A stretch of DNA of 54,620 nt, the filler included, from Basidiobolus ranarum (Eukaryota), in NCBI GenBank assembly GCA_040143965.1. It is 2 parts of 2 records of this genome, joined end to end, with 100 filler letters (N's around TTAATTAATTAA, not from the genome) between each part and the next. Parts side by side here need not be neighbours in the genome. Positions count along the whole stretch, not along the records: positions 1 to 27,315 come from JASJQH010006999.1; 1 more part is not named here. One strand, written 5' to 3'. The notes under the pieces were generated by a model that had not been told where the DNA came from, made no database searches, and saw only the letters and a list, made by a program, of their open reading frames with translations. Of this stretch, positions 1-54,620 are shown in pieces. The translations under genes and the position numbers were made by a program. Numbering within the stretch: the stretch's first letter is position 1; the number at the start of each line of letters is the position of its first letter.

Positions 1-13177: not shown

Positions 13178-13401
13178 AACATGCAAATAAATACATCATT
13201 CACATACCATTCACGTACCTATACTCATGTCTAAATGGCCTCTCTCTCATACATATCTTGGTAATAGCCTAAACAAGTATGGCACTATTGTATGTCACTA
13301 TTGTTATATATATTATGTCTCACTCTAGGTTACCTGGTCCTTCTCAACCCTCGGATTTAGCTAATTTTGTAGATTTTTACTTGACCCGTCACACAACCAA
13401 C

Positions 13402-13418
13402 TTAGGGTTAGGGTTAGG
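13402..13418. repeat. Short (TTAGGG)n tract
   Basis: ttagggttagggttagg, with an inverted ccctaac about 10 bp downstream. Confidence 0.7.
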
Positions 13419-13759
13419 AAGCACAGCCCTAACTTTATATATTATTGCCCAATAACTCACTAGGCACGTGGACCAGACTACGGAAGACAACATCTGATAG
13501 TACATGCAGCGTCTCTCAGCGTCTCTGGTTAAGGTTTGGATTAGATTGGCAGAAAACATGTCAGACACTTGCCCAGTATGGTAATAGCAACCTGTTTCAT
13601 AACCTGGTGTATTTGAACGTACATGAATGAGTCAAGTGGCGCACCTTGGATTTCAGAGAGCATTACTATAAATATGCCACTTGATCAGAAGACCAGCCGA
13701 TAAAGCAACTCCACCCTCCACATCACTTTCCCAACAAACCTTGTCGTAGTAAGCACAGT

Positions 13760-14573
13760 ATGCGCGTTCTAGTTGTCGGTGGAACCGGAAATGTTGGAAA
13801 ACTTGTCTTACAGCAACTGCTTGAACGAGGCCTTGAGGTAAGGGCCATTGTGCGCTCACCGCAATCACTGCCTACCACTATTAGCACCAATCCAAAACTG
13901 TCAGTAATTACGGCCAGCTTGCTGGATCTTAATGAAGACGAACTGGTGGGCCATGTCAAAGGGTGTGACGCGGTTATATCGACCCTGGGACATAATTTGA
14001 ACTACGGTCGCATTCCCATTCTTGGTTAGTACCTGGGTTGATGCGACTTTAGCTCTAAATCCTATTGTCTAATTTATTATGATGACTATTTTTACAGGTA
14101 TCTGGGCGGCACCACAAGATCTGGTTCTAAGTGCTTCCAAGAAGTTGTGTAGTGCCATTCAAAAGATCCAGCCAGCTGCTCCAATTAAATATATTCTTTT
14201 AAATACGACTGGCGTCAGCAATCCAGCAGGGACAGATACCCACGTCCGAAGTGGTTTAGAGTCAGTACTCGTTTCCACAATGCAGACATTACTTCCGCCA
14301 TATTCAGACAGTGTCCTTTCAGCCCAATACGTTAGTAAGGAGATTGGGACTGAAAATCAATACATTGAATGGACTACTGTACGTCCCGATGGCTTTATTG
14401 ATGGAGAAATTAGTGAATACACTCTCAAACCATCCCCCGAACATGCATTCTACCAGCCTGACCATACCACAAAGGCGAATATCGCCCATTTTATGTGTGA
14501 GTTGGTAGTAAATTCAGACACCTGGAATGAGTGGAAATTCAAAATGCCCATTATAATTGATGCTAAACAGTAA
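13760..14573 (+). CDS. NAD(P)-binding Rossmann oxidoreductase (flavin reductase/NmrA-like atypical SDR); 2 exons (intron 14025-14097)
   Basis: MRVLVVGGTGNVG, VRAIVRSP, GCDAVISTLGH, WTTVRP and ANIAHFM. The splice keeps the frame. Confidence 0.9.
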
Positions 14574-14978
14574 ATATAAGCGTAAAAACCAGCGTAAATA
14601 TAAACTATCTATAAATGAATATAAATAACTTGAATGTTTCAAGACCTAGTGATTTGTAATAGTTATAATTCCTTTGTATTTCATATTATTTTAGATATTG
14701 GGCTTCAGTGTGAATGATTTAGCTTGAAAGCTTAACTGTTGGATAAATTTGTGGTGTAACTGTTGTAAGTATTTAAGATAATTACGCAAGTATATATCCA
14801 CATGTTAAACATGATGAAATATGTTAGGATATTGGAGATATTGGAGAAATGGTGTGGGGAGTTGTGCACGAGTTGAAAGAAACTGCTATTTCTCAATAAT
14901 TCCGAAATATGTCCAAAATATATGATATGCTTTAATTTAAGTAATATTCAGTAATTATAAATCAATGTATAGGCACTT

Positions 14979-15323
14979 TGTTAAAGTATTTTGGGAGCCT
15001 GTAGGAAGTGGTTTGGAGAAATAGAGAAATTGGTGGTTTTCACCTATTGATTTAATGAATAGAAAGTAGACACCGATAGTTTTGTCAAAATATAAACAAA
15101 ATAATGTTTATAATGTGTTAAGGAAGGTCCAGGAACATGTATGCAGAGTTTGGGGTCTCTAGCACAAATTTGAAAAAATCTATATATCTGAGAACTTCCA
15201 AATAAATTCCGATTGAGAATATCTTAGTGAAATATAGGATAACTAAATTCTAAGCTATACAAGATAACTAAATATTAAGCTATATATGACTATATAGGTG
15301 TTAAGACAATGCTAATATCAACA
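14979..15323 (-). mobile_element. Solo-LTR-like element, copy 3 (with an internal ~25-bp duplication)
   Basis: tgttaaagtattttggg...gctaatatcaaca is the reverse complement of the 4191-4511 family. Confidence 0.85.
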
Positions 15324-15543
15324 GGTTCTCAGATATGTAGATTTTTTCAAACTTGCTCTAGAAGCCCCAAACTTTGCACATGTGTTCATGAGACCTTCTT
15401 AATATATTGTTCACATTTTTGTTTGTTCACCTCTTGACAACACTACAAGTGTCAACTGAATACGCAATAAATTAATAAGTGAGAATCATTATCTCTTCTA
15501 GTTCTCCAAACCACTTCCAACAAACTCCCAAAATACTGCAACA
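15324..15543 (+). mobile_element. Solo-LTR-like element, copy 4 (5'-truncated), head-to-head with copy 3
   Basis: Contains gccccaaactttgcac and ttctccaaaccacttcc and ends cccaaaatactgcaaca. Confidence 0.8.
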
Positions 15544-15825
15544 TAAGCCCCATTACATGAATTTACCCACTTTATTCTATTATGTAGCTTGCTCCAGTAG
15601 AACCAGTTGCTGTTTATTATTGAAGCCAGATTCAACAATAATCAAAATCCTTTGCTGTCTCCACATCATTTCTGTAAAAGTATAGAGCTAAGCTTCAGAT
15701 ATCTCATAGCTATGAATACTGCAACATAAAAGTACTCAAACTATGTTGACTATTGCTATTATGTAATTGTATTCTACTTGTGATATTCGAATTAAGGTTT
15801 TGGAAGTAAAATTTTTGTTCGATAT

Positions 15826-15960
15826 TGACGCATTAATAAGCTGTTGTTATCTAGGTGTTTGACGCATTAATAAGCTGATGTTATCCAAGTGTTTGACACA
15901 TTAATAGGCCGATGTTATCCAGGTGTCTGATGCATTAATAAGTTGATGTTATCTATGTGT
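15826..15960. repeat. Minisatellite, 4 x 34 bp
   Basis: Consensus tgacgcattaataagctgatgttatccaggtgtt; contiguous copies with a few substitutions. Confidence 0.9.
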
Positions 15961-16032
15961 GGATGGCACTACGAATACTAACTTCATCTGAAAAACTGAA
16001 AATTTGTAACTTCCAGATAAACTAAGGGCAAC

Positions 16033-16100
16033 CTTAATTGAGTAAATCAGAGTAAAGTTAAATGAACTTAATTGAGTAAATCAGAGTAAAGTTGAATGAA
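16033..16100. repeat. Tandem duplication, 2 x 34 bp
   Basis: cttaattgagtaaatcagagtaaagtt(a/g)aatgaa occurs twice. Confidence 0.85.
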
Positions 16101-18382
16101 GCTAGACATAGCATCATATACACCATAGTATAAAGTACTAGGTTATTATGTCAATGGTTTCTGTTAGAAGTAATAAGATATACCATATAAACAAAACTCG
16201 TATGGGTGATTCGGCCACAGCTCCTGGGTCTGATAAACCATTGTCGAGAGTTAGTAATCTGGTGAAGGTTATCTCTATATTCCACCTGGGAGTATATTTA
16301 CCCCTTGGTTCCCACATAAGGATTGGTTCCAGCTTAGGGAGTGGATTAACTTTCAATTTCCTCTCATTGGCAATTCAGAATACATCCTTTCTCTGGATCC
16401 TGAATGACAAATCTCCAACATAATATATTTAAAGCAACAGCAATTATGGGTCATAAAGGTAGTCCACAGCTATAAATAAGTCAGAGTGTATTAGGAATAG
16501 GGAATATCAGTAACATGTTAGTAGTGAATAGGCATTGGATATTACATAAATGTACAGAATAAATATAGAAACTACAATATATATAGTATTGTATCTCGGG
16601 TCTTGTAGATTATTTGAGTTGATATCAGGTGAGCTGTTACAAAAGGAAATCTTATTCCTTAACCCTAATATTGACAATCTCGCTCGCTATATCTTGCTAA
16701 CCCTTGGTAAGTGATACAAGTTTAGTGAGATTACAAGCATATCCAAATATATAGATAGCCAAGGTGTATTCCTGAGTGATGGCACACAAGTGATGACACA
16801 CAGGCTGTATCTGAGCTTATTACAACTTCCTTTGCTTAAGGTTATCTCCACAATAAAATAAAAAAATAACATCTCCCAAGAAGGATTCATATATAGTGTG
16901 TAAATAGATATATACATTCTTGATATATAGGTTCCTTAACCCCTCTTGTTCTAGATATATACGTTCATCAACTCTAACATAACCACTCCCTCATTAACAC
17001 ACCTCAATTAGACTCGCACTTGCACTTGCATGACAACAATGTCTAAGACAGGAATTTATGGCATAATTGCAGGCATAATGAGACATTCCAAATGAGGCGG
17101 ATCGTGTTACTGAAAATCCAAGTTGATTGGTTTCACCAACCATAACCCTTGGTAACAGCATTTCCAAAACAGATATCCCTAACGGATATTCCGAACGGTA
17201 GCAACTTTATCCAACCTATATTCTCAGCCAATCCAGCTGCACCAGCCTTGCGTTCCAACCTAGTGTCAACACAAACACATCATACCTTCAAATTGACAAC
17301 AAATCAGGAAATCTCCATGTTTGATCTCGGATTTTCCAATGCCCGAGAGTTGGTGTCACTTTTTTGACACCTTTCACTTACTTGACAGCTAAGAGATGGC
17401 CAACCTGGGCTCACCCCCTTCTCTTCAAAGCTGGCTTCTTCCCATATTAACATGTATCTATGGTTCTTCTCATATTAACATGTATCTATATTTTGAATGG
17501 ATGGACGGGTGAGGGTGGGAGTGAGGGCAAGTGGGAGGGGAGGGTAATATCTAGGAGTATTTCTTACCTCCCTACTTTCCATGGTCGAACCACCTATTAC
17601 GTCATAAAAGAAAAAAGAAAATTCCAAGCCACGTTAGAAGTTTCTTTGGAAAGTAATGATTCATATATGGTGTATCCAATGTATCCAATGCACGTAAGCC
17701 TCTTTTGGGAGAGTGTGACCCAGCTCGAAGTAGATCTAAATCGTAGTGGGTTGTTTGATTTGTAACCATGTCTCTATCCATATCCACTCACCTATCAGCT
17801 CTTCCACGCTCGCCTATCATCAGCCTGGAAATATCCTTGAGATTATTCCCGAGAACTTGGTGTTTGAGCGTTTTATTTATGGGAATAGCCCTCTCTCGCT
17901 TCTTTAGATTAACCATCATTGGACTAGATAGTCGAGCTTTTAAAATTTCCTACTTATTTCCAGAAAGGGAGGATAAACAAAGTTGGCCAGTCTATTAAAA
18001 CGATATTTGCAGTCAGACTTTTTTGGCCGCTACAACCAATCATTTCGGATAGCTTGATTTGTAGTTACTGCTATTATCTTGTTTGTTAATCTGGCCAAAC
18101 TGCTGGCCCTTGGTATATATTCTCATTCATTAGATATGGGAATTGGTTTTCATACCCAACTATCCTTTCATTCCAAAGAACAATTAGAGTTACCCAGCTT
18201 GCTATTTTAGCTGTAACCGTAGTCCTAGTAGTGCTTCTATTACTCTTGTTTCTCATTTCATTAGATTCCATATTCGCTACCAGCAACGTTATCTTTCTGA
18301 TACCACTTGAGCTCTTTTTTCGTAGTTTATGTCATACCTGCAATACAACCAACCTCATTTTAACGACACGAACTAATTCAAA

Positions 18383-19736
18383 ATGAACCAGCATATTCCT
18401 GCACAGAACTTACAAATTCCCCAACAGATTGAGGTGGACAATGGCACACCACAAACTCCCACGTCACCTACTTCTAGTGAAAGCCCCTCTAACAAATCCT
18501 CTCCTTCTCCAAACGTAAAAATCATGAACAACAACTTTGTGCACAAATTGCATGGGTAAATATGAACTTGATTCGAGAATTTTTGCCTAGTCTCTTCTAA
18601 CATGAAACCTTTTTTTTCAAGGATGGTCATTGACAAACAATACCAACATCTTATCTCATGGAATTATTCTGGCACCTCATTTATTGTATGTAACATTATG
18701 GAATTCTCCAAAGAGGTATTACCAAAACATTTCAAGCATAACAATTTCTCAAGTTTTGTTAGACAACTCAACATGTAAGTGGTAGTTTATTTGAAAGCTG
18801 AGTATGAAGTAGTTGAACTTATTTTATTTCTCTTGAAGGTATGGTTTTCATAAAGTGAACAAATCCCCCAGAGGACACCGAACCCTAGCCGAGAATCAAA
18901 TTTGGGAGTTTTCGCACCCAAAGTTTTTACGTGGTCGCCCTGACTTATTGGATGACATCAAAAGAAAAGCAATGGAGTCAGAAACTCTGAGAAGAGAGAC
19001 TGGTGACTTACATGCCCATATTACCATGATGCAAGTAACTCAATCAGATATGATGCAAAGAATCGCTCACCTCCAAGCAAACTTATCTGAGGTGGTTCGA
19101 GAGCTTACTGAGACAAGAAAACGCCAGTCGATGCAACAACAAATGATAAAGAGTATGATGGATCATCTTCACCAGCAAAATCCATCCGTTCCTGGTGAGT
19201 CAATTAGTGACAAAACCTTCCATGTATGTATTGAGTTCTAATGATCGATTTATTCATCTATAACAGTGTACCCTACCGGTATGAATAGTCCAAACATCAA
19301 AAGCGAGGGAGATAGGCCACCGATTTATATCACCAGCCCCGAAGGATCCAACAATATGGTGCACAATATGCAACTTAATATACCAGCTAACGGACAAGTT
19401 CAAAGCCATGGGAATAGTCTTCAACCGACTCCCACCATGCCTAACCCCCAGACGTTTCAGCAAAACACGTTCAATCGTAGCGGGTTGCAAATTCAAATTG
19501 GCGCCAACTATTTAAATCAACCCAATGCAAATACCATGGTACCAACCCAGATGTCTCCTGAAAACTTCCACTCTTTTAACCAAACCATGAATCCCTCTTT
19601 ACCCCCATCGCCCCACTCACCTCTAGGTATTGTCTCTGACGATGACCTCAATAGCCCCATCTATGGCTCTAACCCACACAACCACTTCCGTAATCCTGAT
19701 TATGGAAGTGAAGGTCAGACACTATTCAACATGTAA
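18383..19736 (+). CDS. HSF-type DNA-binding transcription factor; 4 exons
   Basis: Spliced [72 protein letters not shown], then a coiled coil and an N/Q/P-rich tail. Confidence 0.93.
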
Positions 19737-20411
19737 ATTGAGATAGAGCCTAGTCTTGGATATTTCGACTAGTTTTCCTTAACATTCCACTTGATATCTT
19801 TGTCCCCATTACTGCGCTTATCACATCAACCATAGGATTATTTACCGGGAGAGGGAGGAGGATCGAGTCTACTTTAACGTTGTTATGGTTGAAGTTGAGG
19901 TTATTATAGCGATAGATTAATATAGTCCATTTGCATTTGCACTTGTACCTGTACCTGTACCAGTAGCCATTCATGTATTTTTTCCGTTTCAGTTTTGGTT
20001 TTGTCAGCTTTCTATTGTCCTTTTATTTTATCCGATCATTCTTTATTTTCCTTGAACAATATTTTGTTGTATATCTTGACTGTCGGTTATGACTATTTAC
20101 CCTATTGTAAAATAGTTCATTAAACTGATTTTATATTCACTTTAATAACATAAAATATTCTCTATCTTTATTTCTCAAATTCGACTTTGATTTATTCCTT
20201 AGTATACTACTAGACAAGTCGTTCCATAATGTTAAGCAGTAAGTGACTTAGTGAAATACGAGTTAACTTGGAGATGAAATTGTTTTACATAACAAGGATT
20301 CATCATTTGGATAGAAAATTTCAATTCATGGTTATTGGATATCAAAATAAATAAATAACTACTACAAAATCTGAGAATAATTGGATGGTATGATGTTAGA
20401 GAGGGCTGTGT

Positions 20412-21845
20412 TCAAGCCAAAATGAAGTATGAATATATGGCAATGAAGAAAATCGTGCTTAAAGGTACACTGTAGCTTGATGTGTTGGAGCTTTGAGTAG
20501 AAAAGTTAACCAGACCTCTTTTTTCAAATGAAACTGTGTTAGAAGTGTTATCTCCAGTATCCTGGGAGTCGTCAGTCGAGGCACTAGCGTCATCTGAGCT
20601 AGAATCATCTCCAGCATCGTCCGAGTCATCGGTTAGGGCACTAGCGTCATCGGAGCCGGAATCGTCTCCGGTATCATCTGAGTCGTCAGTGGAGGCACTA
20701 GCGTCATCTGAGCTAGAATCGTCTTCAGTATCATCCGAGTCATCAGTTGAAGCACTAGCGTCATCAGAGTTGGAATCGTCTTCAGTATCATCTGAGTCAT
20801 CAGTGGAGGCACTAGCGTCATCTGAGCTAGAATCGTCTTCAGTTGAAGCGCTAGCATCATCAGAGTTGGAATCATCTCCGACATCATCTGAATCGTCAGT
20901 TGAACCTGAGTCAGAAAGGACAGTTGTACTGCTACCACTAGAAGAATCAGAGTTAGTGGTATTCATGCTCAAATTTTGATATGGCGGCAAGTTGGCGCAT
21001 TCGTAAGCAAGAACGAAATGGAAATTATACTGAGATAGAAGTTGTGCTATATTGGGTGTCTGCTCGACAGTGTCTATATAAATATCATGTTGTAACGAGA
21101 CAAATCCAGGATCGTTATGAGCGTTAAGATCAGTACCATTAAGTATAGCTGTCTTAAAAGAATCTAGGATAAGGCTTGGATCTTCATTCTTCTCTGAAAT
21201 ATCCCAATCCAGAGTATCCATGTTCCATAGCAAAGTATGATATCCCATCGCTTTGAAGATTGCTTTAACACGATCGTCTGCTTCACCATAGGGAGGACGG
21301 ATATATGCAGGTTTCGCACCAGTTATGTTAAACAGAGTGTCCTCAGTAGCTTTTACCTCGGCGACAATCTGAGCGTTTGAGAGAGACATCAAATGTGGAT
21401 GCGACCAGGTATGGGAGGCAATCTGATGACCCTCGTCATATGCTCTTTTAACTACATCTGGGAATTGAATCACATTCGAACCGATCATTTGAAATGTGGC
21501 TTTAACATTTGCTGCCGCAAGAATGTCGAGTAATTGTGAAGTATACTGAGATGGACCATCATCAAATGTTAGAGCCCACTGTCCAGCTTGACAACCATAG
21601 ATATCATCTGGTAAAGCACAGTTTCCACAAGTCTCCCAGCAGTTCTCGCAGTCCCCGGGACCGCATTGAGAGGTTGGGCAGGTACCTGATCCTACTGGTC
21701 TGGGCGCGATATCAGGAACACTCGAGAGATCATATTCACTAACCCAGGCAGGATTAATTGTGGCCAAAGTAGTAGACTCTGCTTCTTGGGCGTGGGCTAC
21801 TTTGATTAGAGCCAGAAGAGCTAGTGAAGTAAGTTGCAAATGCAT
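20412..21845 (-). CDS. Secreted, probably GPI-anchored chitin deacetylase (CE4/NodB) with an acidic Asp/Ser repeat stalk
   Basis: Signal peptide, Cys-rich N-terminus, TFDDGP, HTWSHPHL, RPPYG, DTLDW and LQHD motifs, hydrophobic C-terminus. Confidence 0.93.
   Translation of the reverse strand: MHLQLTSLALLALIKVAHAQEAESTTLATINPAWVSEYDLSSVPDIAPRPVGSGTCPTSQCGPGDCENCWETCGNCALPDDIYGCQAGQWALTFDDGPSQYTSQLLDILAAANVKATFQMIGSNVIQFPDVVKRAYDEGHQIASHTWSHPHLMSLSNAQIVAEVKATEDTLFNITGAKPAYIRPPYGEADDRVKAIFKAMGYHTLLWNMDTLDWDISEKNEDPSLILDSFKTAILNGTDLNAHNDPGFVSLQHDIYIDTVEQTPNIAQLLSQYNFHFVLAYECANLPPYQNLSMNTTNSDSSSGSSTTVLSDSGSTDDSDDVGDDSNSDDASASTEDDSSSDDASASTDDSDDTEDDSNSDDASASTDDSDDTEDDSSSDDASASTDDSDDTGDDSGSDDASALTDDSDDAGDDSSSDDASASTDDSQDTGDNTSNTVSFEKRGLVNFSTQSSNTSSYSVPLSTIFFIAIYSYFILA
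20550..20900 (-). repeat. Coding tandem repeat, about 6 x 57 bp (DDSDDTEDDSSSDDASAST)
   Basis: Visible in both the DNA (gcactagcgtcatc...) and the protein. One unit is shortened. Confidence 0.9.
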
Positions 21846-23552
21846 GGCTGACTTTGAGAGAACAAGTATTAAATGCTGCTGGATTCCTGTGGAAGTATTG
21901 CTACTTCAAGCGGCTTTTATACTATTTTATCGCGTCCATGTAGCTGTTCATAAATTTCAGAATAATCAAGACTATTAATGTTCACCATTAAGCCCAAATG
22001 ATTTCTAGCTTGAGAGCTTAGCGTCAAGGCATTGTTGATTGAAACCATGATTCAGTTATTTTTGGAATGATTTAGTTAATCTTAGAGATTGGACATTCTT
22101 ACCTATATATTTTAGCCAATAACTAATCTGGTCGCACTAGATTTATGTTGTGCAGATGTTACCAAGTTTACCACTTCCCTCTCAGACAAAAATAGATGGA
22201 AGGAGAGAGTTGAATTTACTTGTTGAATTTACCATCGATTTGATCATATCAGTGTAACCAATATCAACCTGGCATTCATATGAGATACTTCCCTTTTATG
22301 GTAAAATGTTAATTTAATAAGGACAAGTATTTAGCCACTAATTATCTTTCAGGAACAAAATTCCAATTTTCTAGACCAAGTCCTCAGACCTAACCCTCAG
22401 CACGCTTTTGGCGGAAGTACAGCGGCTGAAAAAGAGCACATGACGAGAGAGAGCACATAACGAGGAAGACACTGGACAACGGCATTAAGCCAGCCTCGAG
22501 TGATGATATAATGATTGATATAAACGAAACGTCACTCCATAAAAAAATCGGAACAATGGTTTTTCCAATATGTAAAGTAATTAATTAGATTTGAATCGCT
22601 TCAAGTGAAAGGAGTTCAGAAAATTGATAATGAACGCTGAGACAGATTCCAGAATAATAAATATTCATGTAGGATTGGTGATATAGCCATTAGCTTGAGT
22701 TCATATCGGGAATGACATATAAACACTCTGGAGAGTTGGATTTGCCTTTAGTGTATTATTGCACAATACATGTAACCAACCCAGCAGATATTGATAAAGT
22801 ATTTGGCTCTAGGGGATTGAGGAGGTTAGGGTTAAGTTAGTATTAGGGTTAGGGTTAGTATATAATATCGAATAATCTAAACTTCTCCGAAAGGTTTAGT
22901 TGCTTTAATCTCTGCTCCATATTGAGTGAGAAATGTGCTTTAATTATTTTATGAAAGGTTTTGAATAATATTCCATTTGTTGTAAACAAGCTTAGTTAGT
23001 CTACGTTGGAGGTTTCCACCTATAAGACTTTTACCGCTTAAATTTACGCGAAATGTTGGCTATATGGGTTAGGTATATATATTCTATTCAGATACTAAAA
23101 TTAGCTCCATCGGTTACGTGTTTAACTACGTGTCATAATACTCAATTCAATCTTATATGCTAGACTGAAGGTTGTTTCTAGAAAGATCGATAATATCATA
23201 AAATTGAGCCTCCATTTGGATTGAAATTCACGAAGAATAAAATTAACGAACTTTTTTGGCAATCCTTGAGCGTTGATTTTGGACACCAAATGAAAAAAAC
23301 ACTAATCAATCAATATCATGGTGATCTTCGTTTTCTGAGCATTAATTAGATCAGGGTAGTTCATGATTAGACATGGGTTAAGAAGAAAAAAATTCTATGG
23401 GATTCTAACGTTTACTTCTGGTTTAGAGAAATTTTATCAACTCTGTTATGAATAAAAGCAAAGCATTGAGCTGCTAAATCGTTACATTCTTGTCTTGTCC
23501 ACAAGTTTCCAACTTAAAGGTGAGTTTCATATTTTCTTTTACCTTTGGATGT

Positions 23553-23674
23553 ATATGCGGTATGAAGAAAACCATTTTTGTCTTCAACCTGTCTTATCGA
23601 TCATGAAGATACATTACAAATGCCCTTCGCTGAGGGCGTTTCATACTTGCCAGTATATACCACTGACCGCATAT
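23553..23674 (+). ncRNA. Box C/D snoRNA, snR190-like, copy 1
   Basis: C box ATGAAGA, D' TCGA, C' ATGAAGA, internal GCCCT/AGGGC hairpin, CTTGCCAGT motif, D box CTGA, terminal stem atatgcgg/ccgcatat. Intronic and upstream of U14. C/D class is firm; the family name is inferred. Confidence 0.75.
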
Positions 23675-23851
23675 CATCTTCGCAAAAATCTCCCCATTTC
23701 CATTGTCACTTTTATTAACAATTTATTAGCCTTCCTACAGATATGAGCATCCATCCATGAACTTAAGAACTGAGCAATTGTTCAAACCATCGCAGTCGTA
23801 GTATTCCGTTTGAAATGGTGAGTACTTTCCTTCATTTATCTGATTATTCTC

Positions 23852-23965
23852 GCGGTATGACGAAAAATATTTTTGTCTTCAACCTGTCTTATCGATCATG
23901 AAGATACAATACAAATGCCCTTCGCTGAGGGCGTTTCATACTTGCCAGTATACTTTACTGACCGC
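23852..23965 (+). ncRNA. Box C/D snoRNA, snR190-like, copy 2
   Basis: C box ATGACGA to D box CTGA, stem gcgg/ccgc. Core nearly identical to copy 1. Confidence 0.75.
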
Positions 23966-24150
23966 ATTATTACTTCGCAAGAAGCTTACCCTTTTCCATC
24001 CGCACCATTACTAATAATCCATTAGTTCACTTTTAGACAAAATGAACAATCCTGGTTGAAACCCCTTCCATCCGAGCTCCACGTAAACATCAGGTGAGTC
24101 TTGTGAATCCAATGGGTTGTTGGTTTCTGAGTTTGGTGTATTGTGGTGAG

Positions 24151-24279
24151 AGTGCAATCGGAATGACGAAAACCATTTTTGTCTTCAACCTGTCTTATCG
24201 ATCATGAAGATACAACACAAATGCCCTTCGCTGAGGGCGTTTCATACTTGCCAGTATACTTTACTGACCGTATTGCACT
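24151..24279 (+). ncRNA. Box C/D snoRNA, snR190-like, copy 3
   Basis: C box ATGACGA to D box CTGA. A different but still pairing terminal stem, agtgcaat-cgg/ccg-tattgcact. Confidence 0.75.
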
Positions 24280-24582
24280 TGAGCTCAATCACGCTCCGAA
24301 ACAGATGATTTCAGTAGCGAGTGAATGAACCGGTTGCTAACGAATATTCTTTGATATCTAGATATGACTACTGTATATAATATCCACTCTGATTACCTCG
24401 GTGCTATACGTATGCATTAATTTGCCGTATCTCAGAACTTTGTACCTATTCTGCTCTGCTTCCACGAATACAGCGGTTAACTGTAACTATCCGACTATTA
24501 TAAGGTGAGAATCAGGTCAATTTCAACATTGGCATATTGAAAGCAGTACTTGGCAGTGAAGCAAGAGCAGTAGTAGCTTCAT

Positions 24583-24672
24583 TTAATGATGAAAAACCAA
24601 TACCAATTCGCAGTTTTCACCGAAGGATCGAAAGATCCGATGCTGGTATTATCTTCCTTGGATGTCTGAACC
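24583..24672 (+). ncRNA. U14: U14 (snR128/SNORD14) snoRNA, copy 1
   Basis: C box ATGATGA; domain A TTCGCAGTTT (antisense to 18S AAACUGCGAA); Y-domain hairpin GGATCGAAAGATCC; domain B CTTCCTTGGATGT plus CTGA (18S Cm414 guide). Confidence 0.95.
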
Positions 24673-24924
24673 CCAATGAAAGCTACTACTACTACTGTAG
24701 TGTCCTCACTGTTTCTTGTGCTATTCACAGCTGATGCTTCAAGTATTTGTCGAATGACGATGACTAATATTTTGTTGCTACTATAGATATTCATTGTTAC
24801 GATCAAAACGAAAGGACCGTTTGCAATGTCGAAGCTTCCTTCAGTCAGTGAACCGTAGGTAAGGCACATTCCACCATATTTGTTGTAGACCCAGCTGGTC
24901 TAGAATGTAAGGATGTGTGGCATC

Positions 24925-25014
24925 TAAATGATGAAAAACCAATACCAATTCGCAGTTTTCACCGAAGAATCGAAAGGTTCAATGCTGGTATAATCTTCCT
25001 TGGATGTCTGAACT
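24925..25014 (+). ncRNA. U14: U14 snoRNA, copy 2
   Basis: Same boxes and domains as copy 1. The hairpin varies as GAATCGAAAGGTTC and still pairs. Long complementary intronic flanks. Confidence 0.95.
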
Positions 25015-25243
25015 AGATATTCACACACTTACATTCTTGACTTTGTCGAGTCAGATACTGGATGTTGTGACAGAGAACTAATAATGATTATTTCCGCTTC
25101 TAGATATTCATGACTTGGTCGTTGTAAATATGTACACCAGTATGACCCTCACCTTGAGCTCACTTCAAATGGTAAGCTATTTTTCAAAGATCTGTAAGAC
25201 AGCGCAGAATACAGAGTTTGTATGTGTGTTGATTTGATGGCAA

Positions 25244-25324
25244 TCATACAATGATGAAATCAACCAAAATACAATAGGAAGTGCCGTCCGATTATCAGTG
25301 ACGATGAATGGTTCCCTGAAATGA
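25244..25324 (+). ncRNA. U49: U49 (SNORD49)-like box C/D snoRNA
   Basis: ATGATGA...AATAGGAAGTGCCGT-CCGA (D')...GTGACGA (C')...CTGA. The guide is antisense to LSU CGGCUCUUCCUAU and matches the U49 guide as I recall it. Confidence 0.8.
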
Positions 25325-26345
25325 CAACCACATGCACACGTACATTTCAGACTCTGTATTTGTGGGTGTAAAGAGAAGAGCAATGACTAATGTTGATTTG
25401 TTTCTAGGTACAACTGCAATTTTGAATGTGCTGTGCTGAGCTGTATATTATTGTTAATAAAAAACTTTTGAACATAATTTATGACTTCTATCAAGCGTCT
25501 GTTAATCAGTCTATATACTACAATATTCTAATGGTATTCAGATCTCCTGACATTACATTCAACCATTTCATGGTTTTACATTTCATGGTTGAATATGGCT
25601 TGTATATCGTTTGTAGTTAGTGAACGCTTCCCTACAACTTGGGAACATCTGAGAATCATCGATTTATACTACTCCAGAGAAGTATGCCATTGACAGCGGA
25701 AGGTTTGATAGGGATTGTATTCTAAGTCACATCATCTAACCCGTCTACCAGTGATTTATACTACATCTATCCATCCAATTTATCAATTACATATTATGGA
25801 TACAGTCGTTATTGTTGGGATACCTGACTAGCATGAAATTGCTCAAAAGCAAGCCAAGAATCCAAATAAAACTTAGGAAATTAATGATAAAATCGAAATG
25901 TAATTAAGAGATTATGTTAAAGCCAACAAAGCTACTGTTTCTGTGAAATTGATTCCACAGTAAAGGTTTCTTTGAGATGAATAGTTCGACATATATTAAA
26001 TTTATGTTGGTTTCAAAGGGATGTTAATGGCAAATAGCAATCGAAGTTAGGTATAGTTTGGTTGAATTCATTTATTGATTTTCATATCGGATTTCAACTC
26101 AGAAGGAATAAAAAGTCAAACAATGTGAATCTATTGAGATGTATGAGTTCATTTTTCTAGTATCGAAAGAACAATCCACTCCATGGTCAGTCTAGTATGA
26201 AATAGAGGAAGGATAAGGAGACAGACAAACACAAAGTTATTTAAGAGATGAAAAAAGAATGGGATAATTTCAACTAGTAACAAGGAAATATTATGAAATT
26301 CAAAGCTATATTTAACATAGATATGTATCAAGCACATTTGAAGGA

Positions 26346-27420
26346 TTAAGCTTTCTTAGGAGTAGGTCTGTAGACACCAACAACCAAAGCATGATCACGT
26401 TCATATGGTTCAAGAGTAAGTTGTTCTTGGGGCTTAATGCGTTCTTGTTGAAGCTTCTTGACTTCAGAAGCGAATACCTTGACAGCCTCAACGGTGGAGT
26501 CAATGCAGTTAGCCTTGATGGAGATAACAATGTGTCCTTCAGTCTTCAAGAAGTTGTGAGCGTTCAAAGCGATGATACGAGCTTGATCAGGTTGAGCAAC
26601 ATCGGCGAATACAACATCCACTAAGTCGATAAGCATACGATACTTGTGGGGATGACGAGCATCTTCAATGATGGGAATAACGTTGGTGCGCTTCTTAGCC
26701 ATGTTGATCAAATCACGACCGGAACGGTGAGAGAATTCAACGGCATAAACGATACCCTGGGGTCCGACGATATCAGCAACGTGAGAGACGGTAGTACCAC
26801 TGGAAGCACCGAGGTACAAAACTCTGGATCCAGGAGCAATGTGAATGTTATCAACACCACCCAAGATACCAGCAGCCAACTTGGAACGGAAAGGATTCCA
26901 AACACGGTATTCAGTTTTAACACCATCAGCACCTTCAACGGAAACTCTCTTCTCACCATAAACAGATTCTCCGGGGGTCAAATTCTTGGTGACCAAAAGA
27001 TCTTCCTTACCACGGGCAATGAAAACACCAGCATGTCTGTGAGGTTCAACAACAACCTTGAAACCAGGCTTGGCACCACCAGCACCACCGCGACCACCTA
27101 TGCATATATAGGGTAAGTTATGGAAATTTTATATTGAATAAATCATAGAAAGTACTTACCACGGGCACCACCACGGCCTCCACCACGAGCACCACCGCAA
27201 ACTCCTAAGCCACCACCAGAACAGCCGCGACCGCAACCACAAACAACACAAAACACACCTCGAAATAAACAACGAAAAAAACAATAAACAACGCGTGCAC
27301 CACCGAAGGAAAAAANNNNNNNNNNNNNNNNNNNNNNNNNNNNNNNNNNNNNNNNNNNNTTAATTAATTAANNNNNNNNNNNNNNNNNNNNNNNNNNNNN
27401 NNNNNNNNNNNNNNNACCAT
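26346..27420 (-). CDS. NOP1: Fibrillarin, rRNA 2'-O-methyltransferase; the 5' GAR exon is interrupted by an assembly gap
   Basis: [34 protein letters not shown] and [16 protein letters not shown]-coding exon beyond intron 27098-27159. Probable ATG at 27420-27418. Confidence 0.97.
27317..27415. other. Assembly gap: N-run containing an artificial TTAATTAATTAA all-frame-stop spacer
   Basis: N x43, then TTAATTAATTAA (27360-27371), then N x44. Confidence 0.95.
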
Positions 27421-27539
27421 GATGAGAAGTTACAATAATAGATAGAAAAAAAGAATTGAAACTAATCTGTTCACAACATGATTGATTTTTGATAGAATAA
27501 CGATGATTTGACAGCTCAAAAACGAATTATGTCACGTTT

Positions 27540-27598
27540 ATTTAGTTTTTTAGGATATATCCATCACTTCATTTAGTTTTTTAGGATATATCCATCAC
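27540..27598. repeat. Direct repeat, 2 x 28 bp, in the NOP1 upstream region
   Basis: atttagttttttaggatatatccatcac occurs twice, separated by 3 bp. Confidence 0.85.
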
Positions 27599-27746
27599 AA
27601 GTTACAAAATTCCCATTCCTATTCTTTGCCTAATATTCGATGGCAAAATCAATCTGGATACAATTTGGGAATTCGAAATTTCCATCGTCAATTTGAATAC
27701 AAAATGCATGCTTCGATACTACTTTACACTCTCCATATATCCAAGC

Positions 27747-28877
27747 ATGACAGACATGGTGCTTAAGTTAATAGGTTGATTACACGGGCTATACGGTATT
27801 GAAGGTATTTATCATCTTCCACACATTTGAATCCTTGCCAGTTTAATCAAAGAATACTCGCTAGTTTTTCTTTTCCCCACGGATCCAATCAGGAGTATTA
27901 TTACTCAGTTCGTAGAGATAAAGAAGGCTAAAAATCATGAAAGTCAAGTTGAGTCTACTCTCAGGTCTGTATATGATGGAAACGCCTATTGGATTAATGC
28001 CATTCCTAAGGGGAGAAAACCCCAGTATATTAGTAAAGGCGAAATTGTAGGATATGGCTCACGGTTGAGAAATTTGGCCCAGTACCCCTTTGATAAGCAC
28101 AGCATTCAGTTACCTCCAGAGTGCGAAGCTGTAGCCAAAATCAACAAAGCGGACATTCCTCTTCTTCTCAGACACAAATTCATCGTCACTCAAAGTCGTA
28201 TTACCACAGACACCACTATCGTCACAAAACTATGTTTTGCTGTCATTACCCTGCGTTGGCTTTACGTCATATCGACATTTATGTACTACTTCTGGACTAT
28301 ACAATATCTCCCTCCTGATCATTGCTATTTACTGAAAGTAAGCATCATAGTGCCACTCCTGTACATCTTTGAACGGACTATTGCTCCAGTGTTTGTTTCC
28401 CTGACGAGCTCTATGTGAAGAAAGATTTCATCCAGCTAGCAAAGACGAATGGGACGACCGAGGATATTATTAACGAAAAGGTTTCAGATAGCAAGATGTC
28501 GGTTGAGAAAGAAATACGTATGAGATATGCTATTGAAAGGGTAATAGGTTCAGCAAGGTTCCGACTCCGAAATGACCGAGAATCCACCCATGGCACCTGT
28601 TGATATCAATGGGACGATCTGGACTATCATTTACTACGTGCACCCTCATATCCTACTAATTGAAGCTGTGATGCATAGTGTTAAGAGCTTAACAGAACTT
28701 GGACAGGCTTATTTTACTAACAAACCATTGATAAAAGTACTGAAGTTTCTGGAATATTTCGTACTAGCTAGCTACAATTTAACACTTTACTCTCGCCATT
28801 TGACTCTAGTGTTATCTGCTTATCTATGGCCTTTAATGGACTATATATTTCCTTTCCTGGAGGACACAACTCTCTAA
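27747..28877 (+). pseudogene. Pseudogenised tandem paralogue of the 29360-30586 gene
   Basis: Collinear homology (DPIRSIITQFVEI, LRSVYDG, IPLLLRHKF, SIIVPLLY). In-frame TGA at 27777 and 27828 and a 7-nt frameshifting deletion near 28400. Confidence 0.85.
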
Positions 28878-29359
28878 ATAATAATTCCTAACATACATCA
28901 GTACTGACTAGAAGCACCTGAATGAATCGCTTAGCATGTTTCAAATTCACTTTCACTTTCCACTACAAACCGTTCTCTGACTCGTCTGCTTTCATAAGCT
29001 TTAATGTCTACTTTATTCTACTGCTTTCATGAACATCACTTGCATATTGATTCGATAACCCATGACCTGATGGAACAAGTCTATTGTACTTGATGGAATA
29101 TTTCTATTATTCTGTTAAACAACCATCTATCCACATAAACAAATTGGAATTTTACTATTGTTTTACTTTTCCCATAGTATACCAGGAGTTCAGATTCAGG
29201 ATAACATCAACTACAAGCAAATGTACAACACAAGCGCTGTAATATGTAATACGAAATACGCAAACATATACACGAATACATTCTAATCGATGATTGGACA
29301 GGGATAGCCACTATAAGAAGTATATATACTTGAATGGTATCTGCTACAAGTTGATCAAG

Positions 29360-30586
29360 ATGAACGATACTCATGGCCCTTGGACGAATAATACTTATGA
29401 TAAACATGGACCTGGGACGAATGATACTTGGGGTGGATCTTTCTATACTTTGCAGAATGTGATATTGTCTATCTTTGGTAAGCTATTGATGTGTCGTATA
29501 CAAAGCATTCCCTCCAAGTTGACAGCACCAGGAGTGATCCGAGAATACATATCAGTCCTTCTGCTCCCAATGGATCCAGTCAGAAATCTTATCACCCAGT
29601 TCATTGAGATACAGATGACTAAAAATCATGATAGTCAAATCGAGTCAGTTCTCAGGTCTGTTTATGATGGATCCGCTTATTGGATGGATGTAACTCCTAG
29701 AGCAAAGCAGTTTAAATGTTACGATAAGCTCTCAGTTGTAGGATATGGGTCTCGACTCAAGAACGCAATTCTACACCCCTTCTACAAACACAACGTATAT
29801 GTTCCTGCTGAGTGTCAAGCCTTAGTCAAAATTAGCAAAGAGGAGATTCCGCTTCTGCTAAGACACAAATTCACCATCCCTCAAAGCCGAATTGCACAGG
29901 ACACTACACTAGCTACAAAAGTATGCTATGTAGCTATTACTTTAATCTGGATATACGAGATATCCACCACTGGGTACTCTCTTTGCACCTCACAACAAAT
30001 AAGAGCAACTCAAATACCTCTGTCGCTTATCAAAACTAGTATTATAGTTCCGCTCCTGTACACATTTGAGAAGTCTATTGCTCCTGTATTTGTCTCTTTA
30101 GAATCTGACGAGCTCTACCTGAAGAAAGATTTCATTCAACTAGCAGAGAGTAAAGGAATATCGGATACTGTTGGCGAAAAGGCCTCAGATATCAAAGATT
30201 CAGTCCAGAGGGAAGTACACATCACGTATTTAACCCAAAGGGCTGTAGGCTCTATGGTCTATTTGGTTCTACATTTCTTTATGGATTACGTGATGTCAGC
30301 ATTATATCATTACAGTTTAATATATATGCACGCGGACTCAATTCTAGAGGACCCCATTTCTAATGGACTTCTCATCATGGTATTCGCACATAGATTTCTT
30401 GAAGCTGAATTGCACACTTTGAAGTGCCTAGTTGATCTGATACAAGGACATGTAACAAACAAAAAGGTTGAGAAACTTATTTTTCTATTGGCATGGATTG
30501 TTTCTGTCGCCTACTTGTTCGCCAGGCTCAATACAGCCATACGAACATTCGAAACGAATGTCATAGCAATAGTAGCTCTATTTTGA
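29360..30586 (+). CDS. Uncharacterised intronless multi-pass membrane protein (~408 aa)
   Basis: Long ORF from the ATG at 29360 with several hydrophobic segments. The adjacent paralogue is conserved at the protein level. Confidence 0.75.
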   Translation: MNDTHGPWTNNTYDKHGPGTNDTWGGSFYTLQNVILSIFGKLLMCRIQSIPSKLTAPGVIREYISVLLLPMDPVRNLITQFIEIQMTKNHDSQIESVLRSVYDGSAYWMDVTPRAKQFKCYDKLSVVGYGSRLKNAILHPFYKHNVYVPAECQALVKISKEEIPLLLRHKFTIPQSRIAQDTTLATKVCYVAITLIWIYEISTTGYSLCTSQQIRATQIPLSLIKTSIIVPLLYTFEKSIAPVFVSLESDELYLKKDFIQLAESKGISDTVGEKASDIKDSVQREVHITYLTQRAVGSMVYLVLHFFMDYVMSALYHYSLIYMHADSILEDPISNGLLIMVFAHRFLEAELHTLKCLVDLIQGHVTNKKVEKLIFLLAWIVSVAYLFARLNTAIRTFETNVIAIVALF

Positions 30587-31434
30587 AAAAATATCCCTCT
30601 TTTTGGCCTTATTATTCACGAAATAGATATCCTCCTCAAGTACACCAAAAAAAACATCAGTCTATCATGCTTTTAGCAGCCAACTACCTCTCTGAATATC
30701 CTCATATTTTATCTTGCCTCACTCTTGGTATATAGAGAGATTTCAAACAATTGATTAGCCAAATTACTATTCAACATGTTGGCTACACTTACGCAATACC
30801 TAGAACCATGAGGAAAATCAGCAATTTGTGACAGTCTTTTTTGTCATATTTGGGACTATGCATTTGGAAAATACAATCAAGTTAAAAATCATTAACAGTG
30901 TTGAGGTTTAGCATGCCTACAGTAATTAGACTCATGAAGCCATATTTCACTCCTTGATGTGCTTGGTTCACCTTCTACAAGAAGGCTGATAACTTTGTAA
31001 TTTTTTATCTCCCAGCCGTATTTAACGCTGGTTTACGCACATTAGGCTGGAATGTCAAAGTGATAGAATATCTTAACAGTCTTTCTACTCTCTTTTTGTG
31101 TTGCCATCAAAAAATCTGGAATAAATTTATGATAGATCTTTCAGCCATGACTACAAATGCCACTCTTTACCTATACCCATATATACCACTCAGCGTATTC
31201 CGTTTAATACGACTAATAATTCGAAAGGACTAGTCATCGATTCAGTGCTAACTAACTATGGAACAACGGTCATGGCGAGAACCAAATAGGCCCATAAATA
31301 AATGACATGTGAAGATGGAGAGGTTTATTTCGGTTATATGTAGTTAAAGAAATAAGTGTGGCAAGCTTTATAAATATAACATTTAGGTTTTTGATTCTTT
31401 TGAAGCCTAGCTTGGATCAAGATATGTCTTGAAT

Positions 31435-31920
31435 TTACTCTTCTTTGGTAAAGCTAACAAAACCCTTACCTTCATAACCCTCGGAAGAAATACCTGTGAG
31501 AGGGTTGGCCTTTTGCTCCTTCATTCTTTCGTTGGTAGCCTCTTGCCACTCCTTAGTGAAAGTGTGAGGAGTAGGCTGACCAGCTTGACGAATCAACTGG
31601 AAGAGACCAGCAGAAACAGCAATAACAGCGAAGACACCAGCGTAAACTTTCTTACCATCTCCTTTCTCTAAAGGAGCCTTACGAAGTCCATGGGGACCAA
31701 AAGCAATCCAATAGGCTGCCTTCTTTTGTTCCAAGTCCAAAGCTTTCCAGTCACCCTTTTGAGCTTCCAAAACCTTGTTATAGAGACTGGCTTTCTCTTC
31801 TTGAGCAAGTGTCTTCCAGGAGCTTTGAAGGCTGGTGAAAGTGGGCACGGAACCAGTAGTGGTGGAAGCAGAACGAGTCAAAGACCTCTTAGCGTTGATG
31901 GAAGCAATTCTGAAGAGCAT
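31435..31920 (-). CDS. COX5: Cytochrome c oxidase subunit IV family (fungal Cox5)
   Basis: Mitochondrial presequence, KGDWKALDLEQKKAAYWIAFGPHG, one TM segment, TFTKEWQEATNE and QKANPLTGISS. Confidence 0.95.
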   Translation of the reverse strand: MLFRIASINAKRSLTRSASTTTGSVPTFTSLQSSWKTLAQEEKASLYNKVLEAQKGDWKALDLEQKKAAYWIAFGPHGLRKAPLEKGDGKKVYAGVFAVIAVSAGLFQLIRQAGQPTPHTFTKEWQEATNERMKEQKANPLTGISSEGYEGKGFVSFTKEE

Positions 31921-32496
31921 GACCTGAATAACTTATTGGTTAAAGAGAGATGGGTAGTATGTGTCCAAAGTAGGGGAAGTTAAAAAAAAGGTGGGGTATG
32001 AATGTTACTGGATACAGTCGGAAATTGGCCTCTCGAAACATGAAAGTGGCTATATTTACATGGATTTTATATGATTCAGATGAGGGTTGATGATATTTCT
32101 CTTGACATCCCTCCAGATTTTCTATGGGATTTCTCAACAATACCCTAATTTTTAAGGTTCCTAGATTGCCCCATTTCTTGTCCATTCATCTCTTCCCTAC
32201 CCTAGTTTTGGAAATATTTAATGTGTTTCTTGAGGAGACTGAGCGTAGGTAATCCAAGAATTACGATAATAAATTTCAATCATTGTAGTGCAGTGTAATG
32301 TAACACTTGATGAAAATTCATTCAACAACGGGTTGAAAGTGCCATTGACTACTATCTACTATGAAGGAAAGTAAGATTTAATCATGGGAACAAATATTGA
32401 CACTGGAGGAATTTTACATGGTATCGTAAGCTGCTGTTAGGTATATGCATATATGTATGTATAATGGATATGGAAAATGGCGTGTGCTTTAAAATT

Positions 32497-34279
32497 CTAG
32501 TCTACTTTGCCTTTCTTGATTATTCTGAATGGATCCTTGAACAAATTGGACGCACCAACAATAACGATGAGTACACAGAGAAGAACGAGTTGGATTGCGC
32601 CTAATCTTTTCTCAAATAACACCTAGGAAAACAATGGTTGGATTAAGGAAATCATGTACAAGAGACGTAACGCTTCATACCTCATCAGCTAATATGTGGA
32701 TTTGGTGAGTGATCTTTCGAATCTCTTCGTCAGTGTTTGTGCGATAAGTTTTAGATTCAAGTAGGGTAGTTTGCCAAACAAGCTCGTATGTACTTCGCTA
32801 AAATTCAACAAATCAGCATACTGTATCAATTATAGTTAAATGGTCAAGAAAGGACCCACCAATATGTTTAATTGAGACATCGCAGTATTGTTGAGACTGA
32901 CTAGAGCGTTCCACAAGTGTTGCTTTTGGGATGCATCGATATTGGCGAAGATCTCATTCATAGTGTTACTTTGCTCCGAAAAGTATTTATAAGATAATGC
33001 CATGTTTTGTTCAAGTATGTTCAGTCTCTTCGTGATCGTCTTGAAGATGCTCTCTTGCGTCCCACCTGGTGGAGTTGTGTGCGACCCATAACTTTGTCGG
33101 CTTTCGTGTTGGGCAGGAGTTGAGGTTGAGACCGATTGGACAGTTTCATCTTCAATACTGTTTGAACCACTTGGATGAGGGTGGAGCGACTGGAATGATC
33201 CAATATCTATAATATTTTTGACCTCGGAGTCAATAACGTCGAAATTCGATAGTGGAGGCGCTTGAATTTTAGGAAGTGGAAGCGCATCCTCAGGTTTTAA
33301 TGCAGGTAGCGTATGTTGTATGATGGATTTGGAGTTTATGACTTCAGAGGAGAGCGCATTAGAAGCCTCGGATAATAACTCGTCATCTTCCCTCTTATAT
33401 TCCTCCATCATGGTAGTTCCATGTACACGCAAGAGGCTCACAGGACAAATAAACTCATTTCCATAATGTGATAGGAAGTCAATACGTATATAACGTGCCC
33501 ATATAAGTGGATTACTTATATGAAATACCTAGGCTTTAGTTAGCAAATGCTGAATAGGTTAAGTGTACCAAGAAATCAAAAAAACCTACTTGAACATCAC
33601 GAATATTGCGTGCTTGGAATTCACCAAGGATCTTCCAACCCGAATTATCTTTGGGTGGGTAACGATTACTTACTGATATTCTCAAGTCCTTGAATATAGA
33701 TGAGAAGAACTCATAATTCGACAGTGCCACAGTATCTATCAAAATATCGTCACATAACTCCACTATTACGTGCCTTTCTGCGGTACATTCATTCCACATG
33801 TACTGATCTTTACTTTCGTTCAGTATAGCAGTAGCTCCCTTGGCTTCTGAATTGGATTTGAGAACAGCAGCTGCACAGTCAAATGAGGCATAGTTAAATC
33901 TTTCTTTGCTAGATTTTGGCTTATCATCTTTTACGTTCTTGGTGACTCTCAGTTCAGAGCTATGGGAGTTTGTTCCAGAAGCATCTACATCATCAGATCG
34001 TTTATGTTGATCAGTATTGTCAAAGCGGGGAAATACGACGTTTAAAGTCAATTGGTTGATTAATCGACTAAATTGAAAAGTTTCTGGAGAGCCCATTTTT
34101 TCACGGACATTTTCCACTGATACGTTTCGTAAACTATCAATAAGTTGGTTCAAAGTTTGTTGTAAAGAACCTTGACCTTCTTTTCTGATAGATTTCCATA
34201 AGAAAGGAGTAGTATTTAATAGGAATAAAGTTAATAAAAACCAATACACTGGTTTTTTAAAACCCTCCCAAGTACTCAT
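32497..34279 (-). CDS. SLP1: Mid-SUN (Sad1/UNC) domain protein, Slp1/SUCO-like; 4 exons
   Basis: RFNYASFDCAAAVL, ILNESKDQYM, NYEFFSS, LSLLRVHGTTMME and QESIFKTITKRL; C-terminal TM segment. Confidence 0.88.
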
Positions 34280-34627
34280 TCCCGTTAGAAAATATTGGTA
34301 TAAAGATAAATCGACAAATAGCTTTAGTTGAGTTGTAAACTTGATAGAAAACTTCGGTTAAACTACTAAATAAAATATACTCCCGAAAATGAATCAATGC
34401 ACATCCATCGATTGTGACTTGTTTGAAGTGGTACACTAATGGATGGTAAATATCCATATCATTGGATAAATTATCTTGGTGTACATAAATCATTATTAAT
34501 CTATATTAATCATACTATTCAAGTTTAATGCTTTTGAAGATAGTGCAAGATCCTTTGGAGAAAATGGGTTTCGGTCTCTGTTCATAGTATATTTCATTCT
34601 ATAGTTTCTCGAGCTGATTTTATAAAA

Positions 34628-35182
34628 CTACCCGAGTGTTTTCATAAGTTTCGTTAAATGAAGGTCAAAAAGTTCACAACGGATGGGCATTTCTGGATTA
34701 TAAAAAGGGTTTTTCATAACATAATCTGCATATATTCTATACACCCGTTTCAATACCATATCCAAGTTGGGATGAAGCGGTTCAGATAAGACGATAAACT
34801 TGCTACCTATGACATAAAAGGGCGTTATTGAAATGTTGACCAAGAGATATCTTCTATTCGAAATTACCTGTTAAAGTTTGAAAGCACTGAAGTTTAAACG
34901 TTTCAGTTTCAAATATTTCAATGCCAGAAGAAGTAGACGTGGGCGAAATCTTGGAGGTAATAGCGTGGACGCTAAAAGTTGGTTTTTATCATCAGACCAA
35001 ATTGGCGAATAACAAGTTAGGAAGAATGTTGGACGAAGAGTTCATTATTTTATTTCCTACCCATGAAAGGTACCAGCAAGCACTAGATATTCATTACTCG
35101 TAAGTCGGTTTAGCCCTTCTATGAAATCTCGCTGGTAAATCAAGCCACCTGCTTTGTTGATAACGTATAATGAGAATATCAT
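34628..35182 (-). CDS. TRS23: TRAPP subunit Trs23/TRAPPC4 (sybindin family); 3 exons
   Basis: [38 protein letters not shown] and [23 protein letters not shown]. Confidence 0.95.
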
Positions 35183-35367
35183 GCTCTACCAAGAATACCT
35201 TTGTAAATCTCAGCTTGTCAGAGCATTCATTTAGGGATCACTCACGTGACCTGATTTATTGACAAAATTAAGGGATGAGATGTTGGAAGCAACTTCGAGT
35301 TGCTGAAGATATTTAAAAGATCAGGTGTAGTATTATCTCTAGAGTTTCGATATTGTAGATAGCATGT

Positions 35368-35984
35368 TTAACTGATTTTTTCCCCATTTTCGGTCTTTTT
35401 CCACTCCCAAAATTGCTTGAGAATCTCCTCCTCCTTCTTTGACATCTATGCAACGAACCATAGTTAGTTCAAGGAAAGTACATTATTAAAAATACTTAAA
35501 GAAATCAAACTACCAATTCATATTCAGTATCTGTTTCATGGTCATAGCCAAGTAAATGACAGATTCCATGCGTGTATAATACAGGAAGTCTTTCTTGAAG
35601 CGTAATCTTATTATCCTTACAATGTCTCAAGACATAAGCTACAGATATTATCATATCACCAAGGTTGCGGTCGTCTTCGGTCATATACTCAGGAAGGTCA
35701 AGGTTTCCAGGAGTTATAGCCTAAGTTCTGGTGAGCTACTAAGGGATTTGGTTTACTGTAAGTGAAAGGAAACATACCTGATGAAAAGGAAAAGACAATA
35801 TATCAGTTGGCTTGTCTTTATCTCTATATTCACGATTGAGCTTTCGAATGAAACGGTCACCAGTAAGGTGAACACCTAAATCCCAGTCTTTATAACCTGA
35901 AAATAATAACAATTGTCTAATGTCACGTTTAGCTGCTCTAGCAGAAATCTTCGCTAACGTTTGAGTGTTTTTGAAAAGCACCAT
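35368..35984 (-). CDS. YBEY: YbeY rRNA-maturation endoribonuclease/metalloprotein (probably mitochondrial); 3 exons
   Basis: IRKLNREYRDKDKPTDILSF, LGDMIIS and HGICHLLGYDHE (H3xH5xH signature). Confidence 0.93.
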
Positions 35985-36813
35985 TTCATAATTTAAGAAC
36001 GGTCACAATATTCGAACACTTTTTAAAGAGTTAGACTTCGTGATTGCAATCAACAGTGCATTTAAATCAAGCTTTTCAAATTAAAATTGGGAATTTTTTT
36101 ATTGGAATTATACAAACGTATATTACCGAAAGTTATTCCAAAAAATGCAAAATTAAAATATATCTAGAGATTCTTCTTTTGCCTTGCATCAATATGACTT
36201 GTAAATAAAGCAAATCTGTTTACTCCGTTGGAGCTTAAGTGCTAATATACTCTAGGAATTTAAGTGGTAGCCAGCACAATAAGGTAGAAAGAGCCGCTGA
36301 AAAAGTAGCCAGTTCAGACAAAAATGGGAATTTAAAAGCAGAGCTGAACGAATGTTTTATATTCTATTCTAACCCTAATAGAACGTATTCTCAGTAATGC
36401 CAAAATTATGTTACAGAAACAACCGAAGGCCTAGAGGCAAATACCAGAAATAGTACATAGAGAGCTAGACCAATTCTCTAGGTCTATGGCTGCCTCCACA
36501 TGTAGGATGAAAACTCTATCTCTTTATGTACAATGCTAGGGTTAGGGTTGAGCCGTGTTCTGTTAACTATTCATCGATTGTCTATTTGACGATTGCACTA
36601 ACATTTATAAACCAAGATAATGGACTTGTAACCTCTCTTCCGGTATCTTTAATGTGAACTTCTTTCTTTTATGAGTCATCAAATGCAATGCTATCCGAAA
36701 CTCGGCTTTCATATTACTACATTAGGTGAAGATATCTAATGGTACATTAATCATCACTGATGATAATAAAGATATCATCCATTCACTCTATTTTTAATAG
36801 ATGATTGAAGAAG

Positions 36814-37557
<744 letters not shown>

Positions 37558-37830
37558 TCACTGTTTTGAATACTACACTACCCACACAAAGATTTAGGTC
37601 AAGCATGTAAATCGTTCAGAGTATTATATGTTCAAGTGTTAGATTTGGATTTTATCCAATGAATGTTGGGTATTCCAAGAAACTACAAATCTTTGAAGTC
37701 ACAATCAACCCGTCGAAATTCCTATGAAATATTGCTAAGTTCTATGTCATCCAGAAAAAATTGTATTTTCTAAGGAATTCTTATCACTAACAATACTGTG
37801 TCAAATTCTTGTGTTTTGACTTGTTTGAAT

Positions 37831-39046
<1,216 letters not shown>

Positions 39047-39337
39047 AATCCTCTGCCAAAATTACATCAATAAATCCCATTTTTCAATTCATCTGATTCT
39101 AAATCTCCCATATATTTCGAAATTTCGTTCCCTGCAACGGGCACACATCTAGTTTCGAGATGTGTTGAGATTGTTCCTAGGACGCATAGGAGTGATAACC
39201 TATCGTGCTTGTTTCAAGCATGTCTCACGTGAACCGACTGTTAGTTATGGTTTCAACGCTTTGTATATATATTTGGGCGTAGTGAAGATTGAAGGTGTGC
39301 AGTCCAGGTATCCACCGATCTCCTCTCTTTAATTATA

Positions 39338-39859
39338 ATGAACCGATTAACTCTCTTCACTGGGTTATTAGTGGGATTAGCGCATCTGACTGGATACACC
39401 AATGGTCAATTTGTTAGTTCCGGTTTAACTGGTCCACCTCCGTTCAATTTTAATCCACCATTGGTATGTCCGGGGACATTACTCACCAATATCTCTTATA
39501 TTGACAATATGGGATGTGCGAGAATTCGACTATCGGATGATGGTTTATTTATACCTTGCTGCGAATTAAAAGAAAAATGTTATGCTACTTGTGGTATGAC
39601 TAAATTACTCTGCGAAGAACAATTTCGTCATTGTATGTATACTTTATGTCCAACATATTTCACCAGACATCCAGATGAGGGTTCCCCAGAAATGTGCGCC
39701 CAGTATTGGGGTAGAATGGGTGGTATCGGAGCCTACGTATGGAAATTATCTCAGGCAAAAGATTTCTCCTGCTCTGCCTTTGAATCAGCACAAATGAGGA
39801 GTCGTTGCAACGTGGAGTATACTACACCCTATGGTATCGCCAAAAGAAACGCATCGTAA
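39338..39859 (+). CDS. Secreted group XII phospholipase A2-like protein lacking the His-Asp dyad
   Basis: Signal peptide. PCCELKEKCYATCGMTKLLCEEQFRHCMYTLC follows the PLA2G12 cysteine pattern CCxxHDxCYxTCGxxKxxCDxxFxxCLxxxC. Confidence 0.7.
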   Translation: MNRLTLFTGLLVGLAHLTGYTNGQFVSSGLTGPPPFNFNPPLVCPGTLLTNISYIDNMGCARIRLSDDGLFIPCCELKEKCYATCGMTKLLCEEQFRHCMYTLCPTYFTRHPDEGSPEMCAQYWGRMGGIGAYVWKLSQAKDFSCSAFESAQMRSRCNVEYTTPYGIAKRNAS

Positions 39860-40210
39860 ATATTTAACTTTAAAATATCTTCTTGAACCTAACTAAAGAT
39901 ATGAACGTAGATTAAAATAAACTAAAGACACTTCAAATGATTATGCCAAACAAGTACGGTAATATCTACATGATTACCAGAGTACGACATTGAACCACAT
40001 ACACAATTCATTACACAATGACTGAGCGCTCGTTGGACAAGAATTGGTGATAGGAATGATCTTTATTAACGGGTTAAATTTACATGGTACAGTTAAACAT
40101 TCGAGATAATTTTAGAGAGCAAAAGTGGATTCTAATCGATAAGTTGTTTCATATAGGATAGTAAACATTAAGCATAGGATATATGGTAGCATCCAGCAGG
40201 ATGGGCTTGC

Positions 40211-40839
40211 TTACATTTCCCAGGCCTTCTTCTCTCTATAAGCGTCAGGAATTCTTCTAGGTGTCTCGTCCTTATTAACCATAGAGATACCTGCGGTAGC
40301 TGTTAAAGCGATAATGGTGATGGCCTGAGCGTACATTCTAGCTTGCACAAGTTTCTGGGAAAAGGTCATATACTTCTGACGGGATAAATAAAATCCAGAA
40401 ACAACCATGCCAGCAACCCAAGTAGCACCAATAATACCATAACGATGTTCGGCAACAAATTCAGACATTGAGGTAGTAGACTCGGAGTCCTCTTGAGGGA
40501 TGACAGTTCCATTGTTAGAAATAGCACCACGTCTTACATCGGCATCATAAGCCTGGTAAGCTCTCTCTCCATTGATAACGGCACCAGCAGCAACAGCTAA
40601 AGAACAATAAAGCGTAAATAAATAAACCTATAAAGCAATGCAATATCTTCCAAATGAGGCATACCTGATCCAACCCAGTAAGTCTTCAAAGGAACTGAGA
40701 GAGTTTGCAATTTAGGAGCGAATCTAGGACCTACTAAAAGACCGAGTCCACCGATGGCAAGACCTGCAAGACCACCCACTACGGCACCTTTTACTGCAGA
40801 ATCCTGATAACCGCTCAATTGTTGTTGACTTGGGGACAT
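40211..40839 (-). CDS. RCF2: HIG1-domain respiratory supercomplex factor, Rcf2-like; 2 exons
   Basis: N-terminal TM pair plus HRYGIIGATW and QKLVQARMYAQAIT. Intron at ~40597-40663. Confidence 0.88.
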
Positions 40840-42158
40840 TATGTAAGATGGGGAAGAAGTAACACAAATATGTAGATTAAATATTTTTTGATGTTTGGAA
40901 ATTCTGACCTGAATATTTATATTCTTCATCCCCGCAATATCCCGGCAAAAATTGCAGCCATGCCCGATTGCCTCCGAAACCGATTGATCCCCGCATGATG
41001 TCACATAGTCAATAATTTGTTGAGAGGTTCCTTACTAGATAAGTAGATCATTAGAGTTTGCATCGGAACTAACCGATATTTAGAAAGTCAACCGAAATTC
41101 TTTCACTTCATTGAGCCAACTTACCCCAGCAAGATTAATCGGAATTTTGTTCCATAACAAAGTATTTACAATACGAAGTGGTCCAGGTTCTGGCTTGAGG
41201 ATGCTTGTCCAATCAACCCGAAACATATGACGGATTTGAAGAAAATGGGTAAACCATTTAAGTGGGTGAAGGCCCAGACGATCATAGAGCGTGCAAACGG
41301 AAAAGAAACTCAGATCTTCCTTGATCATTGGCTGCTCATTTCCCAAACGATCATATCTGAATTTATCCGCGTGGTGGAAGACTCCGGTAGTGAGAATAAC
41401 ACCTGATTGATTAAGTTTCAAGGAAACGAGTATGGTAGCTGATAGTCAATAACTATTGAGAATCAATCAGAGGGTAGCTGACTGGTTACCCATTATTGGC
41501 TATCCATTGCCTTACTTTTGAGTAGATTCGGTACAAATTATCCGCTCTTGCTTAGTATTCTACAGGAGAATCGAATTTCTAGGAAAGTTGATTTTCAATG
41601 TGAGCACGTTTCCACATTTAGGATTATCTCAATAGAATCCACTAATTTTAGAATAGCACTAACTTACCACCTTTGCATGACTCAATCAATATAACAGCCT
41701 TCAATACCGTGAGATACGAGAGGTGCGCCGTTACAGATGAACTAGCTACTATAATGTAAATCAACAGCATTCTTTGAATCCATGTTCGGCCAATTGTGGG
41801 GTATGTGTTGTTCCCCACGCCAACTTGGTCTGTGAAATAAACTCATACTTGAAATAGCATTTTCAGAGCCTAGATCGAGCCCTGTAAAAGTCATGTTTAC
41901 ATTTCCATTTTAATCGAATTTAGCGTGAGTTGCATGATAGTAATTATGATGATGACTTTTGAAATAAGAATGCTCATTTATCTATACCATGGTAACGTAC
42001 TTTTTTCAATAACAAGATATGCTCTAAAGGATAGAATAAATTTAGGTAGATTTCAAAGTGGAAATTGCAAATGCATAGAGTGGTGTAATTGTGAGAGTGA
42101 ATGAAATTTCCTGGCGTTCGTATTGTTGGTAAGAATAGTCATGATATTACAACGGAAT

Positions 42159-44739
42159 CTATGAAGACATGACTCCCCATTTTCCAACCTCTTCCATAGC
42201 TTTATGGTCTCCTTTGATGAGTGTTTCATTTTCCAACATCTCACCAATACATAACCAGGGGTCTCTACCTCCACCCCAACTGAGAACCTCGTTTTTGAAT
42301 CTCTCACCACTCTCTCTTGCAAGTGGATCCGACTCAAATGAGCCTTTCCACATGCGTTGAGCTAAGGCCCTTCCAAATAGATAACTGTAATAACCTGCAC
42401 CATATCCAAAGAGATGCCCAAATTGCACTTGCCAATGGGTCTTTGGTACATATGGCATCAATGCAACATTATTCTGCAAAGCCGCATAGATATTACTAGA
42501 GAATCCATGATTGGCGTGGGACAAATCTCCGTGGTATTCTTGATCCAACATTGCCATAAGAATTTGTGCTTGTGTTTCAACCGAAGAGAATACAGAGCGG
42601 CTTTTGAGGTGTGCTTGGAGTAGACTTTCAGGTAATGGTTTTCGGGTTTCGTGATGCTTGGCAAATAATGAAAGGACCTGAGGATTGGTGGCGAAATGTT
42701 CCATAATAATGGAAGGAAGCTCTACAAAATCTATAGGGCATCTAGTACCTAAAGTTTTAATAATGGTTTAGTTACAGTTGCTAATAAATAGTTCTTAAAG
42801 TATAATTCTTTACCTGCAACATTGTGGAATTCTGTTCTTCCTAACATGGCTAATGAAGAAGTAGTGTAAGTTAGGGTTGACATTAGTTCGTGAGTAAATT
42901 TTTACTTACAATGCATAGCGTGTCCCATTTCGTGAAACAAAGTTTCTAATTCGGACAGGGTTAACAGGCTAGGATGTGATTTACCTCGTGGCTGGGTGAA
43001 ATTACACACCAAAACAACCATTGGTAATTGATACTTTCCAGGTCTACCTTTAACCGAAACGCCCACATTTTCTAGATCCATAGCTCCAGGCACCACTTCA
43101 TCATCATCAATTCGGCGTGAACATCTTACAGTGTAATGTGCAGCATTGATCTGTTTTCCGGGTCTAGAGTAAAGATCGCAGTATATTGTGCCACATTTAT
43201 CACCATCTTCGTTTATTACTTCCAGTTTACGTACTCCGTCATGCCATACTTCGCCTGGTTGAATCGTTCCAGGAACAAACTTAACGCCATACAAACGGCT
43301 AAATAATTGTGAAAGACCATCCATAGCCGATCCTACCGACAGATAGGGTGATATAGGTGAAGAAGGGCGAGTAGCAATAGCAGAGCTTACTAATTCCATA
43401 TAGTAATCTCTATCCCATGCTTGTAGACTGGGCAAATCTTTCGATTTTGTATTTCTCTGTTTAGCCTTCTGTAAAATCGTCAAGTCCGTTCGATATTTTG
43501 GGAATTGTGAATCTACTATAGTACTTAAGAAAGTTTTGACGTTTTCTATAAAAATAATGGATGAGCTGTTTTGAACTCGTTAAAACTTATTCAAATGATG
43601 GTTACCTGGATTTTTAACCATTTTATCAGCTAAAAACATATGTCCATAGCTCTCCTTACTAAGTAATTTCGCCAAATTATCTCTCGTTACCAATAACTCC
43701 TCCAACACGTTGATCTGGTCGTCAGTGGCTGAGTTTGCTCCAATGTACATCTCTTTTCGGATATTTTCGTCATGTACAGTTCGTAATACTGCATGAGCTT
43801 CCCAAGGGGAGGTGGGGATGACTGCGACATTTCCACGGGTGAAGGCTCTGATATATGAAGGATTCATTCCACTTAATCTAGACGGAGGAGTTACCTCGAT
43901 ATGATTTATGCGTGGCTCTGTATTTTGAGTGAACTGGCGTCCAAGGGAGATGATTTTATCAGATAGTGTTACGAATTGGTCTCGTTGTTTTCTAGAGAGA
44001 TGAATACCAGATTTCTCAAAATCTCTTAAAAATATCTCTGCCACTTGTCGTTCTTCTTGGGAAAAGTCTGCTGTGATGGTTGGTGTAGCTAAAACCTTTT
44101 TTAAAGACTAAGAGTATACTGTTAGAAAGTAGTTTGATTATGCCTAGTAAAGCGTGAACTTACTTCATACAAGCCAACATGTGTATTTAGGGTATTCATA
44201 TAGGAACACATCATGGAATAAGCTTCATTACTTTTCTCCATAACCTCTTCACTTGGATGAGTGGTACGAACAAATTCCGCCAAGTCAATAACTGAGCATA
44301 AAACATCACTAAGCTGATCCAATAGTTTAACCACACGACGTAACTCGAATGGCGTTTCGGCTGTACAAATCTTATCTACCAAGGTTTGAGCTTTTCTTAG
44401 TGCTCTTTCTGCACTAATTCTAAAGCCTTCTGGATTGTTTAAAGAAGGTATTTGAAATAAACCAGTTTTTAAAGGATAGGAGTGAGAATTCAACCATTTT
44501 TGAGGGCCATTGTGCTGAGCTTGACGCCAAAAGTCCATATCGTCAAATAGCTGACGTAAAGCTTCGTCACTTTGCGTTTGCTGAGTAGAGTCTAGTGCAT
44601 TAATGACATGGGGAGAAGCAAAGTGTGAAGTGGTAGATAGTGGGCGAGTCAAAAGCTTCCATTTACTAGGTACTTGACGAAATGACACTTGTCTGGTTAC
44701 GGAGGAAGGCAATTTCCGACTCAAGCCTAGTTTCAACAT
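42159..44739 (-). CDS. OCT1: Mitochondrial intermediate peptidase (M3A); 5 exons
   Basis: LDQLSDVLCSVIDLAEFVR, DFEKSGIHL, LFHEMGHAMH (HExxH), FGHLFGYGAGYYSY and GGGRDPW; N-terminal presequence. Confidence 0.96.
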
Positions 44740-45234
44740 AGCGTATTTACAAAATATCTCTTTTTAAATAGACGTAAGAGTTACTTTATCTATATTGTAA
44801 AATAGATAGTAGTTGCGATTGTCAAGGTAATTGTCGTTAATGAGAGTTAGTTCACTACTAAAATCAAGTTGAAGAGCAGTGATGACTTTCATTCATGTTA
44901 AGATAATTTTAAATGAATACCAAAATTTTTATCGTTCAATATTTGATTCGAATTCGATTTAAGAATAGTCCAACTAGGTTTGGAAATTTTTGAAATGCTT
45001 TACCTTCTCCACCTTGATATAACGTCAGTGACTTGATTAGAGAACCTATATAATTCGATCGTATATGGGCATACGAATTGTCGATTTCGAGAATTCTGTT
45101 CAACCATATTCATATGTCAGAAGTAGAAAACGTAGTTTAACGAAAGAACTCTTAACTATAATTTTTAATTAAATCAAGTTTATTCCGCACGAGTTAAAGA
45201 TGTGATTGAATTTACGAATTTTTGTCAAAATCTA

Positions 45235-45873
45235 CTAGGAAGCTTGACAGACAGTAGGTAGTTGGCTAACGAAAGGCCATTCTCCAATATCAGGGTGCTG
45301 AGGTAAATATTTGTTATACATAGTCAACCAGCCTTGACCACAGTTGGATGCGCAAGTTTCTTTTGTAGGCATTGGGGGAGTCATGCTACCAGGATCAGTC
45401 GTGGGATTGGATTGAAGTTGTAGCTGACCTTCCTCTACAGAGCAGTACTGATTACTGGAAGGATCTTTCAAACACAACATATCTCGAGCGGGAACATAAT
45501 CTCGAATTAGAGCGGTTGCTGCTTGGACATAAGGATTTTGGGCATCTTCTCCTTGACAGCTAGCTTGAATATCATTTTGGAGTTGGGAAAGAAAATCTGG
45601 TGTGCATACTGGAGCATTACATATATCGTCCACTACCTCAGACATTTGCTGTTGTGATGCTCCGGGGTTTTGTCGAATTTGTTTTAATAAAGGTACTACC
45701 TTGCTTGCAGCTAGACATCCTTGATCCTGATTTGATAGCATAACACCAAGGCCTACCTGAAGGCACTTGAATGATGGCAAAGGAATATTTCCATTCGAGG
45801 GCGGGTTTATTGGGGCAGCACTGGCCAGAGTAAGAGATGAGGTTATAATAGAAGTTAAAGTAAAGAATCTCAT
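45235..45873 (-). CDS. Small secreted cysteine-rich protein (212 aa, 10 Cys), function unknown
   Basis: Clear signal peptide MRFFTLTSIITSSLTLASA-AP, paired Cys motifs including LCLKD..QYC, upstream TATAAA. Confidence 0.8.
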   Translation of the reverse strand: MRFFTLTSIITSSLTLASAAPINPPSNGNIPLPSFKCLQVGLGVMLSNQDQGCLAASKVVPLLKQIRQNPGASQQQMSEVVDDICNAPVCTPDFLSQLQNDIQASCQGEDAQNPYVQAATALIRDYVPARDMLCLKDPSSNQYCSVEEGQLQLQSNPTTDPGSMTPPMPTKETCASNCGQGWLTMYNKYLPQHPDIGEWPFVSQLPTVCQAS

Positions 45874-47625
45874 GGTTATGTTGGGGTTATGTTAAGAGTT
45901 ATATTGACTATTTTGTGCAGCTTTCCTCTGGAAGCATACTCAGGTTTATATAGCTATTTTTGTTTCATGCATATATTCTTACTTGAACACTCACGTATTC
46001 AGTCAACATGACGTATCTTTGAAATATTATTCAAGCAAATGGGACAGGCATCTGGATATCTGTATTTTTCTTTCCATCTTACCTGGTTCCAATGAGTGTT
46101 AGGGTTCAACTGAACCTGCGAATGTATGCTATGTATTATGTTATGCGCCAATAAAGTACCCAAAATACATGAAACACCTTGATTCATCTTGGGGTACATT
46201 CATTCATTGATACATTTCTTACTATGAAGTTCGATACATCTGTGGGTACTTTTCTCATTTTCCGAATTGTTGGCGGTAAGCATTCTTTCGGTTCCACACT
46301 CTACTTGGTGAAGCTAGAAGCAATCCGGAAATTGCACTTACTGTGACAACTGTTTCAACGTGCCGGCACCTGATAAAAAAGATTGTAGCCGCATAGTTCG
46401 TTAGTCTTTCTACACCAAGTATTTACTTTTTTGTTTGCGATAGTTGACACTTAAATATATGTAACCAAGTGAATAACTCCTACTACAGCAGTTCAATACT
46501 CCTTGAGGGAATGTAATCCCAGTAGCCAAGTCTGATGAAAGTGTATCAGGTCCACTGTTTCAAGTTGTACTTGCACAACTTCTTGAAGTAGTGCTAACAA
46601 CGAGCCTTCATCCAATATCCCATAACACGCTACTTCTAACTAGATTAGTGTTAAATTAAATCATCTCCTAACCAAACTCTTATGAGATTATCTAGCGCTA
46701 GTAACACATCCAGTACCTGTATTGAACAAATTTTATACATTTTATATCAAGATTAGTTTAACTTCCGTCTTTTGAACTGTAGGTACGAATAATTGTTACA
46801 GGATCAGGAAAAGTAATCCGCCGCTCGCACAGTACCTTCTGGATAGACTACAGACAGATATAGTAAATCTTCTAACGATGGAGTACATACGTATCTCACA
46901 ATTCTGTATGATACATATTATTTATGTATGATGACTATTTTGTCAGAAGCTGAAAATTTGTTAAACATTCAACAGCCCTACTGTCATCTTCAATACAAGA
47001 ATATTCTTGGCACCGGAGGGGTTGTGTGCGGCACTAGAGAAACCTAAAAATATAGCCTTGGCAACTAAATGTTTAGCCATAACTGAGATAATGGAATTCG
47101 GCAATTAGGCGATTACTAGATGTGTGCAGTCACGTTTGAAAATCCTGAAACATAGGTTTGAAGTCGGGATACCACGTGAGTTAGGCTTATCAATTAGTTA
47201 TTGTCAAAGGAGAAATCCATGGTAGAATGTAAACTAGTCAATAGAGCAACGAGGGCTCGAATCATAAATTTATTAATATACTTCTCAATATGAGCCATAA
47301 TAAATTGGTCATAAGGGATTTAGCCGACAAAAGTTAACATGTGCGTATACCTCGTACATGCCTTGCATTCAAATCAAACGAATTGTTCAAAATCGACGAA
47401 TCATTGTTTTCCTTACGCTCTTAATTAGGAAGGCTTGTCTTCATGAAACTTTACGTAGCTACTTAAGCGCACCATCAGCCCAGAAGAAGGTTTAGTATCT
47501 TTTTGTTATATCCCTTCTAACCTAAATAGAACCCCTTACTGGTATCGAAAGTAACTTGACTCTATTAACTTTGATCTTCACCTTCTCTCTACATCGCTTC
47601 CTAGTAACTTGTGAATTTAAATATA

Positions 47626-48762
47626 ATGGAACAGAAGTATCGTTATGTTAGAGAACTTGGTAAAGGTGCATACGGCTTGGTACGATTGGCAAAATGCCTT
47701 ACTACAGGGGAAGAAGTTGCCGTAAAGAAAGTAACCAAAATCTTTGAGAAGAAGCTCTTAGCTAAACGAGCATTGAGAGAGTTAAAACTACTGCGACATT
47801 TCAACGGTCACGAGAACATTATATCTGTGTATAATATGGAGCTGTTAGACCCTACAAAATTTCAGGAAATCTATCTGATCCAGGAGTTAATGGAAGCTGA
47901 CTTGCATCAAATCATCCGTTCTAAGCAAGCACTGACGAATTCGCATTACCAGTACTTCATATACCAAATATGTCGTGGGTTAAAGTATATTCATTCGGCT
48001 AATGTCCTACATAGAGATTTAAAGCCCGGCAACTTATTGGTAAATCGTGACTGTGAGTTGAAGATTTGTGATTTTGGATTAGCTAGAGGGTTTGTCGATG
48101 CCACTAAAAATGATACTGGCTTCATGACAGAATATGTAGCAACCCGTTACTACAGGGCTCCTGAAATCATGCTATCAAATCAATCATACACCAAAGCCAT
48201 CGACCTATGGTCAGTGGGTTGCATCCTTGCTGAACTTCTAGGTGGCAGGCCACTATTTAAGGGTAGAGATTATGTAGATCAGCTAAACCAGATCCTTGGC
48301 ATTTTGGGAACTCCAGAAGACGAAGTTTTAGAAGGGATGGGAAGTGAAAGGGCAAGGATGTATATCCGTAGTCTGCCTAAGATGACTCGCATTCCATTTA
48401 CCCAATTATACCCTAATGCCACTCCTATGGCACTAGATCTCTTGGGAAAATTCCTTGAATTTGATCCTAAAAAGCGAATTACCGTAGAGGAAGCACTGGC
48501 ACACCCGTACCTTAAGGCATATCATAACCCCGATAATGAGCCCGTACATGATCAGGAATTCGACTTTTCATTTGAAACGGTTGAGGACATGTCGAGTATA
48601 CGAGAGTTAATTGTTGTAGAAGTGGATTCATTTAAATCGAATTTAACCAACATTGAGAGTAGTCAGCTATCTCCAAATGAAGAGAGCTTTGCAGATGACC
48701 CTATCTTTATGAGAAGTAAGAAAAGCGACTCGTTTGCTCAACAGGTTCCTTCCCATGCATGA
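47626..48762 (+). CDS. MPK1: MAP kinase, Slt2/Mpk1 (cell-wall-integrity) type, intronless
   Basis: GKGAYG, LAKRALRELKLLRHF, HRDLKPGNLLVN, DCELKICDFGLARG, FMTEYVATR (TEY) and GRDYVDQLNQIL. Confidence 0.92.
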   Translation: MEQKYRYVRELGKGAYGLVRLAKCLTTGEEVAVKKVTKIFEKKLLAKRALRELKLLRHFNGHENIISVYNMELLDPTKFQEIYLIQELMEADLHQIIRSKQALTNSHYQYFIYQICRGLKYIHSANVLHRDLKPGNLLVNRDCELKICDFGLARGFVDATKNDTGFMTEYVATRYYRAPEIMLSNQSYTKAIDLWSVGCILAELLGGRPLFKGRDYVDQLNQILGILGTPEDEVLEGMGSERARMYIRSLPKMTRIPFTQLYPNATPMALDLLGKFLEFDPKKRITVEEALAHPYLKAYHNPDNEPVHDQEFDFSFETVEDMSSIRELIVVEVDSFKSNLTNIESSQLSPNEESFADDPIFMRSKKSDSFAQQVPSHA

Positions 48763-50212
48763 TTTTATCGTATTCTCAACGTTCGTTATTTAGTTTCATA
48801 GAGATTCCTTAATTCTTAACGTTACCAGTTACTTGTAGAACTTCTTCAAGAGCTTGTATGTGTAACACGCAGCTATAGATTTGCTTATGTATTCCAAAGT
48901 AGAAACTGCAATAATAATAAAGCCCTCAATTTATTATAAGAGCTACTAACATTCTAAGTGTAGGCTTGAGTTTGTTTTGCACAATTGACCCTGCAGTGGT
49001 ATTCAACTAAGTTTTAGTAATGCTCAGTGTTCTATTGTCTTGAAATAAATCGGCGCAAAACATTCACAGAAACGATTTGAGGTAGTTCAAAGCCCAAGCA
49101 TAGTTTAGTTGTTCAATACGCACATGAAGTACTACCTCCAGCATACTCTCGATAGCCGTCTAATGCGAACTGATACAATTTAAGCATGATTAAGATTCTA
49201 TTCTAATAATGTTGGTAACACCGTAGTACGAGATTTCTATCAGGATTTCTCTTCAAGAGCATCATGAAAGCATGAGGACAATAAAATGCCAAATTCAGTA
49301 AATGGGGGGCGGGTGAATACATGGAAAGTGGATAGTCTTGACATAGAAAACGAATTGGTGGATATTTCATGAATTTCACAATAAGCTCTATCCGATATGG
49401 AGTTAAAGTATTTCTAATAAAGGCATAAATACAACATCATCATGCTCTACACCAAAACCTTTAATGACAAAGATGGTAGCACCGATTCTGGAACTACTGA
49501 ATAAATCATCAGTTGGCATCTGTTACCACTTTTGGCACGACGCATGCTGTCCATCTATACTAAACACAGATATTTCACCTCATCTGCTCGCACTCAAATT
49601 TTGACAAGTATGGGGAGAATGCCAAGCGAAGTAAGTAATCACCAATGTATGCCTAAACTTACTCTTGAGCACACTCTTCTGATAACTAACCCTAGTCTTC
49701 ATTGTCTCTATCGCACTGGTTGAATTCTACTGACCGATCGAGTGATGCCTGGGTAAATTTTGTTATGGCTAGTATTTGAGTCAAGTCTATGTAATCTTCA
49801 TTTATCGTCAATATCTAGCAATTTTTGGATTAAATTAGAAGCGAGACGGACCATGTGGAAGCAAGAGCAAGTGATTCTTTGTTCTCATCATGTAACCAAT
49901 CGATAGATTATTCATCAGGTTGTACAATATTCAATGCATAAACCAAAAGAGTTAAATAACTCGTATAAACTTCCGATCACCGATTTACCATGTGGAGGCA
50001 ATGTTAATACCATGATTAGGAAATTAGTGCCACCCACACTAAGAAAAATTTCAATGTGATATAAACGATTTGTGTAGAGAAATAGTACGCATTCAAACAG
50101 GAATAACTTGTGAACATTCGCACTCATTGTGGGAGAAAACTGTATAAATACTAAGCAAACGTTCTTCGAAAAGACAACGCAACACGCATTCCATCTTCTT
50201 CAATTATCAAAG

Positions 50213-54620: not shown

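Follow-up and report, generated by a model that had tools for sequence, protein, structure and literature searches.

A probable non-coding host gene in Basidiobolus ranarum with six box C/D snoRNAs in predicted introns, convergent with fibrillarin

What kind of gene carries the box C/D snoRNAs that lie beside fibrillarin (NOP1) in Basidiobolus ranarum, and does this neighbourhood have a function? We addressed these questions in a window of 54,620 nt, the whole stretch of DNA analysed, which joins two records of GCA_040143965.1 with filler. The original prediction placed one C/D snoRNA in each of six introns (three snR190-like, two U14 and one U49). An Rfam scan bore this out: six box C/D snoRNAs were found on the plus strand between 23557 and 25321, comprising three copies of snR107, two of U14 and one SNORD49-like snoRNA (Table 1). 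The U14 copies and snR107 copy 1 scored below gathering. The U14 scores are low because the internal hairpin is much shorter than that of the model, while the conserved blocks align fully; we treated the RF00016 gathering score of 64 as a curation cut-off and not as a defining feature of U14. A SNORD65 match on the bases of the SNORD49-like snoRNA was weaker (33.4 bits, where gathering is set at 41). The three RF04328 matches justify the label snR190-like, since snR107 is the published counterpart, in S. pombe, of snR190 and SNORD12 (bioRxiv 10.1101/2024.10.03.615557).

Table 1. Coordinates of the predicted host gene, its snoRNAs and stems, and the fibrillarin gene, in window positions
Feature	Coordinates	Strand	Details
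Predicted exon 1 of host	23460..23519	+	Ends AAG/GTGAGT; 5' end predicted
Predicted intron 1 (221 nt)	23520..23740	+	GTGAGT ... TTAAC (23715) ... YAG; alternative AG 23729
snR107 copy 1	23557..23672	+	RF04328 match at 23557-23664, 41.0 bits, E 1e-5, below gathering 44; box C UGAAGA at 23563; box D CUGA 23663-23666; terminal GCGG/CCGC stem
Predicted intron 2 (219 nt)	23818..24036	+	GTGAGT ... CTAAT (24011) ... YAG
snR107 copy 2	23852..23970	+	RF04328, 46.2 bits, above gathering 44; box C UGACGA at 23858; box D 23958-23961
Predicted intron 3 (268 nt)	24094..24361	+	GTGAGT ... CTAAC (24337) ... TAG
External stem, snR107 copy 3	24119-24162 with 24268-24307	+	dG -36.6 kcal/mol; 0/300 shuffles
snR107 copy 3	24158..24276	+	RF04328, 44.7 bits, above gathering 44; box C UGACGA at 24164; box D 24264-24267
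Predicted intron 4 (282 nt)	24505..24786	+	GTGAGA ... CTAAT (24764) ... TAG
External stem, U14 copy a	24542-24584 with 24674-24714	+	dG -30.5 kcal/mol; 0/300 shuffles
U14 copy a	24581..24673	+	SNORD14 RF00016, 43.4 bits, E 3.5e-7, below gathering 64; box C UGAUGA at 24587; box D CUGA 24666-24669
Predicted intron 5 (245 nt)	24859..25103	+	GTAAGG ... CTAAT (25078) ... TAG
External stem, U14 copy b	24887-24927 with 25013-25053	+	dG -33.9 kcal/mol; 0/300 shuffles
U14 copy b	24923..25015	+	SNORD14 RF00016, 49.0 bits, E 1e-8, below gathering 64; box C UGAUGA at 24929; box D CUGA 25008-25011
Predicted intron 6 (236 nt)	25172..25407	+	GTAAGC ... CTAAT (25387) ... TAG
External stem, SNORD49-like	25207-25248 with 25320-25362	+	dG -33.1 kcal/mol; 0/300 shuffles
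SNORD49-like snoRNA	25247..25321	+	RF00277, 37.6 bits, barely above gathering 37; box C UGAUGA at 25252; D' CCGA 25288; C' UGACGA 25299; box D CUGA 25316-25319
Predicted last exon	25408..25480	+	AATAAA at 25456-25461; 3' end predicted
Fibrillarin (NOP1) main exon	26346..27097	-	PF01269, 356 bits, profile 1-226 of 227; stop 26346-26348
Fibrillarin intron (62 nt)	27098-27159	-	
Fibrillarin intron and part of Gly/Arg-rich first exon	27098..27315	-	Exon cut by contig-join linker 27316-27415

Splice signals surround all six snoRNAs. Each predicted intron contains a single snoRNA, flanked by a GTRAG 5' splice site, a CTAAY or TTAAC branch point and a YAG, an arrangement found around only 2.9% of random positions (n=20,000). 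Introns 1 and 2 have two candidate 3' AGs apiece. The same grammar (GTAAGT...CTAAC...YAG) is also found in the P450 and fibrillarin introns; other introns of the genome are only ~60 nt long. Upstream of the first exon, the AT-rich AATAAAAG at ~23451 could be a TATA-like element. Judged from these motifs, the splicing, junctions, transcript ends and expression of the host are predictions. The motifs, together with the features described below, indicate that the locus is probably a UHG/GAS5-type host of snoRNAs, non-coding and with several introns. GAS5 and UHG are known snoRNA hosts, and a 5'TOP start is typical of such hosts in animals.

Conservation among the copies was selective for the snoRNA bodies. 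The snR107 bodies are 92-97% identical (copy 1 against copies 2 and 3: 92-93%) and the U14 bodies 94%, with the flanks of these paralogous snoRNAs at 29-62%. One pair of the U14 internal stem is G-C in one copy and A-U in the other, both sides having changed. Within 1.5 kb of one strand, all three snR107 copies lie upstream of both U14 copies.

At least 44 eukaryotic 18S contigs contain exact reverse complements of both U14 antisense elements, spaced 300-330 nt apart. With a stand-in rDNA, L108, the element beside box D pairs over 14 bp (SSU 408-421) and the other over 12 bp (SSU 83-94), none of 500 shuffled guides pairing as well. The fifth-position rule points to C412 on L108. We take the 5' element to be domain A and the box-D element to be domain B, which directs the Cm that corresponds to yeast C414. 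For N. crassa U14, the target is given as Cm411 (PMC2780460). The D' guide of the SNORD49-like snoRNA equals the family consensus across 16 nt; on a conserved LSU strand of L108 (3299-3313; dG -19.2, 0/500 shuffles) its pairing comprises 12 bp and a single U.U mismatch.

The snR107 copies depart more from their family. Their box C is a variant in all three cases, UGACGA or UGAAGA against UGAUGA, with the fourth position alone changed. The D'-linked element of snR107/snR190 is directed at 25S domain V (helix-73 strand), and the box-D element of S. pombe snR107 targets domain I at 25S 333-343 (bioRxiv 10.1101/2024.10.03.615557; PMC8536666). Here the D'-linked element lies in its expected place and is 2 nt shorter than in the family consensus. 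With L108, a stand-in for the organism's own rRNA, it finds the expected helix-73 strand and forms only 6 + 5 bp around a 2x4 internal loop (dG -13.6; 26/500 shuffled guides equal). This strand is L108 LSU 2816-2832, or ~2473-2489 minus introns, to be compared with G2483 of S. pombe. The box-D-linked element does not differ from the Rfam consensus, and with another stand-in, L099, it pairs over 11 bp (LSU 321-333; dG -17.8, 0/500 shuffles). A survey of this site gave ten motif matches in nine loci, one of them (L081) unlike the site; among the seven distinct stand-in sequences that resemble it, only one was complementary over the full 11 bp, and the others carried 1-2 or more mismatches.

Long external stems of ~35-40 paired positions enclose four of the six snoRNAs, with sequences that are unrelated between copies. 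Their dG ranges from -30.5 to -36.6 kcal/mol and 0/300 shuffles reach each of them. The stems were kept in folds of the whole unit (U14 copy b, z -3.55; SNORD49-like, z -3.66). No strong external stem was found for snR107 copies 1 and 2, where 12/300 and 26/300 shuffles were equal. Such long stems could instead be substrates of RNase III. An enzyme of the Rnt1/Pac1 type would then free the snoRNAs mainly by cutting the flanking stems of a polycistronic precursor, with splicing dispensable or secondary, as for budding-yeast snR190-U14. In S. cerevisiae, both snR190 and U14 are freed by Rnt1; in S. pombe, it is Pac1 that cuts the mamRNA-U14 precursor (bioRxiv 10.1101/2024.10.03.615557; PMC12508059). 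We nevertheless consider RNase III release unlikely at this locus, given the canonical splice signals around all six snoRNAs, the two snR107 copies that are without strong stems, and the way in which the stems wrap the whole snoRNA instead of forming a capped hairpin alongside. Both routes can operate side by side, which makes this alternative partly a matter of degree.

We then considered the fibrillarin gene. As anticipated, it lies tail-to-tail with the host and less than 1 kb away, its stop codon being 885 nt from the host AATAAA. The two genes are convergent and so have no common promoter. Selection may have maintained this pairing, for instance by way of a common chromatin domain or an interplay of the 3' ends, so that essential guides and their methyltransferase would be supplied in step. 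The closeness of the gene ends is in line with such a coupling, as is the presence of snoRNAs in the introns of vertebrate NOP56 and NOP58. A core C/D snoRNP gene (one of four) would be the immediate neighbour of a given locus by chance in ~0.1% of cases, which is our own arithmetic from assumed gene numbers and becomes a few percent over all snoRNA loci of the genome. Against selection stand the convergent orientation without a common promoter and the post hoc nature of the observation. The NOP1 gene of S. cerevisiae and its SNR190-U14 unit sit on separate chromosomes. Among 80 fibrillarin loci from distant eukaryotes, 33 of which had at least 3 kb downstream, not one contained the U14 box-D guide motif when up to two mismatches were allowed, and a scan of 20 of the 80 at Rfam gathering scores found no RNA family. 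A literature search likewise found no report of a linkage between a snoRNA host and fibrillarin. Selected pairing is therefore quite improbable in our view; a functional link is not yet told from chance, and chance is the most likely explanation. The guide-plus-enzyme neighbourhood of the original prediction found no support; its GAS5/UHG-like, locally amplified host is supported by the sequence.

The absence of an evident ORF, also predicted, was confirmed. In the joined exons (~540-650 nt) the longest ATG ORF has 19 codons, and stops occur throughout all three frames. Without splicing, there are four local ORFs of 62-96 aa, which run over snoRNAs or AT-rich spacer; a Pfam search with them found no family at cut-off, the sole listing being at chance level (10.7 bits where 24.8 are required; E 0.18). 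The host exons show less structure than their shuffled versions (z +2.2). Although protein-coding hosts carry most animal intronic snoRNAs and many fungal ones (PMC2780460), these stops and the lack of Pfam families leave close to refuted the idea of mis-drawn exons of a coding gene, with the snoRNAs in mRNA introns as in ribosomal-protein and hsc70 hosts.

For the non-coding, multi-intron host, we propose the following course of events. RNA polymerase II would transcribe one plus-strand precursor of ~2 kb, from ~23460 to ~25480, presumably as a single unit. Six introns would be spliced out, each with one box C/D snoRNA, debranched, and trimmed by exonucleases down to the snoRNP assembled on the C/D kink-turn. 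The external stems may bring boxes C and D together and may also place the branch point effectively closer to the 5' splice site. The exon product of ~0.55 kb, which has no usable ORF, would be discarded. The expected products are three near-identical members of the snR107/snR190/SNORD12 family, known for its role in early 60S assembly and its pairing with 25S domains V and I; two copies of U14, for 18S processing and the Cm equivalent to yeast C414; and one SNORD49-like guide for 25S methylation.

How does such a host compare with known systems? The Hsp70 gene of the window is intronless as predicted, with an unbroken ORF at 7196-9154, and is 14 kb from the snoRNA host. In human, U14 is multi-copy as it is here, and its hosts, HSPA8 and RPS13, are protein-coding; unlike here, human U14 and the SNORD12 family are in different hosts. 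Human ZFAS1 has SNORD12, 12B and 12C in consecutive introns and resembles our locus as a non-coding host of paralogous copies (bioRxiv 10.1101/2024.10.03.615557).

The closest likeness is to cluster V of N. crassa, in which CD16 (the snR190 homologue) and CD37 (U14) are intronic and co-transcribed in a non-coding UHG-like host (PMC2780460). Both loci have snR190-family and U14 snoRNAs in one transcript (predicted here), with one snoRNA per intron, canonical splice sites around each and short ORFs only. Cluster V contains one copy of each snoRNA, whereas our locus has three and two copies and a SNORD49-like snoRNA in addition. Long external stems at four of six snoRNAs and the origin in an early-diverging fungus also set our locus apart from the description of cluster V, for which co-transcription was established by RT-PCR and not, as here, read from sequence (PMC2780460).

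In S. pombe, snR107 is located in an intron of the non-coding mamRNA, with U14 downstream in the same precursor, an arrangement like the one proposed here (bioRxiv 10.1101/2024.10.03.615557; PMC12508059). The Rfam family that our three copies match was made for S. pombe snR107. S. pombe U14 is, however, exonic and released by Pac1 after splicing, whereas both U14 copies here are in predicted introns, and mamRNA exon RNA binds Mmi1 and Mei2, of which we saw no sign (bioRxiv 10.1101/2024.10.03.615557; PMC12508059). In S. pombe snR107, moreover, box C is canonical and Gm2483 is the guided position, in contrast to the variant box C and interrupted D' guide found here (bioRxiv 10.1101/2024.10.03.615557). 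The budding-yeast dicistron SNR190-U14, to which the original prediction rightly referred, has the same two families in the same order in one precursor, but it is intronless, Rnt1-cleaved and composed of single copies (PMC8536666). S. cerevisiae snR190 is a non-methylating chaperone that acts via two antisense boxes (PMC8536666), and the weak D' guide of our snR107 copies would fit such a mode.

Considering that U14 follows an snR190-family snoRNA in budding yeast, in fission yeast and in cluster V of N. crassa, and that Basidiobolus belongs to the Zoopagomycota, it is plausible that the host is of an ancestral type, as originally proposed. This order is already published in spliced non-coding hosts (Neurospora cluster V and S. 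pombe mamRNA), so the kind of gene is known. What the Basidiobolus locus would add is the amplification to three and two copies and the extension of this kind to Zoopagomycota.

Scanning the whole 54.6-kb window with Rfam at the gathering thresholds returned three matches, all of them within the flagged region. A more permissive scan of positions 23300-25600 yielded six non-overlapping snoRNAs, all on the plus strand: three copies of snR107, two of U14 and one SNORD49-like RNA, confirming the six snoRNAs of the original prediction. Its label "snR190-like" was also correct, because snR107, a name introduced in 2024, designates the S. pombe snoRNA that is orthologous to snR190 of budding yeast and to SNORD12/12B/12C of humans (bioRxiv 10.1101/2024.10.03.615557). 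The SNORD49-like RNA is overlapped by a SNORD65 match (25249-25321, plus strand) that is weaker (33.4 bits) and lies in its 5' part. The human SNORD49 and SNORD65 families have one common host gene, and the double match may reflect a shared origin. Scanning 21900-23500 and 25400-26400 with Rfam by E-value revealed no further RNA. When the whole window was scanned naively for C/D snoRNAs, the sole extra candidate (6623-6706) was rejected as the reverse strand of a truncated tRNA-like remnant. This remnant precedes the Hsp70 start by roughly 550 nt, and its plus strand mimics a box C/D snoRNA.

Features of the snoRNA host gene and its surroundings
Feature	Position	Strand	Evidence or remark
Truncated tRNA-like remnant	6624-6674	-	RF00005, 20.1 bits (below gathering 29)
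Hsp70, full-length, cytosolic-type	7196-9154	+	PF00012, 875 bits; intronless
Chitin deacetylase	20412-21905	-	PF01522; upstream neighbour of host
Predicted intron 1	23520-23740	+	splice motifs; second possible AG
snR107 copy 1	23557-23664	+	RF04328, 41.0 bits (gathering 44)
Predicted intron 2	23818-24036	+	splice motifs; second possible AG
snR107 copy 2	23852-23970	+	RF04328, 46.2 bits (gathering 44)
Predicted intron 3	24094-24361	+	splice motifs
snR107 copy 3	24158-24276	+	RF04328, 44.7 bits (gathering 44)
Predicted intron 4	24505-24786	+	splice motifs
U14a (SNORD14/U14)	24581-24673	+	43.4 bits, E 3.5e-7 (gathering 64)
Predicted intron 5	24859-25103	+	splice motifs
U14b (SNORD14/U14)	24923-25015	+	49.0 bits, E 1e-8 (gathering 64)
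Predicted intron 6	25172-25407	+	splice motifs
SNORD49-like	25247-25321	+	SNORD49, 37.6 bits (gathering 37)
AATAAA	25456-25461	+	host gene
Fibrillarin, stop codon	26346-26348	-	convergent to host; PF01269, 356 bits
Contig-join linker	27316-27415		N44-TTAATTAATTAA-N44, looks like six-frame-stop linker

Every one of the six snoRNAs has GT[AG]AG 40-82 nt upstream of box C, a downstream CTAAY or TTAAC branch motif and a YAG 74-117 nt past box D. Both splice signals occur in these ranges at 6/6 snoRNAs, compared to 2.9% of 20,000 random window positions. The same GTAAGT...CTAAC...YAG grammar is common to the window's P450 intron (57 nt) and fibrillarin intron (62 nt). When the predicted exons are joined, all three frames are closed and the longest ATG-initiated ORF has 19 codons. 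In a Pfam search, none of four unspliced ORFs (62-96 aa) attained a cut-off, the sole listing being at chance level (E 0.18). The exon RNA folds worse than its shuffles (z +2.2). At the sequence level, the splice signals and the lack of a longer ORF support well the original reading of a non-coding intronic host gene, which we infer would be transcribed as one unit and spliced. We consider it probable that the six snoRNAs are products of such a gene, one per predicted intron.

Between box C and box D, the three snR107 copies are mutually 92-97% identical, while identity falls to 29-62% in their flanks. For U14, the two bodies match at 94% and the flanks at 37-38%, the level found between unrelated units. 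Since the bodies are alike and the flanks are not, the copies are not a fresh tandem duplication, and the sameness of the bodies would be maintained by either selection or conversion. Two differences separate the U14 copies in their short internal hairpin: a G-C pair replaced by A-U, with both sides altered, and a U-A pair replaced by U-G. Each of them preserves the stem.

Complementary flanks enclose snR107-3 (dG -36.6 kcal/mol), U14a (-30.5 kcal/mol), U14b (-33.9 kcal/mol) and the SNORD49-like RNA (-33.1 kcal/mol), and in each case 0/300 flank shuffles reach the value. Copies snR107-1 and snR107-2 have short terminal stems only, which were equalled by 12 and 26 of 300 shuffles, respectively. 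The external-stem sequences show no relatedness between units, and the stems are kept in minimum-energy whole-unit folds (z -3.55 and -3.66 versus dinucleotide shuffles). By arithmetic, only 78-109 nt of the full 219-282 nt introns lie outside the external stem, which is not far from the length of the two ordinary introns read in the window (57-62 nt). The stems may bring boxes C and D together, and they may shorten the effective distance from the 5' splice site to the branch point; yeast precedents exist for both roles. Alternatively, they could be RNase III substrates. Very long stems within introns of roughly fourfold the genome's usual intron length may be of interest to snoRNA specialists.

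Pairing of the guides with rRNA was judged on stand-in eukaryotic rDNA that contaminates prokaryote assemblies. At least 44 contigs contained a pattern combining both U14 elements (11 and 13 nt) in reverse complement at a spacing of 300-330 nt, and all four that were checked with Rfam were eukaryotic rDNA, one of them (L108) with a full unit. A U14 pattern had 0 matches in a separate set of genome contigs. These at least 44 contigs (L081-L124) are filed as bacterial or archaeal species genomes and represent contamination with eukaryotic 18S rDNA. L108, labelled as a Bryobacteraceae MAG, carries tandem eukaryotic rDNA units (1-20337), and a group I intron interrupts the LSU (14544-14886). An unrestricted complementarity search allowing G.U pairs was uninformative, as shuffled snoRNAs gave equally long runs, and therefore only guides at the canonical place beside D or D' were judged.

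On L108, U14 pairs twice with the SSU, over 12 bp at 83-94 and, directly before box D, over 14 bp at 408-421, and 0/500 shuffled guides equal either pairing energy. The fifth position of the box-D guide falls on C412 of L108, which agrees with yeast C414, the position guided by U14. It is also in line with Cm411 of N. crassa (PMC2780460). The D' guide of the SNORD49-like RNA equals the family consensus over 16 nt. At LSU 3299-3313 of L108 it forms 12 bp with a single U.U mismatch (dG -19.2, 0/500 shuffles), and the target strand is identical in L099, another stand-in. For its box-D guide, no convincing target was found in the stand-in rRNA (best dG about -15).

The D'-linked element of snR107 lacks 2 nt of the Rfam consensus and forms only 6 + 5 bp, separated by a 2x4 loop, with the stand-in helix-73 strand (dG -13.6), a pairing equalled by 26 of 500 shuffled guides. 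After intron removal, this site lies at about 2473-2489 and matches G2483 of S. pombe. The box-D-linked element equals the consensus and forms 11 bp at LSU 321-333 of L099, corresponding to the S. pombe 333-343 site. Pairing was weaker in the other stand-ins. Nine loci gave 10 motif matches, of which the L081 match is unlike the site; among the seven distinct site-like sequences, one was fully complementary. Both elements are exactly alike in all three copies. Budding-yeast snR190 is an assembly chaperone and the corresponding G is unmethylated (PMC8536666). Read cautiously, the interrupted D' guide suggests by analogy that snR107 here may likewise serve mainly, or only, as an assembly chaperone. 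This is a second detail of possible interest to snoRNA specialists.

The predicted host gene ends less than 1 kb from the fibrillarin (NOP1) stop codon, as originally described, with 885 nt separating the AATAAA from that codon. At its 5' end fibrillarin runs into the contig-join linker, and the NOP1 promoter and everything to the right belong to another contig. The linker marks the window as a stitched pseudomolecule, in which the sequence beyond fibrillarin on the right need not be its true neighbour. The first fibrillarin exon (27161-27313, minus strand) has no start codon and is Gly/Arg-rich near the intron and Cys/Phe/Val-rich towards the contig end. The latter composition is what would result if GGT codons had suffered G-to-T miscalls, and this part is probably low-quality contig-end sequence. 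On the other side, chitin deacetylase and the host are divergent, with a 1.5-kb spacer between them. The best database relatives of the deacetylase are from Basidiobolus ranarum and B. meristosporus (78-79% identity), which assigns the window to Basidiobolus or something closely related. The many Basidiobolus paralogues among its best relatives (60-81% identity) hint at a large gene family in the genus. Vertebrate U14 copies reside within hsc70 introns; the Hsp70 of this window is indeed intronless and is separated from the U14 cluster, which follows it, by 14 kb.

The proposed guide-plus-enzyme neighbourhood of host and fibrillarin found no support. The two convergent genes have no common promoter, and no account of a pairing of this kind emerged from a literature search. 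A metagenome scan with fibrillarin provided 80 loci (608 kb), 33 of them with at least 3 kb downstream. The best loci (83-85% identity) were transcript-like contigs of 1-2.5 kb, and the long contigs (74-77% identity) came from distant eukaryotes. The U14 box-D guide motif (up to two mismatches) was present at 0 of the 80 loci, and an Rfam scan of 20 of them found an RNA family in none. As these loci derive from distant eukaryotes, the result tells us no more than that the pairing is not general, and it does not amount to a synteny test within the clade. Chance would place two such genes side by side somewhere in a genome with a likelihood of a few percent, a rough prior based on assumed gene numbers. 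We regard a selected linkage as improbable. Equally doubtful is a convergent pairing of the two genes that is conserved among Zoopagomycota, Basidiobolus included, in which 3' ends or a chromatin domain would couple the supplies of essential C/D guides and of the methyltransferase; if true, this would amount to a guide-plus-enzyme gene neighbourhood in a eukaryote.

In an ORF-based annotation the 2-kb host stretch would appear empty, yet it is probably the source of two snoRNAs required to make both ribosomal subunits. Our findings are of modest interest and leave the current understanding of snoRNA biology unaltered. This kind of host gene is already in print. Cluster V of N. crassa contains intronic, co-transcribed homologues of snR190 (CD16) and U14 (CD37) in a host with short ORFs only, described as 'most like the UHG gene' (PMC2780460). 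In S. pombe, snR107 lies within an intron of mamRNA upstream of U14, and human SNORD12, 12B and 12C occupy consecutive ZFAS1 introns (bioRxiv 10.1101/2024.10.03.615557). A literature search linking Basidiobolus to snoRNAs gave nothing apart from an unrelated match. New here are the zoopagomycete lineage, which adds a data point to the snR190/snR107-then-U14 linkage, the 3+2 amplification of snR107 and U14 with an added SNORD49-like member, the long external stems, and the variant box C and interrupted D' guide of snR107. A statement in a 2025 study holds that conservation of the snR107-U14 locus is 'not evident' in more divergent organisms, beyond Schizosaccharomyces (PMC12508059). The present locus and Neurospora cluster V say otherwise, and together they place the intronic non-coding snR107-U14 unit before the split between Dikarya and early-diverging fungi.

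Follow-up and report, generated by a model that had tools for sequence, protein, structure and literature searches.

A triplicated C/D snoRNA of the snR107/snR190/SNORD12 family in a putative non-coding host gene of Basidiobolus ranarum

Three direct repeats in Basidiobolus ranarum DNA are paralogous C/D snoRNA genes of the snR107/snR190/SNORD12 family and ordinary members of it. The family was already known; the triplicated member is new, and it is neither a retargeted nor a novel guide. The DNA analyzed was a stretch of 54,620 nt, filler included (the window), joined from two parts of two records of assembly GCA_040143965.1; positions 1 to 27,315 come from JASJQH010006999.1. The three copies had the family match, boxes, and terminal stems, lay beside U14-like genes between intron signals, and had a pairing geometry that was worked out against the large subunit (LSU) rRNA of other organisms. 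Probably, each copy is a family snoRNA in a separate intron of a non-coding host gene and serves as a chaperone or placeholder through two antisense elements, with methylation weak or lost.

Three copies of one family snoRNA

The repeat unit of ~120 nt occurred as three direct copies at 23557-23699, 23852-23994, and 24158-24300, with offsets of 295 and 306 nt. In a three-way alignment the 105-nt body from C box to D box was 92–97% identical among copies, while the flanks (215–245 aligned columns) were just 29–49% identical. Nine body columns varied: position 5 of box C, two nucleotides after C, two nucleotides after C', and four nucleotides of the spacer before D. None of them fell within the upstream antisense element (ASE1, before D'), D', C', the internal hairpin, or the downstream antisense element (ASE2, before D), all of which were invariant across copies. 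The core shared by every copy consisted of GTCTTCAACCTGTCTTATCGA and of TACTTGCCAGTAT, the latter followed by the variable 4-nt spacer and CTGA. The invariance of ASE1 across the three copies shows that it is constrained in its present form; it does not tell which target the element has.

Every copy was predicted to fold with its C and D boxes drawn together by a terminal stem, which had 9 bp in copy 1 and 5 bp in copy 2; the stem of copy 3 had 12 bp and a single bulge. The stem letters differed between copies 1 and 3, copy 3 having the longer stem in different letters, and pairing was retained. Fold z-scores were −3.75 (copy 1), −4.45 (copy 2), and −5.33 (copy 3). A 10-bp hairpin followed C', and the copy 1 fold contained a possible internal stem, GUCUUCA/UGAAGAU. 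A preliminary description of this DNA had proposed a triplicated C/D snoRNA with an invariant core and terminal stems that differ between copies yet still pair. All of this was borne out, by the three direct copies and their Rfam matches, by the unchanged GTCTTCAACCTGTCTTATCGA and TACTTGCCAGTAT, and by stems of 9, 5, and 12 bp in different letters (z −3.8 to −5.3).

Against Rfam 15 all three copies matched RF04328, the “Fungal C/D box small nucleolar RNA 107 family” (Table 1). Copies 2 and 3 exceeded the gathering score of 44 by 2.2 and 0.7 bits, respectively, and copy 1 fell below it. No match to SNORD12, snR190, or any other C/D model in Rfam 15 was returned for the copies at E ≤ 1. This was the outcome of the covariance-model check proposed in the preliminary description, whose guess of an snR190-type RNA was confirmed by the RF04328 matches and by the retained linkage of snR107/snR190 with U14.

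The D box CUGA and the G-A dinucleotides of box C were intact in all three copies. The C boxes were non-canonical (AUGAAGA or AUGACGA, the variant lying at box position 5), and D' read CUUA, without the G of CUGA. The placement of D' came from the RF04328 covariance-model alignment, in which UCGA directly followed CUUA. Two outside homologues, L034 and L035, were recovered from metagenome contigs through a U14 pattern; L034 matched RF04328 at 29.1 bits (E 0.035), and L035 was recognized as snR107-like by eye. Both had a canonical CUGA at the model positions of the window's CUUA, followed by the same UCGAC motif. UCGA, taken for D' in the preliminary description, is thus the conserved motif between D' and C', and CUUA sits at the D' positions. 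The U14 pattern found no loci in viral contigs, and a motif search for snR107-like genes had no hits in metagenome or viral contigs. With only these two outside homologues there were too few sequences for covariation. A MAFFT alignment of the five homologues misaligned the upstream guide, and the Rfam model alignments were used instead.

Decay offers another account of the repeats, in which they would be intronic duplicates, or snoRNA pseudogenes, without a functional snoRNP. The non-canonical C boxes that differ between copies at position 5 and the borderline Rfam scores are in keeping with it. Decaying copies would, however, be hard to square with bodies far more similar than their flanks and with changes confined to unconstrained spacers. 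The terminal stems changed letters and still pair, and every copy retains the D box as well as both G-A dinucleotides in box C. We consider decay very improbable.

An intronic locus shared with U14

Two U14-like genes lay directly downstream on the same strand, 305 and 647 nt past copy 3. They were 94% identical over 87 nt and, although both fell below the gathering score of 64, the model alignment showed the conserved U14 blocks to be kept. A SNORD49/SNORD65-like C/D snoRNA lay further downstream. Splice and branch-point consensus placed the six snoRNA genes in a putative host gene with six GT..AG introns of 219–282 nt, one snoRNA per intron. Intron signals were GTGAGT/GTAAG at the 5' end, branch points of the ACTAAT/CTAAC type, and TAG or CAG at the 3' end. 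The longest ORF in the 580-nt spliced model was 19 aa, and an AATAAA occurred near 25457, after the last exon. The host transcript therefore looks non-coding, as judged from the gene model, and would release one snoRNA from each intron.

Short repeat families at 24760-24794, 25082-25111, and 25383-25406 corresponded to the ends of introns 4–6, from branch point to 3' splice site (ACTAAT ... TAG). They included the first bases of the next exon, and ATATTCAT was present in two of them. The repetition of intron ends together with exon starts suggests that intron-plus-exon units were duplicated in tandem as the host gene grew.

The order of an intronic snR107 followed by U14 was found in the window and in both metagenome loci. 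In L034 the snR107-like gene was at 207-328 and U14 at 664-776; in L035, on the minus strand, they were at ~822-705 and 522-414. All four genes were apparently intronic. L035 had a further C/D-like gene upstream (~945-880, minus strand).

Other features were noted around the host gene. An exon-sized ORF for fibrillarin, the C/D snoRNP methyltransferase, was at 26346-27128 (−) (PF01269, E 7e-107, profile positions 1-226 of 227). It lay ~0.9 kb past the end of the host gene, tail to tail, which is probably a coincidence. Imperfect TTAGGG-type telomere-like repeats formed a short stretch at 22824-22859, some 0.6 kb ahead of the host gene. At 20415-21845 (−) was a gene for a secreted protein resembling polysaccharide (chitin) deacetylases, with a long tail of Ser/Asp-rich repeats; its nearest atlas clusters were mostly from Mucoromycota, a lead toward a Mucoromycota-like fungus. 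HSF-type (18837-19241) and COX4 (31438-31932) fragments were nearby in the window.

Table 1. Features of the snoRNA locus, with positions along the window.
Feature	Position (strand)	Rfam match	Details
Putative non-coding snoRNA host gene	23430..25480 (+)		Splice/branch-point consensus; six GT..AG introns
Introns 1–3	23520-23740, 23818-24036, 24094-24361
Introns 4–6	24505-24786, 24859-25103, 25172-25407
snR107-family C/D snoRNA, copy 1	23553..23674 (+)	RF04328, 41.0 bits, E 2.2e-5 (gathering score 44)
Copy 1, C box	23562-23568		AUGAAGA
Copy 1, ASE1	23580-85, 23586-92		GUCUUC, AACCUGU
Copy 1, D'	23593-96		CUUA
Copy 1, inter-box motif	23597-23602		UCGAUC
Copy 1, C'	23603-09		AUGAAGA
Copy 1, internal hairpin	23620-39
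Copy 1, ASE2 block	23644-56		UACUUGCCAGUAU
Copy 1, D box	23663-66		CUGA
snR107-family C/D snoRNA, copy 2	23852..23970 (+)	RF04328, 46.2 bits (gathering score 44)	C box AUGACGA; ASE1 23875-87; D' CUUA 23888-91; remainder as copy 1 +295
snR107-family C/D snoRNA, copy 3	24150..24280 (+)	RF04328, 44.7 bits (gathering score 44), match at 24158-24276	C box AUGACGA; ASE1 24181-93; D' CUUA 24194-97
U14 (SNORD14)-like, copy 1	24581..24673 (+)	RF00016, 43.4 bits, E 7.7e-7 (gathering score 64)	Intron 4
U14 (SNORD14)-like, copy 2	24923..25015 (+)	RF00016, 49.0 bits, E 2.3e-8 (gathering score 64)	Intron 5
SNORD49/SNORD65-like C/D snoRNA	25247..25321 (+)	RF00277, 37.6 bits (gathering score 37); RF00571, 33.4 bits	Intron 6

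Antisense elements and their rRNA targets

Pairing was assessed against LSU sequences of other organisms. Thirty loci were fetched from genome contigs with a published LSU primer; 24 were LSU-type and the remaining six were chance matches in bacterial DNA. The set consisted of eukaryotic rDNA contamination from organisms other than the host, none of it demonstrably fungal, and four loci were complete LSUs (L011, L018, L017, and L004). A second primer gave three loci in viral contigs, two with LSU-like stretches of ~80 nt and one without. Several of the eukaryotic rDNAs sat in records labeled as bacterial genomes or MAGs. The L004 LSU carried a group I intron at 2120-2540 (−) (RF00028, 59.2 bits). 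In the L018 LSU (−) the sequence immediately 5' of GAGACAGG was unrelated to that of the other loci, which stopped aligning at LSU position 3034. Since L018 departs from the others directly ahead of the helix 93 motif, whole-rRNA scans were run on L017 and L011. The LSU motifs named in the preliminary description do exist in eukaryotic LSU fragments: CGGGGAAAGAAGAC, the helix 73 strand, was found in 22 of the 24 LSU-type loci and is almost invariant in eukaryotes; UGAGACAGGUU was found in seven of the nine loci that reach the helix 93 site (L012 and L018 differ in its first letter); and ACUGGC occurred once or twice per LSU.

Relative to the family consensus, GUCUUC-UUUACCCGU-D', the window guide (GUCUUC-AACCUGU-D') was 2 nt shorter and had one C-to-U change. 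On helix 73 it formed 6 bp (GUCUUC/GAAGAC), a 2x4 internal loop, and 5 bp (CCUGU/GCGGG, two of them G-U), at −13.6 kcal/mol against the LSU of other eukaryotes. The duplex is split because the window guide is 2 nt short of the family consensus. The L034 guide paired with helix 73 at −22.7 kcal/mol through 13 uninterrupted pairs, and that of L035 at −11.4 kcal/mol through nine pairs shifted by one. These differing duplexes indicate that the upstream element drifts within the family. With D' set at CUUA, position 5 upstream faced the third G of CGGGG, which is the family target site (G2395 of Saccharomyces cerevisiae, G2483 of Schizosaccharomyces pombe); we infer that this G is G2483 because it comes fourth among the 14 nt of 2480-2493. 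The preliminary description had held that the guide differs from the G2395 guide. It does in length, by 2 nt, and its register is still on the G2395/G2483 site.

This register bears on whether the upstream element still methylates. The same family and targets could be retained with ASE1 as an active guide at the G2395/G2483 equivalent, the five D'-side pairs and the GUCUUC/GAAGAC helix placing fibrillarin as in S. pombe and human. The exactly kept register to D', with position 5 on the third G of CGGGG, speaks for such a guide, as does the invariance of ASE1, D', and C' in three copies whose flanks diverged. In S. pombe, snR107 is described as methylating efficiently with the degenerate D' CCUA (PMC11971394). 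Against methylation stand the break in the duplex right after the target, made by the 2x4 loop, and the two G-U pairs among the five next to D'. Methylation guide duplexes normally have about 10 uninterrupted pairs. S. cerevisiae snR190, with box A and a C'/D' motif, is moreover reported not to methylate G2395 (PMC8536666). The interrupted duplex is not proof of lost methylation, given the efficient modification of S. pombe G2483 with a degenerate D'; by our reading of the consensus the S. pombe guide would also be mismatched next to its target. Overall, an active guide is possible but doubtful. We favor methylation at this site being weak or lost, as in S. cerevisiae, with the chaperone role kept. 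For the 13 nt preceding D', no other canonical target stood out in the L017 LSU, 5.8S, and partial SSU; the best alternative site paired 12 of 13 positions (three G-U), a maximum matched or beaten by 110 of 300 shuffles.

The preliminary description had proposed instead that the upstream element was retargeted to the helix 93 strand (UGAGACAGGUU), either as a chaperone bridging several strands of the peptidyl-transferase ring or as a guide for a new methylation in the area of the A2602 equivalent. The complementarity itself exists: AACCUGUCUUAU can pair with GUGAGACAGGUU over 12 bp including two G-U, and with one bulged U the duplex extends to 15 bp (about −20.5 kcal/mol), the top duplex for the C-C' spacer in L017 and L011. 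The match is also peculiar to the guide as it stands in this organism and is absent from L034 and L035. Shuffled guides, however, did as well, which places the match at chance level. The run was equalled or bettered by 264 of 1000 dinucleotide shuffles of the whole C-C' spacer (LSU plus SSU) and by 114 of 1000 shuffles of a 23-nt part of it; by duplex energy, the real spacer reached −20.9 kcal/mol against −20.2 ± 1.9 for shuffles, with 50 of 150 equal or lower. Because D' is CUUA, four of the 11 nucleotides of the proposed helix 93 guide are box nucleotides, and of the 16 guide nucleotides engaged in the 15-bp duplex, nine (bulged U included) belong to D' and the family-wide inter-box motif, whose conservation has other causes. 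Pairing with the helix 93 site covered only 7 nt upstream of the true D'; the best run for the 13 nt was 7, and 1000 of 1000 shuffles reached it. The D' chosen earlier would, in addition, leave only ~2 nt between D' and C'. For a site near the A2602 equivalent the element did not have the form of a canonical guide, the true D' lying inside it. The helix 93 guide is therefore not upheld, its run using box nucleotides and being attained by shuffled guides. The proposed methylation at A2969 is not supported and rested on the misplaced D', since +5 from CUUA faces the G2395/G2483 site, and the idea of retargeting arose from the wrong D' and chance matches, ASE2 being letter for letter the family block. 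A role at helix 93 in any of these forms is highly unlikely.

A third strand, ACUGGC, had been proposed near position 2820 as a partner of GCCAGU. We rejected it as a chance hexamer, since a 6-mer should turn up about once in an LSU. Paired with the ASE2 block it reached −13.2 kcal/mol, within the range of the listed sites (−11.8 to −15.4 kcal/mol), and among the four listed sites it ranked third in L017 and L011 and first in L018, falling outside the top four in L004 and L031. This ordinary rank of a 6-mer weighs further against the helix 93 reading, and the ASE2 block of S. pombe is described as pairing with domain I, 333-343.

It is equally far-fetched, in our judgment, that the 2-nt deletion and the C-to-U change represent a lineage-specific remodeling, in which a weakened hold on helix 73 was joined by a gained helix 93 pairing of 12–15 bp, so that one placeholder shields two strands of the peptidyl-transferase center as well as domain I.

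The downstream element was the more uniform of the two. The 13-nt ASE2 block, UACUUGCCAGUAU, was identical in the three copies, L034, L035, and the Rfam consensus, and ended 6 nt from box D. The domain I site was variable in the four LSU loci from other organisms that carry it (L004, L017, L018, and L031). There the block's pairing at the site was fourth-best in L004 and outside the top four in L017, L018, and L031, as it was in L011. That ASE2 is aimed at domain I is suggested by its identity with the family block and by the text on S. pombe; the extent of the family ASE2 and of box B was taken from the text of the papers rather than from their pairing diagrams. An invariant ASE2 beside a drifting ASE1 fits S. 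pombe genetics, in which ASE2, and not ASE1, is needed for the 60S subunit.

Relatives and proposed role

S. pombe snR107 is described as a C/D snoRNA of 107 nt, encoded in an intron upstream of U14, and as the orthologue of snR190 and SNORD12/B/C (PMC11971394). It has CCUA as D' and UGACGA as C'; six conserved nucleotides separate the two, and C' is followed by a stem-loop (PMC11971394). The antisense element preceding D' (ASE1) has its complement in 25S 2480-2493 and guides Gm2483, the counterpart of G2395 in helix 73 of S. cerevisiae; the one preceding D (ASE2) has its complement in 25S residues 333-343, which carry no methylation, and is needed for pre-rRNA processing and 60S production (PMC11971394). 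The window copies resembled snR107 in their covariance match, in being intronic in a putative non-coding host directly upstream of U14, in a degenerate D' (CUUA) and C' (UGAAGA), in the D'-C' motif and the stem-loop after C', in an ASE2 equal to the family consensus and set back from D, and in an ASE1 that, on the LSU of other eukaryotes, faces the helix 73 strand in the same register. They differed in occupying three consecutive introns, whereas S. pombe has a single copy in the mamRNA intron, and in an intronic and duplicated U14. ASE1 was 2 nt shorter, with an interrupted helix 73 duplex, and the C box (AUGAAGA/AUGACGA) departed from consensus. The meiotic Mmi1/Mei2 scaffold role of S. pombe snR107 is a fission-yeast feature.

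S. cerevisiae snR190 is reported to pair with helix 73 through box A and with domain I through box B, to act as a chaperone or placeholder rather than to methylate G2395, and to be capable of pairing box A with C' in an internal stem (PMC8536666). It is cut by Rnt1 from a dicistronic precursor and is not intronic (PMC11971394). The window copies shared with it two antisense elements (putatively for helix 73 and domain I), the position upstream of U14, the possible internal stem, and, likely, a chaperone or placeholder role without methylation. They differed in being intronic and in having RF04328 as their only Rfam match at E ≤ 1.

In human, SNORD12, SNORD12B, and SNORD12C likewise form a set of three paralogues, placed one intron after another in the non-coding host gene ZFAS1; the human copies differ in guiding 28S Gm3878, in a small ASE2, and in having no U14 linkage in that description (PMC11971394). 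Since the window copies are near-identical, their triplication would have arisen independently of the human one. No literature on snR190 in Mucoromycota was found.

Taken with the observations above, the window snoRNA most likely works like its yeast relatives, as a placeholder or chaperone. Each copy would be released from its own intron of a host transcript that also carries two U14 and a SNORD49/SNORD65-like snoRNA, and the RNA would bind early pre-60S rRNA through both antisense elements. The downstream block UACUUGCCAGUAU, too far from box D for methylation, would pair with 25S domain I, and the upstream GUCUUC-AA-CCUGU, directly before CUUA, with the 5' strand of helix 73 at the root of domain V. 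Held in this way, the RNA may act as a placeholder or chaperone in large-subunit assembly. Expression of the copies, their assembly into snoRNPs, their pairing with the organism's own rRNA, and the methylation status of the target are what we infer from the locus and the comparisons.

The importance of the finding is small outside annotation: a family known from fission yeast, budding yeast, and human gains a member from a fungus that is probably early-diverging (Mucoromycota-like). Conservation of an snR107-U14 locus with intronic snR107 was described as not evident in more divergent organisms (PMC12508059); the window and the two metagenomic fungal loci extend the intronic snR107-then-U14 layout beyond Schizosaccharomyces. 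If the shortened guide no longer methylates, the family would have lost this activity twice, here and in budding yeast.
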